This document shows positions 1-64,000 of a DNA stretch of 64,000 bases, piece after piece. Position 1 is the stretch's first letter; the number at the start of each line of letters is the position of its first letter. The position numbers were made by a program, and so were the translations under genes. The stretch lies in IMG/VR virus record IMGVR_UViG_3300006149_000007. One strand, written 5' to 3'. The stretch comes from a virus. Under the pieces are notes generated by a model that did no database searches, was not told the DNA's origin, and saw nothing but the letters and a program-made list of their open reading frames with translations.

Positions 1-172
1 CAAAATATGGATATAACAACGCAAATCTATTTTTCAATACCTCCTTTAATTATAGTATATTTTATACATGGGGGGGGGTATTGGTAAAATTTTCCATTCT
101 CCCCCTAATTAATTATATAATGTAAAATCTTTAAGTCAATTTTTTTAGATTAATTAATGGAGGTACATAACG

Positions 173-352
173 ATGAAAGAAGATTTGAACGAAAAAGAGA
201 TTTACAGAAAGAAAATTATTGAAATAGTGGAGAAAATCGAGAATCCAAAAAAAGGAGAACTCCTGTATAGAATAGTATCTATCGCAGAAGTTCTCCCAGT
301 TTGCGAATGTCAAAGAATTTGTGATTACTTGTCGGAGTTGTATCTTTCTTGA
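173..352 (+). CDS. hypothetical small protein (59 aa)
   Basis: ATG at 173 lies 7 nt after GGAGGT. Product MKEDLNEKEIYRKKIIEIVEK... has a charged, coding-like composition. The gene is convergent with, and overlaps, the repressor 3' end. It falls below the ORF-track size cutoff. Confidence 0.4.
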   Translation: MKEDLNEKEIYRKKIIEIVEKIENPKKGELLYRIVSIAEVLPVCECQRICDYLSELYLS

Positions 353-696
353 CATTTCAGCAGGTTTTCCATTAAAGAGTATACAGCCTTCTTATGTCCA
401 AATGTAAGTTGGCTGTACAGCTTTACCATCTTAGCTTCATCAGAACCACGCTTTAATTCTCTATACTTCTGATATTCTTCTTTGTCCCATTCTGTAAGGT
501 TTTCGGGAAGAACACCCAAAGCATCTGACAATTTCTTGAGCATTTCAACATCAACTTTCTTGATATTTCCACTTTCATACTTTTGAGCAGTAGCCTCTGT
601 AACTCCTATCCTGTCAGCAAGCTCTTTTAATGTCAAGTCTTTCTCTTTTCGGTATTTTTTGATATTATTACCGATTCTTGTAGCGAATTGACCGAT
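325..696 (-). CDS. XRE-family HTH repressor (CI-like)
   Basis: HTH sequence ..IGNNIKKYRKEKDLTLKELADRIGVTEATAQKYESGN. Helix 1 lies upstream of the only canonical start (TTG at 636). The frame stays open to an ATC at 696, which sits 8 nt after AGGAGGT. Confidence 0.75.
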   Translation of the reverse strand: MGQFATRIGNNIKKYRKEKDLTLKELADRIGVTEATAQKYESGNIKKVDVEMLKKLSDALGVLPENLTEWDKEEYQKYRELKRGSDEAKMVKLYSQLTFGHKKAVYSLMENLLKCQERYNSDK

Positions 697-729
697 TTCT
701 TTATACCTCCTTTCTTTAATAGTGTTATC

Positions 730-820
730 ATTCTATCATAATATGATAGAAATGTAAATAGATTTTCTAAAAAACTTTCACAATGCGATTGACAATACTT
801 TCTTTATATGATAGTATAAT
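730..820. promoter_or_regulatory. Divergent repressor/cro promoters with ATGATAG-type operators
   Basis: Minus strand: TTTACA, 17 nt, TAGAAT, with palindrome CTATCAT-aat-ATGATAG (733-749) inside the spacer. Plus strand: TTGACA (789-794) with a TAGTATAAT -10 region that contains another ATGATAG (808-814). Confidence 0.6.
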
Positions 821-851
821 ATCACAATATGAAAGAAAGTGAGGTATAAGC

Positions 852-1052
852 ATGAATTTGCCTAAATTAAAGGGGATTATACGCGAGAGGGACAGAAACT
901 ACATACAGTGCGCCAATTCCATAGGAAAAAGCGTTGCCTCATTCAATAAAAGAATGAACGGCAAAATTCCTTTTTCTATCGTAGAATTAGAGGATTTGGG
1001 AAACTATCTTGAAATGACAGATAATGAGAAGATAGAAGTTTTTTTGCGTTAG
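852..1052 (+). CDS. Cro-like small DNA-binding regulator
   Basis: 66 aa, divergent from the repressor. A GTGAGGT SD precedes the start. HTH-like segment YIQCANSIGKSVASFNKRMNG. Confidence 0.55.
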   Translation: MNLPKLKGIIRERDRNYIQCANSIGKSVASFNKRMNGKIPFSIVELEDLGNYLEMTDNEKIEVFLR

Positions 1053-1101
1053 AACTATCATATCAAGATAGGAAAATCACAGAAAGGAAGTGAGAGAAAT
1101 A

Positions 1102-1845
1102 ATGAATGAACTAATCCAATCAAACAATACCATAACTTCATTAGAAGTTGCGGAAATGGTGGAGAAAGACCATAGCAATCTAATGAAAGACATTCGCAGA
1201 TATATTCAAAAGTCTGCCGAAGTGAAAATTGACTTGGGCGATTTCTTTATCGAAAGTTCATACTTAGACGCAAATAATCAAAGCAGACCATGTTTTAATG
1301 TGACAAAGAAAGGGTGCGAGTTTATTGCGAATAAATTAACAGGTGCGAAAGGCGTAGTGTTTACTACAAAATATATCAACCGTTTTCACGACATGGAAGA
1401 TTACATTAATCATAACAGCAATCAAAGTAAAATAGAGCAATCTGCCTTCATGGTCAAGTTCGTTGCTGATGATATGCGAGTGAATGACGCAAGCAGGCTT
1501 TTGATGTATGAGAACTTATGTAAAGACTTCAACATTCCTACTGGCTTTCTCCCAAAGTATGAGCATAACGGAAGCAGAGAAATGAAAGCTCCGTCGCATT
1601 TGCTGAAAGAAAATAATTGTAGTTTAAAAGCTGCTAAATTTAATCTTTTGCTGATTGAACATGGGTATTTAGAAGAAAAAGAACGCCCGTCAAGTAAGGG
1701 TGGAATAAAGAAGTATAAGAGATTGACTGAAAAGGGATTGCAGTATGGAGAAAATGCAGTCAGTCCGCATAACCAGAAAGAATTACAACCGCTATATTAT
1801 GCAGATACGTTTATGGAATTGTACAAAGATGTGGTACATCAGTAA
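1102..1845 (+). CDS. Rha-family phage regulatory protein / antirepressor
   Basis: N-terminus ITSLEVAEMVEKDHSNLMKDIRRYI matches the Phage_pRha signature. Position is immediately after cro. Confidence 0.7.
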   Translation: MNELIQSNNTITSLEVAEMVEKDHSNLMKDIRRYIQKSAEVKIDLGDFFIESSYLDANNQSRPCFNVTKKGCEFIANKLTGAKGVVFTTKYINRFHDMEDYINHNSNQSKIEQSAFMVKFVADDMRVNDASRLLMYENLCKDFNIPTGFLPKYEHNGSREMKAPSHLLKENNCSLKAAKFNLLLIEHGYLEEKERPSSKGGIKKYKRLTEKGLQYGENAVSPHNQKELQPLYYADTFMELYKDVVHQ

Positions 1846-1870
1846 AATATGAGAAAGTGAGTATTAGCAC

Positions 1871-2050
1871 ATGGAAACAAATTTATATGTGAAATTTTAC
1901 ACAAGTGTTGCGAATAAACAAAATATGTGGATTGAGCAGGAAGGAAAAGAAGGAATAAGATATCGCGTGAATAATATAGAAGATATCAAAAAATACTTTC
2001 AGGAGTATATTGAAAAATATACAAATATATCCGTTTTAAAGGAAAACTAG
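1871..2050 (+). CDS. hypothetical small protein (59 aa)
   Basis: ATG-initiated ORF METNLYVKFYTSVANKQNMWIEQEGK... that fills an intergenic gap. Confidence 0.3.
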   Translation: METNLYVKFYTSVANKQNMWIEQEGKEGIRYRVNNIEDIKKYFQEYIEKYTNISVLKEN

Positions 2051-2099
2051 TAGAAGATAAACTGTAGATTTTAGAAAAAATATTTATGAGGATAAGAAA

Positions 2100-2510
2100 A
2101 TGGATAAGGATATGAAATGCTGTTGGAATTGTCGATTGCGAACTGACGATAAATGTCAATTAATGTATGGAAATTTTAAAAAAAAGAGCATTATGGAGGA
2201 TGCTAAGCCATGTGGCTCATGGACCAAAAGAAGTTGGGAAGAAGAAACACTATCAAGCAATATAGGTCCATTTGGAGATAAAAATGAATATGTAGTTTTG
2301 AAAGCAAAGTATCCAAATTCAATATTTTGTTTTACGCAAAAATATTCCAATTACATAAACTCGTATAATAATATGATAGAAGATTTTGAAGAATGTAAAA
2401 AAAGGACACTTCGTAATGAAGAATTTTTGCATTTTATAAAAGCAGAAATACCAGATGTTTATAAAAAACTAAAATCAGAATATAAAAAAGCAAAAAAGGA
2501 GAAAGAGTAA
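2100..2510 (+). CDS. hypothetical Cys-containing protein
   Basis: 136-aa ORF with CWNC and C...C at the N-terminus. A GAGGA SD precedes the start. Confidence 0.45.
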   Translation: MDKDMKCCWNCRLRTDDKCQLMYGNFKKKSIMEDAKPCGSWTKRSWEEETLSSNIGPFGDKNEYVVLKAKYPNSIFCFTQKYSNYINSYNNMIEDFEECKKRTLRNEEFLHFIKAEIPDVYKKLKSEYKKAKKEKE

Positions 2511-2511
2511 T

Positions 2512-3603
2512 ATGATTGAAGGAGATTTTTTATATTGTTTTAACAATTCTAAAAAAGATGATAGAAATATACTTACAAAAAAACAGTTATCAGAATTTAT
2601 AGATCAAAACTATTTTAATGGAATTGTAAAAGAAATACACACAGGAACAGCGATTACGAGGTACGACATCGAGGTAAAACCAAAGGCAATAAAATATTTT
2701 TTGACATTAGAAAGAGAATTTAATGCTTTTTTTGATTCTGGAAATTGCCGAGTATTTCAGAAAGGAAAATATGTGTGCGTAGAAGTCCCAAATAAATATA
2801 GAGGAATATATGGTTTTGCGGATTGCATTTCTTCTTTGCGAACTATTTCAGACCATAAAAACAAGTTGTACATTTCTATAGGAGAAGCGCTTGACGGAAG
2901 TAACATCAATTATGATTTGGTACAAATGCCACACTTACTTGTAGCAGGACAGACGGGAAGTGGAAAGAGCGTATTTCTGCATAATGTAATACTTTCTTTA
3001 CTTTTACAATATAATGCAGACGAATTGAATTTGCTACTGATTGACCCGAAAGAGGTTGAATTTAGCTTTTATAGAAATGCTCCGCAAGTAAGAGAAGTTG
3101 TAACAAATGGAGACAGAGTGGTAAGGAAGATAAGGGATATGTGTGATGAAATGGATAACAGATATTCTATATTTACTGAAAAGTCAGTGAGGGATATTTC
3201 TTTATTCAATGAAATTTCAGAAGTTAAAATGCCAAGAATAGTTGTACTTATTGAAGAATTAGCAGATTTACTAATATCGCAAGGGAATGAGGTTATTGCA
3301 GACATCACAAGGCTTATAGTAAAGGCTAGGGCTTGTGGCATACATATTATACTTTCCACACAAAGACCAGAAGCGGAATTTATGACAGGAAAATTGAGAA
3401 GTAATTTTCAATGCCGAGTAGCATTTTCAACATCAGATGCAAGAGATAGTCAAATGATTTTAGGAAGAAAAGGTGCTGAAAAATTAAAAGGAAAAGGGGA
3501 TGGGATTTTCAGAACAAATAACGGGGCACAAAATACAAGGTTTCAATCAGCGATGATTACAGAGAAAGAAATTAAAAAAGCAGTAAAAAAACTGTGCGAA
3601 TAA
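2512..3603 (+). CDS. FtsK/SpoIIIE-family DNA translocase ATPase
   Basis: Walker A GQTGSGKSV, Walker B IVVLIEELADL, and STQRP / R-finger region. Confidence 0.85.
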   Translation: MIEGDFLYCFNNSKKDDRNILTKKQLSEFIDQNYFNGIVKEIHTGTAITRYDIEVKPKAIKYFLTLEREFNAFFDSGNCRVFQKGKYVCVEVPNKYRGIYGFADCISSLRTISDHKNKLYISIGEALDGSNINYDLVQMPHLLVAGQTGSGKSVFLHNVILSLLLQYNADELNLLLIDPKEVEFSFYRNAPQVREVVTNGDRVVRKIRDMCDEMDNRYSIFTEKSVRDISLFNEISEVKMPRIVVLIEELADLLISQGNEVIADITRLIVKARACGIHIILSTQRPEAEFMTGKLRSNFQCRVAFSTSDARDSQMILGRKGAEKLKGKGDGIFRTNNGAQNTRFQSAMITEKEIKKAVKKLCE

Positions 3604-3757
3604 AAACAGTGTAGTAATCAAATTCGCCCCACCAGTACGGCTAATACTGGCAGGGCATGAATCGGTATCAACTTTAAGCAACTTACCAATTCAGGACTAT
3701 TTTAACACAATTCTCCTGATTTGGAAAGAATATATTTCAAAATAGGAGGATATTTTT

Positions 3758-4066
3758 ATGCAACATGAGGATTTAAAGCCAGATAAGGAAAAGAAAACCG
3801 AATGGCAAAGCCTAGCTATCGAAATTGCGGCAAGATTGAAAGCGGCGGAAAAGGCGAAAAATGTGGCGATTGTCACAATGGGAGCCGCAATAGTCATAAT
3901 CACAATATGGCTGGTACACATCAACTACCAGAATGACAAGGAATGGCGTTCCCTGTTCGATTCCTACGACTTTATCTCACAAGACGGCGAGGGCTTCAAC
4001 AACATCAATAATGGAGAGCAAGGAGACTTGAATAATGGGACAGAGAGTGAAATTAAAGAAAAATAG
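3758..4066 (+). CDS. membrane protein, unknown function
   Basis: AGGAGGA SD. One TM segment, VAIVTMGAAIVIITIWLV. Confidence 0.5.
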   Translation: MQHEDLKPDKEKKTEWQSLAIEIAARLKAAEKAKNVAIVTMGAAIVIITIWLVHINYQNDKEWRSLFDSYDFISQDGEGFNNINNGEQGDLNNGTESEIKEK

Positions 4067-4135
4067 AAACGGTGTCAAAGGCTATGCGACAAAAAGCAAC
4101 GGAACTAAAAAGAAAGTGAAGGTAAAAAGAAAAAA

Positions 4136-4357
4136 ATGAAACAACCAAAGAGATTGACAAAAGAGCAGAAAAAAGTGGTTTCTGCTTCTGGTTATCTACC
4201 TGATAACTGGATGTTGGAAAAAGAAATAGAGTTTTATTTACATATTATCCATAAAATATCAGGAGCGCGCAGAACAGTTGACCGGTACGCAATTCCAAAG
4301 AAAGGAAACAGAAAAAATGATAAACCTAGAAGTAGTGACGATTCAGGACTGTCTTGA
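4136..4357 (+). CDS. hypothetical protein (DUF6906-like, common in Firmicutes mobile elements)
   Basis: MKQPKRLTKEQKKVVSASGYLPDNWML resembles the N-terminal signature of that family, recalled from memory. Confidence 0.4.
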   Translation: MKQPKRLTKEQKKVVSASGYLPDNWMLEKEIEFYLHIIHKISGARRTVDRYAIPKKGNRKNDKPRSSDDSGLS

Positions 4358-4481
4358 TTTATTTTTCATGAAAAATAAATGCACTATTTGCAACGATGGA
4401 AAGATAATAGAATTTATAGAAAATGAAACGCAAGGCAAAAATAATTTAAAACAAAAAGGAGATTCAAAATGGAAAGGTTGA
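4317..4481 (+). CDS. hypothetical small protein
   Basis: Internal ATG of track ORF 4278..4481 (MINLEVVTIQDCLD...). It overlaps the preceding gene's end. Confidence 0.3.
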   Translation: MINLEVVTIQDCLDLFFMKNKCTICNDGKIIEFIENETQGKNNLKQKGDSKWKG

Positions 4482-5101
4482 TAAATAATAAAACAACTAT
4501 TATAGGTGAAATCGTTTCTGATTTCAGATACAGCCATCAGGTATATGGAGAGGGCTTCTACATAGTAGATGTGGCCGTGAGCAGATTGAGTGAATTGTCT
4601 GACATTATACCTCTTATGGTTTCCGAAAGACTGGTGGATGTGACTGAAAATTGTGTGGGAAGATTGGTGGAAACTTCAGGACAGTTCCGTTCTTATAACA
4701 GACATGAGGGATTGAAAAACAAACTTGTCTTGTCTGTATTTGTGAGGGAATGGGAGTTTGTAGATGAAAATCCTGAGGCAGGAAAGACAAATCAGATTTA
4801 TCTTGACGGATTTATCTGCAAGGCGCCGATTTACAGAAAGACACCACTGGGCCGTGAAATTGCTGATTTGCTGATTGCAGTAAACAGACCATATGGAAAG
4901 AGCGATTATATCCCGTGTATTGCCTGGGGAAGAAATGCAAGATTTGCAGAGGGTATGGAAGTCGGCACGAGATTACAGATTGAGGGCAGAATCCAGAGCA
5001 GAGAATATCAGAAACAGATTTCTGATGATGAATACGAAACTCGGACGGCATATGAGGTAAGCGTAAGTAAGCTGACAGTGGTTGAAGAAACGGAGGAATG
5101 A
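4469..5101 (+). CDS. ssb: single-stranded DNA-binding protein (OB fold)
   Basis: AAGGAG SD. C-terminal half IPCIAWGRNARFAEGMEVGTRLQIEGRIQSREYQK..RTAYEVSVSKL is SSB-like. Confidence 0.6.
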   Translation: MERLINNKTTIIGEIVSDFRYSHQVYGEGFYIVDVAVSRLSELSDIIPLMVSERLVDVTENCVGRLVETSGQFRSYNRHEGLKNKLVLSVFVREWEFVDENPEAGKTNQIYLDGFICKAPIYRKTPLGREIADLLIAVNRPYGKSDYIPCIAWGRNARFAEGMEVGTRLQIEGRIQSREYQKQISDDEYETRTAYEVSVSKLTVVEETEE

Positions 5102-5103
5102 TT

Positions 5104-5301
5104 ATGTGGGAGATACATCCAGTGCATACATTGTGTGTGCTTCCTGCTACAGACGGAAATTTTAAGTCGGCATTGAAAAGAGCCTCTAATGAGCATATAC
5201 AAGAGGCGATAGACGCAATGAAATCAAGCAACGGTCAGCATAAAAGCAGGATTACCGCTTGCGAAAGAGAATTAAGACGGAGGGCAAAACATGGACTATA
5301 A
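5104..5301 (+). CDS. hypothetical protein
   Basis: ATG lies 8 nt after GGAGGA. Basic C-terminus ERELRRRAKHG. Confidence 0.4.
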   Translation: MWEIHPVHTLCVLPATDGNFKSALKRASNEHIQEAIDAMKSSNGQHKSRITACERELRRRAKHGL

Positions 5302-5596
5302 AATCCGGAAAACCTACGAAGTAACACAAATCCACGAATTTTCCGTAGACTGGAACGGATTTAACTTCCTTATCATCTACGGACACCACATAAACGGATG
5401 GTTTATCGCCATTCCGAACTGTAATGTATGCACTGAGGCAGGAGAACCGGAAGATGCGGAATATAACGCCACGAAGTTAGCACAGACACGCATTCACGAT
5501 ATTGCACCTATGTATCTTGCACAGGCAATTAAGGAACACTGGGAATATCTGAAACAACGCGAGGAAAGAGAGGGAAATCAGAATGGCAAAATTTAA
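5291..5596 (+). CDS. hypothetical protein
   Basis: 101-aa ORF that overlaps neighbouring genes in an operon-like way. Confidence 0.45.
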   Translation: MDYKIRKTYEVTQIHEFSVDWNGFNFLIIYGHHINGWFIAIPNCNVCTEAGEPEDAEYNATKLAQTRIHDIAPMYLAQAIKEHWEYLKQREEREGNQNGKI

Positions 5597-6221
5597 TATC
5601 GAGGTAGAATTGGACTGGCTCAATGATGAAGAATATTCGATTGATGAAGAAATCAGAGAGCAGGTAATAGACGGAGTTAAGAACGAACTTCTGAAAAGGG
5701 CAACAGATGAGGCATTGAAGAAACTAGATTCTGCCATTGCAGAAAAGCTGGAAGAAGCAACGGACATTATCGAACAGAGGGTGCGGGATTTTATCGCCGT
5801 CGTTACCGAAAAGCAGATTGAGAAAATCCAAATTCCAAAGAAAAAATCTACATGGAGTGACGAGGTTGAATTTATTCCTATCAGTGAGTTTGTCGGCAGG
5901 CAGTATGAGGAATATTTGACAAAGAAAGTATATGACAGAGATTTCAAAAGACCAAGATATGAATCTGACGCTGTATATTCGATTGCAGAGGGGCAGATAA
6001 AGCAATATCTGAATGGGACTTTATCAGCGCAAGTAAGTGAAATGGTTCGGAAAGCGCAAAAAGAAGCAGAAGATACCGTAATTAAAACGCTTGAACAGAA
6101 CCTTAAAGACCAGTTGGCGGTTGACACAATCAAGCGTATGAATATCCCGAAACTGCTTGAGAATTTACAGCAGAAAGCGTTGGAATTTGAAAAGGAGGGT
6201 TCAGATGCAAACAACGATTAA
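5583..6221 (+). CDS. hypothetical acidic coiled-coil protein
   Basis: 212-aa ORF, E/K-rich. It overlaps the start of the downstream ATPase gene. Confidence 0.5.
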   Translation: MAKFNIEVELDWLNDEEYSIDEEIREQVIDGVKNELLKRATDEALKKLDSAIAEKLEEATDIIEQRVRDFIAVVTEKQIEKIQIPKKKSTWSDEVEFIPISEFVGRQYEEYLTKKVYDRDFKRPRYESDAVYSIAEGQIKQYLNGTLSAQVSEMVRKAQKEAEDTVIKTLEQNLKDQLAVDTIKRMNIPKLLENLQQKALEFEKEGSDANND

Positions 6222-8178
6222 AAGAATTAACATTCAGAATTTTAAGGGCATTAGAGAAAAAGAAATCACTTTCAATTCTCAAAATGCCAAAATCAGCGGT
6301 TGCAACGCAAGCGGAAAGACGACAATAGCTGATGCGGTCACATGGGCATTGTTCGGAGTAGATAGCCAATGGAACGCAAAATTTGAAATCCGTCCACTTG
6401 ATGAGAGTGGAGAGAAGATACATAACATTGAGATTTCTGTATGTGTAGTATTTGACATTGACGGAAAAGAGAAGTCATTCCGGCGGCAGTTAAAGGAAAA
6501 CTGGGTAACGAAGCGAGGAACATCAGAGCGAACCTTGCAGGGAAATGTCGGGGCATATTCCGTAGATGATTACCCAAAATCCGAAAAGGAATACAAAGAA
6601 TGTGTCGCCGGTATCGTCAGTGAGGATTTATTCAAAATTCTAACCTCTCCCGCCTATTTCCCAAACATGAAATGGCAGGAGCAGAGGGAAATCCTCATGC
6701 GGTTTGTGACGGATATTTCAGATGTGGAACTGGCAGAGCAGGACAAGCGGTTTGCAGACCTTATAGGAGAGTTAGAGAAAGCGCCGTCAACGGACGACAT
6801 CAAGAAGAAATACCAGAAACCCTTAAATGAGTGGAAGAAAAAGCAGACAGAGTTGCCAGTCCGCATTGACGAAGCAGAAAAGCAGAAAGTTGACATTGAC
6901 GTTGCCGAGTTAGAACTTCTGAAAAACTCCCTAAATGAGCAGATTGCCGAGAATAAGGCAAAGCAGGAGGATATTTCAAAGGAATTTGAGGAACAGCAAA
7001 AGGCGAGCGACGGCGTAATTGAGCTGAAAATGGAATTGAACACCTTGCAACAGAAAGCCAACGAAAGCCTTGACAATAAACGCCGAGAAATCCGCAGGGA
7101 ACTTGATGGTTTAGATTTTCAGTTGAAAGAGGTCAAACATCAAATCCGACTGAATAAGCAGGACATTCAAGTGGCAGAGGATTCCATTAAAAGCAACGAG
7201 GCGAGAATCCAAACAGAGTATGGGAAATGGAATGATTATAACAACGAATTAAAGGTAGTTGAGAAGTATGAAATGGACGAAAACAGCCTTATTTGTTCCA
7301 TGTGCGGTCAAGAGTTTCCAGTAAAGAAAAAGAAAGAATTAGTTTCTGATTTCGACGAAAAGAAACGGAAGAAAATTGAACAACTTAAAAATGATAAATC
7401 CGCAACAGAAAAGCGAGGAAGTAAATTAAGGACTGCTATTGACAAGGATAAGGTAGAAATCAAACAGTTGAAAGCCGCGTTAAAAGAGAATGAAGATGAA
7501 AAAATCAACCTTGCAGAATCAATCAAGGGATTAGAGAAAACTCTTGAAGAAGTGCCGCAGTCCGTTGACATTTCCAACCGCCCCGAAGTGCAGGAAATCC
7601 AAAAGCAGATTGCCGAGAAAGAAGCTGCTATGAAAAAGGGTAACAGTGCGGAGGAAATCAGGCAACAGTTGAAAGATGATTTAGAGGATTTGCAGTCACA
7701 GAAAACCGAGGTTGAGAAACAGCTTGCCTTTGTACAGAAGAATGTGGAGATTGACGACCGTATCGCTGAATTGCAGAAAGAACAGCGTGAGGTTGCACAG
7801 AAAGTAGCCGACCAAGAGAAAATGCTGTATCTGCTTGAGGAATTTATCCGTTTTAAGATGGATAGCGTTTCGGAAACCATCAACAGCCAGTTTGAAATGG
7901 TAAACTTCATTCTTTTCCGAAATCAAATCAACGGAGGATTGTCTGAAACGTGCGAATGCGAATATGGCGGCGTACCGTATGCAAGTCTTAATTCAGCCGC
8001 AAAGATACAGTGCGGGCTTGACATCATACGGACTTTACAGAAATTCCATGACGTGTACTGTCCTGTATTTGTGGATAACAGGGAGAGTTGCACAGAGATA
8101 CCGAAAATGGATTGTCAGGTTATCAGCTTGTATGTTGAGCCGAGTTGCAAGGAATTAAAGATTGAAACGGAGGATTGA
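6205..8178 (+). CDS. Rad50/SbcC-like AAA ATPase with long coiled coil and zinc hook
   Basis: ATG at 6205 follows GGAGGG. Walker A GCNASGKTT, about 400 aa of coiled coil, hook CSMCGQ, C-terminal D-loop VFVDNRES. Confidence 0.8.
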   Translation: MQTTIKRINIQNFKGIREKEITFNSQNAKISGCNASGKTTIADAVTWALFGVDSQWNAKFEIRPLDESGEKIHNIEISVCVVFDIDGKEKSFRRQLKENWVTKRGTSERTLQGNVGAYSVDDYPKSEKEYKECVAGIVSEDLFKILTSPAYFPNMKWQEQREILMRFVTDISDVELAEQDKRFADLIGELEKAPSTDDIKKKYQKPLNEWKKKQTELPVRIDEAEKQKVDIDVAELELLKNSLNEQIAENKAKQEDISKEFEEQQKASDGVIELKMELNTLQQKANESLDNKRREIRRELDGLDFQLKEVKHQIRLNKQDIQVAEDSIKSNEARIQTEYGKWNDYNNELKVVEKYEMDENSLICSMCGQEFPVKKKKELVSDFDEKKRKKIEQLKNDKSATEKRGSKLRTAIDKDKVEIKQLKAALKENEDEKINLAESIKGLEKTLEEVPQSVDISNRPEVQEIQKQIAEKEAAMKKGNSAEEIRQQLKDDLEDLQSQKTEVEKQLAFVQKNVEIDDRIAELQKEQREVAQKVADQEKMLYLLEEFIRFKMDSVSETINSQFEMVNFILFRNQINGGLSETCECEYGGVPYASLNSAAKIQCGLDIIRTLQKFHDVYCPVFVDNRESCTEIPKMDCQVISLYVEPSCKELKIETED

Positions 8179-8182
8179 AAAA

Positions 8183-8818
8183 ATGACAGAATATACAAAA
8201 ATCGAAACAGTATTTGAACGTGACATGGAAGGGACAAAGAAACTGATTGAGGGCAAGTTCCGTAATGAAACGGTTGAATATCTTAAAGACAACCGTTGGA
8301 TTGGCACAGAAAAGATTGACGGAACAAACATAGGTATTGTTTGGGATGGTCACAAGGTATCGTATCAGGGGAGGACAGAGAGGGCGCAGATACCAGCACA
8401 TCTTACGAATAAGCTGATTGAAATGTTCGGCGGCACAGTCAACGAAGAACTGTTTGAACAGAAATTCGGAGAAATGCAAGTCATTCTGTTTGGCGAGGGT
8501 TACGGTGCGAAAATCCAAAAAGGCGGCGGCAATTACCGTAGTGACATTTCTTTTATCCTTTTTGACGTTTATCTGCCTGAACAGAATTTATGGCTGAAAC
8601 GTGACGCAGTAGAGGACATTGCAAAGACGTTCGGCATTGATGTTGTTCCGATTGTCTACGAGGGCGACATTAAAGGTGCGGTTGAATTTGTAAAGAGCAA
8701 GCCAAAATCTACAATCGGCGTAGCGGATATGGAAGGAATTGTCTGCAAGCCTGCGGTTGATATGCTTGACCGCATGGGGCGTAGGTTGATTGTGAAAATT
8801 AAGGTGTGTGATTTTTAG
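8183..8818 (+). CDS. ATP-dependent RNA/DNA ligase-family nucleotidyltransferase (Rnl-like)
   Basis: Motif I KIDGTN, N-terminus YTKIETVFER, and later FGEGYG plus EGIVCK motifs. Confidence 0.7.
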   Translation: MTEYTKIETVFERDMEGTKKLIEGKFRNETVEYLKDNRWIGTEKIDGTNIGIVWDGHKVSYQGRTERAQIPAHLTNKLIEMFGGTVNEELFEQKFGEMQVILFGEGYGAKIQKGGGNYRSDISFILFDVYLPEQNLWLKRDAVEDIAKTFGIDVVPIVYEGDIKGAVEFVKSKPKSTIGVADMEGIVCKPAVDMLDRMGRRLIVKIKVCDF

Positions 8819-8836
8819 TAAATGGAGGAATATGAA

Positions 8837-9004
8837 ATGGCAAAGAATAAAAAGAAAGTTGTCACTTGCGAAATGTGCGACAACTGCATACCAATAGGCG
8901 AGGGCGACCATTTGTGCGATGAATGTCAAGAAATTGTAATTTCTGAATATTCTCCGACTGATGAATATTTGAAATGCGGAGGTAAAAAGTATGTCGAGAG
9001 GTAA
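8837..9004 (+). CDS. small zinc-ribbon protein
   Basis: CEMCDNC...CDEC. ATG lies 6 nt after GGAGGA. Confidence 0.45.
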   Translation: MAKNKKKVVTCEMCDNCIPIGEGDHLCDECQEIVISEYSPTDEYLKCGGKKYVER

Positions 9005-9290
9005 GAAACGAATTTTAATCGTGGCGTTGGCAGTTGTGATGGCGGTTTGCTTGGTGGGGTGTGGAACTACATATCAGGAAGCGACAGGACAGACAGAAAG
9101 TAATACAAACGGAAGTTTTTGCAATGGATATTTCACGAAAATAGTAGAATGGGAAGATTCTTATTCGAATTATTATATTGTTTATGCGAATGATACAAAG
9201 GTCAAATACCTTGTCATGTCTGCACAAACAAGGAGTGGAATTACACCGCTTTACAACGCAGACGGAACATTACAACTCTATGAAGATTAA
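8991..9290 (+). CDS. lipoprotein
   Basis: Signal peptide with lipobox LVGCG (ILIVALAVVMAVCLVGCG). Confidence 0.6.
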   Translation: MSRGKKRILIVALAVVMAVCLVGCGTTYQEATGQTESNTNGSFCNGYFTKIVEWEDSYSNYYIVYANDTKVKYLVMSAQTRSGITPLYNADGTLQLYED

Positions 9291-9339
9291 CTCCCCATGC
9301 GGTCTTATGGCATGGGTTGAAAGAAAGGAGAATGAGGGA

Positions 9340-9657
9340 ATGCGGCAAAATCCATGTAGATACTGCGCTTTATCGGTAGAATACAAAAACAGACATTCTC
9401 CATCATGGAAGAAAGAGTGCGGAGAGTGCGAACCTTACAAAAAGCACAAGGAGCATCTGCAATCACAGCGGAAATTTACCGAGGGAGAGCAGATAACAAC
9501 ACTTGACGAATTATTAAAGCAGGAATGGGTTATAACCCACCACAAGTACACAAAGCACATAAAAGTCATTAAGAATATGCAGTTGACAACGGTGTTGATG
9601 TGGCTTGAACGTGGTTATTTTAGTAAAGCAATTAGAAAAGAAATGGAGGAAAATTGA
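9340..9657 (+). CDS. hypothetical Cys-rich protein
   Basis: ATG follows AAAGGAG. Contains CRYC...CGEC. Confidence 0.4.
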   Translation: MRQNPCRYCALSVEYKNRHSPSWKKECGECEPYKKHKEHLQSQRKFTEGEQITTLDELLKQEWVITHHKYTKHIKVIKNMQLTTVLMWLERGYFSKAIRKEMEEN

Positions 9658-9659
9658 TT

Positions 9660-10505
9660 ATGGCAACAGCAAAAAACGAGGTAGCAGCACAGAACGAGGG
9701 AACGGTAACAAAGCAGAGGACATTTGATATAGCACTCATGGATAAATTGGAGAGTGTCAATGACGCACTTCCGAAGGATTTCAACAAACAGAGATTTGTG
9801 CAGAACGCCCTTGCCCTTATCCATGACACGCCTAAGCTGATGGAGTACAAGCAGAGTGAGATTATGACAGGTCTGCTAAAGGGCGCATATCTCGGCTTGG
9901 ATTTTTACAGCAAGGAATGTTACCTAATCCCCTATGGCGAACAGTTAAATTATCAGACCGATTACAGGGGAGCAAAGAAACTGGCAAAGAAGTATTCCAT
10001 CCGACCGATTAAGGACATTTACGCTAAACTGGTGCGCGAGGGGGACGAGTTCGAGGAAACCATTATAAATGGCGAACAGGGTATCAATTTTAAACCTAAG
10101 CCATTCAACAATGCGGATATTATAGGAGCATTTGCGGTATGCCTTTATCAAGACGGAGGCATGATTTACGACACTATGAGCCTTGCGGATTTGGAAAATA
10201 CAAGGAAGTCAAGTAAGGCAAGCAACTCTCCTGCATGGAAGAACTTCACAGGGGAAATGTACAAGAAAACCGTCCTACATAGGCTTTGCAAGCACATTGA
10301 GCTAGATTTTGAGAATCCGACACAGCAGACAGCTTTCATGGCAGGAATGGAGATTGAAACTGATACGGAGAAAATTGTTGAAGCGGAGATTGCGGAGAAT
10401 GCAAATACGGTTGATTTCGTTCCAATAGAAGAACAGCCAGCACCGCAAGAGCCAGATGCGGCACATGGCGAACAGGCAGCAGAAGAACAGAAAGCACCGT
10501 TTTAA
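9660..10505 (+). CDS. recT: RecT-family single-strand annealing recombinase
   Basis: FVQNALALI...GLDFYSKECYLIPYG.QLNYQTDYRG is typical of RecT. Confidence 0.8.
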   Translation: MATAKNEVAAQNEGTVTKQRTFDIALMDKLESVNDALPKDFNKQRFVQNALALIHDTPKLMEYKQSEIMTGLLKGAYLGLDFYSKECYLIPYGEQLNYQTDYRGAKKLAKKYSIRPIKDIYAKLVREGDEFEETIINGEQGINFKPKPFNNADIIGAFAVCLYQDGGMIYDTMSLADLENTRKSSKASNSPAWKNFTGEMYKKTVLHRLCKHIELDFENPTQQTAFMAGMEIETDTEKIVEAEIAENANTVDFVPIEEQPAPQEPDAAHGEQAAEEQKAPF

Positions 10506-10517
10506 GGGAGGGAGAAC

Positions 10518-10733
10518 ATGATTATTGTAAAATTGACGGTTTTAGCAGTTATGATAACTGCGTTATACATCTGGATTTGGAGAGCGTGGCTGAAAAGCAA
10601 TCCAAAGGAAGCGTTGAAAGTCGCTTTTGGAAAGAATTATGTACCGAAAGGCGGTTACATGCTCACTATTTTTCTGTTGATTGACATAATCGGCATTTTC
10701 GCAAGTGCAATATACCTTTTGTTCTTTAGGTAG
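10518..10733 (+). CDS. small membrane protein (2 TM)
   Basis: Hydrophobic 71-aa ORF preceded by a GGGAGGGAG SD. Confidence 0.5.
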   Translation: MIIVKLTVLAVMITALYIWIWRAWLKSNPKEALKVAFGKNYVPKGGYMLTIFLLIDIIGIFASAIYLLFFR

Positions 10734-10774
10734 CAATAAAAATTAACATAAACAATTTTAAGGAGGATTTATCA

Positions 10775-11683
10775 ATGAAAACAAAGTATGAAGAAATCGT
10801 AAACGTAAACGCAATAGGCAAGGCAGAGAATCCTATTTCGCTGAATGAAATTCTGAAAAAGGCGAATGACGAACAGCTTACGCCGTCCAAGCAGAACAAG
10901 GAACGTGTGCTGTTTATCGGGATTGATGTTCAGCAGGATTTCATGGACAACGGAGCATTAGGCGTACCGGGAGCGCATGGAGATGTGGAGCGCATGACAC
11001 GCTTTATCTACAACAACATGGACAAGATAAGCAACATTGCGGTATCAATCGACACGCACACGCCGCACCAGATTTTCCATCCGTGCTGGTGGATTGACGA
11101 GAACGGAAACAATCCTGCACCATACACGCCTATCACACTTGCAGACCTTGACAGCGGAAAATGGAGGGCAGTCATTAACCCTATGGCAAGCCGTGATTAT
11201 GTGGAACATTTGGAGAAAGACGGAAAGAAAACGCTTGTTGTGTGGTCTTACCACTGCATACAAGGAACAACAGGCTGCGCGTTGGAAAATCAGTTCTCCA
11301 ATATGATTTACTTCCATTCCGTAGCGAAAAAGAGTGTTGTGCAGAGGCTTGTAAAAGGGCAAGACCCGCTGTCTGAAATGTACGGTGTAATTAAGCCGGA
11401 ATATGACACCAACGGCTACATCAACCTTGACTTCCTTAACAAGATAGAGAAGTTTGACAAGGTTATCATCGGCGGCGAGGCAAAGAGCCATTGCGTTATG
11501 GAGAGTATTAAGCAGATTTTGGAGCATTACGAAACACGCCCGGAGGTTACGAAGAAAATCTATATCCTTGACGATTGTATGTCAATCATTCCGGGATTTG
11601 AGGACGCAACCGCACAGGCATTTGACGAGTTCAAGACCAAGTACCATGTAAACCTTGTGAACAGCACAGACAGTATTTTGTAG
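10775..11683 (+). CDS. isochorismatase-family cysteine hydrolase, PncA-like nicotinamidase
   Basis: LFIGIDVQQDF (catalytic Asp), metal site SIDTHTPHQIFH, and catalytic Cys in GGEAKSHCV. Confidence 0.7.
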   Translation: MKTKYEEIVNVNAIGKAENPISLNEILKKANDEQLTPSKQNKERVLFIGIDVQQDFMDNGALGVPGAHGDVERMTRFIYNNMDKISNIAVSIDTHTPHQIFHPCWWIDENGNNPAPYTPITLADLDSGKWRAVINPMASRDYVEHLEKDGKKTLVVWSYHCIQGTTGCALENQFSNMIYFHSVAKKSVVQRLVKGQDPLSEMYGVIKPEYDTNGYINLDFLNKIEKFDKVIIGGEAKSHCVMESIKQILEHYETRPEVTKKIYILDDCMSIIPGFEDATAQAFDEFKTKYHVNLVNSTDSIL

Positions 11684-11695
11684 GAGGAAAATATC

Positions 11696-11899
11696 ATGTG
11701 GTTAATTCTGATTATTTTAGGCATTGTCGCAGAGGTTTTGAAAGCAAATGCAATCTTGGTTATTCCGAGCGTTGTTGAGTATATTTTGTTCGGATTAGGC
11801 GGCTTGCTTTTGTTCATTCAGATTATTACCTATTTTACTGCAAAGAAACAGATTGACAAAGTATCAAAGAGTTTCGGAAAACATTTTGACAGATTTTAA
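11696..11899 (+). CDS. small membrane protein (2 TM)
   Basis: Hydrophobic 67-aa ORF preceded by an AGGAGGA SD. Confidence 0.5.
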   Translation: MWLILIILGIVAEVLKANAILVIPSVVEYILFGLGGLLLFIQIITYFTAKKQIDKVSKSFGKHFDRF

Positions 11900-11924
11900 T
11901 TAAAAGAAAGCGAGGATTAAGACT

Positions 11925-12611
11925 ATGAGTAATTACGAAGAAAACGGAATTGAGATTGACGGCTTGGACGAAATCGAAGTGGAGAACACTGCCGTTGATG
12001 ATTTGGAGAGTGAGAGTATCAACCTTATCTTTTTGGGGATTGATGAAAGCGGAAGTATGGGAACATACATCAAAGATATGCAGAACTGCCTTGCCGAGTT
12101 TAAAACAGCACTCACAGACAGTAAAGAAGCTGATGAAATCCTTGTGGCAAGGGCGGACTTTTCAGATTTTATCAATATCGGCGGCTACAAGAAGATTTCA
12201 GAGTTTGACACGAACTATCAGACGTTCGGCATGACCGCCATGTATGACACTATTGTAAATGGTTCGGAAAAGCTGAAGGAGTACCGCAAATTTCTGAAAG
12301 AACAGGGAATGACAAGGGTTAAGGCAGTGTTCGCTATTTTCAGTGACGGACTTGATAACCAGTCAAGCCACAGTTTCGGTGAAGCGAAACAGGCTGTAGA
12401 GTTCCTTAACAGCGAGGAAATCACAACTGCATTTATCAGTTTCGGCGGTCAGGCGACACAGACAGCGAAAGACTTAGGTTTCCGTAACATTCTTGACGTG
12501 GCAAGTTCGGCAAGCGAACTTCGCAAGGCGTTTAACTGTCTGTCAAAGTCGGTTATCGAGAGCAGTAAATCAGTGCTGACAGATGACGGCGACGACTTTT
12601 TCCAGATTTAA
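11925..12611 (+). CDS. von Willebrand factor A domain protein (TerY-like)
   Basis: MIDAS DESGS in LIFLGIDESGSMG, plus a later FSDGLDN motif. Confidence 0.8.
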   Translation: MSNYEENGIEIDGLDEIEVENTAVDDLESESINLIFLGIDESGSMGTYIKDMQNCLAEFKTALTDSKEADEILVARADFSDFINIGGYKKISEFDTNYQTFGMTAMYDTIVNGSEKLKEYRKFLKEQGMTRVKAVFAIFSDGLDNQSSHSFGEAKQAVEFLNSEEITTAFISFGGQATQTAKDLGFRNILDVASSASELRKAFNCLSKSVIESSKSVLTDDGDDFFQI

Positions 12612-12673
12612 GCGGTAGATATTTTATTATGTGGGGCGGTGTAAAAGCCGCCCTGTAAAGAAAAGAGGTAGAT

Positions 12674-13309
12674 ATGTTCATAAATAAAATCGGCATGGAG
12701 CATTTGGAAACCGGAATGAACTGTCAAGATTATGGGTTTGTTGGAGAAAGAAGTTCCTATGTGTGTGACGGCTGTTCCGAGGGGAAACATTCAGAAGTTG
12801 GAGCAAAGTTATTCTGCCATTTGAAACAGACTGCACCATTTGACATAAAAGAGATTTTTGTTATGATGTGCGGTCTTATCGGGGTAAGTCCACAATGGAA
12901 ACGTGATTTTTTGAGTTTTACTATTCTGCGATTAGCGGAGTGTGCAGACGATTTTACTGTTTCATACTGCGGCGACGGCTACATAATCCTCCAAGACCAC
13001 GATGGCAACATAACCTTTGAGGAATTATCGGACGGCGAATATCCAAAATACTACATCTACAACTACATTGAGCCGGAATATCTGAAACACTACAAAGACG
13101 GCGTTTCCTTTTCGCAAAAGACCTATTCCAAAGACAAATACACCAAAGTCGGAATAGCGAGCGATGGTCTGCGGTACATCTTGCAGGCTGATGAAGAACT
13201 GAAACAGGAATTTATAAACTGCCTGAAATCGGGCAAGGAACTGAAAACAAAGCTGTTTATCAATCGCAATCATAAGATTTTCAAAGATGATGTGACGATT
13301 GTGTTTTGA
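12674..13309 (+). CDS. PP2C-family Ser/Thr phosphatase
   Basis: NCQDYGF, VCDGCSEGKHSEVGAK and GIASDGL are PP2C_2-type metal motifs. Confidence 0.7.
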   Translation: MFINKIGMEHLETGMNCQDYGFVGERSSYVCDGCSEGKHSEVGAKLFCHLKQTAPFDIKEIFVMMCGLIGVSPQWKRDFLSFTILRLAECADDFTVSYCGDGYIILQDHDGNITFEELSDGEYPKYYIYNYIEPEYLKHYKDGVSFSQKTYSKDKYTKVGIASDGLRYILQADEELKQEFINCLKSGKELKTKLFINRNHKIFKDDVTIVF

Positions 13310-13326
13310 ATATATGGAGGTGCGAA

Positions 13327-13497
13327 ATGAGAATGAAAATGGAATTTGAAACAGACGATTGCGAACATTGCCCTTGTTTAAGGCGTTTTGCAGATGAAGA
13401 ATACGGTTGTTTCTTTGACAGAGAAAAGAAAATAAACAGTTGGGATTTAGATGAAATAAACAAAGAATGCCCGATAGCAACATCTGTTGTTAGATGA
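13327..13497 (+). CDS. small Cys-rich protein between the phosphatase and the kinase
   Basis: ATG lies 5 nt after GGAGGTG. Contains CEHCPC...C...C. Confidence 0.45.
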   Translation: MRMKMEFETDDCEHCPCLRRFADEEYGCFFDREKKINSWDLDEINKECPIATSVVR

Positions 13498-13510
13498 AAG
13501 TAGGTGCTGT

Positions 13511-15199
13511 ATGCCAATAAAATTTGACACCACAACCCGAATGCCATTAACAGAGGGCGGCGAGGGTTACATATACGAATACAACGGAAAAATCATAAAG
13601 ACTTTCAAGCCGAACATTGACATAGCGGCAAAGGAAAGAAAAGTAAATACCCTGATGAAAACAGCACTTCCTAAAGCGGTTATAACGCCCATAGACACGG
13701 TTTTAGATATGTGTGGTAAGTTTACAGGCTACTGTATGGAAAAGGTCAGTGGAGAGGAATTTAAGCGGTTATCGAACCGAAAATTTGTGACCGCAAACAA
13801 TATCACGACAAAGGATATTTTGGGGTTGATTGTCAAGATTAAGGCGGTACTGGCAGAAATACACAAACAAAATATTTATGTCGGGGATTTGAACGACCAG
13901 AACATTTTATTTGATACCGCCGGAAACATCTATCTGATTGACTGCGACAGTTGGACGGTTGGAAGTGATAAATGTACCGTTGCTATGGATATGTTCAAAG
14001 ACCCGCATTTGAAAGCAGATAATTTCAACGCCGATACCGACAATTACGCCTTTATGGTGCTTGCGTGGAAGTCACTCACAAGGGTGCACCCATTCGGCGG
14101 AACGGTTGAACCGGATATGCCGATTTTAGATAGGATTGTAAATGGAATATCGGTTATCAGTAGGCAGAATGTGAAGCTGCCAAGACTAGCAAAGGAATGG
14201 AAAGGCTTTTCGCCTGACCTTGTGTCTGAATTTAAGGCGGTATTTGAGGGCGGCGTTCGGACATTATCGGGCAATATGGAAGATATGCTTGCGAACCTTA
14301 CACAATGCAAAAAGGACAAGGAATACTATTATAGCAAGTTTTCTACTTGTCCATACTGCGACAGTAACGCACGGGTCAATAAAAAGCCTGTATCACAAGG
14401 AATTGTCGGCGGTTTGAAACTGTATGCAATCTATGATTGTACAAAGATTAAGGCGGTGTTTGATAGATATACATATCTGGATAATGCGGGGTATGTTCAT
14501 AACGGAAATCAGATAACAGGATTTTTCAATATGGCAAGATACCATTACACAAAAGATGGAATGGTTGTCTTGGAAATTCCAGACTGCATTACATTCCATA
14601 ACAACAAGGACTATCAGATTGACAAGAAATATAAGTCTGCAATCGAAGTCTGCGGAAACAAAATTTACTACATTTCCACAAAGAACACGCTGACACAACT
14701 TGAAATTATGCCGAGCGGTAACGGAATAAAGAATATCTGCAAAGTCAGCAACACAGTGTATTTTGCGGTCAGTGGGGATAATTACTGCGTTGTCAACTAC
14801 TACGCAGGAAAGATTATTGTCAATATCAATGGCACGAATACGGTAATTGACTATGATTCGGATATTGTGAACTATGGCATACACCATGACGAGGTGTCGG
14901 GAAAATGGCTGATTGCCTTAGAGGATAGCAAGGGAAAATTTAATACATTTGTTATCAATGGCGGCACAGTGGAATATCAGACGGGCGCAATCAAATACGC
15001 CTGCCAGCTTAATTGTCCTTGCATTTACAACTCGAATATTTTTATCCCAGTTGACGGAAAGATTAGGGGGTATTCCTACAAGAAATCGTTGTTTAAGGAT
15101 TTTGAGTGTGGCGTTGTTTCCGAGGAAAGCAAGCTGATTAAAGAGAAAAACCGCTTTGTGATTGTGAATTTGGAGAATGTTTATTATTTGGAGAGTTAG
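13511..15199 (+). CDS. Ser/Thr protein kinase-like protein with a ~350-aa C-terminal beta-rich domain
   Basis: Catalytic loop YVGDLNDQNILF, metal-binding YLIDCDSW, and an N-terminal Gly-rich region plus IIKTFK lysine. Confidence 0.75.
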   Translation: MPIKFDTTTRMPLTEGGEGYIYEYNGKIIKTFKPNIDIAAKERKVNTLMKTALPKAVITPIDTVLDMCGKFTGYCMEKVSGEEFKRLSNRKFVTANNITTKDILGLIVKIKAVLAEIHKQNIYVGDLNDQNILFDTAGNIYLIDCDSWTVGSDKCTVAMDMFKDPHLKADNFNADTDNYAFMVLAWKSLTRVHPFGGTVEPDMPILDRIVNGISVISRQNVKLPRLAKEWKGFSPDLVSEFKAVFEGGVRTLSGNMEDMLANLTQCKKDKEYYYSKFSTCPYCDSNARVNKKPVSQGIVGGLKLYAIYDCTKIKAVFDRYTYLDNAGYVHNGNQITGFFNMARYHYTKDGMVVLEIPDCITFHNNKDYQIDKKYKSAIEVCGNKIYYISTKNTLTQLEIMPSGNGIKNICKVSNTVYFAVSGDNYCVVNYYAGKIIVNINGTNTVIDYDSDIVNYGIHHDEVSGKWLIALEDSKGKFNTFVINGGTVEYQTGAIKYACQLNCPCIYNSNIFIPVDGKIRGYSYKKSLFKDFECGVVSEESKLIKEKNRFVIVNLENVYYLES

Positions 15200-15211
15200 G
15201 AGGATTTGAAA

Positions 15212-15517
15212 ATGTTTGAAAGCATTGATAAGAAATTAAAGAAGATTGGTTTTATTAAAGTTTACGAGGAAAAAGGAAGCGGACATCACGTTTCAGAGGA
15301 TAAGTATGGAGTGAGCTACGAAAGATATAATGAGCAATTCAAATATACGCAAGTTCTTGATATAAGGCATAAGAAAAGCGGAAATCACTTAATTCAGTCT
15401 TATCAGAAAGATGCGAATACAGACGGATTTAATAATGTAGTTGGACTGAATTACAAAGAAATGAAACTTGCCATAAAGAAGTATCGGCAGATGAAGCGTA
15501 AATATGGTTGGAAATAG
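15212..15517 (+). CDS. hypothetical protein
   Basis: ATG lies 7 nt after GGAGGA. Confidence 0.45.
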   Translation: MFESIDKKLKKIGFIKVYEEKGSGHHVSEDKYGVSYERYNEQFKYTQVLDIRHKKSGNHLIQSYQKDANTDGFNNVVGLNYKEMKLAIKKYRQMKRKYGWK

Positions 15518-15537
15518 ATTAAGGAGGCTTAACCGAT

Positions 15538-15906
15538 ATGAGGATTTTGTCACAGGACGGGAAGATTGATGTTCCTTATGAACAGTGCGGATTAACAATG
15601 TTTTTCAATGAAATACTTTCGGGAAATTGGGATATAAACGCAAACATCGGAGGAAACAAAGCCTACAAAATGGCTGAATATTCCACCGAAGCCAAAGCAA
15701 GAAAGGCTATGGAGATGTTACACGAAGCATACATAGGTATTCCGCTTATTCTTCAAAACGTGGATATATCAGATGATGTAACGAAAATGTTTGAGAAATG
15801 GAAAAAGCAAGGAATATGTGTCGTTTCTGAAAATCAGCCGTCAAAAGTTGAATATGTGGGTAATGTTTTGTTTCAATTTCCTGCTGATGATGAAGTGGAG
15901 GTATGA
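15538..15906 (+). CDS. hypothetical protein
   Basis: 122-aa ORF preceded by an AAGGAGG SD. Confidence 0.5.
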   Translation: MRILSQDGKIDVPYEQCGLTMFFNEILSGNWDINANIGGNKAYKMAEYSTEAKARKAMEMLHEAYIGIPLILQNVDISDDVTKMFEKWKKQGICVVSENQPSKVEYVGNVLFQFPADDEVEV

Positions 15907-16229
15907 CAATGACCGAAGAAACAAAACAGAAAATTCAGAAAATCGCACAGACATATGGATATGACGCACAGAGCAGACAGTGTATCGAGGAAATGGCAGA
16001 ACTGACGCAGGCTATCAATAAGTTTTGGAGGAAAGCGTTAGATTGTGGAAAAGGAAAACAGCCGGACGGAGAAAAGTATATAACCATGTCGCCGACCTAT
16101 GACAATTTGGTTGAGGAAATGGCAGATGTTCAAATTATGCTATGGCAAATGGAATATCTGTTAAATGCTGATACATCAATTATTATTCAGCAGAAACTTG
16201 ACAGGCAGATTGGGAGGATTGAAAAATGA
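15903..16229 (+). CDS. mazG: MazG-like nucleotide pyrophosphohydrolase
   Basis: Paired EEMAELTQAI and EEMADVQIML metal-binding helices. Confidence 0.7.
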   Translation: MTMTEETKQKIQKIAQTYGYDAQSRQCIEEMAELTQAINKFWRKALDCGKGKQPDGEKYITMSPTYDNLVEEMADVQIMLWQMEYLLNADTSIIIQQKLDRQIGRIEK

Positions 16230-16651
16230 AAAATTGCAACGAATGTGTATTTGGTATTCATTGGGGATTTGATAAAGGCGGTATGCCAACAATACAAATG
16301 TGCCACGCAAAAAATATGAGCGATGAAGAATCGGCAGAGATGATTAAATCCAAAGAAGAATGCGAAATGTACGAAGAAGGACATGAACTATACAAAAGAT
16401 ATAAAAACGGAGAGTTTGAAAATCTTACTGCTTCACAAAAGCACTTAATCGACAAAAAGGATTTTTCAGAACAACCAACAGCGATTTGCGGACATATAGA
16501 AGCGTGTTATAGAGGGGAAGGACAGTATTGTTATTGCAGATTGGGTTGTACATCAAAAACAGAGTTAGACGGTAGAGGAAAAATGTTAAAAGAAGAAAGA
16601 AAACTTCTTGGAAGTGCGATTTCTAAAGCTATTGCAGAGAAAAGGAAGTGA
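16226..16651 (+). CDS. hypothetical Cys-rich protein
   Basis: 141-aa ORF whose start overlaps the preceding stop. Confidence 0.45.
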   Translation: MKNCNECVFGIHWGFDKGGMPTIQMCHAKNMSDEESAEMIKSKEECEMYEEGHELYKRYKNGEFENLTASQKHLIDKKDFSEQPTAICGHIEACYRGEGQYCYCRLGCTSKTELDGRGKMLKEERKLLGSAISKAIAEKRK

Positions 16652-16687
16652 TTTGATTGATTTTGAAGTGTTTAGGGAGTGGTTGCT

Positions 16688-17398
16688 ATGCCGAGAGTTA
16701 GAAGAAAAAATATAAAAAGAGAAAATAATATTTTTGTAACAGCTAATAATATTGAGTTTCTCCGTTCTTTGGCTCGCGGGGAAGAAAACGCACGGAATAA
16801 ATTGCAAGATATGATAGATGAATATGATAAACGATACAAGAGAATTTGCCTTAATTGTGGTTGTGTATTTCAAAGTAGTTTCACTCAAAGATATTGCGAA
16901 ATGTGCAGACAGCCAGAAAATGCAGAAAAAATAAGGTGGAAACAAAGAAAGGAATCTGTTCGTTATTTGCATAAAAGAGTTTGCGATTTGTTGGGAAACA
17001 GTCAAAGATTTGACGATGAAACAAGAAAATTATTTCTTGAAGAAAGCAATTATTATTGGAGTAAAGTTATCGGAAAGATTCCAAAAACAGAGAAAAAGGA
17101 ATCATACAGAGATATAAAAACAGAAAACCAGTATAGAAAGTGGCTTGAAAACACAATAGAAGAAATACATTCCATGAGTAGAATACCAAACAATACTTAT
17201 TCCAATGTCGGAAGAACTGGGCGAAAAATTAAGCAGTTAGATGAAGATGGAAATCTTGTAGCAGAGTGGGAAAGTGCCTTGCAAGCAAGTAGAGAACTAG
17301 GGATTTTTCAGAGCAACATAACATCTTGTTGCAAGGGAAATATCGGAACATACAAAGGATATATATGGGAATATGCAGACGAAAGCGAGGTGGTTTAA
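16688..17398 (+). CDS. DNA-binding protein with a C-terminal NUMOD1/IENR-like module
   Basis: C-terminus IKQLDEDGNLVAEWESALQASRELGIFQSNITSCCKGNIGTYKGYIWEY. Confidence 0.5.
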   Translation: MPRVRRKNIKRENNIFVTANNIEFLRSLARGEENARNKLQDMIDEYDKRYKRICLNCGCVFQSSFTQRYCEMCRQPENAEKIRWKQRKESVRYLHKRVCDLLGNSQRFDDETRKLFLEESNYYWSKVIGKIPKTEKKESYRDIKTENQYRKWLENTIEEIHSMSRIPNNTYSNVGRTGRKIKQLDEDGNLVAEWESALQASRELGIFQSNITSCCKGNIGTYKGYIWEYADESEVV

Positions 17399-18099
17399 TG
17401 CTTATGTTAAAGACGATTGCAACAGGAAGTAGCGGAAATTCTTATGCTTTAATGAATGACAATGAAATACTTTTGCTTGATTTAGGCGTTAATGCGAGAG
17501 TTATCAAGAAAGAGATTGATTTCAGAGTTTCAGACATTGTAGGTTGCTTAGTTACTCATAAGCACCTCTGACTTGACCACTCAAAGGCGGTTAAGGACTT
17601 TGAGAACATGGGAATACCCGTATTCAAACCATTTGACGAAACAAAGGCTTGTCCTCTGAAAATAAGATATGGAAGTTTCACAATACAAGCGTTCAAAGTA
17701 CCGCATGACGGAGTACCTTGCTACGGATTTTACATAACGGTTGCAGGACACAGAATTTTATATGCTACGGATTTTGAATATCTCCCCTGTTCTTTTAAGA
17801 ATGTTCGCCTTACGGACATGATTGTGGAGTGTAATCACAATAGAGATTTAACAGATAGAAACGAGGTTAAGTTTCAACATCAGATAAGAGGTCATTGTTC
17901 ATGCGAAACACTGATTGAAAAAGTGATTAAGGAGAACATGACAAGCGACCTTAGAACTGTCATATTGTGCCATTTGAGCCAAGAAAACGCTGACGCTGAT
18001 AAAATGATTGCAGAGGTTAAAAAAGTCGCAGGAGCAGGCGTTAAATGCGTATGTGCGGCGGCAGGAGAAACGGTTGAATTAAGTCAGTATCCATTTTAA
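17398..18099 (+). pseudogene. MBL-fold metallo-hydrolase interrupted by an in-frame TGA
   Basis: MLMLKTIATGSSGNSY...LVTHKHL*LDHSKAV. The stop at 17569-17571 sits inside the HxHxDH motif. The same frame continues to 18099. Confidence 0.7.
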
Positions 18100-18109
18100 G
18101 GAGGATAAC

Positions 18110-18376
18110 ATGGTTAAGGACATTATCAATGAAATCAAAGAGAAATATTACAACGAAAGCGAAGAATATTACAGTGAATACCGCTATGACGAGGAAGAAA
18201 ACGAATTTGAAATGAAGAAAGAACTTGAAAAGGCATTAACAGAAAAAGGGATAAAATTTATCATCAAAAAGCAAGGCGGATTTTCCTCATGCAGTTATGA
18301 CAATGATTTTCTTGCGGTTTCTTATATAGAAAACGAAGAACTTGGACTTGAAACAATCTTGCTTGAATGTATGTAG
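18110..18376 (+). CDS. hypothetical acidic protein
   Basis: 88-aa ORF preceded by an AAGGAGGA SD. Confidence 0.5.
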   Translation: MVKDIINEIKEKYYNESEEYYSEYRYDEEENEFEMKKELEKALTEKGIKFIIKKQGGFSSCSYDNDFLAVSYIENEELGLETILLECM

Positions 18377-18407
18377 CGGCAGGAGAAGAAATCATATTAG
18401 AAAGTGA

Positions 18408-18596
18408 GTGTTCGTTTTGAATGACGTGGATTGCGATTTTGTATTAGAAGAAGATAACAAACTGTACTGCAAATACGCACATAGAGAATGCGATTTTGAG
18501 AAGTGTGTGTTTTATAAAAACGGTGTAGGAATTGAAGATTTGAAAGGTATTCCGATCGGGATTGATATGTGTGGAAATCCAATATACAGAGATTAA
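18408..18596 (+). CDS. hypothetical small Cys-rich protein
   Basis: GTG-initiated ORF with a weak SD. Confidence 0.3.
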   Translation: MFVLNDVDCDFVLEEDNKLYCKYAHRECDFEKCVFYKNGVGIEDLKGIPIGIDMCGNPIYRD

Positions 18597-18666
18597 CCGC
18601 CAACATATTGGCAGGATTGCAACTTGAACTTATTAAATATCCATTTTGAGAAAGAGAGGGAAAGAT

Positions 18667-18894
18667 ATGGAAAAATTAAGAAGATGTAAAGGAAAATGCA
18701 ACATATATGAAAATGGCAAACGGAGCAGCTTGGAATTTGATTTGGGATATTTTCATGAATGGGGAGTGAATTATGAGGAATTTGTTGATAGCGGTCCAGG
18801 AAATTATTCTGTTGCGATTGTTGAGTTGCCAGATGGAAGAATTGTCATGCCGGTGGCTGATGATATCGCCTTTCTTGATCTGATTAAGCAATGA
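18667..18894 (+). CDS. hypothetical protein
   Basis: ATG follows GAGGG (MEKLRRCKGKC...). Confidence 0.45.
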   Translation: MEKLRRCKGKCNIYENGKRSSLEFDLGYFHEWGVNYEEFVDSGPGNYSVAIVELPDGRIVMPVADDIAFLDLIKQ

Positions 18895-18905
18895 AAGGAG
18901 AACAT

Positions 18906-19382
18906 ATGGCAGAAAAGAAATTATCAGAGGAATTAAGACGTTGTTTGGAAGATGATGCTTGCGGAGATTGCCAGTACCATAAACCGGAGACAAAGCTGAT
19001 TTGCAAAGGCTTACTGCAAAAGGCTTATGAAGTGGTTAAGAGGTATGAGGAAATGGAAGAGCAACATCAGATTTTGATAGTTCCTAAAATCAAAAAGAAC
19101 AAAACTCTCTATTGGATATGGGGGGATGAAATAATGCCCGTTTTATTCAAACGGATTACAAGCTGTGTTGTTGACGACAACGGAAATCCTCATGTCATGT
19201 GTGAAATGGAAACGAAGAAAGACAGAACATTTGTCTATGCATATAGAAGAAAGCTTGTTGAAAATACTTTCAAGGCTGGCGACAAGAGATATTTTTATTC
19301 AGAGGACATAGGCAAAACCGTTTTTATAGAAAAAGAAGATGCTGAAAAGGCATTAAAGGAAATGGAGGGGAAGAAGCGTTAA
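18906..19382 (+). CDS. hypothetical protein
   Basis: ATG follows AAAGGAG (MAEKKLSEELRRC...). Confidence 0.5.
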   Translation: MAEKKLSEELRRCLEDDACGDCQYHKPETKLICKGLLQKAYEVVKRYEEMEEQHQILIVPKIKKNKTLYWIWGDEIMPVLFKRITSCVVDDNGNPHVMCEMETKKDRTFVYAYRRKLVENTFKAGDKRYFYSEDIGKTVFIEKEDAEKALKEMEGKKR

Positions 19383-19384
19383 AA

Positions 19385-19990
19385 ATGCAGAGAAAAACAA
19401 AGAAGAATCTTTCGAGAGTTAAAGCCATAGAGCAAGCCAACAAAAAGCGTCTACTTGCGGTTAATCCGAAGCTTGACGAGGAAAGCGGGATTTACTTTTT
19501 GACAAGGGTTGATGAAAACGAAATCAAATATGCGTATATCGGGCAGGCAAAGCACATTCTGACACGCCTTGCACAGCACCTTACATCATATCAGCATATA
19601 GACTTGAGCCTTAAAAAGCATGGTTTATATTTGGCTGATAATCCGTATGGTTGGAAAATCGGATTTATGCACTTTCCTTTATCGGAATTAGACGAAAAGG
19701 AACAGCATTACATAAAGATGTACGCACAGAACGGTTATCAACTACGGAATAAGACCGCAGGAGGATAAGGCGAGGGGAAACAGCAGATTGACGAATACCG
19801 ACCGCAAAAAGGCTACCATGACGGAATTTTACAGGGCAAGAAAACCCTTGCAAGGGAGTTATCACAGATTATCAGCAAGCACTTGACCGTAAGGCTGAAA
19901 GAGGAAAAGCGGGGGAATAAGGTGTCGCAGAAACAGTTGGAGAAGTTTAATCAGTTGTTGGACGAAAAGAATTATGGAGGAAGTGAGTAA
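19385..19990 (+). pseudogene. GIY-YIG nuclease with an in-frame TAA (19766-19768) followed by 73 more open codons
   Basis: GIYFL..YAYIGQA..R..E..N core is present. After ..NKTAGG* the same frame reads GEGKQQIDEYRPQKGYHDG... up to the TAA at 19988-19990, which abuts the next gene's ATG. Confidence 0.6.
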
Positions 19991-21099
19991 ATGGCACGTC
20001 ACGAGTTATGGGAATTAAAACAAATGCAGTCCTTGCCACTGCAAGCCAAAATCCAAATGACAAGACGGCGGATAAGAGGTTGGATTGATGAATTTGGAGA
20101 AGATGGCGTATATGTCAGCTTTTCGGGTGGCAAGGACAGTACGGTTTTACTTGATATAGTCCGAAAGGATTATCCGAACATAAAGGCTGTATTTATTGAT
20201 ACGGGGCTTGAATATCCGCAAATTAGAGCATTTGTAAAAAATTATGAAAATGTAGATGTTGTCAGACCTTCAATGAATTTTAGAGATGTAATTATTCAAT
20301 ACGGTTATCCAGTAATCGGGAAAGAAGTATCTCAATCATTATATGAAGCAAGGCATTTGAAAAATGGAAAAACAAAACAAACGAGAATGCAGCAGTTTCT
20401 TGGTGAAATTGATATGCAATACATGAAGGATTTTTCGAGATACAAATACTTACTCAATGCTCCGTTTGAAATATCTCATAAATGCTGTAATGTGATGAAA
20501 AAATCTCCTGCTAAAAGATATGCCAAACAAAATCATGTTACAAGAATTATGGCAACTATGGCAGAAGAAAGCAAATTAAGGCTAACAAAATGGTTGAAAG
20601 AGGGCTGCAATTCTTTTGAATCAAAAGAGCCAAACAGTACACCAATGTCCTTTTGGACAGAGCAAGATATCCTCACATACATACATACAACCTTACCATT
20701 GCAGACGCATACGGTCAAGTGGTTGTTAAAAATGATGGCGTTGACGGACAAATGAACATACATGACTACTTAGGAGATTACCGAGGTTGCCAGTACGAAA
20801 CAACGGGGTGCAAGAGAACAGGCTGTATTTTTTGCGGATTTGGTATCACGCAAGACAAACAGCGGTTTGTAAGGCTTTCAGAGCAAGAACCGAAACTATG
20901 TGATTATGTCATGCGTGGTGGCAAGTTTTCAGAAAACGCAATGTGGCAACCAAGTAAAGACGGATTGGGATATTGGTTTGTGATTGAATGGCTTAATGTG
21001 CATGGAAATCTGAAAATTGGTATACCGAATAGGGATTACTACATGGATAAGTATTGTACGGAGGAAAATAGGAAGTATTTGGAATTGGAGAGAGATTAG
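19991..21099 (+). pseudogene. PAPS-reductase/PP-loop family protein (phage DndC/IbrA-like), frameshifted
   Basis: PP-loop SFSGGKDS and C-terminal Cys cluster TGCKRTGCIFCGFG. The two halves lie in different frames and join at an (ACAT)n tract. Confidence 0.7.
20675..20689 (+). repeat. Tetranucleotide repeat (ACAT)3ACA at the frameshift point
   Basis: cACATACATACATACAacc. Adding one ACAT unit would give ..WTEQDILTYIHTYNLTIADAYGQVV.. in a single frame. Confidence 0.85.
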
Positions 21100-21100
21100 A

Positions 21101-21271
21101 ATGGAAAAACAAACATTCCTGCAAAGGATTTTATTAAAGATATTGAAGAAATTAGGATTAATCAAGGAATTTGAGGTTGGTAAGGCTGATATGTGCAAAA
21201 GAGCGATTGATTCGGGTGTATGCCCTAATGCTTGTGAAATTTGTGCATGGAACAGTGAAAGAAAATTATAA
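21101..21271 (+). CDS. hypothetical small Cys-containing protein
   Basis: MEKQTFLQRILL...CPNACEICAW. The ATG lies just after the previous stop. Confidence 0.4.
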   Translation: MEKQTFLQRILLKILKKLGLIKEFEVGKADMCKRAIDSGVCPNACEICAWNSERKL

Positions 21272-21287
21272 GAAATGAGGTGCGGCT

Positions 21288-21719
21288 ATGAGTGACATCA
21301 TAGAGGAAAAGGACAAAGTTTTGTCATTTAATCTTTTCAAAGTCGAAAAGGGTAGGGAGAAAATCTGTAAATGCAATCCGCCACATTACACAATCGACGT
21401 GGATAACAGAATTGTTACTTGCGATGATTGTGGTGCTACATTGGATGCTTTTGAGGCTCTTATGGCTCTTTATAGTCACATAGATAGATATAGAGAGTAT
21501 CAACAGAAAGCACTTGAAAAATGCAAATTGTATGGAGAATGGGCGGATAAGGAATGGCGTAGGAGAATGAAAAACGCCGCATTTAAGGATATGGACAAAC
21601 AGTATCAAGAGGGAATGCTGCCACATTGCCCGAAATGCGGAGAGGTTTTTGGACCTATGGAAATAACGAGTTGGACAAATAAGAAATACGTCAAGTCTGG
21701 CGGTGTTGCGGGTGAATAG
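21288..21719 (+). CDS. zinc-finger protein, unknown function
   Basis: CKC...CDDCG...CPKCG motifs. Confidence 0.5.
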   Translation: MSDIIEEKDKVLSFNLFKVEKGREKICKCNPPHYTIDVDNRIVTCDDCGATLDAFEALMALYSHIDRYREYQQKALEKCKLYGEWADKEWRRRMKNAAFKDMDKQYQEGMLPHCPKCGEVFGPMEITSWTNKKYVKSGGVAGE

Positions 21720-21734
21720 ATTGGAGGTAGCGGA

Positions 21735-22709
21735 ATGACAGAGAACGTAAAAGATTTTTTGAAAGATATTGATGAATTAGAAAAATATAGGGGTTTTGGA
21801 ACTGTTGAAGAAGTCAAAAAGATGATAAAGGAAGAATATGTACTTAAATTTTATTATTGTGAATCGGAAGATGAATACTATATCGGGAAACGTATTGACA
21901 CAATGTATTATGCCAAGTATTCAAAAACAGGGTTTGTATGGTGCATGTCAAGGTATCTTCCGTGGGGCGAACACGTTGTTGAACCAAATACACTTTGGAA
22001 AGAACATACATATCCAAGTGAACCGAAAGAAATTCCATTTTTTGATTGGCTACAAGGATTTATTAAGAAATACTGTTTAGGAACAGTCGAGGAATGTCGG
22101 GAGGCAAGGGAAAGACAGATACCCAAAATCCCTAACATTTGGGGTGACGGTTACGACAATGAGGGCAATATGATTTATGATATGTACGACTGCCCGAATT
22201 GTGGTAAAAGTTATGAAATGGAATGTGAGGAATACAAGTATTGCCCTGAATGTGGACAACATATTAAATGTGGAAGTGGTACAGAAGAACCAAAAACGGC
22301 AAATATGGAGCATTCAGGTAGGTATTATGAAGATGATATTTTTCAAAAAATCATTTCAGATTTAGATAGAAAAATTGGCACGCAGCTAAAAATTATAGCT
22401 AGTCCCAAGGATGAAATATATAGATATGGGTACACCAAAAGTCTTGAAGCTTATCAGCAAGCTAAATTGATGATTCAAATTTCTCTTGAAGAATATAAGG
22501 GAAAACAGTCAGATGTACATTATGGCAACGGGTGGATTGCGTGTGAGGATAGGTTGCCCGAAATAAGAAAACCCGTACTTATATGTGACGCAAATGGAAA
22601 TGTGTGTATTAGACAGATTATGCGAATAGATGAATTTGGAATGGTATGGTGGTCGCAATATAGCACTGCGGTAGCATGGAAACTATTACCCGAACCCTAC
22701 CACCCATAA
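21735..22709 (+). CDS. hypothetical protein with a C-terminal DUF551-like domain
   Basis: C-terminus GWIACEDRLPE...VWWSQYSTAVAWKLLPEPY. The central part has a CPNCG...CPECG ribbon. Confidence 0.55.
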   Translation: MTENVKDFLKDIDELEKYRGFGTVEEVKKMIKEEYVLKFYYCESEDEYYIGKRIDTMYYAKYSKTGFVWCMSRYLPWGEHVVEPNTLWKEHTYPSEPKEIPFFDWLQGFIKKYCLGTVEECREARERQIPKIPNIWGDGYDNEGNMIYDMYDCPNCGKSYEMECEEYKYCPECGQHIKCGSGTEEPKTANMEHSGRYYEDDIFQKIISDLDRKIGTQLKIIASPKDEIYRYGYTKSLEAYQQAKLMIQISLEEYKGKQSDVHYGNGWIACEDRLPEIRKPVLICDANGNVCIRQIMRIDEFGMVWWSQYSTAVAWKLLPEPYHP

Positions 22710-22757
22710 CCGCAAAGGAGTTGATTACATTGCAGGAATTTATAACTATCGAGGCAG

Positions 22758-23648
22758 GTGGTTGAATTGAATGGATGGTTTAAGTTTCACAGGAAAATAT
22801 TTGAAAACCCGATATGCAACAAAGATTCCGAGTATTTTCATGTTTGGTGTTGGATTTTAGCAAACGCTGAATTTGAGGAAAAGAGAGTGCTGTTTGGTGG
22901 AGAAGATATTGTTTTGCAAAAAGGGCAGATGATAACGACATCAAAAGAAATCGCTCAAAGTCTGAATATAAACGAGAGTAAAGTCAGAAGAATTTTGAAA
23001 AGCCTTGAAAATGCCAAACAAATTGACAGACAAACAAGCACGAGAAACTCACTAATTACGGTGGTTAATTGGCATTTGTACCAAAATAGTGACGGACAAA
23101 ATGACGAACTAGTGACGGACAAGTGGCAAACAACTGACGGACAAGTGACGGACAAGCGACAAACGAGTGGCGAACCTTCTTATTATATAAAGAATAAAAG
23201 AATGGAAGAAAAGGAAGAAGATAAGAAAGAGGAAATCGTTTCCCCAGTTTCCGAATTTTCAAACTGCTCTGATATTCAATCTATACTGACGGCATGGAAC
23301 GAATTGGAGCGATACGGCATAAAGGCAGTAACAAAATTAAAAAGCACAACTAAAAGATACAATTGGTTGTCAGCAAGGATAAAGGAATACAGCGTTGATG
23401 ATGTGCTGACTGCCATAGAAAACATAAAACAGAGTGATTTTTTACAAGGCAAGAACAACAGAGGTTGGGTAATAACATTTGATTGGTTTGTAAGACCAAA
23501 CAATTTCCCAAAGGTTCTTGATGGGAATTATTCAAAAAATGATATGCAGACCGAAAGAAAGTCTTATGTGGGCAACTCAAGGGATGAACAATTTCAAAGG
23601 CTTATGGAACAGATAAGGAGGGATGAAGAAAATGCGAATAGAGGATAG
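22758..23648 (+). CDS. phage replisome organizer / replication initiator
   Basis: N-terminal wHTH (GWFKFHRKIFENP...). C-terminus GWVITFDWFVRPNNFPKVLDGNY is the conserved phage C-terminus motif. The gene contains internal iterons. Confidence 0.7.
   Translation: MVELNGWFKFHRKIFENPICNKDSEYFHVWCWILANAEFEEKRVLFGGEDIVLQKGQMITTSKEIAQSLNINESKVRRILKSLENAKQIDRQTSTRNSLITVVNWHLYQNSDGQNDELVTDKWQTTDGQVTDKRQTSGEPSYYIKNKRMEEKEEDKKEEIVSPVSEFSNCSDIQSILTAWNELERYGIKAVTKLKSTTKRYNWLSARIKEYSVDDVLTAIENIKQSDFLQGKNNRGWVITFDWFVRPNNFPKVLDGNYSKNDMQTERKSYVGNSRDEQFQRLMEQIRRDEENANRG
23089..23155 (+). repeat. Iterons (4 x GTGACGGACAA): putative origin inside the organizer gene
   Basis: Copies at 23089, 23112, 23134 (CTGACGGACAA) and 23145. 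Confidence 0.7.
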
Positions 23649-24303
23649 CCGCAAACTGATAGCGGTGCTTATGGTTACATATCCGAACTATAAACCGATT
23701 GATACAGAATTAGCGGCTAAAACATGGGCAGATGTAACAGAGGAATACACTTATGAGCAAGTAGATATGGCGTTGCGAAGTTATATAAAGTCAAATACAA
23801 GCGGTTTTGCTCCTGCTCCTGGTCAAATCATAGATAAGATACATACCATGACACAACCGCAGGAATTAAACGAAATGGAAGCATGGTCACTTGTCTATAA
23901 GGCAATCTGCAACAGTACATACAATTCTGTTTCAGAGTTTGAAAAGTTGCCGCCACTTGTTCAAAAAGCAGTAGGGTTGCCAGACAGTTTGCGAGAATGG
24001 GCGATGACGGAAAACCTTAATCACGAGGTTGTGATGTCCAACTTTCAGCGGGCATACAAAACAGAACTGAAACGCCACGAGGAATTTCAAAGAATGCCGC
24101 AGAACGTCCGAAAACTCATAGAAAAGGCAAATGTCGGCTCATATTCGGCTCAAATAGCCGAGAGAAGACAGCAAGCCATAGAAAGTGCCAGCGATAGGAA
24201 ACAAGCCGAAATCAAGGCATTAGAGATGAAACATGAGGGCGTACCAATGCCAGAGAGATATAAGGAAAGATTGGAGGATATGAGGGATGAAGATATTGTA
24301 TGA
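23632..24303 (+). CDS. helicase-loader-like protein (SPP1 G39P-like)
   Basis: MRIEDSRKLIAVLMVTYPNYKP...WADVTEEYTYEQV resembles the G39P N-terminal domain. Position is directly after the organizer gene. Confidence 0.5.
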   Translation: MRIEDSRKLIAVLMVTYPNYKPIDTELAAKTWADVTEEYTYEQVDMALRSYIKSNTSGFAPAPGQIIDKIHTMTQPQELNEMEAWSLVYKAICNSTYNSVSEFEKLPPLVQKAVGLPDSLREWAMTENLNHEVVMSNFQRAYKTELKRHEEFQRMPQNVRKLIEKANVGSYSAQIAERRQQAIESASDRKQAEIKALEMKHEGVPMPERYKERLEDMRDEDIV

Positions 24304-24697
24304 ATTATCAATAAAATTCCCGGAAAGTGTAGAATTGATAAAACACGAAGTTGATGAATGCGGAGTTTTTGCCAACGGCGAAACATGTAAATTAAATGGG
24401 GTTATAGCTCAAAGTGTAGTTTGCGGTCAATTCGGAAGTCTGACTGATTTATTATGCAATTTTAATATAGGCATACATGGATTTTTTGATGAAAATGCGG
24501 TTTTCCACGACATGAGAGGAAAATTTTCTACTGGTTGGACTGATTTTAAAGATGAAATTCATTTTTATTCTTATAGAAAAGGAGATTGTTTGGCGGTATT
24601 GAAACAGCTTTACAAGTTGCTTGGGGAGCAAAATAAGAAGATTGCAGAAATGAGAAGGAATATTTCAAAATTCAGAAAGGGAAATAGCAATGGATAA
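24287..24697 (+). CDS. hypothetical protein
   Basis: 136-aa ORF in an overlapping operon arrangement. Confidence 0.45.
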   Translation: MKILYELSIKFPESVELIKHEVDECGVFANGETCKLNGVIAQSVVCGQFGSLTDLLCNFNIGIHGFFDENAVFHDMRGKFSTGWTDFKDEIHFYSYRKGDCLAVLKQLYKLLGEQNKKIAEMRRNISKFRKGNSNG

Positions 24698-25100
24698 TAA
24701 AATCACAGTCTACACAGACGGTTCGGCCCTAAACAATGGAAGTTCTGACAGCGGTTGCGGCTGGGCTTGCAAGCTGATTTACCGGGGGCATGAGTTAATG
24801 AAATCTGGCGGCGACAAGGGAAAGACAAATAATGTAATGGAAATGACAGCTGTATTGCAAGCCATGAGAGCCATAACGGACAAGTCTATTCCAGTGGAAG
24901 TGTTTTCAGACAGCAAGTATGTGGTAGAAACACTGAACGGAAATTTTAAGATTAAGAAGAATGTGGAGTTATGGCAAGAACTTATGGCAGAGAAAGGGAA
25001 GTTTGCGGATATTAAGTTTATTTGGGTTAAGGGGCATGACAAAGACAGGCATAATATTGAGGTTGATAAAATGGAGGTTATGGAGGCGAGGAAAGTATGA
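24690..25100 (+). CDS. rnhA: ribonuclease HI
   Basis: VYTDGS (Asp), NNVMEMTAV (Glu), FSDSKYV (Asp), WVKGH...D. Confidence 0.8.
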   Translation: MDNKITVYTDGSALNNGSSDSGCGWACKLIYRGHELMKSGGDKGKTNNVMEMTAVLQAMRAITDKSIPVEVFSDSKYVVETLNGNFKIKKNVELWQELMAEKGKFADIKFIWVKGHDKDRHNIEVDKMEVMEARKV

Positions 25101-25423
25101 GTTTTGATTATCAGAAATTTACATACCATTTGAGAGAGGCGAAAGAAAAGGCTCTTGAAGTGGTTGCAGGAGATGATGGAGGAAGTGCAAATTTAGACAG
25201 ACTTGCAATATCACTTCCAAGATTGAAGGAAGAAAAAGTTATTGAGGCAATCAAAAAGGCAGGACTATGGACGAGTGGTAGACGTAATTGGATTGGAAAG
25301 AGATATTTTATCTCTGCTCCACATGGTTCACAAGGAAACGACAACACAAGACAGATTGAGGCTATGAGAGATTATCTCAAAGAAAAAGGATATGATGTTT
25401 TGATTTATTATCAAATGGATTAA
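25097..25423 (+). CDS. hypothetical protein
   Basis: 108-aa ORF whose start overlaps the previous stop. Confidence 0.5.
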   Translation: MSFDYQKFTYHLREAKEKALEVVAGDDGGSANLDRLAISLPRLKEEKVIEAIKKAGLWTSGRRNWIGKRYFISAPHGSQGNDNTRQIEAMRDYLKEKGYDVLIYYQMD

Positions 25424-25430
25424 AAAAATT

Positions 25431-25988
25431 ATGGAGGTAAAGAGGTTTCTGTGCAGAATAAAGTCGGCTTTACTCCAAAAAATTATGACAGAACGATATG
25501 AGGAATACCATTTTTACAAGGATTTGAAAATCTGCGTCCGCTGTCACAAGAATTTAGCAGAACCGCACAAGGTCATGTGTTTGGAATGTGCCGATAAAGA
25601 CAGCGAACAGAGTAAAAAGAACAGGCAGAGAAATTTAGAGAAACATAAGAAACGGGATTTAGATAAATACAACAGATTGAAAGAAATGGGTATCTGCACA
25701 TACTGTAAGCACGAAAAGGCGGTTGTAGGAAAGACAAAATGTGCGAAATGCCTTGCAAAGATACGGAATAAGAGGAATGCAAAGAAAGCCGACATTGACC
25801 GTTCGGAACGTGTGTCGTATGGGATTTGCTATATATGCGGCAAGGATAAGGTTATGGACGGCAAGGGAGTTTGCGAGAAATGCTATGAGAAACGCATGGA
25901 GAGCATAGGGAAGATTATGTATCTTCCAGGAAGTGATTTTTGGAGGAATGACAATAAACTGGTTTTTGGAAATGGAGGTAGGGAATGA
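25431..25988 (+). CDS. multi-CxxC zinc-finger protein
   Basis: Three repeats of the C..C...C..C type (CVRCH..CLEC, CTYCK..CAKC, CYICG..CEKC). Confidence 0.5.
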   Translation: MEVKRFLCRIKSALLQKIMTERYEEYHFYKDLKICVRCHKNLAEPHKVMCLECADKDSEQSKKNRQRNLEKHKKRDLDKYNRLKEMGICTYCKHEKAVVGKTKCAKCLAKIRNKRNAKKADIDRSERVSYGICYICGKDKVMDGKGVCEKCYEKRMESIGKIMYLPGSDFWRNDNKLVFGNGGRE

Positions 25989-26254
25989 GTAAATCTATTT
26001 TAGTGATTGATACACCGGAAAGTTGCGGTCAATGTCCATGTTTTCTTGAAGTTGCGACAGATTGTTGTGGAATGAATGGAAAGGATATTGACAGTCATAG
26101 TAAACCTGATTGGTGTCCACTGAAAGATGTGCCAAAGAAAACAAGTGTTGGAATTGAGATTTGTATCGGAAATAAAACAGAATGTGTGAAAAGTTACGTT
26201 GATGGCTACAACGCTTGCATTGATGAGATTTTGAAAGGAGATGTTAGAGAATGA
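25985..26254 (+). CDS. hypothetical Cys-rich protein
   Basis: 89-aa ORF; contains SCGQCPCF. Confidence 0.45.
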   Translation: MSKSILVIDTPESCGQCPCFLEVATDCCGMNGKDIDSHSKPDWCPLKDVPKKTSVGIEICIGNKTECVKSYVDGYNACIDEILKGDVRE

Positions 26255-26454
26255 AGGAAACACCGAGGGTTGAGATAAAGGACAAACTGAATCTGACGAT
26301 TGAAGAAGCGGCGGCATACAGCAATATTGGCATTAACAAGATTGGAGAGCTGATTAAACAGCCGAGATGTCCATTTGTTATATACATAGGAAGAAAGCGG
26401 CTAATTAAACGGAAAGAATTTGAAAAATTTATTGAAAATCAAATACAAATATAA
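26251..26454 (+). CDS. xis: excisionase-family HTH DNA-binding protein
   Basis: LNLTIEEAAAYSNIGINKIGELI...FVIYIGRKRLIKRKEFEKFI. Sits directly upstream of the integrase. Confidence 0.7.
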   Translation: MKETPRVEIKDKLNLTIEEAAAYSNIGINKIGELIKQPRCPFVIYIGRKRLIKRKEFEKFIENQIQI

Positions 26455-26536
26455 ATTTATGTGGAAATATAAAGCCTTATGTGGTAATATATAAGTTACT
26501 GTATTAAGGCTTTTTTCACAAGAAAGGAGCCGGATA

Positions 26537-27667
26537 ATGGGAAAGGATTTAAGAGGAAAGGAGTTAGGAGTTGGCATTTGCCAAGTAAAAAGTGGCAAAT
26601 ATGTTGCAAGGTTTACGAACCGCAACGGGAAACGCATTAAAAAAGTATTTGATAAGCTGCAAGAGTGCAGACAATGGCTTGCGGATGCACAGTTTGAGGA
26701 TGAACACGGGAATGTATTGCAAGGAGAGAATCCGACAGTGGACGCATGGTATCATTACTGGATTGATAATGTAAAGGGCGATAACATCCGATTTAACACT
26801 CGAAGAAATTATAACGAGCGTTATGACAAGAACATAAAGCCGCTGATTGGGGATATGCTTTTAAAGGATGTAAAGCCGTTGCATTGCCAGAATGTGCTTA
26901 ATCAAATGGCAGATAGATACGCAAATTCAGTCATTGAACATAGTCGCCTGGTTATGTGGATGATGTTTGACAGTGCAGTTGAAAATGAATTGATTGCCAA
27001 AAATCCAGTAACAAAGAGTGTCAAATGCACAAGTGGACGAAAGTCAAAGGAAATGCGGGCATTGACGATTGAAGAACAGAAGTTATTTCTTGAGACCGTT
27101 AATGGGACAAGCAATTACAACCAGTATGCTTTGCTTTTGCAGACGGGGCTACGAACAGGGGAAATGATAGGATTGCGGTGGTCGGATGTGGATTTTGAAA
27201 ATCGGGTATTACATATCCGCCGCACAATGGAGTACCGACACTCTGTAGGAGAATGGAGAATCGGGGAGCCTAAGACAAAGAACAGCGTTAGAGATGTGCC
27301 ATTGACACAAGAGGCGGTTGATATTCTAAAAAACCAGAAAGAAAAGCTAAAAACACTGAAAGTCAGACCGATAGAGTTTAAGGATATCGTTTTCCTCTGC
27401 CGGGATGGTACGCCAACCAAGAATAGTGCGTATGATACAAAGTTATTCTATTATTGCGACAAGGCAGGAATACCGAGGTTTTCCATGCATGTTTTAAGAC
27501 ACACTTTTGCTACCAGGTGCATAGAAGGTGGTATGCGTCCAAAGACATTACAAACAATATTAGGACATTCAAGTATAGGAATTACTATGAACTTGTATGT
27601 TCATGTGACGGATGATGAAAAGGTAAAAGAAGTACAAAATATTGAAAAAATACTTAAAATCATCTAA
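26537..27667 (+). CDS. int: tyrosine site-specific integrase
   Basis: Catalytic Arg in LLLQTGLRTGE, HVLRHTFATR (HxxR), and LGHSSIGITMNLYVH (His and Tyr). Confidence 0.9.
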   Translation: MGKDLRGKELGVGICQVKSGKYVARFTNRNGKRIKKVFDKLQECRQWLADAQFEDEHGNVLQGENPTVDAWYHYWIDNVKGDNIRFNTRRNYNERYDKNIKPLIGDMLLKDVKPLHCQNVLNQMADRYANSVIEHSRLVMWMMFDSAVENELIAKNPVTKSVKCTSGRKSKEMRALTIEEQKLFLETVNGTSNYNQYALLLQTGLRTGEMIGLRWSDVDFENRVLHIRRTMEYRHSVGEWRIGEPKTKNSVRDVPLTQEAVDILKNQKEKLKTLKVRPIEFKDIVFLCRDGTPTKNSAYDTKLFYYCDKAGIPRFSMHVLRHTFATRCIEGGMRPKTLQTILGHSSIGITMNLYVHVTDDEKVKEVQNIEKILKII

Positions 27668-27931
27668 AATTGGTACTTAAATTGGTACTCGAAGAAATAT
27701 AGATATTAAGAAAACCGCCTATTTTAAGGCATTTACAAGGAGGAATATATAAAAATGAAACTGGGAATCGTAGGATTTTAAGGATTTTTATATAATTATT
27801 TATATTACCTTATATTCTTACAAATCCGCATAAATACAGTATTTTATGCTGATTTAAGTTTTATGTATTTATTTATAAGTTTTTATAATTTTATATCAAA
27901 TTGGTACTCAACTGGTACTCGGTTGGTACTC
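27667..27931 (+). repeat. Five direct TTGGTACTC repeats in two clusters (2 + 3) flanking an AT-rich ~205-bp core: attP-like arm sites
   Basis: aaaTTGGTACTt and aaaTTGGTACTC at 27667-27690. aaaTTGGTACTC, aaCTGGTACTC and ggTTGGTACTC at 27897-27931. Confidence 0.6.
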
Positions 27932-28093
27932 GAAATTTTTTACAAATGAAAGCCTTAATACAGTTTTTTAATTGAATATATATTTGACGATTGACTTTTA
28001 AGCGACCATTATACACCTATTATTGAGCCAATAACGGACTGTTATAGGTTCTTTTTTTATGCGAAAATATAAACGTAAGGAGGTAAAAGTCCT

Positions 28094-28270
28094 ATGTTTA
28101 CAGACACAGTTCTCGAAAAAATCTTCGCACATGTGGAAATGCAGAAAATCCCTATCGGTTTTCAGTCAACAGCCGTTCATGTGTTTGAAGAAATATTAAG
28201 TGATAGATTGGAGGAAAACCCTTATGTCAGCTTATCCGAACTATTCGTTTCAACCACAGCAGATGAATAA
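28094..28270 (+). CDS. hypothetical small protein (58 aa)
   Basis: ATG lies 8 nt after TAAGGAGGT (MFTDTVLEKIFAHVEMQKIP...). Confidence 0.4.
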   Translation: MFTDTVLEKIFAHVEMQKIPIGFQSTAVHVFEEILSDRLEENPYVSLSELFVSTTADE

Positions 28271-28715
28271 CCCATATCAGGGCAGTTATCAGTCCATTCA
28301 GAACCCGTATATGGCACAGATGGGGCAGTATCAGCAGAATTTTCAGCCGCAGGTACAGCAAGTACAACAGCAACAGCAGGGGATAATCGGAAAGATTGTA
28401 AACGACTTTTCCGAACTGACCGCTAATGATGTTCCTATGAACGGAAGTGCAGCATTTTTTCCAAAAGCTGACGGTACAGAATTGCAAGTCAGAAGTTGGA
28501 CACCTAACGGAACGATACAGACAATCGTTTACAAGCCCGTACAGCCCGAAAACCAGTCGGAGGGTACAAATATTCCGCAGATGGATTTTAACGCCTTAAA
28601 TGAGGACGTGAGAGCTTTGAGAGAGGATATTCTGGCAAGGCTTGACGCAATAGAAAAGTCGGTGAGCAAGCCAAGTGCAAAAGGGAAGAGGACAGAGGTA
28701 GTCGAAAATGAGTGA
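28224..28715 (+). CDS. Gln/Asn/Pro/Tyr-rich low-complexity protein with a C-terminal coiled coil
   Basis: MSAYPNYSFQPQQMNNPYQGSYQSIQNPYMAQMGQYQQNFQPQVQQVQQQQQG... A GGAGGA SD precedes the start. Confidence 0.55.
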   Translation: MSAYPNYSFQPQQMNNPYQGSYQSIQNPYMAQMGQYQQNFQPQVQQVQQQQQGIIGKIVNDFSELTANDVPMNGSAAFFPKADGTELQVRSWTPNGTIQTIVYKPVQPENQSEGTNIPQMDFNALNEDVRALREDILARLDAIEKSVSKPSAKGKRTEVVENE

Positions 28716-28911
28716 AGTTAAAGAAAATACAGCAGTTGAAGAAAATAAAGAATGGAAAACGAACGGGTTTGATTGGATTTTTATACTTATTCGTATGCTT
28801 TGCTTTGGCAGTTGGGGAAACTCTGAAAATCCACGCATTTCCGAACTTGAAAAGCAAGTCGCAAGGCTTGAAGGACAGATGTCTATGATTGGAGGTAATC
28901 GGTATGAATAG
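28708..28911 (+). CDS. small membrane protein with coiled coil
   Basis: TM segment FDWIFILIRMLCFGSWG. The start overlaps the previous stop. Confidence 0.45.
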   Translation: MSEVKENTAVEENKEWKTNGFDWIFILIRMLCFGSWGNSENPRISELEKQVARLEGQMSMIGGNRYE

Positions 28912-29011
28912 AAGAAAACAGGCGCAGATTGCACAGGCAATGAAGAGCCGTTCCAATATAGTAAAACAGTTTGCAAGAAAAAAGTCTGAAAAGAAAAGCA
29001 AGGGGGTATGA
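28904..29011 (+). CDS. very basic 35-aa peptide
   Basis: MNRRKQAQIAQAMKSRSNIVKQFARKKSEKKSKGV. A GGAGGT SD lies upstream. Confidence 0.3.
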   Translation: MNRRKQAQIAQAMKSRSNIVKQFARKKSEKKSKGV

Positions 29012-29256
29012 CCATGAATCCTATGATGGCAATGATTGGACAGATGATGAAAGGTGGAATTAACCCACAAAATATGATGAAACAAATGATGAATAACAAT
29101 CAGATAATGAGCAATCCAATGGGAAAGAACATTATGGAAATGGCGCAGAGTGGAAACATATCTGGCATTGAACAGCTTGGAAGAAATATTGCAAAGGAAA
29201 GGGGAATTGACTTCGACAAAGCATTTTCGGAGTTTAAAAGCCAATTCCCGCAATAA
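29008..29256 (+). CDS. Met/Asn-rich small protein
   Basis: MTMNPMMAMIGQMMKGGINPQNMMKQMMNNNQIMSNPMGKNIMEM... Confidence 0.5.
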   Translation: MTMNPMMAMIGQMMKGGINPQNMMKQMMNNNQIMSNPMGKNIMEMAQSGNISGIEQLGRNIAKERGIDFDKAFSEFKSQFPQ

Positions 29257-29258
29257 GG

Positions 29259-30083
29259 CTATTTGTGTACTTTTTCCGTAAAGGCTCTTTCAACAGACCA
29301 TCCTTTTCTTAATCGGTTATGGAGAACATCCCAACTCATATCAAGAATGTCAGACCATTCTTTTAATGTTTTGGTTTCTCCATGATATTCAATCAAAAGA
29401 TTGCTTGATTTGTTTATGGATTGTTCTGCTTGAGTAGCCCACCGACAGTTAGATGGTTCATAGTTACCGTCATTGTCGATACGGTCAATGGTATATCCGT
29501 CAGGACGACCGCCTATGCCTTCAGACCATTTTGCAAAACTCCAAAAATCGTGCCATTCCTTACATACGGTTATTCCACGATTTCCATAAAGGTAATACTT
29601 TGGGTGATTTGGATTCTCACAACGACCAATCATATTTTTCCAAAGACCGTAAAGCGGATGTAGCGTTCTGCCGTCTATATATGCTGGACTGTTTTTCAGC
29701 AAGCAACCGCAACTTTTTAACTTTCCGTTTTTGAATTGGTACGGAAGAATGCGAATAGTGTTTCCACATTCGCAAAGGCAGTCAATATACTGCCGTTTAT
29801 CGCTTGGTTTTCTTTCTGAAAAACCTATGGCAGTAAGTAGATAAGACTTTTTGCCTATGAAATCTTCAATTTTAACTTTTATAGGCTGTTTGTTTGAAAA
29901 AGAACAATTACCGCAAGACTTTTGAAGACCTCTTATTACTCTATCAGGAGCATAAGAAACGATTTTACCGCAATCGCATTGAAAATCAAAAGCATTTGGA
30001 ATGTCTGAATTTTCAGACTGCTTAACAACAGTGAGATAACCATACCGTTTTCCGGTATAGTCAGAAATATGGTATTTGAGCAT
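29259..30083 (-). CDS. zinc-ribbon-repeat HNH-like homing-endonuclease-type protein (paralog 1)
   Basis: Two G.R.G.L.V...C.CGN....SCG modules, then YGNRGITVCKEW...IDRIDNDGNYEPSNCRWATQAEQSINK. Confidence 0.55.
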   Translation of the reverse strand: MLKYHISDYTGKRYGYLTVVKQSENSDIPNAFDFQCDCGKIVSYAPDRVIRGLQKSCGNCSFSNKQPIKVKIEDFIGKKSYLLTAIGFSERKPSDKRQYIDCLCECGNTIRILPYQFKNGKLKSCGCLLKNSPAYIDGRTLHPLYGLWKNMIGRCENPNHPKYYLYGNRGITVCKEWHDFWSFAKWSEGIGGRPDGYTIDRIDNDGNYEPSNCRWATQAEQSINKSSNLLIEYHGETKTLKEWSDILDMSWDVLHNRLRKGWSVERAFTEKVHK

Positions 30084-30306
30084 AAAAACAACACCGTCCT
30101 TTCAGTGTAAAAAGTCCTTTTTCGTTAAGTGCGGAAACCATTAAGGACTTATGGCTTTCGGGTCGCGATTCCCTATCCGCACATAAATATTATATCACAA
30201 ATCATAGATAAAATCAATAATTTTCATAAGTTAGCATATTAGAGGTTGCGCGCATAATACCTAGGTTCCTCTTTATGAAATATATCCATAAAGGAGGAAA
30301 ACTAAT

Positions 30307-31200
30307 ATGTTTAGTAGTGGAAATTGTGGTGTGCCTATCACAATGAATGTAGAACCTGCCGGGTCAAACTGCAATAACGGTAACGGAATGTGGGGCGGCG
30401 ATGGTGCATGGTGGATTGTGATTTTTGTTCTCTTTTTCGCTTTTGGAGGCTGGGGCAATAACGGATGGGGTGGCAACGGCGGAAACGGCGGTGCAGTACC
30501 TTATGTGGTTGGAAACAGCTACACAGACGCTTCCATTCAGCGTGGATTTGACACGCAGGCAATCCTTGGCAAGTTAGACGGTATCAACGGCGGCTTGTGT
30601 GATGGATTCTATGCGGTAAACACTTCAATCCTTAATGCACAGAGCGGTATCCAGAACAGCTTGTGTCAGGGCTTCAACAGTGTGAACACAAACATCATGC
30701 AGGGTAACTTCGGGTTACAGCAGGCTATCAACAATGCGGCTGTAGCGAATATGCAGGGGCAGAACGCTTTGCAGGCACAGTTATCTGACTGCTGCTGCAC
30801 AACACAGAGAGCCATTGACGGTGTAAACTACAACATGGCTACAAACACCTGTTCGATTACAAATCAGATGAACAACAACACGAGAGATATTATTGATTCA
30901 CAGAACGCAGGAACTCGTGCTATCCTTGACTATCTGTGTCAGGATAAAATCGCAACCTTGCAGGCAGAGAACCAGAGCCTTAAACTGGCGGCTTCGCAGG
31001 CAGACCAGAACAACTTCATTGCGGCGAATCAGAGCGCACAGACAGCGGAGATTATTCGCAGACTTGGTGCAGACTGTCCTCAGCCGGCATATGTTGTTCA
31101 GCCTCCGCAGCCTGTCACATTCCCGACTAATTGTTGCGGTGGCGTAAATTACGCCGGATATGGCAATAACGGCTGTGGCTGTAACAGCGGTTGTTGCTAA
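30307..31200 (+). CDS. Gly/Asn/Trp-rich membrane-anchored protein with an Asn/Gln repeat region and a Cys-rich C-terminus
   Basis: YjcZ-like GDGAWWIVIFVLFFAFGGWGNNGWGGNGGNGG. Repeats of the L/I..Q.G.Q..LCQGF..VN type. C-terminus CCGGVNYAGYGNNGCGCNSGCC. Confidence 0.6.
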   Translation: MFSSGNCGVPITMNVEPAGSNCNNGNGMWGGDGAWWIVIFVLFFAFGGWGNNGWGGNGGNGGAVPYVVGNSYTDASIQRGFDTQAILGKLDGINGGLCDGFYAVNTSILNAQSGIQNSLCQGFNSVNTNIMQGNFGLQQAINNAAVANMQGQNALQAQLSDCCCTTQRAIDGVNYNMATNTCSITNQMNNNTRDIIDSQNAGTRAILDYLCQDKIATLQAENQSLKLAASQADQNNFIAANQSAQTAEIIRRLGADCPQPAYVVQPPQPVTFPTNCCGGVNYAGYGNNGCGCNSGCC

Positions 31201-31406
31201 TGTACGGTAACGGCAGGCAATGGTCTTTGATAGATATGCTCACGATGTTTGACACTTTCCTGCAAATGGCTGACTTTCAGATGAATGTTCAGCAGTCATC
31301 AAATGACGACATTATGCGGGAACTTGGCAGGCAGAACGAGAAGTATCTTGAGAAGATTATTGCAAATCAGGAAGAAATCTTGAAAAAACTCGCCGATTTA
31401 GGCTGA
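31200..31406 (+). CDS. hypothetical small coiled-coil protein
   Basis: The ATG overlaps the upstream TAA (taATG), which suggests translational coupling. Confidence 0.45.
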   Translation: MYGNGRQWSLIDMLTMFDTFLQMADFQMNVQQSSNDDIMRELGRQNEKYLEKIIANQEEILKKLADLG

Positions 31407-31537
31407 TTATTCCCCATTTATGGGTTGATTATAAGCAAAGGGCGAGATGTAACAGTCTTGCCCCTTTTGCGTTGCACATTGAAAACTGAATATTGGCTGG
31501 TAATTTGTGCGTTTCATAAAAACTTTGTAAAAACCTC

Positions 31538-31566
31538 TTGACACTTATACGTCAATGACGTATAAT
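31538..31566 (+). promoter_or_regulatory. Consensus sigma-A promoter with a palindromic operator in the spacer
   Basis: TTGACA, 17 nt, TATAAT. The spacer contains ATACGTCA-a-TGACGTAT. Confidence 0.7.
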
Positions 31567-31600
31567 AGACACAACAAAAGAAGTTAAGGAGGTTTTTGAT

Positions 31601-32776
31601 ATGGGTAAAATATATGAAGTTTTTGAGGGAAACATGGAAAGACTTGAAAAGAAACTGACAAGGATTTCTAACAAGTGCAAAAAGTACAGTTGCGATTTCA
31701 GATATGAGAAAGTCGGAGAAGCTTTCCGCAAGATGAAAGATGATAATGGCAAAGAGTATACTGCGAGATTTGTTCAGATTGAGGCAGAAGGAACAGCAAT
31801 TATCAACGATTGGCGGTTTATCGCAAGTGTTGAGCATACAGAGAACGGAAACATTATTAAGAAATGCTGTTATGATGTGGAAGTTCCTGAAAAATACTAC
31901 GAAAGCAAGCCGATATGTGAACATTGCGGTAGCAACCGTTACAGAAAGAATACCTACATTGTTCAGAACGTGCAGACAGGAGAATTTAAGCAAGTAGGAA
32001 AGTCTTGCTTAACAGATTTTACAAACGGAATGAGTGCGGAGTATGTGGCACATTATATAAGCCTTTTCGATACTCTTATCGAGGGAGAATATATTGAACC
32101 GGGATATAGAGCAAAGAATTATATCGAGATAGGCGAGGCGCTAAGATATGTTGCTGAAACCACAAGGCATTTCGGATATGTAAAAACGGACGGAGAAAGA
32201 CCTACGAAGTACAGAGCAAGAGATTATTACGAAGCAGACCACGGAATGGCAGGATTTTTACAAGAAGAATTTGAAAAAGAAATGTGGGAAGTTTCTTTTG
32301 ACGCTAATTCTGATTATGCAAAAGAGATTTCTGCAAATGCTCTTGAATGGGTTTTAAGGCAGGAAGCAAACACCGAGTATATGCACAATCTGAAAACAGT
32401 GTGCAGTGCAAGTCATGTGACTTTTGAAAATTTTGGAATACTCACAAGTCTTATCCCGTCATACAACAGAGCAATGGAAAGAGAACAGAGGATAGAGGCG
32501 GAAAGAAGCGCTGATATGAAGTCAGAGCATATCGGGAAGGTCGGAGACAGAATTACAATCCTTATATCTGATTACAGAGTTATTACAAGTTGGGAAACAC
32601 AGTATGGGGTAACTGCAATCTATAAGATAACGGACGAAAGTGGAAATGTGTTTACATGGAAAACAAGTGGCTGTATAGTAGAAGATACAAAGAAGATTTC
32701 CGCAACTGTAAAATCTCATAACGAGTACAGTGGAACGAAGCAGACGGAAATTACAAGATGCAGAGTGGTATCTTGA
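31601..32776 (+). CDS. hypothetical 391-aa protein with a zinc ribbon and a C-terminal OB-like domain
   Basis: AAGGAGG SD. CEHCGSNRYRK...VGKSCL. C-terminus IGKVGDRITILISDYRVITSWETQYGVTAIYKITDESGNVFTWKTS. Confidence 0.6.
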   Translation: MGKIYEVFEGNMERLEKKLTRISNKCKKYSCDFRYEKVGEAFRKMKDDNGKEYTARFVQIEAEGTAIINDWRFIASVEHTENGNIIKKCCYDVEVPEKYYESKPICEHCGSNRYRKNTYIVQNVQTGEFKQVGKSCLTDFTNGMSAEYVAHYISLFDTLIEGEYIEPGYRAKNYIEIGEALRYVAETTRHFGYVKTDGERPTKYRARDYYEADHGMAGFLQEEFEKEMWEVSFDANSDYAKEISANALEWVLRQEANTEYMHNLKTVCSASHVTFENFGILTSLIPSYNRAMEREQRIEAERSADMKSEHIGKVGDRITILISDYRVITSWETQYGVTAIYKITDESGNVFTWKTSGCIVEDTKKISATVKSHNEYSGTKQTEITRCRVVS

Positions 32777-32793
32777 TGATACGGAGGACTGAC

Positions 32794-32967
32794 ATGACAA
32801 TACAAGAATTGAGGTCAAAAACAGGCTTATCACAATCAAAATTCGCTGAATATTTCGGCTTGCCACTACGGACAGTGCAAGAATGGGAGCAAGGCAGGCG
32901 GAAACCGCCAGACTACATACCGAAACTTTTAGAACGAATATGGAATTTAGAAACTACCAGCCAATAG
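32794..32967 (+). CDS. XRE-family HTH protein (57 aa)
   Basis: MTIQELRSKTGLSQSKFAEYFGLPLRTVQEWEQGRRKPP. An ACGGAGG SD precedes the start. Confidence 0.7.
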   Translation: MTIQELRSKTGLSQSKFAEYFGLPLRTVQEWEQGRRKPPDYIPKLLERIWNLETTSQ

Positions 32968-32986
32968 GAGGTTGGTAGTTTTTTAT
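32953..32986 (+). terminator. rho-independent terminator
   Basis: ACTACCA..TGGTAGT stem followed by TTTTTT. Confidence 0.7.
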
Positions 32987-33010
32987 TTGGAATAATGGAG
33001 GTTAAAATAT

Positions 33011-33415
33011 ATGGCTTGTAAAAATACTTGTCGTTTATGCGACAAATTGATTATCTCGACCGCAGTAACCTTTACAGCCGGAACAGGTCTTGTGATTACA
33101 ATTCCGGCAGGAAGTTACAACGACGGATGCAAATACTGTATTGTTGTAGGTCAGAACATTCCGGCAGAAACAACGATTACCGCGCCTGTATTTATTCAGG
33201 TTGGTACGGGAGCAGTGCTTTATCAACTTACACAGCCTTGCTGTGACCAAGTAACGGCTTGCGGAATTAAAACCCGAACAAAGTATTGTACAAGAGTGCA
33301 TACAAGCGGCGATACTGGCACATTCAGGCTCTTAGAGAGGGTTTGCTGTGTAACTGACAACTTGAGAGCGTTAAACGGTGACGGTACACCTGTAACGCCG
33401 ACACCGGGAGCATAA
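33011..33415 (+). CDS. Cys-rich beta-strand-rich small protein (134 aa)
   Basis: MACKNTCRLCDK..., PCCDQVTACG, RVCCVTD. T/V/I/G-rich. A GGAGGT SD precedes the start. Confidence 0.55.
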   Translation: MACKNTCRLCDKLIISTAVTFTAGTGLVITIPAGSYNDGCKYCIVVGQNIPAETTITAPVFIQVGTGAVLYQLTQPCCDQVTACGIKTRTKYCTRVHTSGDTGTFRLLERVCCVTDNLRALNGDGTPVTPTPGA

Positions 33416-33432
33416 GGAAAGGAGGAATTAAC

Positions 33433-34299
33433 GTGGATACGAAACACATTCATTGTATGCTTGAAAAGATTGCCGAGTACGGCAAACAGATGATGGAAGA
33501 AGCAGTAGGAGCAGGGAATGTCAACCTTGAAATGGCAGGAAAGATTGTCGACATGGTCAAGGATTTGGCTTGCGCTGAAAAAGACGCTCTGATTGCCAAA
33601 GAAATGCGGAAAGCACATGAAGATGAAGAAGCAGAAGAAAAATACATGATGAAGATGCTGAAAGAGGAAAACAAAGACGAATACAAAGAGATGAAAGAAC
33701 AGTACGGAGATGAAGCTGACAGGCGTTTTTATGATAGTTGGAGACACGCAGACGGTTCATTCGCAAGGAAAGGAACGGGCGAATATCGACCGAGAAGTTA
33801 TTATAGGCGCAGAGGATATGCAGAGCCTATGTATCATATGCCCTTAGATATGTACCATGACTATACACCAGAAGAACTCCGAGATATGGATAAGGAGAGC
33901 AGGGGCGTTATGTATTTCAGTTCCCCTATGAGTGGAAACATGAGCGGAGGAAATGCTTCTGGAAACAGTGGAAACTCTGGAAATTCTTCTGATGGAGGTA
34001 CAAGGTCATACACAGATGGGTACAACGACGGAAGCCGCCGAGGATATGAAGAAGGAATGAGAGACGGAAGAAATCAAGGTGGAAATTCCCGTTATGAAAG
34101 AGCAAAGAGAGGATATGAAGAAACAAAGGAAAAGCACAAGGGTAATACGCCAGAAGACAAGCAATTAACCATGCGTGAGGCTGAAAAAGTGTTAAATGTC
34201 GTTTTTGACGAGATTGACGAAATGCTTCAAGACGCTACACCAGAAATGAAAAATATGGTTAAGACTAAGACCATGACGAGAATGCAGAAGATACAGTAA
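33433..34299 (+). CDS. hypothetical charged / low-complexity protein (288 aa)
   Basis: GTG follows AAAGGAGGA. E/K/M-rich N-terminus. GN(S/M)SG repeats and repeated RRGYEEG / KRGYEET motifs. Confidence 0.55.
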   Translation: MDTKHIHCMLEKIAEYGKQMMEEAVGAGNVNLEMAGKIVDMVKDLACAEKDALIAKEMRKAHEDEEAEEKYMMKMLKEENKDEYKEMKEQYGDEADRRFYDSWRHADGSFARKGTGEYRPRSYYRRRGYAEPMYHMPLDMYHDYTPEELRDMDKESRGVMYFSSPMSGNMSGGNASGNSGNSGNSSDGGTRSYTDGYNDGSRRGYEEGMRDGRNQGGNSRYERAKRGYEETKEKHKGNTPEDKQLTMREAEKVLNVVFDEIDEMLQDATPEMKNMVKTKTMTRMQKIQ

Positions 34300-34318
34300 A
34301 AATCGGAGAGGGGGAAAT

Positions 34319-34480
34319 TTACTTTTCCCCTCTTTTAGAAATGTATTCCACAATAGCCGCCTCAACGATTTTGCTAATCGGTATCATGGTTTGTTTGGAG
34401 TAATCCTTTAACATTTTATCGACTTCTGGCGGCAATGTAGAAGAAAACCGTACTTTGTTTTTGAGAGTATCGCTTGCCAT
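34319..34480 (-). CDS. ribbon-helix-helix (CopG-like) protein, 53 aa
   Basis: MASDTLKNKVRFSSTLPPEVDKMLKDYSKQTMIPISKIVEAAIVEYISKRGEK. An AAAGGCGG SD precedes the start. It falls below the ORF-track cutoff. Confidence 0.6.
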   Translation of the reverse strand: MASDTLKNKVRFSSTLPPEVDKMLKDYSKQTMIPISKIVEAAIVEYISKRGEK

Positions 34481-34529
34481 AGGTAAACCGCCTTTCTTTA
34501 TTGTTATTTAATCTTAATTCATTTTTTGC

Positions 34530-34558
34530 TTGAAGTCAAGTGAAATAAATGTTATAAT
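34530..34558 (+). promoter_or_regulatory. sigma-A promoter (TTGAAG, 17 nt, TGtTATAAT) flanked by TTAATCTTAA / TTAAGATTA inverted repeats
   Basis: Read directly from the sequence. It lies between the RHH gene and HNH-like paralog 2. Confidence 0.55.
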
Positions 34559-34594
34559 ATTAAATAAGATTAAGTAATATATGGAGGCGGTTTT

Positions 34595-35455
34595 ATGGCA
34601 AAAGCTATTGACTTAACAGGGCAGAAGTTTGGCAGATTAACTGTTGTTTCAAGGGCAGAAAACAGAAACGGAAAAATAATATGGCATTGTAAATGCGACT
34701 GTGGAAATGAAAAAGATGTTATATATGATAATCTAAAACGAGGAAGAACGCAAAGTTGTGGCTGTGTGCAAAAAGAGATAGCAAGTAATTTATGCAAAAA
34801 TTTATCGAAAACACAAAGACCATATGAGGATTTGACTGGAAGAAGATTTGGGAAACTTATTGTTGTTAAAAGAAATAAAAATATAAAATCAAATCACATT
34901 CATTGGGATTGCAAATGCGATTGCGGGAATATAACTACCGTTTCAGCTACACATCTTAGAAGCGGTCATACAAAATCGTGTGGTTGCTATCGTATCGATT
35001 TTGAGCCAGAAGTTAAAAAACATGGTATGTCTGACACGAGGCTTTATAAGATTTGGCAAGGAATGAAAGGTAGGTGTTGTAGAGCTTCAGAGCCTACTTA
35101 TAAATGGTATGGCGGCAGAGGGATAGTGGTATGTGAAGAATGGCTACATAACTTTCAAGCGTTCTACGATTGGGCTATTTCTAATGGATATGCCGATAAT
35201 TTGACAATCGAGAGAAAAGATGTGAATGGCGATTATTGCCCCGAAAACTGTTGTTGGATACCATTAAAGAAACAGGCTCAAAACACAAGGGCAACTAGGT
35301 TTTTGACTTATAACGGAGAGCGCAAGTCCTTAACTGAATGGTCTGAAATTACGGGCATAAAAAGCGGAACTTTGCACGGAAGGCTTGAAAGAGGATGGTC
35401 TGATGAAAAGTGCATAGAAACCCCAGTGAATAAGAAATATAGGAACAAAAATTGA
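34595..35455 (+). CDS. zinc-ribbon-repeat HNH-like protein (paralog 2)
   Basis: GQKFGRLTVV..WHCKCDCGN..SCGC occurs twice, then YGGRGIVVCEEW...IERKDVNGDYCPENCCWIPLKKQAQN. Confidence 0.55.
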   Translation: MAKAIDLTGQKFGRLTVVSRAENRNGKIIWHCKCDCGNEKDVIYDNLKRGRTQSCGCVQKEIASNLCKNLSKTQRPYEDLTGRRFGKLIVVKRNKNIKSNHIHWDCKCDCGNITTVSATHLRSGHTKSCGCYRIDFEPEVKKHGMSDTRLYKIWQGMKGRCCRASEPTYKWYGGRGIVVCEEWLHNFQAFYDWAISNGYADNLTIERKDVNGDYCPENCCWIPLKKQAQNTRATRFLTYNGERKSLTEWSEITGIKSGTLHGRLERGWSDEKCIETPVNKKYRNKN

Positions 35456-35469
35456 AAGAGGGTGCAAAC

Positions 35470-35790
35470 ATGACATACATAATGAACGGAATACTATGGA
35501 CTGTCCGTTTCGTGAATAGCAGTAGTCCGTTGCTTATGAGAAGCAACAATACAATGACAATCGGAATGTGCGATATAAACCGACATGAAATATGCTTGTC
35601 TGATAAGCTACATGGCGCAATGCTCCGCAAAGTGCTTATTCACGAGGTCACGCACAGCGCAATGGCAAGCTATGGCATAGAAATGAGCATAGAGCAGGAG
35701 GAGATTTTTTGTTCACTTGTATCGACATACGGCGATGAAATTTTCGGTGTTGTGGATAATCTGTTTACGATTTTAAGGAGGATAGCATAA
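35470..35790 (+). CDS. HExxH zinc metallopeptidase-like protein (SprT/ImmA-like)
   Basis: VLIHEVTHSAM motif. ATG follows AGAGGGTG. Confidence 0.55.
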   Translation: MTYIMNGILWTVRFVNSSSPLLMRSNNTMTIGMCDINRHEICLSDKLHGAMLRKVLIHEVTHSAMASYGIEMSIEQEEIFCSLVSTYGDEIFGVVDNLFTILRRIA

Positions 35791-35960
35791 TGATTGACGT
35801 TGACAAGTGTGTAAAGGAACAGGCGGAAAAGTTAGAAAATGCAACAGATGAGCAAAAACAAAATTTTATTGAAATGGCTACGCATTTTGGAAATTTCTTT
35901 AACTGTCTATGCAAACAAAGTGAAAGGGGTAAGAATGGAGAAAATAACACAGATTCTTAA
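35790..35960 (+). CDS. hypothetical small protein (56 aa)
   Basis: ATG follows AAGGAGGA (MIDVDKCVKEQAEKLENATDEQK...). Confidence 0.4.
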   Translation: MIDVDKCVKEQAEKLENATDEQKQNFIEMATHFGNFFNCLCKQSERGKNGENNTDS

Positions 35961-36154
35961 ATATGTTCAGAAAACCAATCCGACCATGACAAAGGATAAA
36001 CTGCTTGAAGAATTATCCAAGTGTTGATATTCGGCGGTTGCGCTTTGCATGGTGTGTGAGAATTATAAGAGGCTTACTTGCAATGAGTAGGCTTTTTATT
36101 GTTTTGTCAGTCATTTTATGGTAAGATAGATAAAAATAATTCGGAGGCGATTTT

Positions 36155-36469
36155 ATGATTATATACAGACCGCACAGGGGCGGATTAGCGGATGCACTTG
36201 CTCAAGCAAAGGAATTTCAAAACGAAGAGGAAATGAAAGCCTATATCTATGAGGATTGGAAGAAGCTATATATGGAATTGGGTTTTAAGTCTGCGCCGTT
36301 TGAAATTAAAGACATTGTGATTGACGGTGAAGCATTAGATGATACCCATTGCGGCTGGCACGATACGAAGTATGTCTGCGTAAAACGCATGGGGGAAGAT
36401 ATTTATGATTGCCCACAATGTATAGGAATGTGTGCAACAGATTATGAAAGAACAGAAGTGGCGGTTTAG
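36155..36469 (+). CDS. hypothetical protein
   Basis: 104-aa ORF preceded by a CGGAGG SD. Confidence 0.5.
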   Translation: MIIYRPHRGGLADALAQAKEFQNEEEMKAYIYEDWKKLYMELGFKSAPFEIKDIVIDGEALDDTHCGWHDTKYVCVKRMGEDIYDCPQCIGMCATDYERTEVAV

Positions 36470-36610
36470 TCTGTCGCTTTTATTATGTCCTATGAAAACG
36501 CTGAACGGCTCAAATTTGCCTTTAAATTGATTTGACAATATTTTATAGGGTAATAAAATAAAACGCCTTAAATCGCACAATACAACGTTTGAAATCCATC
36601 GCAAGAAAAT

Positions 36611-36640
36611 AGCCTGCGGTTGCAGGCTTAGTTTTTATTT
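36611..36640. terminator. bidirectional rho-independent terminator
   Basis: AGCCTGC-ggtt-GCAGGCT with T-rich tracts on both strands. Confidence 0.65.
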
Positions 36641-36825
36641 CTTCCTTTTTTACAATTCCGGCAACTCCAAAAACAATCATAGTCACGGTTTCCGACAATA
36701 TCCATATAATTGTTATTATATACTGCTCCGCATTCGTATTCTTTGCTGTATGCGTTGCATTCATCATCGCCCGTTCTCCATGTGTTTATAATTTTTCCCA
36801 TGTCATTACATGTAGGTTTTTCCAT
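36628..36825 (-). CDS. small Cys-rich protein (65 aa, 8 Cys)
   Basis: A GAGGAG SD lies 9 nt upstream. The gene has its own consensus promoter and its own terminator. Confidence 0.55.
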   Translation of the reverse strand: MEKPTCNDMGKIINTWRTGDDECNAYSKEYECGAVYNNNYMDIVGNRDYDCFWSCRNCKKGRNKN

Positions 36826-36857
36826 GTATATTTTCTCCTCTTTTTTGTGGTATTTTA

Positions 36858-36886
36858 ATTATAATTCCGCTGCGGGTGCGTGTCAA
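36858..36886 (-). promoter_or_regulatory. consensus sigma-A promoter (TTGACA, 17 nt, TATAAT) on the minus strand
   Basis: The reverse complement reads ccTTGACAcgcacccgcagcggaatTATAAT. Confidence 0.65.
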
Positions 36887-36894
36887 GGCGGAAA

Positions 36895-36927
36895 GGGCGG
36901 ATTATGAGGTTATTCCGCCCTTTTTTT
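36895..36927. terminator. GC-rich hairpin with T7 tract just past the 3' end of the nucleotidyltransferase gene
   Basis: GGGCGGA..TCCGCCC followed by TTTTTTT, read on the + strand. Confidence 0.5.
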
Positions 36928-36929
36928 GA

Positions 36930-37640
36930 TTATTCTTCGCCCCAAAGAATCCTTTCTGCCTCATCTTCTCCGACTCCGTTACCCTGCCAATCTGCAAGGC
37001 ACGGGGCGCTTTTGTCGGCGGAAATTATCAAGTCTGCCGCATGACTCCACCCGATTCCGTACGGAAGCGGATTCCCTACTATGTCTTTGGACGCTTGCCA
37101 ATGCAGCGGGTCTTCTGTGAGAAGTCGCTGTAATATCTTCCCGCAGTTTGTGCTATTGCAGAGCTTTTCGAATTCCGGACAATGTTCTGCTGCATTACGG
37201 AATCCCTTTAAGCCACCGTAATACTTGTCTTCATTTTTCAAATCTGAAAAATAAGAATATCTTTCCGGCAAAAGCGACAAATGCTGATTGCCACTCCCTA
37301 ATTCTTTTATCATGGATTCAAAGTCTCCATACAGCCGGAGGAACGAAGAAAACCCGCTGTTTCTCCGGTGGCATTTAACCGGACACGAACCGACCAAAAA
37401 CTCATGGGCCTTTTCGTCGCCACCCAGCACAGGGATGACCAGTTTTCCGTCCTCCATATTGGCAGGATGGATATCCAGCGGCAAAGTTTCTCCAAACTTC
37501 TCCATGCTCCACCCGTTAACAATTTCTGCCGCTTCGCTCTCTGGCATATTTGTCAAGATGTCGATGTCCCTTGGCCTATTAGCCCTTGTCGCGAAATTTC
37601 CAGTTACAGCAGAGCCGAAAATAACTAATACTTTTTCCAT
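36930..37640 (-). CDS. Pol-beta-superfamily nucleotidyltransferase with an uncharacterized C-terminal domain
   Basis: FGSAVTGNFATRANRPRDIDIL (GS...DxD) and third acidic residue LPLDIH. The gene looks locally GC-richer than its flanks by eye. Confidence 0.65.
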   Translation of the reverse strand: MEKVLVIFGSAVTGNFATRANRPRDIDILTNMPESEAAEIVNGWSMEKFGETLPLDIHPANMEDGKLVIPVLGGDEKAHEFLVGSCPVKCHRRNSGFSSFLRLYGDFESMIKELGSGNQHLSLLPERYSYFSDLKNEDKYYGGLKGFRNAAEHCPEFEKLCNSTNCGKILQRLLTEDPLHWQASKDIVGNPLPYGIGWSHAADLIISADKSAPCLADWQGNGVGEDEAERILWGEE

Positions 37641-37702
37641 ATATTTTTCTTTCTCCCCTATATCCCTGGGGGCCAGGAATTTTTAGAATTTCAGAAAATT
37701 TA

Positions 37703-38077
37703 TTAAATAAGATTAACAAAGTGATCGCTTTTAGAATCTTGATATTTGCTATAACTGTCACATTTCCAGTAAGCACGTTTTTTACCATAATTGTGCCATA
37801 CAATAAATTTAATTCCATATTCTCCATCAAGTAACAATTCTGTCTTCTTTGCTGCTATTTTTAAATATTCTTCATGGCTTACTTCAAGCTTCTCAACCAT
37901 CTCGGCTTCTTCTTTAGCTTCCTGCCATGCCATTTTTAAACATTCACCAAAAACCGCTTTTTCCTCTCTTTTAAGATTGCGAGATCTGCTCTCGATAACG
38001 GAAATCATATTTTTTGTTTTCAAATCAATATCTTTTTTAATTTCCCATGCTCTTTTCATAATTTCACTTCTTGTCAT
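37703..38077 (-). CDS. hypothetical helical protein upstream of the nucleotidyltransferase
   Basis: ATG lies 9 nt after AGGAGG (MTRSEIMKRAWEIKK...LKMAWQEAKEE). Confidence 0.5.
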   Translation of the reverse strand: MTRSEIMKRAWEIKKDIDLKTKNMISVIESRSRNLKREEKAVFGECLKMAWQEAKEEAEMVEKLEVSHEEYLKIAAKKTELLLDGEYGIKFIVWHNYGKKRAYWKCDSYSKYQDSKSDHFVNLI

Positions 38078-38234
38078 AACTTTATGCCTCCTGAGTTTGT
38101 TTTTGTTTCTTTCTATAATTATAATATCACTTTTATAAGAAATAGTCAAGCTTTTTTATAACTTTTTTAAGAAATATTTTCCGTTGACTTTTTTAGCTTG
38201 ATATTGTATAGTAGATATTAAAAGGAGGGATAGC

Positions 38235-38468
38235 ATGATTAAGTATAAAATAAATATAGCGGACGCTTTGGAACGTGCGGGATTTAACACATACAAAGCA
38301 AAGACGACCAAGCTATTAAGTCAAGATACGCTAAAAAAAATAAAATGCGAAGATACTAATATATCATTAGAGAGTATCAATCGAATTTGTATGATTTTAG
38401 ATATGCAACCAAAAGACCTAATAGAGTATGTAGAAAATGAGGAAGAAAAAAAGAAATATAAATTTTGA
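38235..38468 (+). CDS. HTH DNA-binding protein (XRE/HTH_26-like)
   Basis: Divergent from the minus-strand operon. LLSQDTLKKIKCEDTNISLESINRICMILDMQPKDLIEY. Confidence 0.6.
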   Translation: MIKYKINIADALERAGFNTYKAKTTKLLSQDTLKKIKCEDTNISLESINRICMILDMQPKDLIEYVENEEEKKKYKF

Positions 38469-38585
38469 AAATATCTCTTTACAAAGTGATAAAAGTATGA
38501 TATTATATAATTGTCCAAAGGGAACAGAGGACAATAACCGACAAGGCAGAGGGCAAGTGAAACCTCAAGGAGAAAGGAGAAAATC

Positions 38586-38771
38586 ATGGAAGATATGACA
38601 GAACAGGAAGTTAAACAAAGCCTTATAGACAATTACATTAATCTGTTAAGGATTAAGGCATCAGAAACAGCAACAAACAAAGAACTGAATATCCAGCTTG
38701 AAGTTGCAAAGATAAAATTATCCTCATACAGCATTGATACAGCGGGAATTGAAAAGATGATTTTGGGATAA
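38586..38771 (+). CDS. hypothetical small protein
   Basis: 61-aa ORF preceded by an AAGGAGAAAGGAG SD. Confidence 0.45.
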   Translation: MEDMTEQEVKQSLIDNYINLLRIKASETATNKELNIQLEVAKIKLSSYSIDTAGIEKMILG

Positions 38772-38890
38772 CAGAATAAGTGTTCACAGAAAGGGCGGGC
38801 TTGCCACCGCCCCAACTGTAAAACAGATTATAGCAGATTGTGGAATATAAATCAAATAAATTTTGGAAAGGCGGCTGGAAGGTGAGAATT

Positions 38891-39121
38891 ATGAAAACAT
38901 TATCTTATATTTACGGAACAGAGCAGGAAATCGAAATTGGGGCAGAATTGTATTTTGGGCAATTATGGGATGGAAACGGCGACGGCGAGGAATTGCTGAA
39001 CAGCGGTGAGATTGCTGTCTGGGACGAAGAAACGGAAACTGACAACATTGTCAGTTTCGAGATTATCGAACCGAGCGAGGACATTTTAAATGCCCTTGTA
39101 AGGGTAACGGATTTATATTAA
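38891..39121 (+). CDS. hypothetical acidic protein
   Basis: ATG follows GGAAGGTGAG (MKTLSYIYGTEQEIE...). Confidence 0.45.
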   Translation: MKTLSYIYGTEQEIEIGAELYFGQLWDGNGDGEELLNSGEIAVWDEETETDNIVSFEIIEPSEDILNALVRVTDLY

Positions 39122-39144
39122 GGCGCATTTTGCGCCTTTTTTTG
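39120..39144 (+). terminator. rho-independent terminator
   Basis: AAGGCGC-atttt-GCGCCTT followed by TTTTTT. Confidence 0.7.
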
Positions 39145-39161
39145 AATGAAAGGAGATAATT

Positions 39162-39872
39162 ATGGCATATATAAGAGCAAAGGACCGGATTGGCACAATG
39201 GTTAATGGGTTTTATATACAGGACATAAAAAGAGAGAATAATAAAACGTTTGCATATATAAAGTGTCCTTATTGCAAAAAGCAAAAATGGACAAGACTGG
39301 ATGATGTTGCAGCCGGAAAAGTTGTATCTTGTGGTTGCTATAACGCAGAAAATAACTACAAGAAACCTATAGATATAAAAGACAAGATTTTTAATTATCT
39401 AAAAGCATTGGAGCCAACGAAAGACAGGGATAAGTCCAACGGCTCTATTATTTGGAAATGCAAGTGTAAGTGTGGAAATATTGTTTTTATTTCCGCAGCA
39501 GACTTGGTAGAAAAAAGAGTACAGAGTTGCGGATGTCTTGCTGTGGAAGTACATTCTAAAAGCGGGAAAATTGCAGGAAAAAGTGTTGTGGAAAACTTTT
39601 GTGTAGAAGGCACAAATATTAAAAATTTAACTGCAAAAATCTCAAAAAATAATACATCTGGAATAAAAGGTGTAACATGGGATAAAGCGCGGCGAAAATG
39701 GCTCGCACAAATCGAATTTAAAGGGAAAAATTACAACCTTGGTCGATTCGATAAAAAAGAAGACGCTGCGGAGATAAGAAAAATAGCAGAAGAAAATTTG
39801 TTCGGAGATTTTTTACAATGGTTCGCAGAAAGTTTTCCGGAACGCTGGAATAAAATAAATAAAAATAATTAA
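39162..39872 (+). CDS. zinc-ribbon-repeat protein with a C-terminal AP2 DNA-binding domain (paralog 3)
   Basis: Two C.C..C..SCGC modules, then SGIKGVTWDKARRKWLAQIEFKGKNYNLGRFDKKEDAAEIRKIAEE (AP2). Confidence 0.65.
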   Translation: MAYIRAKDRIGTMVNGFYIQDIKRENNKTFAYIKCPYCKKQKWTRLDDVAAGKVVSCGCYNAENNYKKPIDIKDKIFNYLKALEPTKDRDKSNGSIIWKCKCKCGNIVFISAADLVEKRVQSCGCLAVEVHSKSGKIAGKSVVENFCVEGTNIKNLTAKISKNNTSGIKGVTWDKARRKWLAQIEFKGKNYNLGRFDKKEDAAEIRKIAEENLFGDFLQWFAESFPERWNKINKNN

Positions 39873-39919
39873 AAAGCAATACATTTGCAAAGTTATACTT
39901 TTTTGATATAATATTATTG

Positions 39920-39991
39920 TTAATAGTAATGCATGGCGTGTTGCAATAATAACATATAAAGATTTTTTTTAATTAATAGTAGTGCATGGCG
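39920..39991 (+). repeat. 19-nt direct repeat TTAATAGTA(A/G)TGCATGGCG x2
   Basis: Copies at 39920-39938 and 39973-39991. They are followed by dense TATAATATAC, ATACAGTA and TATAGTATA repeats up to about 40210. Confidence 0.7.
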
Positions 39992-40229
39992 CATTTGTAA
40001 ATTTCTTTTAAAAAAATATGCTTGACAGTTTCCGGAAGTTGTGTTATTTTATCTAATTTTTATAATATACTTAAATACTGTATATAATATTATAATATAC
40101 TAAGAGATATACTATATTTATTGTAATTAATATCTATACAGTAAAACATAGCATAGTGTATAGTATAAGCCAATACAGTATAGTATACACATATACAGAT
40201 TATAGAATATACGTTCTTTAAATACACAG

Positions 40230-40258
40230 TTGACAGATAAATAAATCCATGGTATAGT
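40230..40258 (+). promoter_or_regulatory. sigma-A promoter with extended -10 (TTGACA, 17 nt, TGgTATAGT)
   Basis: Read directly from the sequence. It lies about 60 nt upstream of a strong terminator hairpin. Confidence 0.55.
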
Positions 40259-40316
40259 TTAAATAATTTAACAGATTTACTTAATTTTTAGGATGGAATT
40301 GTAGAGGGAAACTTGG

Positions 40317-40367
40317 AACCCGGATTGTCTAGTCGCTTACTAGGCTTTCCGGGTTATTTTTATTTTT
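40317..40367 (+). terminator. strong rho-independent terminator 8-20 nt upstream of the terS-like start
   Basis: AACCCGGA..(CTAGT..ACTAG)..TCCGGGTT followed by ATTTTTATTTTT. Confidence 0.7.
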
Positions 40368-40389
40368 AGGCAGATTGGAGGTGTGGGAC

Positions 40390-41019
40390 GTGGAGAAAGT
40401 GCAGGAACAGAAGCAAGAGGTATTTGAAAACGATATAGCGTTATATCTCAAAATGTTTTGTGAGGAACAGAAGATTGAGGATATGCGGACGGCTTCACAA
40501 AGCGTCTGGAATGCCGCGTTGATGTATATCAAACGCCATGTATTTAGTGATAGTAGTATATTAAAGCTATCTACACCTTTAGAGGGTTATGTAAATAATA
40601 ATTATACTACAGATAATAATATATATAAATTAAATAACAGTAACTGTAATGCTTATGATATAGATAAGCTAAATGGTATCTGTGATTATTATATATATAT
40701 CTGCATGATGTATGATAAAGAGGTATCTGTTATAGGGTTTAGTAATTTGACTGGTGTGAGTGATACTGTAATATACGAGTGGGGAGCAGATGACAGCAGA
40801 AAGCTAAGCTCTGCGGGTTCGGCTATATACAAAAAACTTAACCAATACCGGGAGGAAAGCCTATCAAACAAACTCGTAACGGGTAGGCAAAACCCTGTGG
40901 GCGTGTTGGGTGTGCTGAATCGGCATTATGCCTGGAATATGCCGGGCGTTAGGGAGGATAAGAACAGTAAGAGGGTTATATCTGCCGAAGAGCCTATCAG
41001 ATTGGATGTTAGAGATTAA
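40390..41019 (+). CDS. terminase small subunit-like (gp3/HTH-type) DNA-binding protein
   Basis: GTG lies 6 nt after GGAGGTG; an alternative TTG is at 40375. IGFSNLTGVSDTVIYEWG...ESLSNKLVTGRQNPVGVLGVLNRHYAW resembles the DNA-packaging gp3 family. Confidence 0.45.
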   Translation: MEKVQEQKQEVFENDIALYLKMFCEEQKIEDMRTASQSVWNAALMYIKRHVFSDSSILKLSTPLEGYVNNNYTTDNNIYKLNNSNCNAYDIDKLNGICDYYIYICMMYDKEVSVIGFSNLTGVSDTVIYEWGADDSRKLSSAGSAIYKKLNQYREESLSNKLVTGRQNPVGVLGVLNRHYAWNMPGVREDKNSKRVISAEEPIRLDVRD

Positions 41020-41390
41020 TAATTAAATTGCAACAAATAAATTGTGTAAAAATTTAATACAATTATCTCAGTGCAAAGCCTTAAAATCATTTAAATTTTT
41101 TACACACAATTATATACAATTTAAAAACCGCATAAAATCAACGTTTTTAATAAATAAAAGCTATTTATTTATCGGTTAAGGATTGATTTAACCGATAGAA
41201 TAGCTTAATTGTCAGAATATTCATAAAAATAGAAACAATAGGGTGGGGGTTATATAGAACACGTGTTCTATATATACTTAGTCCCTTGAACTCCCGTAAA
41301 AATAAAAAACCCCTTTATATACTAGTCTTAAAAATTTTTTAAAAATAAAAAGGCTATATATATTATATATTTCATACATAATTAGAACTA

Positions 41391-41615
41391 GTGACGGTTT
41401 TTCTTCGGATGGCAGACAGGTGCATTTGTCAGTAAAGACATACAAAATCCTATGCAGTCCTCATAAACATAAATTGGACGGTGGATAGTTGATGTAGTGG
41501 GCCAACGCAGGATTAACAGTCATCTTCGCGAGTGTACGGTTCGAATTCGTGCCTATCTATGCGGTGTAGTAGCACTACACTAGACAGGAGTAAGGCGGTC
41601 ACTGCCCTGTCGAAT
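41391..41615 (+). ncRNA. candidate structured RNA containing a tRNA-like module (class unknown)
   Basis: A GC-richer island in an AT-rich spacer. T-arm TACGG-TTCGAAT-TCGTG, acceptor-like GGATAG/CTATCT pairing and D-loop AGTGGGCCA (41483-41558). Hairpins GTGTAGT-agc-ACTACAC and GACAGG..CCTGTC. No anticodon stem. Confidence 0.4.
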
Positions 41616-41686
41616 CAAAAATAATGCTGGCAGGAACATTCTTTCTGCCAGATAAACCGCAAAATGAAGTTAGGAGGGATTTTGAT

Positions 41687-41881
41687 ATGAAATGTTGTAG
41701 ATGTGGCGATAGTCCAGAAAGTGGAAAAAGTTTTATTCCGATTGATGCGGCAGGAGCGCCGAACAGAAGATGGTGCTGCACGCAGTGTGCTAATTTGGTT
41801 GAAAGACAGCAAGCGAAAAACGCACTCGGAAAAGAGGGAATGGAAATATCAAGAATGATTGACTCTAAATTTTTGAAATAA
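41687..41881 (+). CDS. small zinc-ribbon protein
   Basis: ATG lies 8 nt after TAGGAGGG. MKCCRCGD...WCCTQC. Confidence 0.5.
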   Translation: MKCCRCGDSPESGKSFIPIDAAGAPNRRWCCTQCANLVERQQAKNALGKEGMEISRMIDSKFLK

Positions 41882-41991
41882 CCTCATAAAAGCCATTTTA
41901 ACGCTGTACCATATATTTCCTCACAAAAACACAAAAGAGGACGATTTGGGGCAAATAGGAGTGTTAGGGAGGTATTGAAAGGAGAAATTAC

Positions 41992-42564
41992 ATGAAGAAA
42001 ATTCCAACACTGTTTGAAAGAGTATATGAAAATCACAAAGTCGTTGACTGTCTGCCGAATGTAACCACAGGAATGGAATGGGTACTTGAGGGAGAGGGCG
42101 TTGCAACGGTCAAAATTGACGGTTCGTGCTGCTCAATCATCAATGGCGAGTTTTATAAGCGTTATGATGCTAAAAAGGGGCGTAAAGTTCCAGATGGTGC
42201 TATTAAGTGTCAAGATGAACCAGACCCGATTACGGGGCATCTGCCTTGTTGGGTAAAATGTGACAGGGATAACCCGTCTGATAAGTGGTTTTGGGCGGCT
42301 TATGATTGCGCAATGATTGATTGTTTGAGCAAATTACAAGACGGAACATATGAAGCTATTGGAAAGCATTTTCGCAACAATTCCTACAACATGGATTATG
42401 ATGTGCTTGTACCACATGGCAGACAGGAAGTAGAGGTTGAACGTACATTTGAGGGCATAAAGAAGTATCTTTCAGAAAATTACATTGAAGGCATTGTTTT
42501 CTGGAAAGATGGACAACCTCAATGCAAGATAAAGAGGTCGGATTTTAGATTTGACTGGAAATAG
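41992..42564 (+). CDS. ATP-dependent RNA/DNA ligase-family protein (second copy; resembles the RLIG1/DUF5565 type)
   Basis: KIPTLFER N-terminus and motif I KIDGSC. IEGIVFWK lies near the C-terminus. Confidence 0.65.
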   Translation: MKKIPTLFERVYENHKVVDCLPNVTTGMEWVLEGEGVATVKIDGSCCSIINGEFYKRYDAKKGRKVPDGAIKCQDEPDPITGHLPCWVKCDRDNPSDKWFWAAYDCAMIDCLSKLQDGTYEAIGKHFRNNSYNMDYDVLVPHGRQEVEVERTFEGIKKYLSENYIEGIVFWKDGQPQCKIKRSDFRFDWK

Positions 42565-42570
42565 TTTCAA

Positions 42571-42642
42571 GGCGATATAGCCAAACGGTCAAGGCGGCAG
42601 TCTGCAAAACTGCTATTATCAGTTCGATTCTGATTATCGCCT
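42571..42642 (+). tRNA. tRNA-Cys (anticodon GCA)
   Basis: Acceptor GGCGATA/TATCGCC. Anticodon arm GCAGT-CTGCAAA-ACTGC. T-arm ATCAG-TTCGATT-CTGAT. D-loop has GG. The discriminator is U, as expected for Cys. No CCA is encoded. Confidence 0.9.
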
Positions 42643-42747
42643 TTATAACGGACTAGACAAAGCTAGTCGAAAAGCAAAAAACTCCGTAACTTGCCTGTCC
42701 GTTATTCAAATAAATTTACGGAGAGAAAGCATTGCGGAGGTGCGAAT

Positions 42748-43782
42748 ATGGATTTTAGAAGCTTATTTATAGACAAAGATAAAATTGTAATGGCAAATAT
42801 GGAACTGGGAGTTGCACTCAACAGCCTTGACGAAGCAATAGTGCTTAATCAGTTAAATTACTGGATTGAACGCAATAAAGACGCAAATAGGAATTTCCGA
42901 GACGGTCATTACTGGGTATATAATTCATACGAAGCGTGGAAAAAACAAGATTTCCCTGTTTGGTCTGCAACAAAGATTAAACGGATATTTACAAGCCTTG
43001 AGGGGAAGGGGATTGTTTTATCTGCAAATTACAATAAACTTGCCATTGATAAAACAAAGTGGTACACGATTGATTATGACAAATTAAAAAAGTTTATTGA
43101 AGAATACTCGAAAGGTCAAAATGAAACACCGACAGACCAAGATGAAATATCGAAAGACGCTGATGACCAACCGATAGACCAAAATGACCAGACGTTAGAC
43201 CAAAGTGAAAGAGCATTACCAGATACTAACTACAGAGATTATTCTACAGAGAATACTAACAGAGATTTACATACAGATACTACAAAGGATAAAACATTAT
43301 CTAACGATAATGGAGAGGTAAAAACATCTTCTTCTGAAAACCGAAAGAAGATGTCCGTACCAAAAACCGCCTTAGAAAAATATTTCGGCAAAAAAGCAGA
43401 TGAACAGGACATGATGAAGCGGCTTGCCGATATCTGCATATCCAACTATGACGAGGAAACCGCAAAAGATATATTTGAAACCATAGAGCATTATTTTAGG
43501 CGATATACTGACAAGACGGGGCTGATACACCCAATACTGAAAGATGAAACTCTTATACGCATAACAGAGAAAATGGATTGCTTTTATGATAGCGAATATT
43601 CACATTTTGAACGCCTGATAGGACAAGACCATGCTTTTATGAAAATGGTTGACATGTTCTTTGACGGAGATTTTGGGGCGGTTAAGGGAAACGAAACGAA
43701 TTATCATCTCCCTGCATTTATGACAGACGGAGTTTTGAATCGATTAGGGCAAAGGTTGTTTGAGTTAGGGGAGGTAGAGTGA
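42748..43782 (+). CDS. second replication initiator / replisome-organizer-like wHTH protein
   Basis: ATG follows GCGGAGGTG. LNQLNYWIERN...HYWVYNSYEAWKKQDFPVWSATKIKRIFTSLEGKGIV. The gene contains internal DQ-coding iterons. Confidence 0.55.
   Translation: MDFRSLFIDKDKIVMANMELGVALNSLDEAIVLNQLNYWIERNKDANRNFRDGHYWVYNSYEAWKKQDFPVWSATKIKRIFTSLEGKGIVLSANYNKLAIDKTKWYTIDYDKLKKFIEEYSKGQNETPTDQDEISKDADDQPIDQNDQTLDQSERALPDTNYRDYSTENTNRDLHTDTTKDKTLSNDNGEVKTSSSENRKKMSVPKTALEKYFGKKADEQDMMKRLADICISNYDEETAKDIFETIEHYFRRYTDKTGLIHPILKDETLIRITEKMDCFYDSEYSHFERLIGQDHAFMKMVDMFFDGDFGAVKGNETNYHLPAFMTDGVLNRLGQRLFELGEVE
43131..43205 (+). repeat. Iteron-like (T/C)AGACCAA(A/G) / TGACCA repeats inside the second initiator gene
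   Basis: cAGACCAAg, aTGACCAAc, TAGACCAAA, aTGACCAGa, TAGACCAAA. Confidence 0.55.
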
Positions 43783-43783
43783 T

Positions 43784-44308
43784 ATGGCTTACAGAAGTCC
43801 AGAAGAACAAGTAAGTAAAAAATTACGAGAAAAGATTTTGAAAAGGGATAATTACACTTGCAAATATTGTAGGAAGAAATTTCCTGCTGAAGATTTACAG
43901 ATAGACCATATCAGACCTGTTTGTTTAGGCGGCGATAACAGAGAAAGCAACTTAACAACTGCTTGCTGGAAGTGTAATAACGAAAAGGGAACAAATTTAA
44001 TGCCGGAATTAGAAACGGAAGAAAACAAGAGAGATTTTGACGAGAGATACAGACAAAAAGTAAAAAATTATGGATATTATACGAATTACATCAAGAAAGT
44101 ATTTGTTTCAAGCGGTGTGGACTGCCTTATGTTGTCAAGACCGCAAATTAATAGATATGTTAAAGCAAATATAAAAAACGATGAAGATTTTGAAAATTTC
44201 AAAATAAAGTTGAAAGAAATCGGAGCAGGTGGAATGAAAAAGGAATTTCTTAGATTTTTTGCAAGCGAGAGCAGAAAAAGGCTGAATAGTAGGAAAAAAT
44301 CGGTATAG
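43784..44308 (+). CDS. HNH endonuclease
   Basis: CKYCRKKF...DHIRPVCLGGDNRESNLTTACWKCNNEKG. Confidence 0.8.
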   Translation: MAYRSPEEQVSKKLREKILKRDNYTCKYCRKKFPAEDLQIDHIRPVCLGGDNRESNLTTACWKCNNEKGTNLMPELETEENKRDFDERYRQKVKNYGYYTNYIKKVFVSSGVDCLMLSRPQINRYVKANIKNDEDFENFKIKLKEIGAGGMKKEFLRFFASESRKRLNSRKKSV

Positions 44309-44402
44309 AAATGACGGAGAGATTGTATTGAGTTTCCCACACTTTATGTCTGACACGATACGAGGAAATTTAGCAAATAGGCTTTGGAAGTAGGGAGGTA
44401 GT

Positions 44403-44636
44403 ATGATGTGTGAATTTTGTAAAGATATATGCAAACTTAAAAGAATAGATAATCAGCATTTCAAAGGCTATTACCCAAAAGAAAATATAACACAGATTGT
44501 TCAGGACAAAGACGGAAAATTCCATATATGGTTTGATGGATTCGGAAATTGTTTTCAATGCGGAATAGACATTGAGGATATTAAGTTTTGTCCAAAATGC
44601 GGCAGGAATTTGACGGAGGTATCAACCCATGACTAA
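44403..44636 (+). CDS. zinc-ribbon protein
   Basis: CEFC...CFQCG...CPKCG. A GGGAGG SD precedes the start. Confidence 0.5.
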   Translation: MMCEFCKDICKLKRIDNQHFKGYYPKENITQIVQDKDGKFHIWFDGFGNCFQCGIDIEDIKFCPKCGRNLTEVSTHD

Positions 44637-44681
44637 AACCGAACTACTCTCAACCTACACAGCGGAAAGGAAAATAAAGCC

Positions 44682-45407
44682 ATGAACATATCAGACATTC
44701 AGAAATGCCAAGAGGAATACGAGAAAGTTTTGAAAGAAAGCCCTCTTAATGGAACAATAGATAAAATCTGCAAAGATATTCTTGAACAGAAAAATAATGC
44801 TATGGCAATGGAATTTACAAGGATAATCTCCGACTTGCTGAAAAGATACGGTGTGTATTTGCATTGCACGGAAACCAAATTTGGACGGAAGATAACCACA
44901 AATTCCATTGAAGAAAAATATGGGATTGTATTTGACAGCATGGACTTCTCACAACATGACAAAGAATTTACGGATAAAATCGAAGAATTACAATCCGAAG
45001 TCAATCACTACCGCAAATCCTTTGAGGACGCAAAGAAAGAGCGTGACTGCCAGATTGCGGAGTATCAGAACAGAACCGAAAAGGATAAAACAGAACTAGA
45101 AAGAGCCAAAAACACCATAAACCAGATTGATAATATTCTGGAAAAGTTATTCGGTGTTCGGCATGATGTTGGAAAGCCAGATGAATTTGAAAAGATTTTG
45201 GCTGATAGAGCAAAAGGCAATGCTTCTGATTTTCTACCGGCAGAACCTATAAAAGTTGCGGATATGTTGATAAACGTAATGTGTGAGCCGTGTGCAAGCG
45301 TATTATCGTTTGGAAAGCCATATAGCATGTATGATATGTCAGAGTTAAGACAGATTGCGGAACATTTGCTTGTGTATTGCAATCATAACGAGGAGGTAGG
45401 AGAATGA
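44682..45407 (+). CDS. hypothetical protein
   Basis: 241-aa ORF with a coiled-coil centre. Confidence 0.5.
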   Translation: MNISDIQKCQEEYEKVLKESPLNGTIDKICKDILEQKNNAMAMEFTRIISDLLKRYGVYLHCTETKFGRKITTNSIEEKYGIVFDSMDFSQHDKEFTDKIEELQSEVNHYRKSFEDAKKERDCQIAEYQNRTEKDKTELERAKNTINQIDNILEKLFGVRHDVGKPDEFEKILADRAKGNASDFLPAEPIKVADMLINVMCEPCASVLSFGKPYSMYDMSELRQIAEHLLVYCNHNEEVGE

Positions 45408-45598
45408 GTTTATCAACAGTAATTCAGAGCATAGAGCGAGAAATGTTTGACAGGGCGACAAAAAGAAACTGCGGAAACTGTAAATGGTGGGCAGATAATG
45501 AAGTTTGTGTAAATGGGGATTCAGAACAGGTTGCGGATTTTACAGACAAAGACTTTTCTTGCGACCACCACGAATTTAAGGAGAGTGAAGAAGCATGA
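45404..45598 (+). CDS. hypothetical small Cys-containing protein
   Basis: 64-aa ORF whose start overlaps the previous stop. Confidence 0.45.
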   Translation: MSLSTVIQSIEREMFDRATKRNCGNCKWWADNEVCVNGDSEQVADFTDKDFSCDHHEFKESEEA

Positions 45599-45741
45599 GT
45601 AAACGAGAATTAAAACTTCATCTTGAAGAAAAATTAGAGGAAATTAGCGAAATCTTAGACAAAGGAAACGACTGCGAACTCCGCGCATCTCCTAATGGCG
45701 TGGCTGTCATTAAGGTCAAAAAGGAGGTTGTGTCAAAATGA
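45595..45741 (+). CDS. hypothetical small protein (48 aa)
   Basis: The ATG overlaps the previous stop (MSKRELKLHLEEKLEEISEILDKGNDCELR...). Confidence 0.35.
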   Translation: MSKRELKLHLEEKLEEISEILDKGNDCELRASPNGVAVIKVKKEVVSK

Positions 45742-45899
45742 TTATTGTAAATTGTCCACATTGTGGAAAACAACATGTGTTACTGCCTGATGAAATTGAA
45801 AGATTGTTTAGGGGAGGAAAAGTGGTAATTACAGAATGTTCATGCGGTCATATGTATACTGTTGAACAGGGAGACGATTGCTATTTTACAAGTAAGTGA
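45738..45899 (+). CDS. small zinc-ribbon protein (53 aa)
   Basis: MIIVNCPHCGKQH...ECSCGH. An AAGGAGG SD lies upstream. Confidence 0.4.
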   Translation: MIIVNCPHCGKQHVLLPDEIERLFRGGKVVITECSCGHMYTVEQGDDCYFTSK

Positions 45900-45906
45900 G
45901 GTATAT

Positions 45907-46332
45907 ATGAAAGTAATATTTCTTGATGTAGACGGAGTATTGAACCACGGAAAACAAATAGAAAAAGTGGAAGATGATAAAATAGGACTCCTAAATCAGA
46001 TTGTCAAGGCGACAAATGCAGAAATAGTTCTATCTTCTGATTGGCGTTATTGGCTCAATACAGATGATGAAGATGTGATACTTTTGGAAAGGAAATTAAG
46101 CAGTGTTGGCATAGATATTATGTCAAGTACACCCATAACAAAACATGGGTATAGAGGGGCAGAAATATACCAATGGATAAACGAATGGAATGGAGAACAG
46201 ATTGAAAAATTTGTAATTCTTGATGATAGAGATGATATGAAGCCATATATGAATAGATTGGTTCAGACATCTTTTGATTTAGGATTGCAAGAAAAGCATG
46301 TTAAAAGAGTAATACAATTATTAAACGAATAA
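45907..46332 (+). CDS. HAD-superfamily phosphatase (polynucleotide 3'-phosphatase-like)
   Basis: MKVIFLDVDGVLN (DxDxV motif I), SSDWR, ILDDRDD. Confidence 0.65.
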   Translation: MKVIFLDVDGVLNHGKQIEKVEDDKIGLLNQIVKATNAEIVLSSDWRYWLNTDDEDVILLERKLSSVGIDIMSSTPITKHGYRGAEIYQWINEWNGEQIEKFVILDDRDDMKPYMNRLVQTSFDLGLQEKHVKRVIQLLNE

Positions 46333-46343
46333 AATATCTAAGG

Positions 46344-46390
46344 CTTACCCGAAGCGTGGGTAAGTATCAAACCGAAGTGTGGTTTTTCTT
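46344..46390 (+). terminator. two tandem similar hairpins upstream of terL, the second followed by a T-run
   Basis: CTTACCC-gaagcgt-GGGTAAG and AAACC-gaagtgt-GGTTT, then TTTCTTTT. Confidence 0.5.
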
Positions 46391-46419
46391 TTAAGTTGGA
46401 AGAAAGGAGGACTGCGCTT

Positions 46420-48201
46420 TTGTCTTTAGAACTTCAAAAAGCCATATCTGGCTATGAATCCTATATTGAGAAAAAAGGTTATACATACGAAGTGGCAAAT
46501 GCCTACCATAATGCCGTGTTCTTTGCATCCGAAAAGGATAACGATTTGCAAGAAGCATTAAAAATATCTATCAGGGCGAAAGAAGTATTAAATCAATTCT
46601 GCGTAAATCAGTATAAAGGCGACATATGGGAGCTTGAAAAATTCTGTTTTGCCAACAAGACAGGGCATGAAATGGTGGATAAGTGGTATGAGATATTGAA
46701 GTTGGAAGCTCCGTATAAGTTTGAGAGTTTTATTTACTACATGGAGAAAAACAGACCGTATGCAAAGCGGTTTTATCTTCCGAGAAGAAATCCTATGAAA
46801 ATAGTTGTCAGTGACCTACAGGATTTAGAGGATAGGACAAGTGGTAAAAAATTCTATGGTTTATCCATGCCAAGCCGTGTTGGAAAGTCCACTGACTGTA
46901 TATTTTTTCTTTCGTGGATAGCCTTAAAACGCCCAAACAGTCACTCTGCTATGGGTGGACACTCTGGAATACTTGCGAAAGGATTTTACAAGGAACTGAT
47001 GAACCTAATCGCAACGCCAGAGTACACATTTAAAGAATTATTCGATTATCTGCACCCAGAATATCAAAATAGACCATTTCTGACAGATAAGAGTGCGGAC
47101 GAATTTACAATCACATTGGGAGACTCAGACCGATTCGCAACAATCACTTGCCGAGGAATTGATGGAACATGGACGGGGGCTATTGACGTATCAGAGGACG
47201 GTTATCTGTATGTGGACGACCTTGTAAGGGACAGGCAGCATTCATTAAGTCCCCGAAGAATGGAAGAAACCTATCAAGAGTACCTAAACAAGATGGTTGA
47301 CCGTAAAAATGATGGGGCAAGGGAGCTTATGGTAGGTACTCTATGGAATGTATTAGACCCGTTGGAACGAATAAGAAAAGAGGAAAAAGACAATCCAAAG
47401 TATGGATTTAGAAAAATTCCTGCCTTAAATGAGAAAGATAAAAGTAATTTTGCTTATGAGATAAACGGATTTTCCACAAAATATTATCACGAAATGAGGG
47501 ATAGGCTCGATAAAGCAGAGTGGATGGCTAAATTCATGCAGCAGCCGTTTGTAAGAGAGGGATTATTATTCCCGACAGATGAATTACAATTTTTTAACGG
47601 AATATTGCCAGACGGAGATTTTCGGATTGTTGCGGTAGTTGACGTAGCCTGGGGCGGCGGCGACAGCTTATCAATGCCAATCGGTGCAGAATATGAAAGT
47701 GGAGACGTATATGTGTTTGCATGGGTATTTAACAAAGGGGCAAAAGAAGTCACATTACCACTTGTGACAGGGCAAATCATAAACAACCGCATAAGACAGA
47801 TACGGTTTGAGGGAAACACGGGCGGAGATTTGTACTGCAAATATGTTGATGAAATGTTGCAAAAGCAAGGGTGGAAATGTAGCTGCACACACAGAAAAGC
47901 ACCTAACACTATGGAGAAAATGTCCAAAATTATAGCATATTCGGGAGATATAAAGAGAAAGTATCATTTTCTGACTTCAAAGATACCAACGCAAAAAGAA
48001 CGAGAGAGGGATAATGAGTTAGGCATTGTTCGGTATGTCAGAGATAAAGAATATCAAGATGCTATGGACGAACTGGAAACCTTTGTAACGATAGGAAAAA
48101 ACGACCACGAAGACGCAGCAGACGGATTAACACAGCTTGAAATGTTTATAGAAAATCCGGGCGGAATAAGGCAAACAATCATAATGCCAAGCCCAATCTA
48201 A
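46420..48201 (+). CDS. terL: terminase large subunit
   Basis: TTG lies 9 nt after AGGAGG; the track start is 46396. Walker A-like SMPSRVGKST, Walker B YLYVDDLV, C-terminal nuclease VVDVAWGGGD...EDAADG. Confidence 0.8.
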   Translation: MSLELQKAISGYESYIEKKGYTYEVANAYHNAVFFASEKDNDLQEALKISIRAKEVLNQFCVNQYKGDIWELEKFCFANKTGHEMVDKWYEILKLEAPYKFESFIYYMEKNRPYAKRFYLPRRNPMKIVVSDLQDLEDRTSGKKFYGLSMPSRVGKSTDCIFFLSWIALKRPNSHSAMGGHSGILAKGFYKELMNLIATPEYTFKELFDYLHPEYQNRPFLTDKSADEFTITLGDSDRFATITCRGIDGTWTGAIDVSEDGYLYVDDLVRDRQHSLSPRRMEETYQEYLNKMVDRKNDGARELMVGTLWNVLDPLERIRKEEKDNPKYGFRKIPALNEKDKSNFAYEINGFSTKYYHEMRDRLDKAEWMAKFMQQPFVREGLLFPTDELQFFNGILPDGDFRIVAVVDVAWGGGDSLSMPIGAEYESGDVYVFAWVFNKGAKEVTLPLVTGQIINNRIRQIRFEGNTGGDLYCKYVDEMLQKQGWKCSCTHRKAPNTMEKMSKIIAYSGDIKRKYHFLTSKIPTQKERERDNELGIVRYVRDKEYQDAMDELETFVTIGKNDHEDAADGLTQLEMFIENPGGIRQTIIMPSPI

Positions 48202-48216
48202 AGGAGGATTGCATAC

Positions 48217-48657
48217 ATGACAACCAAGGAATATTTATCTCAAATAAGTAGACTTGACCGCATGATAAAAAATAAGCTGACAGAATTGGCACAGTTAAAG
48301 GAATTATCATACGGATTATCCGCCATACCAAACGAAGAAAGAGTGCAGACAACACCTAACCACGACAAAATCGGTACAGCGTTTTGTAAAATAGAATCAA
48401 TGGAAGAAAGTATTGATAAACTGATAGATGAATATGTGGATAAGAAAAATGAGATAATCTCACAAATTGACAGCATGGAAGATGAAACACATTATGATGT
48501 CCTATTTTCAAGATACATAGAAAAAAAGACTTTTGAAAAAATTGCTACGGATATGCACTACTCATTCCGAAACACAACAAGGTTGCATGGCAGGGCATTG
48601 CAGGAATTTGAAAAGAAATATGGAGAATTATATCTTGAAAGTGAAAATGTGTCCTAG
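48217..48657 (+). CDS. sigma-70 region-4-like phage transcriptional regulator (DUF1492/ArpU-like)
   Basis: YDVLFSRYIEKKTFEKIATDMHYSFRNTTRLHGRALQEF. Confidence 0.5.
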   Translation: MTTKEYLSQISRLDRMIKNKLTELAQLKELSYGLSAIPNEERVQTTPNHDKIGTAFCKIESMEESIDKLIDEYVDKKNEIISQIDSMEDETHYDVLFSRYIEKKTFEKIATDMHYSFRNTTRLHGRALQEFEKKYGELYLESENVS

Positions 48658-48793
48658 AATGTCCTATTGATATTTTGATATAGTTATACTCGAAGAACGT
48701 ACAGAGTTTTCATTGAAAATACTCCCGAACGAAAAGGCGTTGCACGGCGGCAGCGTCTTTTTTCGTGGGGAAAACGATTTAAGGAGGGGAAAC

Positions 48794-49021
48794 ATGAGGA
48801 CACGAAACATAATCCCCGACTTCACAAAACCAGAAATTGATTACATCATAGAGAACGCCAACTTTACCGAGCAGGAATTACAGTTTTTCAATCTGCGGAA
48901 TAAGGAATACTCCTACGAACTCTGCGCCGAGGAAATGAATGTTGGCGTAACGACGGTAAAGAAGATTGCGAAAAAGACCATGAATAAGATTTTGAAAGTC
49001 ATAGCACATATGGATATTTGA
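48794..49021 (+). CDS. small sigma-r4/LuxR-type HTH regulator
   Basis: ATG follows AAGGAGGGG. FTEQELQFFNLRNKEYSYELCAEEMNVGVTTVKKIAKKTMNKI. Confidence 0.5.
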   Translation: MRTRNIIPDFTKPEIDYIIENANFTEQELQFFNLRNKEYSYELCAEEMNVGVTTVKKIAKKTMNKILKVIAHMDI

Positions 49022-49045
49022 TTTGCGTGGAAAGAGAGGGTAATT

Positions 49046-49279
49046 ATGGATTTGGCAACAGATTTAGATAGACGAGTAAAAAAGATGAAACAAGATTTAC
49101 GGTTTGGACTTAAACCCAAAAACTGCAAGCATTGTTATGGAGCAAGTGCTGGAGTTATGGGTGTTCATTATTCTTGTGACTGTGAAAAAAGTAAGATGTA
49201 CCGAAGTTATCCGCTTATTATGTGTCCGCAAGATTGTGAATTTTATGAAAAAGAAGAACAAGCAACTACCGAGAAATAA
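49046..49279 (+). CDS. hypothetical Cys-rich protein
   Basis: 77-aa ORF. Confidence 0.45.
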   Translation: MDLATDLDRRVKKMKQDLRFGLKPKNCKHCYGASAGVMGVHYSCDCEKSKMYRSYPLIMCPQDCEFYEKEEQATTEK

Positions 49280-49309
49280 TCGGCGGTTGTTTTTATTTTG
49301 GAGGGAATT

Positions 49310-49474
49310 ATGAAATTTTGCATACACGACTGGAAACGGATAGAAAAAGCAAAACACGCCTATTACGATTATGGCGGCATGGAAGTATTGACTGCTATGT
49401 GCGTGTGTAAGAAATGTGGAAAGAAAAAAGTCCGTAAATTTGCAGGAAAATATGTCGGACAGTTGTTCGGTTAG
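49310..49474 (+). CDS. hypothetical small protein (54 aa)
   Basis: ATG follows TGGAGGG (MKFCIHDWKRIEKAKHAYYDYGG...CKKCGKK). Confidence 0.35.
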   Translation: MKFCIHDWKRIEKAKHAYYDYGGMEVLTAMCVCKKCGKKKVRKFAGKYVGQLFG

Positions 49475-49484
49475 ATGGTGCGAT

Positions 49485-49685
49485 ATGAAGAAATATAAAC
49501 CAGTAAAAATACTTTGCCCAAAATGTAATTCTTATGTAGGAACATGGGACGGGCGGCCAACAATGAATTTTATCGCAAGATGTAGCAAATGCAGAAAGCG
49601 TGTTGTTTACCATGTTGAAAGTGGAGAGATTGAATTAAAACCGTTGCCGCTAAGAACGTGCGGTAGCGGTTTAACTTTTTGTTAG
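49485..49685 (+). CDS. zinc-ribbon protein
   Basis: MKKYKPVKILCPKCNSY...CSKCRKR. Confidence 0.4.
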   Translation: MKKYKPVKILCPKCNSYVGTWDGRPTMNFIARCSKCRKRVVYHVESGEIELKPLPLRTCGSGLTFC

Positions 49686-49696
49686 GCGGTGGTTAA

Positions 49697-51253
49697 ATGC
49701 AGTATGGCAGAAAAATTTTATATACAGATGAGCCGGAAATCACATACGAAAACATCATTGGCGTTGTTCAAAAAGTAATTTCCGACCACGAAAGCAACGC
49801 AAGCGAAATTGACCGCCTAATTCGTTATGACGCAGGGGAGCAGGAAAAAACACGCATTAAAACATACCGTAGCGATATTGACAACTGGTGCGTGGATAAC
49901 TTAGCAAATGAAGCGGTAGAATTTTGGCTTGGTTATTTATGGTCTAACCCTATGACACTTGTACAGACAGATGAACTTGAAGAATCAAGGAAAGGTGTAA
50001 TTGCAGGAATATCAGCACTGAACAGGTGTTATCGGGCAGAGAAAATAAAAAAGAAAAATCAGAAGTTAGGGCGTTTTGTTGAAATCGGAGCATTGGGATA
50101 TACTCATGTTTCCACAAACGAAGAATGGCAAGAGGGAGATAGCTACTTCAAATTAGAAGCATTAGACCCTAGAACAGCCTTTGTTATTCGGTCAAGTTAC
50201 TATATAGACCAACGTGTCATGCTTGGTGTGACATTTAGAAAAGACGACCAAGGAAACAGATTTTTTACTTGCTATAGTAAAGATAGACGGTTTGAGATTA
50301 AAAACCTAATAGAAATCGTAAATGGAGAAAAAACAGGAAAAATCATATGGGGACATGACTTGCGAAGCGGAGAAGAAAACCCATTGCATATAGTGCCTAT
50401 AGTGGAATGGATAAGAAGTTATGACCGTATGGGATTGTTTGAACGCCAAAAGCCGGAAATGGATAACTTAAATCTTCTTATTTCTGACTTTACAAATGAT
50501 GTCGACCAAAATACACAGGCAATGTGGCACTCGAATGATGTAGAATTTCCGACAGAGAAGATTAAATTATCTGACGGAACAGAAAAAGAAGTTGCAGTTA
50601 AACCAAAATCGGGCGAGTGGTTGCAGACATTCACGCCACAGGACGGTAAAACACCGATTGTTGAGGCACTGGCTATTAACTACGACTATCCCGGAATGCT
50701 ACAAAACATTATTACAAGGCGAGCATTGATTTTGCAAAAGATGAATGTTCCACAGAGAAACGACAACAGCGGAGGCAGTACAGGAGTTGCGATGTCAGAC
50801 GCTACCGGTTGGAGTGCGGCTGAAATGGCGGCAAGCAAACAGCAAAACATTATGGAAGATTGCAAAATGGAGGAAGTAAAGGTTGTATTGGCGGCAATAA
50901 AAAATTCAAGTTTTATAAAGCCAGACAATCCGCTTTTGAAACTTACCATATCCGATATTCAAGCAAACACAAACAGACAAAAGACCTATGAACTTACCGT
51001 AAAAACAAATGCCATGTGTACTTTGCTTGCAAAAGGTTTTGACCTTGACGATGTTTTGACGATTGCGCCGCTATTCTCTGACCCAAACCAAGTGTCAGTA
51101 AGAAGTGGGGCAGGGGTAAGGAGATACCAAGAGGCAAATATATTTAATACCGCAACACAAACAGAAAAAACAGAAAAAAAACGACCATTCCCTGATTATT
51201 CAGACCAAGAGAGCAATTCGCCAAACATTGGAGGAATGGAAATAGAAAATTAG
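49697..51253 (+). CDS. portal protein (SPP1 gp6-type)
   Basis: 518 aa. Position after terL. N-terminus ILYTDEPEITYENI...IDRLIRYDAGEQ is typical of this portal family. Confidence 0.8.
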   Translation: MQYGRKILYTDEPEITYENIIGVVQKVISDHESNASEIDRLIRYDAGEQEKTRIKTYRSDIDNWCVDNLANEAVEFWLGYLWSNPMTLVQTDELEESRKGVIAGISALNRCYRAEKIKKKNQKLGRFVEIGALGYTHVSTNEEWQEGDSYFKLEALDPRTAFVIRSSYYIDQRVMLGVTFRKDDQGNRFFTCYSKDRRFEIKNLIEIVNGEKTGKIIWGHDLRSGEENPLHIVPIVEWIRSYDRMGLFERQKPEMDNLNLLISDFTNDVDQNTQAMWHSNDVEFPTEKIKLSDGTEKEVAVKPKSGEWLQTFTPQDGKTPIVEALAINYDYPGMLQNIITRRALILQKMNVPQRNDNSGGSTGVAMSDATGWSAAEMAASKQQNIMEDCKMEEVKVVLAAIKNSSFIKPDNPLLKLTISDIQANTNRQKTYELTVKTNAMCTLLAKGFDLDDVLTIAPLFSDPNQVSVRSGAGVRRYQEANIFNTATQTEKTEKKRPFPDYSDQESNSPNIGGMEIEN

Positions 51254-51259
51254 CTATCA

Positions 51260-51289
51260 AGCGTTTAGAGAAATCTAAACGCTTTTTAT
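51260..51289 (+). terminator. rho-independent terminator
   Basis: AGCGTTTAG-agaaat-CTAAACGCT followed by TTTTT. Confidence 0.75.
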
Positions 51290-51312
51290 ATTGTCAGGAG
51301 AAGTGACATTAA

Positions 51313-51981
51313 ATGGAGCGAACGCCGGAGAAGGGCGGTAAAACGAGCGAATTTAAGGAAAGGAAGGTAAAAAAAATCATGGAAGAAACAACAAAGAATG
51401 TAACTGAAAATCAGCAGACGGAAAAACCAGAAGGGCAACAGGAAACCAACACAAAGCCGGAAAACCAGCAGGAAACCAAAACATCGAACGAGGAGTATAT
51501 GGCTCAAATCGCAGAGTTAAAAGTTCAAGTGCAAAAATTGCAAAACAAAAATAATGCTCTTAGTTCTGAGAACGCAGAACAGAAAAAGGCAATTCGGGCA
51601 AAGCAGACCGCAGAGGAAGCAGAGGCAGAGGAAAAAGCTGAGGCGCAGCGTAAATCGGATGAAGAAAAAGAGGCAATGCGAAAAGAACTGAACCACATCA
51701 AGGCGGTTGCGGCTTATAAGAACATTCCTGATGAAAAGACGGTGGAAAACCTAATTGCGGCGATTGATGAAAACGACCACGCCTCCATTTCGGCCATTAT
51801 CGAAAGGGAAAAGGAAAAGGCAGTCAAAGAGGCTAAGGCAGAGTGGCAGAAGTCCATTCCGCAGCCGCAGTTTGGAACGGGAGAGTATTCTTCCATGAGT
51901 AAAAAAGACATTATGGCAATCAAGGACACAGCCGAGAGGCAGAAAGCAATTTTAGCGAACAGACAGATGTTCGGAATTTAA
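51313..51981 (+). CDS. scaffolding protein
   Basis: E/K/A-rich coiled coil located between portal and capsid. An alternative start is at 51379. Confidence 0.6.
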   Translation: MERTPEKGGKTSEFKERKVKKIMEETTKNVTENQQTEKPEGQQETNTKPENQQETKTSNEEYMAQIAELKVQVQKLQNKNNALSSENAEQKKAIRAKQTAEEAEAEEKAEAQRKSDEEKEAMRKELNHIKAVAAYKNIPDEKTVENLIAAIDENDHASISAIIEREKEKAVKEAKAEWQKSIPQPQFGTGEYSSMSKKDIMAIKDTAERQKAILANRQMFGI

Positions 51982-52001
51982 GAAAGGATAGGTAAATAAA
52001 A

Positions 52002-52913
52002 ATGGCAGGAGTAACAAGAGAAACACCAGAAACAAATTTGATTAAGAGCGCAGACCTTGCGAGAGTTCGTGAGGTCGATTTTGTTTATATGTTTGGAGAA
52101 ACATTGGCAAAGCTCATTGAGGCATTGGGTATCACAAGAAAGATTCCAAAGCAGGCAGGAACAGTTTTGAAGTATTACAAGGCGGTCGGTACGCTTGAAA
52201 GCGGGCAGGTGCCGGAAGGTCAGCTTATTCCGCTTTCCCATTACCGCACAGAGCCGGTAGATTTTGAGGAAATCAAGCTGGAGAAGTGGAGAAAGGCAAC
52301 GACCGCAGAGGCGATTATGGATAAGGGATATGAGCAGGCAGTCCTTATGACAAATGCGGAGATGAAGAAAGATATCCAGAAGGACATCAGGAAGAAGTTT
52401 TTCGCCTCCCTTGCAAAAGGCACAGGAACAGCAAGCGGAGCAAAGTTACAGCCCGCCCTTGCGAACGCATGGGGCAAGTTACAGGTGCTTTTTGAAGATG
52501 ACGCAATCGACGCTGTATATTTCCTCAACCCGGAAGATGTTGCGGAATATCTCGGCGAGGCTCAAATTATCGCACAGACCGCTTTTGGAATGACCTACAT
52601 CGTAAATTTCCTCGGTCTTGGAACGGTCATTATGAACGGTTCTGTACCGAAAGGCACATTTTATGCAACTGCAAAGAACAACCTTATCTTGTACTATATT
52701 AACGCAGCAGAATCCGACCTTGCCCTTGCGTTTGATTTGACAATGGACGAGTTGGGGCTTATCGGTATGCACGAGGAACCGGATTACAAGACTATGACTG
52801 CTGAAATGGTTGCGACTTCCGGCATTACGCTGTTTGCAGAGCGTATTGACGGCGTGGTAGTCGGAACAATCGGAGGCGGCGTGGCAGGAGCAAGCGAAGA
52901 AACAGGAGCGTAA
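52002..52913 (+). CDS. major capsid protein
   Basis: 303 aa, follows the scaffold gene. Contains the ..FGMTYIVNFLGLGTVIMNGSVPKGTFYAT.. region. Confidence 0.75.
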   Translation: MAGVTRETPETNLIKSADLARVREVDFVYMFGETLAKLIEALGITRKIPKQAGTVLKYYKAVGTLESGQVPEGQLIPLSHYRTEPVDFEEIKLEKWRKATTAEAIMDKGYEQAVLMTNAEMKKDIQKDIRKKFFASLAKGTGTASGAKLQPALANAWGKLQVLFEDDAIDAVYFLNPEDVAEYLGEAQIIAQTAFGMTYIVNFLGLGTVIMNGSVPKGTFYATAKNNLILYYINAAESDLALAFDLTMDELGLIGMHEEPDYKTMTAEMVATSGITLFAERIDGVVVGTIGGGVAGASEETGA

Positions 52914-52926
52914 AAGGAGTGATTGT

Positions 52927-53286
52927 ATGTATGAGGTAATCCATTACTTTACCGACTTGCAGGACAATGAATATCCGTACAATGTGGGGGATATATTTCC
53001 TCGCGACGGATTGGCGGTCAGTGAGAAACGGATAAAGGAACTTTCGGGCAGTAACAACAAGCAGTATAAACCGCTGATTAAACTTGTGGAGGAAGAACTA
53101 CCGTTTACCGACAATGACATTGAGTTAGAGGAAGATTCGGCGAAGAAGAAATACACAAAATCCGAAATTAACCGCATGAGTACCGCAGAATTGCAGAACT
53201 TAGCGGCGTCAGAGGGCATTGAGAACGCTTTTGAAACAAGCGGAAGTAAGTTAAAAGACATTCTGGCAGAACATTTCGGTCTGTAA
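52927..53286 (+). CDS. capsid-associated protein with a Rho_N/SAP-like C-terminus
   Basis: C-terminus MSTAELQNLAASEGIENAFETSGSKLKDILAEHFGL. Confidence 0.45.
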   Translation: MYEVIHYFTDLQDNEYPYNVGDIFPRDGLAVSEKRIKELSGSNNKQYKPLIKLVEEELPFTDNDIELEEDSAKKKYTKSEINRMSTAELQNLAASEGIENAFETSGSKLKDILAEHFGL

Positions 53287-53299
53287 AGGCGGTGGAACT

Positions 53300-53656
53300 A
53301 TGGAAGAAATCGACAGCAGCATGACCGTAGGGCTTGAACAGGAGATTTTTGCAGACCTCTCCACTGAACTGTCCGCATCTGATGAGAATTTGAATGAAAC
53401 TCTCCTGCTGTCAAAGGTCAGAAATGCCATGCGAGAGGTCAAGAGGGCAAGGAATTACCCTAAAAGTTATACGGACAGCCAGATTGAAGTGGATATGTAC
53501 GATTATTTCAGTAACATACGGAATATCGCACTGTATGACTACAATCAAATCGGGAATGAGGGGCAACAGTCCGGTAGCGAGAATGGCACTAGCCGTTCAT
53601 ACGTGGATAGAAACACATATTTTTCCGGCATATGCCCATTTGTAAGGGTTTTGTAG
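53300..53656 (+). CDS. head-tail connector (gp6/gp15-like)
   Basis: Position and size fit. LLLSKVRNAMREVKRARNYP is typical of the family. Confidence 0.55.
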   Translation: MEEIDSSMTVGLEQEIFADLSTELSASDENLNETLLLSKVRNAMREVKRARNYPKSYTDSQIEVDMYDYFSNIRNIALYDYNQIGNEGQQSGSENGTSRSYVDRNTYFSGICPFVRVL

Positions 53657-53765
53657 AAGATTGTGCGTGGCTGTCCTATTGCGGTGCGGTAGGGCGGTTG
53701 CAGGGTGTCCGTCATCAAGCGGTGGAGGGCAGACGGATTTAAGAAACAGAAAGGATTGATAAGTT

Positions 53766-54158
53766 ATGACATTACCAATCGTTATCAGCCTTGCAGGAGT
53801 GGCGATAAGCCTTGTATCTGTAAGTGCTATGATTTATTTCAACAAAAAGAATGGAAAACATACCGATGATGAAGATTTGAAAGAACAAATCAGAGAAAAA
53901 ATGAACGACTTAAAAGAGCGTGAACGAGAGAGAGCGAAAGACATTGAGGACAGGACAAGGGAAAATACGATTATCAATACAAAACTTGACAATATCAATT
54001 TTTCCAATCAGGAAATCAAAGACAGGCTAAATTCTGCAATAAAGCAGATACAAGACCACGGCGACCGACTTATTAAAGTTGAGGAAAGTGTGAAATCTGC
54101 TCATCATCGGTTAAACACCCTTGAGGAGCGTATTGAGGAAAAGGAGGACAAAAAATAA
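53766..54158 (+). CDS. membrane-anchored coiled-coil protein (XhlA-like)
   Basis: N-terminal TM LPIVISLAGVAISLVSVSAMIYF plus a coiled coil. Directly precedes the holin. Confidence 0.4.
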   Translation: MTLPIVISLAGVAISLVSVSAMIYFNKKNGKHTDDEDLKEQIREKMNDLKERERERAKDIEDRTRENTIINTKLDNINFSNQEIKDRLNSAIKQIQDHGDRLIKVEESVKSAHHRLNTLEERIEEKEDKK

Positions 54159-54421
54159 TGGATATAATGCAAATCGGAAGCGTAACAGCTATTGTTGTGA
54201 TAGCGTATTTAATCGGACTTGGAGCAAAGAACATTTCCACGATCAAAGACGAGACGATCCCTGTTATCGTCGGCGTATGCGGCGGTATCTTGGGCGTTGC
54301 CGGAATGTTCGTCATGCCTGATTTTCCGGCACATGACATTCTGAACGCTATCGCAATTGGAATTGTCAGCGGACTTGCAAGCACTGGCGTAAATCAGGTA
54401 TGGAAACAGGCTAAGAAGTAG
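54158..54421 (+). CDS. holin (LL-H / phage_holin_1-like)
   Basis: 87 aa, three hydrophobic segments, charged C-terminus QVWKQAKK. Confidence 0.6.
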
Positions 54422-54432
54422 GAGGATTTTCT

Positions 54433-54714
54433 ATGAAATACAGAAAGAAACCCGTTGTAATTGATGCTGTTCAGTGGAACGGATTGAACCTTGAGGAAAT
54501 CAAAGAGTTTGTCGGTAAAGATTTGGAGTACAACATTCTTGATACAGCCTGGGAAGTAGGCGAAGGAGCACCTCATGTGATTATGAAAATACATACATTA
54601 GAGGGTGACATGGAAGTGAGCAAGGAAGATTTCGTTATCAAGGGTGTAAATGGAGAGTTTTACCCTTGCAAACCAGACATCTTTGAAAAGACCTATGAGG
54701 CGGTGGTTGATTGA
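54433..54714 (+). CDS. small conserved phage protein, copy A of a duplicated pair
   Basis: [15 protein letters not shown]...[21 protein letters not shown]. The 5' and 3' ends are nearly identical to those of 56484..56768. Confidence 0.6.
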
Positions 54715-55151
54715 GAACCCTCCGAAAAAACAAACAATCCATGAAATACGCCCTCCAAAACGCCGAAATCCCAATCTACCAAACAGACGAGGACGGCAAC
54801 ATTCTCTACTACGAGGACAGCGAGGGAAACAAGATACCGCTTGAAACAGGAGAAACGGAGATAGGTTTTGGTGAGCCTATTCCTTTTTTGGCTAACATCA
54901 ATAATAAACTTGATGAAGTCGCATGGCGTGAGTATGGGATTGACAACTCCACGAATTACGCCCAAATCGTAGCGAGCAAAAATGTTTTGCCATTAAAGGC
55001 AGGAAGTATCATATGGAAAAAGTCGGAAGTCGGATATAAAGACGAGGCACATACAATTATTGATGATACAACCGCTGATTATGTAGTAAAAGGCGTTGCA
55101 GACGAGGGATTGTCGGTTGACTTGTTTCTGTTGCAGAAGAATTTGAAGTGA
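54711..55151 (+). CDS. hypothetical head-tail module protein
   Basis: 146-aa ORF. The start is uncertain (TTG 54711 or ATG 54741). Confidence 0.45.
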
Positions 55152-55160
55152 GGTGAAAGT

Positions 55161-55325
55161 ATGGCAAAGAAAGAATTATTTGAGCATAAATGCGAGAAAT
55201 GCGGAAAACCGCAACCAAAAGACGAAAGCAAGTCTAATGGAAATTGGGATGTTTACAAGACAAATCAGACTTGCGAATGTGGCGGTAAATTCGTTACATA
55301 TGTAAACGGTCAGAAAATGGGGTAG
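55161..55325 (+). CDS. small zinc-ribbon protein (54 aa)
   Basis: ATG follows GTGAGGTG. CEKCGK...CECGG. Confidence 0.4.
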   Translation: MAKKELFEHKCEKCGKPQPKDESKSNGNWDVYKTNQTCECGGKFVTYVNGQKMG

Positions 55326-55329
55326 CGGT

Positions 55330-55593
55330 ATGACAACAAGAGAGTTTGAAGATTTCTTGGAAAAAGAAATTATGACAGAGGAAGATAAAAAGAATATCTT
55401 TGCCCCGCCGCTTGAACCGCAGATTGCATTAAACATTCTGATTGAACATTTTCTCGGAAAAGACTGGTACACTCCTAACCCAATCGGAGTAAAGCAAGTG
55501 AATACAGAAGCGGTGCATGAAATTCTTAACAAATACCCAAAGAAAAAAGGATTACTTGAAAGGCTGGTGGAATTTTGGAAAAGAAAACAGTAA
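55330..55593 (+). CDS. hypothetical protein
   Basis: 87-aa ORF. Confidence 0.45.
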   Translation: MTTREFEDFLEKEIMTEEDKKNIFAPPLEPQIALNILIEHFLGKDWYTPNPIGVKQVNTEAVHEILNKYPKKKGLLERLVEFWKRKQ

Positions 55594-55940
55594 ATATTCT
55601 TGGATCGGAATACACGATTGAGAAAAAGGCATACAAAGACGAACCTACATTTGAAAAACGTGGAATTGATGGATATTGCGATGGACGGTTAAGGAAAATT
55701 GTACATTGCGATATGGTAACACACCCGATTATGAAAGAAGAACCAGAAGAATATTGCAAGGTTTGTGAAAAGCAGACACTTAGACACGAAATTATTCACG
55801 GATTTTTCAACGAATCGGGGCTTATGGAAAGTTCTGCACAATATACAAGCGGTTGGTCACAAAATGAAGAAATGGTTGACTGGTTCGCAATCCAATCTCC
55901 AAAGATTTTCAAGGTGTTTCAGGAATTGGATATTTTGTAG
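55575..55940 (+). CDS. HExxH metallopeptidase-like protein (second copy in the window)
   Basis: TLRHEIIHGFFNESG motif. Confidence 0.5.
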   Translation: MEKKTVNILGSEYTIEKKAYKDEPTFEKRGIDGYCDGRLRKIVHCDMVTHPIMKEEPEEYCKVCEKQTLRHEIIHGFFNESGLMESSAQYTSGWSQNEEMVDWFAIQSPKIFKVFQELDIL

Positions 55941-55952
55941 GAGTGGTAGCCT

Positions 55953-56483
55953 ATGGCAAAGAAAATTCTGAAAAGCGACCTGTCAGTCAGCGGAATTAAG
56001 GCACTCCAAAAGGAGTTGGAGAAATACCGAGATAGCCTAACCTATAAAGCCAGACTTCTTGCGGAAAAACTTAGCGAGCGTGGCGTAGAAATTTCCAGAG
56101 TACAGATAGCCGACCTTGACGCAATTTTTACGGGAGAGCTGATACAGAGTTTGCACAGCGAGTACAAGAACAGTACACCGTATGGGGCGATATTTGCAAT
56201 CGTGACCGACAGCGACCATGCGGCATTTGTGGAGTTCGGAACCGGACAGCGAGGAGAAGATAAACCATATCCCTATCCTCTGCCAGAAGGCGTGAGCTGG
56301 GATTACAATGTCGGTAAGACGATACGGCAGAACGCAGTAACGGGTAGATATTACTGGTTTTATCCAGGGCAGGACGGATTGTGGCACTATACAGAGGGAA
56401 TGCCCTCTCGTCCTTTTATGTACCTGACAAGCATGGAACTAATAAGAGAAGTGCCTAAAATCGCAAAGGAGGTGTTTAAGTAA
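55953..56483 (+). CDS. HK97 gp10-family tail-component protein
   Basis: AAFVEFGTGQRGE motif. Position upstream of the tail genes. Confidence 0.6.
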   Translation: MAKKILKSDLSVSGIKALQKELEKYRDSLTYKARLLAEKLSERGVEISRVQIADLDAIFTGELIQSLHSEYKNSTPYGAIFAIVTDSDHAAFVEFGTGQRGEDKPYPYPLPEGVSWDYNVGKTIRQNAVTGRYYWFYPGQDGLWHYTEGMPSRPFMYLTSMELIREVPKIAKEVFK

Positions 56484-56768
56484 ATGAAATATAGAAAGAA
56501 ACCCGTTGTAATTGAGGCGTTTCAGTATGACGGAGATTTGAAAGGTTCTGATGGCAAGTATTATGTGCCGGATTGGGCGGTAAAGGCATATGAAGACGGA
56601 ACAATGTATTATGGAGAACTTGACGGACAACCGGGCGAGTTATTTATTAAGACGTTGGAGGGCGCTCATCATGCGAGTGTTGGAGATTATATCATTCAAG
56701 GCATAAACGGAGAGTTTTACCCTTGCAAGCCCGACATCTTTGAAAAGACCTATGAGGCGGTGGTCTAA
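56484..56768 (+). CDS. small conserved phage protein, copy B of the duplicated pair
   Basis: [15 protein letters not shown]...[21 protein letters not shown]. Confidence 0.6.
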   Translation: MKYRKKPVVIEAFQYDGDLKGSDGKYYVPDWAVKAYEDGTMYYGELDGQPGELFIKTLEGAHHASVGDYIIQGINGEFYPCKPDIFEKTYEAVV

Positions 56769-57170
56769 TTGCTTGAACTAAACATGCTTGAAAGCATTAT
56801 ATTTTCAAGGATAAAAGCCGAGTTTTCGCCAAAGATAAAGGCAAAATACAAAGACCTATCGTTTACCACACAAGAGGAAAGCAAGGTCAAGCCAAAATTT
56901 CCCAACGTGTATTTATACCTCATGCCGGGAACAGAAACAGGGCTGACGCTTGAGAGGACAGTATTTGAGGAAGGATTGTTTACATTCCAAATTCGCGTGA
57001 CAAACAACAGCGGGCAAACCGCAGTACAGGAAACCATAAATGAAGTCATAAGACTTATGAAGAAAATGTCATTTGAAATCGTTGCGACGCCAGTATATGA
57101 AAATGACGCAGATACACAATGGTCTGTCATGCGTTTTCGGCGCACGATTGGAAGGAATGACGTATTGTAG
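56769..57170 (+). CDS. tail completion / head-tail joining protein
   Basis: Position immediately before the major tail gene. An alternative ATG is at 56784. Confidence 0.45.
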   Translation: MLELNMLESIIFSRIKAEFSPKIKAKYKDLSFTTQEESKVKPKFPNVYLYLMPGTETGLTLERTVFEEGLFTFQIRVTNNSGQTAVQETINEVIRLMKKMSFEIVATPVYENDADTQWSVMRFRRTIGRNDVL

Positions 57171-57172
57171 CA

Positions 57173-57197
57173 AACGCCTTAACGGGCGTTATTTTTA
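57173..57197 (+). terminator. rho-independent terminator
   Basis: AACGCC-ttaacg-GGCGTT followed by ATTTTT. Confidence 0.6.
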
Positions 57198-57225
57198 TGC
57201 AAAATTTTAAGGAGGAAAACAGATT

Positions 57226-57729
57226 ATGGCAACAGGATTAAAAAGCAGGATTATCTATCGGGAACAGCCTGCAAGCCCGACAGAGGGCGCATATTGGGCA
57301 GGTACATATAAATTACTGATGAGAGCAAAAAGTATTCCAAGCCCGTTCGGGAGCCAAAACACGGTGGATACTTCCACATTGGAAGATTTAGTTGAAACGC
57401 AGGAGCCGGGAAGACGGTCAGCGGCATCAATGGAAGTTCCGGGGGCGTTTGAAAAGGCATATAAAGACGAAATGGCGGAGAATGAGGGAAAGAAACTTGA
57501 CTTCTGTATTTTGTACGGCACAGACGGAAAAGGAAGCGAGGGTATCTGTGCATTTAAAGGACAGGAAAGTTTTGCGCCAGATGAAGCAACAGACGACCAT
57601 CTGACAGGAACGGCAACTGTATCCGTATCAACAGTTCCTAGATGGATTGAAGACGACTACACAGTATCGGTAACAGAAGACCCTGACACAGGATATCCTA
57701 CGTCAATTACACTGACAAAAAAAGCGTAA
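57226..57729 (+). CDS. major tail protein
   Basis: 167 aa, AAGGAGGA SD, bracketed by terminators and followed by the chaperone pair. Confidence 0.6.
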   Translation: MATGLKSRIIYREQPASPTEGAYWAGTYKLLMRAKSIPSPFGSQNTVDTSTLEDLVETQEPGRRSAASMEVPGAFEKAYKDEMAENEGKKLDFCILYGTDGKGSEGICAFKGQESFAPDEATDDHLTGTATVSVSTVPRWIEDDYTVSVTEDPDTGYPTSITLTKKA

Positions 57730-57819
57730 GCTATTCGTCAAGAAAATCAAGAAGTAAGGCTGTGACGGATAGCGAGGATATAGAAACAGCCGAAGCAGAT
57801 TATCAATTTTAAAAAATTC

Positions 57820-57847
57820 AAGGCGGTGTAAATACCGCCTTTTTTAA
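57820..57847 (+). terminator. rho-independent terminator
   Basis: AAGGCGGT-gtaaat-ACCGCCTT followed by TTTTT. Confidence 0.75.
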
Positions 57848-57876
57848 GAAATATAAAAAAAGGAAGGTAAAATATT

Positions 57877-58311
57877 ATGGCAATGGAATTAAAAGTAAAG
57901 GATAAAGTATATAAAGTAAAATTCGGATTCAATAGTTTCTGCGATACGGACCTTATGGACAGAACAAGCGATTTGATAAAAATTTTCAGTGATTCAGAAG
58001 TGACAGATGATAATGAGGTAAATGGAATCGGAAAAATAAAAGAATTGTTTAGCTGCACAAGAGATTTATTATTTGTCGGATTTCAAAAATTTAATCCCGT
58101 TGAAACTGTGCAGCAAATCGGAGATATCCTCGATGATTACCTCGATGAAGCGCAGGAAGAAGATAAGAGAGGAATTCTTGATTTGTTTACCAAACTAACA
58201 GAGGAGTTAATGAATGAGGGTTTTTTAGGGGGTCTGATGAAGCAGATAACAGAAACAACAGAGGTGAAAGTTACGAAGATTCCACAGGACCACAAGAATC
58301 CACAGAAGTAA
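57877..58311 (+). CDS. tail assembly chaperone (gpG-like)
   Basis: Position before the tape measure gene. Contains the slippery site at 58221-58227. Confidence 0.65.
   Translation: MAMELKVKDKVYKVKFGFNSFCDTDLMDRTSDLIKIFSDSEVTDDNEVNGIGKIKELFSCTRDLLFVGFQKFNPVETVQQIGDILDDYLDEAQEEDKRGILDLFTKLTEELMNEGFLGGLMKQITETTEVKVTKIPQDHKNPQK
58221..58227 (+). promoter_or_regulatory. programmed -1 frameshift slippery heptamer T_TTT_TTA giving a G-T fusion (57877..58664)
   Basis: The -1 frame is open from 58218 to 58664. In the zero frame, ggT TTT TTA matches the X_XXY_YYZ pattern. Confidence 0.65.
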
Positions 58312-58829
58312 AGCCGTATGCACAGGCGATATATGAGGATATTTTGCCCTTTCATCTTACAATCGGCGTGTCATGGGAACGATTTATGGATAGCTGCCCA
58401 AGAGAGCTTGAACCGTTTTTAGCAGCATACAAACTGCAAATAAATAGAGAGGATATAAAACAATGGCAATTAGGACAATATATGGCGGCAGCTATAACAT
58501 GCAACTTCTCAAAACAAAAATATCCGAAAAAACCTATCTTTCAGATAAAATGTAATATATCACATAATAGTTACAAAGAATCGCAGGAAGAAATTGCGGT
58601 GTTTGAAATGAAGCAAAGAATAAATCTTTTAAGAGCGCAAGGGCTTCCGGAAAGCCCATTATAAGGTGGTACGGGTTCAAATCCTGCCGTCTTTTTCATC
58701 AAAAAACACAAATATGGTAATTCCGGCAGGGATAGGAGTGTACAGCCGAAAGCGGTAAGCCTTAACCGCTTCCCTGCTGATTACAGATAAGGCGATTCTA
58801 ACAAAATAAATTATAGGAGGTATGAATTT

Positions 58830-59492
58830 ATGTTAGTAGAAATTATAGGAAAGAGAAATGAAGAGAGGCTTATAACGACAAGCCTAAAGGTGGCAGAAGT
58901 TTTTGAAAGGGAGCACAAAGATGTTCTCGAAAGTATCAGAAATCTCACAGCGGAAAAGTCCGCAGCCAAATTCTTCAATGAAACAACATACAAAAGCAGA
59001 GGAAAAGAATATCCAATGTATGAAATAGATAGGGACGGATTTTCTTTGCTTGTCATGGGGTTTAATGGAGAAAAGGCGTTGAAGTGGAAATTGAAATACA
59101 TAGACGCTTTCAACGCAATGGAAAACGAACTGAAACGCATTTATACCGAACGTCAGCAATGGCAGATTGAACGTGACAAGGGCGTTGTTATCCGGCATAT
59201 CCTTACAGACACAATTAAGATGAAAATTGCAGACAGCCCGCATAAACGTTTTGCATATCCAAACTATACAAATTTAATTTATCGGGCTTTGTTTGATAAG
59301 ACGGCAAAGGAACTTGAACAAGAATATGGCGTTAAATCCAAAGAGAACCTTAGAGATTTCTTTACAGGAGAAGACTTATCAAGAGTTCAAAGCATGGAAA
59401 TGCTTATTTCAAGTCTTATTAACTGCGGTTGGGGATATTCAGAAATAAAAGAATTTGTTCAGAACAATACAAGAAAAATGATTGAATCTTAG
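58830..59492 (+). CDS. Rha-family regulatory protein (moron between the chaperone and the tape measure)
   Basis: ITTSLKVAEVFEREHKDVLESIRNL...YEIDRDGFSLLVMGFNGEKALKWKLKYIDAFNAME. Confidence 0.7.
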   Translation: MLVEIIGKRNEERLITTSLKVAEVFEREHKDVLESIRNLTAEKSAAKFFNETTYKSRGKEYPMYEIDRDGFSLLVMGFNGEKALKWKLKYIDAFNAMENELKRIYTERQQWQIERDKGVVIRHILTDTIKMKIADSPHKRFAYPNYTNLIYRALFDKTAKELEQEYGVKSKENLRDFFTGEDLSRVQSMEMLISSLINCGWGYSEIKEFVQNNTRKMIES

Positions 59493-59539
59493 AAGATAGC
59501 ATCAGCTATCTTTTTTTGATTTTGAAAAGGAGGTGAAAC

Positions 59540-61573
59540 ATGGCGACAATAGAAACTTTGGATATACAAATAAACGCTTCTACTGATAAAGCCTCTAAGG
59601 CAATCGACAAACTTGCAACCGGAGTAGGACATCTTGCAGACGCAATGAATAAGTTTCAATCGGTCAAAGCAGAAAATTTTACTACCGTTAAAAATGGAAT
59701 CGAAAAACTTGGACAAACAAATACCGAAAATTTATCAAAACTTGGAAGAGCTTTAAAATCTCTTGGTAAGGGCATGAGTTCGTTTAATGCTGTGTCATTC
59801 GGTGAAGACAAGTCAATCAGCATAAATAATATGGCGAGTTCTTTAGATAAGATAGCCTCCATTCCTGACATTCCGATTGCTAAAATAAAAGTTTTGCCTC
59901 AAGCAGCAAAAAACATATCAAAATTTTGCCAAGAGATAAGCAAGATTAATCAAGTTACGTTTGATTCAACGAAAATTTCTGGAATTATTAGTCCTTTATC
60001 TGGATTAGATACAGAGAAGTTAGTTCCAATAACAGCGAAACTTCCTAGCATTGCGAACAATTTATCTAAATTTTATTCAAAGATAAGTCAAACCAACATA
60101 GTTGATTTTGATATATCAAATCTTACAAGTTTAATAACAAAACTCGGAAAAAAATCAGGGGACATATCTTCAATAGAGAAATCCGCTTCAAAATTACCTA
60201 CTATCGGTTATCACTTATCTAATTTCTATTCCCAGATAAAGAAGTCAGGAACGATTAATTTTGATATAGCAGGATTATCAAAATTGATAACAGGTCTTGA
60301 AAAAGTTTCAGGGGAAACAAGTTCTGTAGAAACGATTGCGGCGAAACTTCCTATTATCGGAAGTAATTTATCTAAATTTATTAGAGAAGTAAATAAAGCT
60401 GGAAAAGTTACTTTTGATATAACAAGTCTTGCGAATTTGATTTCAGGTATCGGAAAATTAGAAAGCAAAACAGCAACGACATCAACAACAAATTTGCCTA
60501 GAGTAAGTAAGGATTTACAAAAATTTATCAAAGGATTGAATGGATTAGAGAAAGTTACCTTTGATGTAGCAGGACTTTCAAATTTGGTAAATTCTATATC
60601 GAAATTAGGGGGCGGTTCTGTTTTATCTGCTGTTGAAAATATTCCGCGCATTACAGCAGCATTAAAGGATATGATGACAGAATTATCATCAGCTCCAAGG
60701 GTATCAAGGAATATTATTGATATGACAAACGCCCTTGCCAGATTAATAAGTCAAAGCAGGTCAGCGTCGTCAGCAAGCGAAAAATTCAGTTCTTCAATGA
60801 ACCGTACAAGTTCTTCGGTTTCAAAGTCACATCAACAGCTTAAAAACCTGACTTTAAATCTGAAATCTGTAACTCAGCAATTATTGGCGGCTTCAGGAAT
60901 ATATTTAAGTATTTATGGAGCAGTAAGAGGTTTCAAAAGTGCCGTTCAAAGCTCTATGGATTACGTAGAGGACCTGAACTATTTCAATGCTGCATTTGGG
61001 CAAGTGGCAGAAAGCGCAGATTTATCAAACTGGAAAGAAGCTGGGTATAATTCGGCAACTGCATACTACAATTCTTTCGCAGAAAGAGCCGAACAGATAA
61101 CGCAGAAGATGACAGGATATCAGGTATCGCAAAGCGGAATGCTTCTATCTACTGGCGAAAAGAATCTTGGTATAAATCCAAGCCAATTAATGAATTATCA
61201 GGCTGTATTCGGGCAGATGTCATCATCTATGGGGACCACATCAGAAAATGCTTTGCTTCTGTCTGATGTTTTAACCAAAATAGGTGCTGACCTTGCTTCT
61301 GTGAAAAATATGGACTTTGATAAGGTCTGGAATGATATGTCAAGTGGCCTTGCTGGTATGTCGAGAACGCTTGACAAGTATGGCGTAAATATCCGAAACG
61401 TCAACTTACAGCAGAAATTAAATGAATTAGGGATTCAGGCAAACATAACGAAGCTGAACCAGAACGAAAAAGCGCTTTTGAGAACTATTATTTTGCTTGA
61501 TACTACACGTTACGCGTGGTCTGATATGTCGGAAACGATAGACAATAGCAATAAGCTATTACTTGTCGCCTAA
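59540..61573 (+). CDS. tail tape measure protein, 5' exon (ORF as read; proposed splice donor after 61539)
   Basis: Long helical protein with repeated LS(K/N)F...VTFD(I/V)..L..LI modules. It ends abruptly in ...DMSETIDNSNKLLLVA*. Confidence 0.75.
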   Translation: MATIETLDIQINASTDKASKAIDKLATGVGHLADAMNKFQSVKAENFTTVKNGIEKLGQTNTENLSKLGRALKSLGKGMSSFNAVSFGEDKSISINNMASSLDKIASIPDIPIAKIKVLPQAAKNISKFCQEISKINQVTFDSTKISGIISPLSGLDTEKLVPITAKLPSIANNLSKFYSKISQTNIVDFDISNLTSLITKLGKKSGDISSIEKSASKLPTIGYHLSNFYSQIKKSGTINFDIAGLSKLITGLEKVSGETSSVETIAAKLPIIGSNLSKFIREVNKAGKVTFDITSLANLISGIGKLESKTATTSTTNLPRVSKDLQKFIKGLNGLEKVTFDVAGLSNLVNSISKLGGGSVLSAVENIPRITAALKDMMTELSSAPRVSRNIIDMTNALARLISQSRSASSASEKFSSSMNRTSSSVSKSHQQLKNLTLNLKSVTQQLLAASGIYLSIYGAVRGFKSAVQSSMDYVEDLNYFNAAFGQVAESADLSNWKEAGYNSATAYYNSFAERAEQITQKMTGYQVSQSGMLLSTGEKNLGINPSQLMNYQAVFGQMSSSMGTTSENALLLSDVLTKIGADLASVKNMDFDKVWNDMSSGLAGMSRTLDKYGVNIRNVNLQQKLNELGIQANITKLNQNEKALLRTIILLDTTRYAWSDMSETIDNSNKLLLVA

Positions 61574-61802
61574 TATGGCAACATATTAGTGAAAATCGAG
61601 GTATTAAGCGGGAACCCTAAACCGAAAGGCATGGGAATCCGAACCGAAGGCTGTGCAAAGCGCAGTCAGGGGCAACGCATAGGCAGCGAAAAGATATAAT
61701 CTGCCCACGAGACCTCGACAACCTTATAGGTTGAAAAGATATGCTGACCTTATGGGAAACCATAAGAAATAAAGGATAAAAAGCCTTTATGATAACAATG
61801 TG
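61540..61802 (+). ncRNA. group I intron (IA-like, no homing endonuclease ORF)
   Basis: P2 TAATATG-GCAA-CATATTA. P3 61596-61602 / 61712-61718. P7 GTCAG / CTGAC. P8 AACCT-tat-AGGTT. J8/7 AAAAGATAT. P9 CTTATGG-GAAA-CCATAAG. A U.G pair at the 5' splice site and a terminal G. Removing it restores the frame. Confidence 0.65.
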
Positions 61803-64000
61803 AAATCAACCGGCAAATCAGCTTCGTCTTTTACAAGCAAATTTTAGCAACTTAGGGCGGACCATAGGAAATATATTCCTGCCAATCGTAGCAAAAGTAT
61901 TGCCATATCTCAATGCAGTAGCAATAGCTTTGCAAAGACTTGCAGAAAAAATTGTGTTGCTGCTAGGCTTCGAGGATTTTGACTGGGGCGGCTTAGGCAA
62001 AAGCGGAGGTACTACCTCTGACGCATTGAGCACTATCTATGACGAAACGGAAAATGTTTCTGACGCAATGGGCGACGCAACGAAGAAGACGAAAGAGTTT
62101 CAAAATCAGCTCCTAGGCTTTGATGAAGCTTACAAATTATCCGAGCCGGCAGAAGATACATCATCTTCTGCAACGGGAGCAGGATTAAGCGGACCAGATA
62201 CCGCAGCTTTGGATGCAGCGTTTAAAAAGATTGCAAACGAATATCAGGCGGCATGGACAGCGGCTTTTGAAAAAATGGAACAGGAATCAACAGCGATTGC
62301 GGATAGGATAATCAGTGCCTTTGAACGTGGCGATTATAAAGGTATCGGAACATACATAAGCACAAACATCTCTGACGCATTAGCTTCTATCAACTGGGAT
62401 TCTGTTTATCAAGGTGCAAGGAATTTCGGGACTGGTCTCGCCGAATTTATGAATGGGTTAATCACACCGGATTTGTTCGGAAATGTCGGAAAAACGATTG
62501 CAGGGACTTTGAATACAAAACTTTATGCGGTGTTATCTTTTGGGCAGACATTTGATTTTACGAATCTAGGAGAATCCATAGCAGCAGGAGTGAACAACTT
62601 CTTTGCGACGTTTGATTTTGGAAGTCTGGCGGAAACATTAAATGTTTGGGCGAAAGGTATATTAAACACTGCTATTACAGCGCTTGATAATATTGACTGG
62701 GGAATGATAGGGAAGCAAATAGGAACTTTCCTAGCAGATATTGACCTGTTTGAAATTGGATTTAAAGTAGTGCAAGCTTTATGGAAAGGTATTAATGCTG
62801 AATTTGATTTGCTTGTTGGAGCGTTTGAAAAAGCGCCGTTAGAAACTATAATAGTATCTTTTGCGACAATGCCAAAGTTATTAAAGGCGATTATGACAAG
62901 CAAATTTATAACAGGATTCAAGAAACTCGCAAATGGAATTAAATTAGTTTCTGGTGCATTAATAGGCAATCAAACTGCTATTACTGCTCTTTCAAGTCAA
63001 TATCCAAAATTATCAAAAGCAATTAATATTGCTAAAGATTCTTTTAGAGCATTAAGAACAGGAATTTCAAACGGAAATGTTTTCAATGGTGTAAAACTTG
63101 CGATAGAAAATCTTAGAAATAATTTAACCGGATTACAGAAAGGTGCAATTACGGCAGTTGCGGGATTTGCAGAATTTAAAGTTATATCAAATACCTTTGA
63201 GGGATTAATTTCAGGAAATGAAAATTTATTAGAGGGCATAATGAAAATAGGCGGAGTCGCAGCAGCAGCGGCAGCAGCAATGTATACAGCTCTTGGACCA
63301 GCCGGGCTTGCGATAGCGGCAGTTATAGGTGCTGTTGGTGCAGTAAAAGGAATAAGTGACGCATTTGAAGAAATAAGAATTAAGGAATTTGGAGAAATAA
63401 TCAAAAATGCCATGACAAATCCGGGAGGCGTCCCGTTAAGCGAAATTACTTCTCAATTTGCAAACGCTTTTTCTGAAGCTGCTAGTGGATTCGATATAAT
63501 AAAAGAAAAATCTTCTGAAATGGACAGTGTTCAAAAAAATGTTGAAAGTACATGGACGGAAATTTATAAAATACAGGAGGCAATGGATAATGGAGTTCTT
63601 TCTGTTGAAGAAGGAAAACAAAAGCTATCCGATTTGTTCTCAGAACTTGCAACATTAACAGAAACAAAATTTTCCACAATGAACACAGTTATCATGTCTG
63701 TTTATGGGGAAGGAGGCTCTTTTCACAATGCTTTAGATAGTATAGGTGCTGATACTGAAACTGCTATTGATACAATGATATCCTATGGATATCAGAATAG
63801 TGAAAGAGCAAAAGAAATAGCAAAAGAACTTTCGGGAATGAATATAGATTCTGATGAATACAAAAGTTTAGTTTCTGAACTTGCAACATTAACAGGGGAG
63901 ATGTCGAAGTTTGAGCAAGCAACAAGTGATTTTGCTTATGATATGAACTCTTTACAAGGAAAAATTTCTTATGAAGAAATTTTTCCAAATGGAGAATTTG
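61803..64000 (+). CDS. tail tape measure protein, 3' exon (runs off the window end)
   Basis: Frame open from 61804 to 64000: NQPANQLRLLQANFSNLGRTIGNIFLPIVAKVLPYLNAVAIALQRLAE... is the typical TMP core. It has no start codon of its own. Confidence 0.75.

Follow-up and report, generated by a model that had tools for sequence, protein, structure and literature searches.

A degenerate tRNA-like module framed by two covarying RNA structures in Lachnospiraceae/Blautia phages: a possible tRNA-cassette slot

Introduction

Why would a phage maintain several hundred nucleotides of palindromes and tRNA-like sequence next to an RNA ligase gene and a tRNA gene, and what does such a region encode? The region in question occupies positions 41020-41686 of the window, by which we mean the whole stretch of viral DNA analysed here (64,000 nucleotides; IMG/VR record IMGVR_UViG_3300006149_000007). 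An earlier note on this DNA had read the region as a tRNA-like structured RNA, and had offered a Y RNA-like mimic, a ROOL or GOLLD RNA, a tRNA-derived att remnant and an origin or pac region as candidate identities. Our analysis upholds part of that reading: a tRNA-like module does lie within conserved structured RNA of a phage, beside an RNA ligase and a tRNA, while the specific candidates are not supported.

An array of tRNAs in a phage is commonly taken as a list of genes. We describe two covarying RNA structures that together make up a fixed frame, which persists when the slot between them is empty, when it holds real tRNAs and when it holds armless or decayed tRNA look-alikes. We tentatively read the island that contains this frame as a tRNA-cassette slot of Lachnospiraceae/Blautia phages, composed of a leader, a variable cargo and a trailer motif (R1) on the + strand and serving excision and end protection, a reading we consider possible, though somewhat short of probable.

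Results

A noncoding region and its neighbours

No credible open reading frame (ORF) covers 41020-41686, as the earlier note had stated; the stretch is overlapped only by ORFs of 30-55 aa with TTG or GTG starts, and gene calls made independently on identical contigs show the gap as well (L161, 5334-6000). The downstream neighbours that it had listed are present as well:

41672-41881, + strand: Shine-Dalgarno sequence AGGAGGG (41672-41678) and a 64-aa zinc-ribbon ORF (41687-41881), the first gene 3' of R1
41992-42564, + strand: RNA ligase of 190 aa, RLIG1-like (phrog_14301, E 8.7e-55)
42570-42721, + strand: tRNA-Cys (42570-42643; 67.5 bits), then directly an int-alpA RNA (42646-42721)

The ligase also matches PDB 9c6l ('RNA ligase1', E 8.5e-11) and, below the curated cut-off, PF17720 (E 1.4e-4). 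The int-alpA RNA is a member of RF02996 (40.1 bits; gathering score 35.8), and tRNA-Cys, int-alpA and the ORF that follows form a second layout of tRNA, post-tRNA motif and ORF in the same operon. A nucleotide search with 40300-42700 returned no match in the GenBank phage collection.

The AT-rich half forms a regulatory region of its own

The first part of the region (41020-41390) is AT-rich and contains the following features:

41043-41064 / 41085-41106, no strand assigned: imperfect inverted repeat in AT-rich DNA just past the stop codon of a gp3-like gene
41158-41206, no strand assigned: 17-bp interrupted hairpin AAGCTAT..TATCGGTTAA / TTAACCGATA..ATAGCTT with a perfect 10-bp core (41170-41179 / 41188-41197)
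41241-41323, + strand: 'e75', a single-copy, family-wide cis element conserved in ~150 loci
41338-41366, + strand: candidate sigma-70-type promoter TTTAAA-17-TATTAT in an A/T-rich stretch

The three palindromes claimed for this half are real, as judged by an inverted-repeat search and by fold strength against 300 shuffles. The inverted repeat is weak (z = -2.1, reached by 11 of the 300 shuffles), its sequence is not conserved in relatives, and it may be an operator-like site. The interrupted hairpin is far more stable than expected (-21.4 kcal/mol, z = -5.7, 0/300 shuffles); it did not come up in the terminator scan, and it has no U-run on the + strand, the U-rich run after it being on the - strand. 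The perfect 24-bp palindrome at 41251-41274 (z = -4.2, 1/300 shuffles) is, in the window, the spacer of e75, an element laid out as a G-run (GGGTGGGGGTT), a variable spacer of ~25 nt and then TACTTAGTCCC..AAAAATAAAAA, which lies ~140-220 nt past the gp3-like gene in ~150 loci. The closest relatives carry e75 in a diverged form, and locus L176 has a related palindrome, AACATATGTT, in the spacer. No further copy of the e75 core or of the palindrome core was found in the window. The candidate promoter has 9 of 12 matches in a scan that as a whole performed at chance level, and the A/T-rich stretch that contains it is also kept after e75 in two other loci (L240, L246); on sequence grounds it is a probable promoter. 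We conclude that this half constitutes an intergenic regulatory region in its own right, with a family-conserved element, an operator-like palindrome and a probable promoter, and that the idea of an origin or pac site applies to this half alone.

Could the region instead, especially this half with its palindromes and e75, be a DNA-level site (a replication origin, a pac or cos site, or an att remnant), with the hairpins of the island also acting as DNA? The element is unique per genome and conserved in nucleotide sequence across phages whose neighbouring protein is only ~50% identical, the gene before it weakly matches small-terminase gp3 (PF16677, E 0.0011), a DnaD-like replication gene lies 1.7 kb downstream, and the palindromes are significant. 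However, iterons were sought and none was found, 2.5-5 kb separate e75 from the HNH and large-terminase genes downstream, which places it away from the usual terminase-adjacent position of a cos site, and the helices of the island behave as RNA (see below). We regard a DNA-level site as unlikely. Contig ends, which we had considered as evidence on whether e75 marks a virion end, were set aside; they cluster ~8-12 kb upstream of the gp3-like gene, the window's integrase lying ~13-14 kb upstream, and may therefore be prophage ends, uninformative on a cos site.

A three-hairpin motif at a fixed distance from tRNA 3' ends

The GC-richer island contains a motif that begins directly after the tRNA-like module:

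41561-41664, + strand: post-tRNA three-hairpin motif R1, 104 nt (covariance model R1, 126 bits in the window)

R1 starts with a 4-nt spacer and hairpin A (41564-41569 / 41575-41580), followed by CUAG. In hairpin B, 41583-41588 and 41590-41592 pair with 41603-41605 and 41606-41611, and GCGGU (41595-41599) lies in the loop; the 3' part comprises CGAAUCAAAAAUAA, hairpin C (41627-41636 / 41642-41651) and the tail AUAAACCGCAAAA. The hairpins GTGTAGT/ACTACAC and GACAGG/CCTGTC, which the earlier note had described, are real and conserved and correspond to helices A and B, and the motif runs on to 41664, beyond the island end of 41615 that had been given. ACCGC (41656-41660) is a candidate pseudoknot partner of the loop GCGGU, and this pairing is invariant across copies. 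A pairing of spacer GCGG with tail CCGC, suggested by the single-sequence minimum free energy fold, was dropped, as it holds in one subgroup only.

We searched for homologues with exact-pattern scans and excluded chance matches (L179, L184, L187, L212, L220, L221 and 14 of the 18 stretches from one scan). We count 21 distinct R1 sequences from IMG/VR, metagenomes and three Lachnospiraceae/Blautia metagenome-assembled genomes, all from phages and prophages of Lachnospiraceae/Blautia; the model scores 32-126 bits in the 20 other than the window's, and no additional copy was found in the window. Loci collected through the ligase (L001-L080) were rejected as relatives, as they have no synteny with the window and the ligase is a mobile gene. 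A few of these loci carry R1 variants 1.3-3.8 kb upstream.

The covariation analysis that had been proposed for homologous phage regions showed that the pairings of R1, as well as those of the leader described below, are conserved. Across the R1 alignment 96.4% of cells were paired, as against 30-40% when slid, 19 pairs showed double changes, and the covariation score was reached by none of 500 shuffles. RNAalifold recovered hairpins A and B in full and 4 of the 10 pairs of hairpin C from an unfitted MAFFT alignment. G.U exceeded A.C pairs in the helices by 42 to 5, which points to an RNA of the + strand rather than a DNA palindrome and argues against a DNA-level role for the island. The end of a T-arm lies 8-9 nt before R1 in 18 of the 21 copies, compared with a background of 0.6%, the motif sets in 4 nt after the discriminator base, and CCA is encoded by no tRNA or tRNA-like module that precedes a copy. 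On the other side, a Shine-Dalgarno sequence and start codon follow within 0-25 nt in 14 of the 21 copies, the ORFs being unrelated to each other (one, in L188, is Cys-rich and similar to that of the window), and seven copies have no ORF after them. Short variants lack hairpin C, and the 4-nt spacer is not conserved among copies. The conserved unpaired nucleotides (CUAG, GCGGUCAC, CGAA, AAAAUAA and AAACCGC) exceed the needs of a simple protective hairpin, which suggests a specific partner or catalysis.

Catalysis is the essence of one alternative, namely that R1, alone or with the leader pseudoknot, is a self-cleaving ribozyme which trims the 3' trailer of the preceding tRNA or tRNA-like module, as a functional analogue of theta ribozymes that belongs to a different structural class. 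These minimal HDV-like ribozymes adjoin the 3' ends of phage tRNAs without CCA in other gut phages, an equivalent position, and RNA ligase genes are enriched in the phages that carry them (PMC10879173). The fixed register to tRNA ends, the many strictly conserved unpaired nucleotides, the possible loop-tail pseudoknot and the presence of Pistol, Hammerhead_II and RAGATH-27 in the same neighbourhoods of relatives would all fit. Nevertheless, R1 matches no ribozyme family of Rfam even at E<=10, and models of hammerhead, pistol, twister and hatchet found no match at that threshold in 40900-42800. An HDV-like reading built on the GCGGU...ACCGC pairing was rejected by inspection: only 3-6 nt separate the candidate P2 strand GCGGU from the 3' strand of hairpin B, so that P3/L3 cannot form, and the junction after hairpin C reads AUAA or AA, with no catalytic (J4/2) C, and no Rfam HDV family matches. 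A hammerhead reading, in which GAAAC adjoins ACCGC, failed as well, as no CUGANGA box was seen. Moreover, the spacer in which cleavage would occur is not conserved, and hairpin C is missing from the short variants. A ribozyme thus described appears distinctly unlikely.

A covarying pseudoknot before the module

Directly upstream of the module lies a second conserved structure, which the earlier note had missed:

41426-41481, + strand: conserved leader 'up', a hairpin followed by an H-type pseudoknot

The leader comprises a hairpin (41427-41430 / 41437-41440) and a pseudoknot with stems S1 (41450-41454 / 41462-41466) and S2 (41457-41460 / 41476-41479) and an A-rich loop (ACAUAAAUU). Both stems covary: 93.5% of cells in an unfitted alignment were paired, against 21-46% when slid, with double changes at seven of the nine pseudoknot pairs; the S1 of the window has one mismatch (C41450/A41466). 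Between the end of the leader and the tRNA-like 5' end there are 0-5 nt, and in further contigs, too, the 5' strand of a tRNA or tRNA-like module begins within 0-5 nt of the pseudoknot. A sigma-70 promoter at this place was considered and rejected, as there is no legally spaced -35/-10 pair and the covariation of the two stems is that of a pseudoknot.

The cargo of the slot varies while the frame persists

Between leader and R1 we found 2 (an empty slot), 49, 79 (the window), 83, 95, 140, 184, 448 or 719 nt, consisting in relatives of tRNAs or non-canonical tRNA-like modules. The closest syntenic relatives have flanks 89-92% identical to those of the window beside an adjacent protein of only 60% identity, and ~715 nt with tRNA-Glu and three tRNA-like modules replace the window's module. 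In the arrays that occupy the slot tRNA-Gln comes first and tRNA-Met usually last, acceptor/T-arm minihelices that are shorter still occur in several relatives, and one tRNA-like module of L081 gives a weak match to the mascRNA model (25.8 bits, E 0.01). In ~21 loci the slot is empty and the leader is fused directly to a short R1 variant; the flanks thus persist without a tRNA, which indicates that they have a function independent of excision.

This persistence would also suit a different explanation, in which R1, the pseudoknot or both are cis-regulators that bind a protein or small ligand and tune translation or stability of the downstream ORF, tRNA adjacency being incidental. The Shine-Dalgarno sequence adjoins R1 in 14 of the 21 copies, conservation extends to loops and linkers, and the preQ1-I and SAM-II aptamers share their topology with the pseudoknot, which is small, H-type and A-rich in its loop. 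However, downstream ORFs that are mutually unrelated differ from the regulons of riboswitches, a third of the copies (7/21) have no ORF to regulate, no riboswitch family matched (E<=10), and the exact 8-9-nt register to the T-arm would be unexpected for an incidental neighbour. We therefore consider cis-regulation doubtful, if conceivable.

The window's cargo is a decayed tRNA-like module

The module itself, placed by the earlier note at 41483-41558, is real and slightly longer:

41482-41560, + strand: degenerate tRNA-like module, the cargo of the slot (sequence reading; ARAGORN at 80% threshold)

Its acceptor and T-arm are good, and its D and anticodon stems are poor. The acceptor (41482-41488 / 41553-41559) has 7 bp including one G.T, one pair more than previously noted, and the T-arm (41535-41551, TACGG-TTCGAAT-TCGTG) has a 5-bp stem and the loop TTCGAAT of the T-Psi-C-R-A type; G53.U61 and an extra G-C pair make an atypical 6-bp T-stem. 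The D-loop carries GG on a D-stem with 2-3 of 4 pairs, and only three of five anticodon-stem pairs are standard, around the loop TTAACAG, so the module lacks a 5-bp anticodon stem with 7-nt loop and a 4-bp D-stem. The variable region has 9 nt, and CCA is not encoded. ARAGORN called no tRNA here by default or with -ps; with -ps80 it reported tRNA-Val(aac) at 41482-41560 with a poor anticodon stem. The Rfam tRNA model (RF00005, gathering score 29 bits) gave no match at E<=10 in scans of 1.9 kb and 121 nt, and the fold is no better than that of shuffles (z = +0.24).

A similarity search across all fetched loci returned self matches only and none to any tRNA, the exact T-arm pattern had no match in IMG/VR, and the identical contigs L161-L168 show zero variation in it. 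Closer relatives, collected by their gp3-like protein (83-95% identity), have other cargo genes (Bro/ANT, TnpB, resolvase) and provided no variation of the module; among them only L246 has the leader.

That the module is a functional decoding tRNA-Val with anticodon AAC, flanked by ordinary spacer, is very improbable. The 80% cloverleaf has U33, a purine at 37, a canonical T-loop and the D-loop GG, and well-scoring tRNAs occupy the slot in relatives (L176, 46.7 bits; L186, 42.6 bits). Against this stand the failed default searches, the defects of the anticodon stem and T-stem described above, and the covariation of the flanks as RNA structures, which are not mere spacers; to our knowledge, moreover, the A34 Val anticodon is not used by bacteria. 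The module is decayed and almost certainly non-decoding, with its acceptor/T-arm half and D-loop GG retained. It is unlikely to be an att remnant, since both acceptor strands are kept, the integrase is 14 kb away, the module resembles no tRNA in the fetched loci and the slot holds whole tRNAs in relatives.

Comparison with known RNA classes

Of the classes put forward earlier, Y_RNA, ROOL and GOLLD gave no Rfam match at gathering score across the whole window or at E<=10 over 40900-42800. The same holds for the HEARO and tmRNA models, whose use the earlier note had recommended, and ARAGORN was negative for tmRNA. Neither the leader nor R1 matched Rfam 15, and the int-alpA model RF02996 (35.8 bits) gave no match to R1 (41561-41664) at E<=10. 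R1 does not end as an intrinsic terminator, hairpin C being followed by AUAAACCGCAAAA, and the scan for terminators was negative in 41020-41686.

Discussion

The data show the elements themselves, that they are conserved and covary, which strand carries them and that they keep a fixed register to tRNA ends. How a tRNA-cassette slot would work can be outlined from them as follows. Transcription would start at the candidate promoter in the A/T-rich stretch near 41338-41366. RNase P would then cut at the 5' end of the tRNA-like module and RNase Z after the discriminator, the latter because no CCA is encoded. As the module folds no better than shuffles and has an atypical T-stem (G53.U61, 6 bp), its recognition by both enzymes is something we assume. 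The leader, thus given a new 3' end, would be capped there by its pseudoknot and shielded from 3'-5' exonucleases, and R1, with hairpin A 4 nt from the new 5' end, would cap the downstream mRNA against 5'-3' decay of the RNase J type while presenting the ribosome binding site of the next gene in the zinc-ribbon / RNA-ligase / tRNA-Cys operon.

A bolder version, which we think improbable, holds that pseudoknot, module and R1 together form an undescribed phage RNA-processing unit in which the module acts as punctuation and the flanks as exonuclease-blocking caps. Cutting could then be done by host RNase P and RNase Z or by R1 as a new class of ribozyme, the RLIG1-type ligase might act on the resulting 3'-OH and 5'-phosphate ends, and the unit would be a bacterial-virus counterpart of the MALAT1 triple helix and mascRNA.

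Whichever enzymes are involved, should the frame guide RNA processing or protect RNA ends, it would explain why gut phages retain tRNA-like modules that do not decode, it would provide the int-alpA class of post-tRNA motifs with a function, and it would represent, in Lachnospiraceae, a second structural solution beside theta ribozymes for the maturation of phage tRNAs. The leader and R1, absent from Rfam 15, may already be among the ~10,000 unnamed candidate viral structured RNAs of a published set (PMC10690425). Annotation of the gut virome gains two searchable motifs.

Among known systems, int-alpA is the nearest in setting. It is also found in L081, L186, L034, L039 and L176, and like R1 it lies between a tRNA, a few nucleotides away, and an ORF in the same phages; the two share a local layout of C-UAG, hairpin, CGAA, A-rich linker and hairpin. 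However, int-alpA has a closing stem formed from its two ends and a U-rich tail, whereas R1 has a local 5' hairpin, the GCGGU loop and the AAACCGC tail. The main text of Weinberg et al. 2017 (PMC5737381) does not discuss int-alpA. Theta ribozymes resemble R1 in being structured RNAs at tRNA 3' ends, and here an RNA ligase lies two genes downstream; R1 differs in having no nested double pseudoknot (P3/L3, J4/2 C), in its 4-nt spacer and in its local 5' hairpin, and the ligase of the window is RLIG1-like while that of the theta-ribozyme study belongs to the DRB0094 family (PMC10879173).

The module shares with canonical tRNAs the acceptor stem, the TTCGAAT T-arm, the D-loop GG and the slot of relatives' tRNA arrays, and departs from them in its degenerate anticodon arm and in failing default ARAGORN and RF00005. 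In the eukaryotic nuclear long noncoding RNAs MALAT1 and MEN-beta, a 3'-end triple helix is followed by the tRNA-like mascRNA. The leader is similarly a compact structure with an A-rich strand just upstream of a tRNA-like, putative RNase P target; it differs in being a 30-nt H-type pseudoknot of a phage, for which cleavage and protection are our proposals. Finally, 5'-terminal stem-loops stabilise Firmicute and phage mRNAs, as in the ermC, aprE and SP82 leaders. R1 would likewise place a stable hairpin ~4 nt from a predicted 5' end and before a strong Shine-Dalgarno sequence, but it surpasses these stabilisers by far in complexity and also in sequence conservation, and its predicted 5' end would arise from tRNA processing, whereas theirs arises from transcription initiation.

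Genomic context of the noncoding gap

The + strand carries all large ORFs of the window, each behind a strong Shine-Dalgarno sequence, and a gap of 667 nt separates a 64-aa zinc-ribbon ORF from the 214-aa gene before it, which weakly matches PF16677 'gp3' (E 0.0011). An earlier note, made from the sequence alone, had seen no credible ORF in this gap, and this was borne out. The surrounding features are:

26537-27667, +, integrase
29259-30083 (-), 34595-35455, 39162-39872 and 43784-44308, four HNH-endonuclease genes in 15 kb
40375-41019, 214-aa gp3-like gene
41687-41881, 64-aa zinc-ribbon ORF
41992-42564, RNA ligase, 190 aa, RLIG1-like (phrog_14301; PDB 9c6l, E 8.5e-11; PF17720 below its cut-off)
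42570-42643, tRNA-Cys, followed after 2 nt by the int-alpA RNA
42646-42721, int-alpA RNA (RF02996), 40.1 bits (gathering score 35.8)
42691-43782, +, DnaD-like replication protein
46396-48201, +, large terminase
49697-51253, +, portal protein

An 86.6-kb contig from a JGI gut metagenome and seven further contigs are 100% identical across the region. A nucleotide search with 40300-42700 found no GenBank phage similar at the DNA level; by terminase, the nearest cultured phage is Clostridium phage Maintenon (39% identity), and the genome matches to our exact search patterns are Lachnospiraceae and Blautia MAGs. Four HNH genes in 15 kb suggest active homing-type mobility in this phage; two of the four are close paralogues of phrog_374, and one of the four has an AP2-like DNA-binding domain. 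The RLIG1-like ligase gene behaves as a mobile gene: versions sharing 54-75% identity occur in many 40-150-kb gut phage contigs (L001-L080) whose neighbouring genes are otherwise unrelated.

A tRNA slot with variable cargo

The tRNA-like module described in the earlier note was found with all its parts, namely a T-arm with the loop TTCGAAT, an acceptor stem and a D-loop GG. ARAGORN calls it only at 80% of threshold, reporting a tRNA-Val(aac) whose anticodon arm is poor (41482-41560), the Rfam tRNA model does not match it even at E<=10, and its fold energy is unremarkable (z = +0.24). Within the window, Rfam 15 matches only tRNA-Cys and one int-alpA RNA, and over the gap coordinates at E<=10 it returns nothing beyond chance snoRNA-type matches; ROOL, GOLLD, HEARO, Y RNA and tmRNA, all named in the earlier note, are therefore excluded as far as the models reach.

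The module is identical in every copy of the window's own sequence, leaving no variation to compare, and relatives were collected through the upstream 214-aa protein. The closest syntenic relatives (L081-L083, 60% protein identity) keep 41423-41483 and 41559-41685 at 89-92% nucleotide identity, and between these pieces carry ~715 nt in place of 76 nt that are exactly the tRNA-like module. The insert holds a tRNA-Glu and three more T-arm-bearing modules, with one weak tRNA-Sec match and one weak mascRNA match among them. More distant relatives have tRNA arrays at the slot, of which the first is tRNA-Gln and the last mostly tRNA-Met. With flanks kept and cargo swapped or arrayed, the island is therefore very probably a conserved RNA frame around a tRNA slot whose cargo varies and is, in the window, a degenerate tRNA-like module.

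The frame consists of a leader (41426-41481) and a three-hairpin trailer motif, R1 (41561-41664). The distance from leader end to R1 start is 2 nt in ~21 loci, where the slot is empty, and elsewhere 49, 79 (window), 83, 95, 140, 184, 448 or 719 nt. Good tRNAs stand upstream of R1 in L097 and L136 (tRNA-Tyr), L176 (46.7 bits, Rfam) and L186 (42.6 bits, Rfam). Many other pre-R1 elements are non-canonical, including those with UGCAAAU T-loops, modules lacking an anticodon arm, and acceptor/T-arm minihelices of 45-50 nt, sometimes two or three in tandem; none of the tRNA or tRNA-like elements before R1 copies encodes CCA. The module is a decayed, non-canonical cargo of the window's slot.

The 'armless' minihelices join a 7-bp acceptor to a T-arm through a short linker, 45-50 nt in all, and several have the unusual UGCAAAU T-loop. 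They occur in relatives at:

L081, 9330-9376, weak mascRNA-model match (25.8 bits, E 0.01)
L039, ~120-234
L170, ~9180-9283
L178
L088, 7775-7823

A module in L211 has a D-arm and a T-arm without an anticodon arm. An intron-containing tRNA may lie at L246 6974-7112, where a tRNA-like gene that ARAGORN did not call combines good acceptor, D and T arms with a ~60-nt insertion in the anticodon region.

The trailer motif R1

From 5' to 3', R1 comprises a 4-nt spacer (mostly UGNG), hairpin A, CUAG, hairpin B with a bulged A and GCGGUCAC within its loop, CGAA-N3-AAAAUAA, hairpin C, whose loop accommodates 52 nt or more, and (AU)AAACCGCAAAA. Homologues of R1 and of the leader came from exact-pattern scans, a sample biased towards conserved cores; for R1 the pattern CTAGACAGGA-N6-CGGTCACT recovered further copies in IMG/VR, metagenomes and three Lachnospiraceae/Blautia MAGs. 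A covariance model built from six sequences scores the window at 126 bits and 20 other distinct sequences at 32-126 bits, and weaker, shorter versions (15-24 bits) lie inside tRNA arrays at ~27 further loci. R1 is present once in the window, with no second copy found there.

In the 21-sequence alignment, which was fitted to the model, 96.4% of cells are paired and both partners change in 19 of 30 pairs; the covariation score was reached by 0 of 500 shuffles, and pairing fell to 30-40% when the partners were shifted by 1-3 columns. From an unfitted MAFFT alignment, RNAalifold recovered hairpins A and B in full, with several double-change pairs each; for hairpin C it recovered four of ten pairs. 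Compensatory changes convert GUGUAG/CUACAC to GUUAGG/CCUAAC or GUCGGU/ACCGAC in hairpin A, GACAGG/CCUGUC to GGUGAG/CUCACC in hairpin B, and CUGGCAGGAA/UUUCUGCCAG to CUGAUAGGGG/CCCCUGUCGG in hairpin C. The helices contain 42 G.U cells against only 5 A.C cells, and R1 is therefore read as a + strand RNA structure and not as a DNA palindrome. GCGGU in the loop (41595-41599) may pair with ACCGC in the tail (41656-41660); this pairing hardly varies among the copies, and for that reason covariation neither supports nor refutes it.

The spacing between R1 and tRNA 3' ends is fixed: 18 of 21 copies have a T-arm (5-bp stem, loop KKCRANN) whose end lies 8-9 nt ahead of the model start, an arrangement with a background frequency of 0.6% in the same loci. 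The acceptor 3' strand, the discriminator and one spacer base, the first, account for this distance. A Shine-Dalgarno sequence and start codon follow directly in 14 of 21 copies, and the downstream genes differ among the copies compared; in the remaining seven, more RNA-like sequence comes next, including int-alpA in L034 and L039.

At L246 8767-8816 only the 3' half of R1 is present (hairpin C and AUAAACCGCAAAA), overlapping the last part of a DUF2828/VWA gene and with a 74-aa ORF downstream, which is evidence of recombination breakpoints inside the motif.

The leader pseudoknot

The leader, which co-occurs with R1, forms a small invariant hairpin (UGUC/GACA) and then an H-type pseudoknot with a conserved, A-rich loop, ACAUAAAUU. 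Stem S1 is CUAUG/CAUAG in window-type relatives, the window's own 3' strand being CAUAA with one mismatch (C41450/A41466), and stem S2 is GUCC/GGAC. Both stems covary across 25 sequences in an unfitted alignment, with CUGCA/UGCAG and CCGCA/UGCGG as alternatives for S1 and GCCC/GGGC, GCCA/UGGC and ACCC/GGGU for S2; pairing holds in 93.5% of cells and drops to 21-46% on sliding, and seven of nine pseudoknot pairs show double changes. With only a few independent lineages behind them, these counts are good but not overwhelming evidence. A pseudoknot-pattern search of further IMG/VR contigs found the 5' strand of a tRNA or tRNA-like element 0-5 nt after the pseudoknot, and in L219 R1 follows it directly. 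Leader and R1 are two covarying + strand RNA structures framing a variable tRNA or tRNA-like cargo.

The AT-rich half

All three palindromic elements claimed for the AT-rich half (41020-41390) were recovered. Compared with shuffles, the hairpin at 41158-41206 has a far stronger fold (z = -5.7), as does the segment that holds the perfect 24-bp palindrome (41251-41274; z = -4.2); for the first inverted repeat the value is marginal (z = -2.1). The palindrome is the window's version of a variable ~25-nt spacer in e75, a cis element of ~80 nt (41241-41323) made up of a G-run, this spacer, CTACTTAGYCCC and AAAAATAAAAA; L176 has a related AACATATGTT core there. e75 is conserved in ~150 fetched loci, where it follows the gp3-like gene at ~140-220 nt; even the closest relatives have it, in a diverged form, and the window has a single copy. 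Its uniqueness and conservation would suit a site for packaging or replication, or a promoter or regulator site of a late operon. Several ligase-bearing contigs carry R1 variants and e75 ~1.3-4 kb upstream of the ligase.

An A/T-rich stretch after e75, conserved in L240 and L246, is a candidate promoter of the island transcript; its TTTAAA-17-TATTAT match (41338-41366) is by itself at chance level.

In close relatives a hot spot for insertions (Bro/ANT, TnpB, resolvases) follows the gp3-like gene, and in the closest by gp3-like protein (83-93% identity) TnpB/IS605-type, Bro-N/ANT antirepressor and resolvase genes replace the window's arrangement. Inserts lie at:

L237, 3447-4577
L243, 5317-6570
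L240, 4879-5472
L246, 4194-5348

Other RNAs nearby

The window's int-alpA RNA ends ~27 nt before the DnaD-like ORF, so that tRNA-Cys, int-alpA and this ORF repeat the tRNA/motif/ORF order of module, R1 and zinc-ribbon ORF. In relatives, int-alpA starts ~5 nt after a tRNA in L081 and L186, and in L176 lies ~350 nt from the nearest preceding tRNA. These positions suggest a general place for int-alpA after tRNAs and ahead of ORFs.

Related phages carry three further RNA classes no more than a few kb from the tRNA slot; the window itself yielded none of them:

RAGATH-27 RNAs, Pistol ribozyme and type II hammerhead (Hammerhead_II): L172 6448-6531; L176 6880-6963; L186 5971-6054 (-); L081 3491-3556 (-); L136 3092-3159 (-)

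Proposed mechanism and known systems

We tentatively propose that the island serves in RNA processing and end protection. Transcription would start at the candidate A/T-rich promoter and the module would be excised by RNase P and RNase Z, after which the leader pseudoknot would shield the new 3' end, and R1 would shield the new 5' end and present the ribosome-binding site. In Firmicutes, CCA-less tRNA precursors are processed via RNase Z. A new ribozyme, or a regulator that binds a protein or ligand, are alternatives that two facts keep alive: some variants have an empty slot, and R1 shows strong sequence conservation at its unpaired nucleotides. Both motifs are absent from Rfam 15; a published catalogue of ~10,000 unnamed candidate viral structured RNAs may include them.

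In gut phages, HDV-like theta ribozymes adjoin CCA-less phage tRNAs, and one RNA-ligase gene family is enriched 140-fold in the phages that carry them (PMC10879173); the theta fold is not that of R1. R1 resembles int-alpA in local layout (C-UAG / hairpin / CGAA / A-rich / hairpin), but covariance models detect no homology between them. In eukaryotes, the MALAT1 triple helix is followed by mascRNA, and this arrangement is our working analogy for the pseudoknot and module.

Follow-up and report, generated by a model that had tools for sequence, protein, structure and literature searches.

A compact group I intron probably splits the tape-measure gene of a temperate siphovirus-type phage

We analysed a 64,000-nt stretch of viral DNA (IMG/VR record IMGVR_UViG_3300006149_000007; hereafter the window) and propose, with a probability of roughly 93%, that a group I intron of 263 nt, probably of subgroup-IA type and without a homing endonuclease gene, breaks the Ile667 codon of the tape-measure protein (TMP) gene in a temperate siphovirus-type phage (Table 1). 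Judged by sequence similarity, the element is a member of a large phage intron family, with more than 120 members in IMG/VR, and its 3' half resembles ~100 phage records in which TerL, portal, DNA polymerase and TMP genes are split. The intron is an ordinary new example of a kind already known from the TMP genes of other phages.

The ORF that opens at 59540 on the plus strand terminates at TAA 61571-61573 and a different frame takes over at 61804, translating as NQPANQLRLLQANFSNLGRTIGNIFLPIV... and remaining open up to the end of the window, with an in-frame TGA (61801-61803) directly 5' of it; a sequence-only reading of this DNA had described the two frames, the second without a start of its own, as they are found here. 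Excision of exactly 61540-61802 (263 nt) yields ...YAWSDMSETI/NQPANQLR... (the slash marks the junction, here and below). This is the 61539/61803 join and the restored frame, ...DMSETI-NQPANQLR..., that had been proposed, and all 11 uninterrupted homologues align gap-free across it, as a comparison of the spliced protein with intact TMPs should reveal if the join is correct. The uninterrupted TMP of Dulem virus 39 (...TRYAWGDLADTINQPANQMRLL) is 45% identical to the spliced product over 689 aa (E = 4e-168), ten more homologues align with it equally free of gaps, and the exon 1 block ends in ...TI or ...TL in uninterrupted homologues. Consistent with this, when the pieces were compared with the uninterrupted Dulem virus 39 gene by blastn, their offset differed by exactly 263 nt. 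In a longer contig (L159), exon 2 ends 1,248 codons in, giving a full spliced ORF of 1,914 aa that is free of further interruption. The predicted ligated RNA junction is ...GAAACGAU/AAAUCAACC..., and the predicted tryptic peptide spanning the junction of the spliced TMP is YAWSDMSETINQPANQLR.

The assignment as a TMP is based on PHROG membership, on the location of the gene downstream of the tail-chaperone genes, with major-tail and chaperone-like ORFs preceding it, and on the great length of the spliced product. The spliced protein matches PHROG 1535, 'tail length tape measure protein' (E = 1.3e-34), and phrog_28918 (E = 1.5e-76), each in a single stretch spanning the junction. A 'canonical TMP core' had been claimed for the frame opening at 61804; searches of the spliced junction segment with Pfam and NCBIfam found no TMP domain, so this wording is not reproduced by Pfam, but the match to tape-measure families stands through the PHROGs. 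The 463 nt of the junction region recur without any difference in six contigs of independent public assemblies, and therefore are not an assembly artefact; samples that contain the contig include JGI 3300006217, ERR2560689, SRR2065413 and SRR6833898. Relatives were seen in gut-derived assemblies, namely Anaeroplasmataceae and Acetatifactor genome bins and lemur and rodent faecal viruses.

Both a covariance model and a family profile identified the element as a group I intron. A search of 701 nt with an E-value threshold matched Rfam RF00028 over model positions 1-253, its full length, at 32.5 bits (E = 1.9e-6); the covariance-model match that had been anticipated was thus obtained, although its score lies under the gathering threshold of 50 bits, and at that threshold the whole window returned only a tRNA and an int-alpA RNA and no intron. 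RF00028 at E <= 0.01 also found no match over nine related loci (34 kb). Because clear relatives of the intron in two of these loci (L002 and L012) were missed, RF00028 is insensitive to this intron sublineage. In contrast, an nhmmer profile built from 23 relatives, with the window left out, identified the intron at E = 5.5e-53 as its sole match in the window; neither the window nor the 22-kb locus L159 yielded a second copy. The minimum free energy (MFE) of the region is -81.5 kcal/mol versus -54.4 +/- 4.6 for shuffled sequences (z = -5.9), and none of 200 shuffles folded as well. The absence of a homing endonuclease ORF, already remarked upon from sequence, holds: the TMP ORF extends 34 nt into the element, no plus-strand ORF of at least 40 aa lies wholly within the 263 nt, and the minus strand has only a trivial 48-aa ORF.

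Table 1. Features of the interrupted tape-measure gene and its intron (positions in the window; 15-seq and 24-seq, the two alignments described in the text)
Feature	Position	Strand	Details and basis
TMP exon 1	59540..61539	+	666 codons plus AT of a split ATA codon; ends in U61539; ORF list
TMP exon 2	61803..64000	+	continues past window end
Group I intron, 263 nt, without endonuclease ORF	61540..61802	+	Rfam RF00028; family nhmmer profile; blastn offset
P1	61536..61568	+	CGAU/AG 61536-41 with guide UUGUCG 61563-68; MFE fold
P1 extension hairpin	61544-49 / 61555-60	+	AAUAGC / GCUAUU; 98.5% paired in same-site introns
P2 hairpin	61571..61588	+	UAAUAUG-GCAA-CAUAUUA; 100% paired, 3/7 pairs compensatory in same-site introns
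P3 5' strand	61596..61602	+	UCGAGGU, with 61712-18; 6/7 pairs covary in 24-seq; covaries in wider family
P4 and P5	61609..61641	+	P4 CGGG 61609-12 / UCCG 61638-41; P5 CCC 61615-17 / GGG 61633-35; Rfam alignment
P6, internal loop and P6a	61644..61671	+	P6 CC 61644-45 / GG 61670-71; P6a CUGUGC 61651-56 / GCGCAG 61660-65
P7 5' strand	61675..61681	+	A61675, bulged C61676, GCAUA 61677-81; with UAUGCU 61740-45
P7.1 hairpin	61682..61705	+	GGCAG 61682-86 / CUGCC 61701-05; 14-nt loop
P3 3' strand	61712..61718	+	ACCUCGA, with 61596-61602; covariation as 5' strand
P8 hairpin	61720..61732	+	AACCU-UAU-AGGUU; 91-93% paired; 4-5 of 5 pairs compensatory (15-seq, 24-seq)
J8/7 and P7 3' strand	61733..61745	+	GAAAAGA 61733-39, UAUGCU 61740-45; aligned to Rfam consensus AAGAUAUAGUC; P7 covariation
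P9 hairpin	61749..61766	+	CUUAUGG-GAAA-CCAUAAG; 96% paired; 6/7 pairs compensatory (24-seq)
P9.1, conserved tail and terminal G61802	61770..61802	+	P9.1 UAAAGG 61770-75 / CCUUUA 61784-89; tail GAUAACAAUGUG

The secondary structure was evaluated in two independent sets of relatives, one alignment holding 24 sequences (the window and 23 relatives) and the other 15 diverse sequences (the window and 14 relatives). In the 24-sequence alignment, 95.1% of cells were paired, compared with 28-41% when the partners were slid, and 37 of 51 pairs displayed compensatory (double) changes, a number that none of 500 shuffles reached; in the 15-sequence alignment, 95.8% of cells were paired. Both back the core from P3 to P9, including the P3/P7 pseudoknot, by covariation, and the proposal of a compact group I intron is therefore borne out by strong covariation as well as by the covariance model. 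The helices that the sequence-only reading had drawn as P2, P3, P8 and P9 coincide with those in Table 1, as does its internal guide, GTCG 61565-61568, paired with exon CGAU; the 5' splice site lies at the U61539.G61565 wobble, and P1, including this U.G, is invariant across seven same-site introns. The first three bases of P2 are the TAA that closes the exon 1 reading frame. P4/P5 has the tip CC-GAAA-GG (61622-61629) and a U.U at the fourth position of P5, and is 94.6% paired with 4 of 7 pairs compensatory, while the helices of the P6/P6a region are 91-100% paired with 6 of 8 pairs compensatory (1/2 in P6 and 5/6 in P6a; all in the 24-sequence alignment). At the 3' end, P9.1 is 96.5% paired and compensatory at 6/6 pairs in the same alignment, and the tail ...GAUAACA..UG/ recurs in 14/14 relatives of the diverse set and 18/23 of the larger one. 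G61802, which had been named as the last base of the intron, restores the frame on excision and is its terminal guanosine (omega-G); 34 of 39 aligned family members, including the window, end in ...UG/. P10 is weak, comprising only A61803-U61564 and A61804-U61563.

The centre of the earlier fold requires revision. All of the complementary pairs listed there are present as written (TAATATG/CATATTA, TCGAGGT/ACCTCGA, CTGTGC/GCGCAG, GTCAG/CTGAC, GGGCA/TGCCC, AACCT/AGGTT, CTTATGG/CCATAAG and GTCG/CGAT), yet two of them, GTCAG/CTGAC as P7 and GGGCA/TGCCC as the extra hairpin, are not helices that the family conserves. For P7 drawn as GTCAG 61665-61669 with CTGAC 61744-61748, no compensatory change occurs in the 24-sequence alignment and one of its pairs forms in 1 of the 24 sequences; moreover, in the wider family U61745 covaries with A61675 and not with A61668, which places that P7 in the wrong register. 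G61665 instead closes P6a, and UCAG 61666-61669 lies in the internal loop between P6 and P6a, on its 3' side and directly before the P6 3' strand (G61670-61671). The hairpin CTGTGC/GCGCAG, called P6 before, does exist but is P6a, P6 proper being just 2 bp. The P7 of Table 1 is invariant in the 24-sequence alignment; in the 15 diverse sequences its pairing is complete (100%), 3 of its 6 pairs change in a compensatory manner, and the pair flanking its bulge, A61675-U61745, is AU in eight and GC in seven. G61677-C61744, which adjoins the bulged C61676 and is invariant in 39 sequences, is the putative guanosine-binding pair, a role that we assume by analogy with Tetrahymena G264-C311. An extra hairpin between P7 and P3' was correctly foreseen, but in the register GGGCA/TGCCC it is 59% paired without compensatory change in the 24-sequence alignment, whereas P7.1 is 97-100% paired with 4 of 5 pairs compensatory in both alignments; in some relatives, a second stem is nested within the P7.1 loop.

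From established group I intron chemistry, we infer that the intron splices. The pre-mRNA would fold into the P1-P9.1 core, with the guide UUGUCG (61563-61568) pairing with the end of exon 1 and setting U61539 in the U.G wobble. Free guanosine, held at the P7 pair G61677-C61744, would attack after U61539; the terminal G61802 would next take the same site, and the freed 3'-OH of exon 1 would attack after G61802, joining ...GAA ACG AU/A AAU CAA CCG... The predicted outcome is one 1,914-aa TMP reading ...SETINQPANQ..., whereas a ribosome entering the unspliced intron would halt after 11 codons at the TAA in P2.

Alternatively, decay might have cost the element its ability to splice; the phage would then either be a defective prophage with a TMP pseudogene or manage with two fragments. 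The lack of an endonuclease gene, the sub-threshold Rfam score and the weakness of P10 and P6 on direct reading of the sequence would fit such decay, but we consider it improbable, as the core is apparently intact: 86 of 87 family-conserved positions (those conserved in at least 22 of the 23 relatives) are retained, and the single departure falls in a loop. In addition, every helix is intact, both exons are open over 1,914 codons, the sequence is unchanged in six assemblies beside intact structural neighbour genes, and exon 2 opens with 32 codons that are shared with homologues through conservation yet have no start of their own.

These same codons weigh against a second explanation, in which the flanking ORFs encode two proteins in their own right, the N-terminal one a tail protein and the C-terminal one a TMP beginning at TTG 61900, with the 263 nt as an intergenic structured RNA. 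Gene callers in public assemblies did place a start at TTG 61900, and such pairs appear as two genes in several GenBank records. However, this TTG is the earliest start-type codon of the 61804 frame and lies 32 conserved codons downstream of its opening, so that the conserved codons 61804-61899 are all upstream of any start codon in exon 2. In 11 of 11 uninterrupted homologues one continuous protein runs over this exact point, the spacer is a group I intron by both model and covariation, and the two-gene annotations in other records overlie the same intron family. We therefore regard two separate proteins as very improbable. Group II introns have six domains, including domain V, usually contain an RT ORF and are at least 600 nt long. 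The probability that the insert is some other element (a group II intron, a small transposable element, an intein or a site of programmed frameshifting) and resembles a group I intron by chance is negligible. The sub-threshold Rfam score is the one point in its favour. Against it, the insert at 263 nt falls short of group II size (with no ORF and no group II Rfam match at E <= 10), no further Rfam family reaches E < 6, the in-frame coding potential that an intein would need is absent, homologues that lack the 263 nt altogether argue against a recoding site, and covariation in both sets of relatives backs a pseudoknotted group I core.

Classical phage subgroup-IA introns, such as those of T4 td and nrdB, Twort orf142 and the S. 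thermophilus lysin gene, have an extra helix between P7 and P3', and introns of this type (in the sense of Michel and Westhof) lie in essential phage genes with a stop codon early in the intron. Compared from descriptions alone, the general architecture of the window intron is alike, and its single covarying extra hairpin between P7 and P3', P7.1, makes subgroup IA likely; this is only one hairpin, as against the P7.1/P7.2 (or P7.1a) expected of IA1/IA2, and the sequence-only reading had likened it to the P7.1/P7.2 elements of subgroup IA. PMC5601072 cites Foley et al. 2000 in this connection. In prophages of the Bacillus cereus group, B. anthracis lambdaBa01 among them, the TMP genes contain the group I introns TMP-IVS1, TMP-IVS2 and TMP-IVS3, which belong to subgroup IA, several without a complete endonuclease gene, and which show differing cores at one site with near-identical P1 and guide (Tourasse & Kolsto 2008, PMC2504315). 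The latter is also the pattern between the window intron and the same-site introns considered below; the likeness is drawn from the published description, and the host clade and TMP family are different. The TMP has been called a 'frequently interrupted gene', and in Vibrio phage ICP1, RNA-seq and RT-PCR demonstrated the splicing of a TMP intron that bears an HNH endonuclease (Barth et al. 2023, PMC10448857). By its published description, the interrupted ICP1 gene is made whole again in the RNA much as predicted for the window, but the ICP1 element has an endonuclease gene and demonstrated splicing, whereas the window intron has no endonuclease and its splicing is a prediction.

Introns of the same family in other phage genes share the P7-P7.1-P3'-P8-P9-P9.1 domain and the 3' end ...GGAUAAAAAGCC...GAUAACA..UG with the window intron. 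They include those in the S. thermophilus 2972 terminase (orf3/orf4), the S. suis phiJH1301-1 portal (ORF42/43) and the Alicyclobacillus MMB025 DNA polymerase, and, within TMP genes, those of Sextaecvirus staphylococcal phages, TPWB06 and C. difficile phiCDIF1296T. Their host genes or TMP sites are different, as are P1/P2 and, in part, the P4-P6 domain, and most of them carry no intron annotation in their records.

Seven other viral contigs (IMG/VR L152-L158) carry introns at the same TI/NQPANQ site. The exon junctions are ...ACGAU/AAAYCARCC in the six that were checked (the 5' junction of L155 being left out), and the introns, 297-1,278 nt long, have the same guide UUGUCG with the U.G wobble. 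Those of L152, L153, L156 and L157 measure 1.25-1.28 kb, L154 is of the same length class, and at least four of the seven hold a GIY-YIG endonuclease ORF; a GIY-YIG and NUMOD ORF of ~260-340 aa in the P5 loop was read in L153, L156 and L157 and identified by Pfam in L157, whereas the window intron lacks an endonuclease ORF. On these sequence comparisons, TI/NQPANQ is likely a recurrent homing site, of which the window intron would be the endonuclease-less version. The P1 extension, P2 and 3' tail of the seven introns are homologous to those of the window intron, whose nt 3-81 are 90% identical to L153. In contrast, their P4-P7 core is of the type UCGGUG / GAGCGUAG...UACGCC and that of the window is of the type CGGG / ACGCAUAG...UAUGCU, 82% identical to L132, which is located in another gene. 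The P1-P2 module of the window intron goes with the same-site introns, its core with a different sublineage known from other genes. Tentatively, and at somewhat less than even odds, the window intron may be a natural chimera that combines the P1/P1 extension/P2/J2/3 targeting module of a same-site intron with the core of another sublineage. If so, TI/NQPANQ would be a homing hotspot at which cores are swapped by recombination while the guide module is kept, and such an exchange would explain an endonuclease-less intron at that site. Because an intron without an endonuclease cannot home unaided, its route of arrival is deduced.

In summary, the two flanking 'genes' (677 aa and a truncated call of 1,205-1,215 aa) should be merged into one 1,914-aa TMP; without joined annotation, tail length predictions made from TMP length come out wrong. 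The same re-annotation is due for the TMP of TPWB06, the Sextaecvirus staphylococcal phages and phiCDIF1296T, as well as for the S. suis phiJH1301-1 portal, the S. thermophilus 2972 terminase and the Alicyclobacillus MMB025 DNA polymerase. The window intron is one more instance of group I introns occupying conserved stretches of essential phage genes, a tendency already known. In addition, the same-site introns, with and without GIY-YIG and with two cores, provide a small natural system for the study of intron retargeting and endonuclease loss.

As the sequence-only reading had stated, the upstream part of the tape-measure protein (TMP) gene stops at a TAA and a different frame, beginning NQPANQLRLLQANFSNLGRTIGNIFLPIV, opens at 61804; it remains open up to the end of the window. 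This downstream frame is directly preceded by an in-frame TGA (61801-61803), and its earliest start-type codon, TTG 61900, lies 32 codons in; the downstream 'gene' in public assemblies is called from about this codon. Joining 61539 to 61803 restores one frame, as predicted, and reads LLDTTRYAWSDMSETI followed directly by NQPANQLRLLQANF. Six contigs, each from an independent assembly, carry the junction region in identical form, which excludes both an assembly error and a private mutation. In a blastn comparison with phage genomes, the 'minor tail protein' gene of Dulem virus 39 (PP511791) matches both flanks in two pieces, the spacing of which is exactly 263 nt shorter than in the window, and its protein and the spliced product form a gapless alignment (...TRYAWGDLADTINQPANQMRLL...; 689 residues, 45% identical, E = 4e-168). 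No gap or interruption appears at the junction point in ten other homologues either, encoded in genome bins and on IMG/VR contigs (L003-L011 at this position); their DNA runs straight across, for example GATACAAT AAACCAGCC. PHROG 1535 'tail length tape measure protein' (E = 1.3e-34) and phrog_28918 (E = 1.5e-76) each span the junction of the spliced segment in a single stretch, the gene lies downstream of major-tail-like and chaperone-like ORFs, and in L159, a longer contig covering this TMP, the spliced ORF runs for 1,914 aa and is otherwise uninterrupted. Therefore, the two ORFs are one TMP gene carrying a 263-nt insert. Direct reading of the translation also revealed, in the N-terminal part of the TMP (exon 1, window 59540-60700, residues ~165-360), a unit of roughly 45 aa repeated about five times in tandem, with the pattern KLPxIxxNLSKF...V(T/D)FDIxxLxxLIxxL.

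We consider it highly probable (about 0.93) that the insert is a group I intron, still intact, and that the full TMP results when it is removed, which upholds the initial interpretation after correction of P7 and P7.1. The region 61530-61810 folds at -81.5 kcal/mol, compared with -54.4 +/- 4.6 kcal/mol for shuffled sequences (z = -5.9). Rfam reported no intron in the window at the gathering threshold; in an E-value-thresholded search of 61300-62000, the Rfam group I intron model RF00028 matched 61548-61766 over its full length (32.5 bits, E = 1.9e-6), a value that, scaled simply to the 64-kb window, would be about 2e-4. An nhmmer profile built from 23 relatives, with the window left out, gave a single window match at 61592-61799 (E = 5.5e-53). 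Searching with a pattern derived from P6-P7 brought up more than 120 IMG/VR loci, many of them 70-82% identical to intron nt 53-260, and about 100 phage records share 70-89% identity with the 3' 70-120 nt of the insert. In the annotated records among the latter, the match sits between the two parts of an interrupted gene: terminase orf3/orf4 of S. thermophilus 2972, portal ORF42/43 of S. suis phiJH1301-1, DNA polymerase in Alicyclobacillus MMB025, and TMP in TPWB06 (an 'Arcanobacterium' phage), Sextaecvirus staphylococcal phages and C. difficile phiCDIF1296T (phi024/phi025). Several GenBank phage records (L002, 1128-5089; L016; L017; L019; L021; L022; L024, 1-1072) annotate genes split by this intron family as two genes, or not at all.

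Features of the interrupted tape-measure gene and helices of its intron (window positions)
Feature	Coordinates or 5' strand	3' strand	Remarks
Upstream ORF	59540..61573		+ strand; 677 aa; stop TAA 61571-61573
P1	CGAU/AG 61536-61541	UUGUCG 61563-61568	U61539.G61565
P3	61596-61602	61712-61718
P4	61609-61612	61638-61641
P5	61615-61617	61633-61635	tip CC-GAAA-GG
P6	61644-61645	61670-61671
P6a	61651-61656	61660-61665
P7	A61675 + 61677-61681	61740-61745	C61676 bulged
P7.1	61682-61686	61701-61705
P8	61720-61724	61728-61732
P9	61749-61755	61760-61766
P9.1	61770-61775	61784-61789

The secondary structure was evaluated on two MAFFT alignments not fitted to any structure, one (A1) of 15 diverse family members from J6/7 to the 3' end and the other (A2) of the full-length window intron and 23 close relatives. 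In A2, 95.1% of cells were paired, as against 28-41% when the partners were slid by 1-3 columns; both sides had changed in 37 of 51 pairs, and the covariation score was 0.515 versus 0.163 for shuffled alignments, with none of 500 shuffles attaining the observed 0.515. A1 gave 95.8% pairing with compensatory changes in 17 of 29 pairs (again 0/500 shuffles). Of the 87 positions that 22 or more of the 23 relatives conserve, the window keeps 86; the exception, C61687, is a loop base. P9.1 is followed by a conserved tail, GAUAACAAUGUG, whose last base is G61802.

All complementary pairs listed in the sequence-only reading are literally present, and its guide sequence, U.G wobble, P2, P3, P8, P9, CUGUGC/GCGCAG hairpin and terminal G were confirmed. 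Its P7 (GUCAG 61665-61669 with CUGAC 61744-61748) had to be abandoned, as it displayed no compensatory change and one of its pairs formed in only 1 of 24 sequences. In the wider family, U61745 to C goes along with A61675 to G, and where both have changed the stretch equivalent to GUCAG is, on direct reading, non-complementary. G61665 instead closes P6a, and UCAG 61666-61669 forms the 3' side of the P6/P6a internal loop, followed by G61670-61671 of the P6 3' strand and J6/7. The revised P7 is invariant in A2; in A1 its pairing is complete (100%) and three pairs covary, that beside the bulge being A-U in eight sequences and G-C in seven; the Rfam alignment implies the same helix (consensus GACUA/UAGUC versus GCAUA/UAUGC in the window). 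The extra helix placed between P7 and P3' does exist, but its GGGCA/UGCCC register was shifted (59% paired). A 10-nt string, GAAAAGATAT, occurs twice within the intron, in the P7.1 loop (61688-61697) and across J8/7 and the beginning of the P7 3' strand (61733-61742); most of the 23 relatives in A2 retain both copies.

Because the intron and exon 2 both begin with A, the splice point is ambiguous by one base in DNA alignments; the U.G and terminal-G rules resolve the sites to 61539/61540 and 61802/61803. The P1 loop holds a six-pair extension hairpin, and P10 is weak (two A-U pairs on direct reading). By established group I chemistry, exogenous guanosine held at G61677-C61744 would attack 3' of U61539, after which G61802 would take its place and the exons would be ligated into a single mRNA encoding the 1,914-aa TMP. 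Ribosomes reading into the unspliced intron would be expected to halt after 11 codons at the TAA of P2.

Seven more IMG/VR contigs (L152-L158) with an intron at the same site came up in a search for the intron tail plus the codons of NQPANQ. Exon 1 ends in ...ACGAU and exon 2 starts with AAAYCARCC in the six contigs with exon 1 mapped (tblastn gave no match for exon 1 of L155), and this junction is kept in L153 although its TMP is only 37% identical over the exon-1 segment compared. The same-site introns all share the guide UUGUCG and the U.G; their P2 is 100% paired and covaries at three pairs, and there is covariation in the P1 extension too. The five mapped long versions measure 1.25-1.28 kb; an ORF is present in the P5 loop of the three that were read, that of L157 matching GIY-YIG (PF01541) and NUMOD1 domains, and L158 is a 297-nt version without an ORF. 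Intron nt 3-81 of the window are 90% identical to L153, which carries an endonuclease gene, whereas the same-site introns have another type of P4-P7.1 core (UCGGUG...ACCGA; GAGCGUAG...UACGCC), which matches the window weakly (69-72% in short stretches). Nt 54-259 of the window intron share 82% identity with L132, an intron flanked by exon sequence that bears no relation to this TMP site. Similarly, TMP-IVS3a and TMP-IVS3b occupy a single site with virtually the same P1 and guide but different cores (Tourasse & Kolsto, PMC2504315). The mosaic may stem from recombination or from divergence; judging from these sequence matches, we tentatively suggest that intron cores might have been exchanged at a TMP homing hotspot. 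The TMP of L012 (65% identity to that of the window) contains a related 318-nt intron (1699-2016) between ...SGLAG and MSRTLDKYG; as this is a different site, TMP genes of this family have been hit at more than one position.

Several neighbouring genes were also recorded. A Rha-family regulator gene (PF09669, E = 3.6e-29; 58830-59492) occupies an unusual place between the tail-chaperone-like ORFs and TMP, and three more genes (Rha, P22_AR_N+ORF6C and Bro-N+ANT; L159 17526-19856) lie about 1.5 kb downstream of TMP, past two small genes. Precomputed Pfam matches to a Tad8-family protein (PF25189; L159 5791-6054, about window 55330-55593) and a holin-like protein (PF16079; L159 4619-4882, about window 54158-54421) are both on small genes within the head-tail connector module. 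At 42571-42721, an int-alpA RNA match from Rfam (40.1 bits, above gathering) comes four bases after a tRNA (67.5 bits) and overlaps the start of ORF 42691-43782. Further upstream, a tyrosine integrase (PF00589, E = 2e-31; 26537-27667) suggests a prophage left end near 26.5 kb; an FtsK/SpoIIIE ATPase and a protein-kinase-like ORF are found at 2512-3603 and 13487-15199.

Group I introns of subgroups IA1/IA2, several without a complete endonuclease gene, occupy three TMP sites in B. cereus-group prophages (PMC2504315). TMP has been termed a 'frequently interrupted gene', and RNA-seq and RT-PCR demonstrated that the ICP1 TMP is spliced (PMC10448857); there is ample documentation of introns in phage genes for terminase, lysin, polymerase, capsid and tail proteins. 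The window element therefore adds to an already known kind, and the finding is correct and of use for annotation, if unsurprising.
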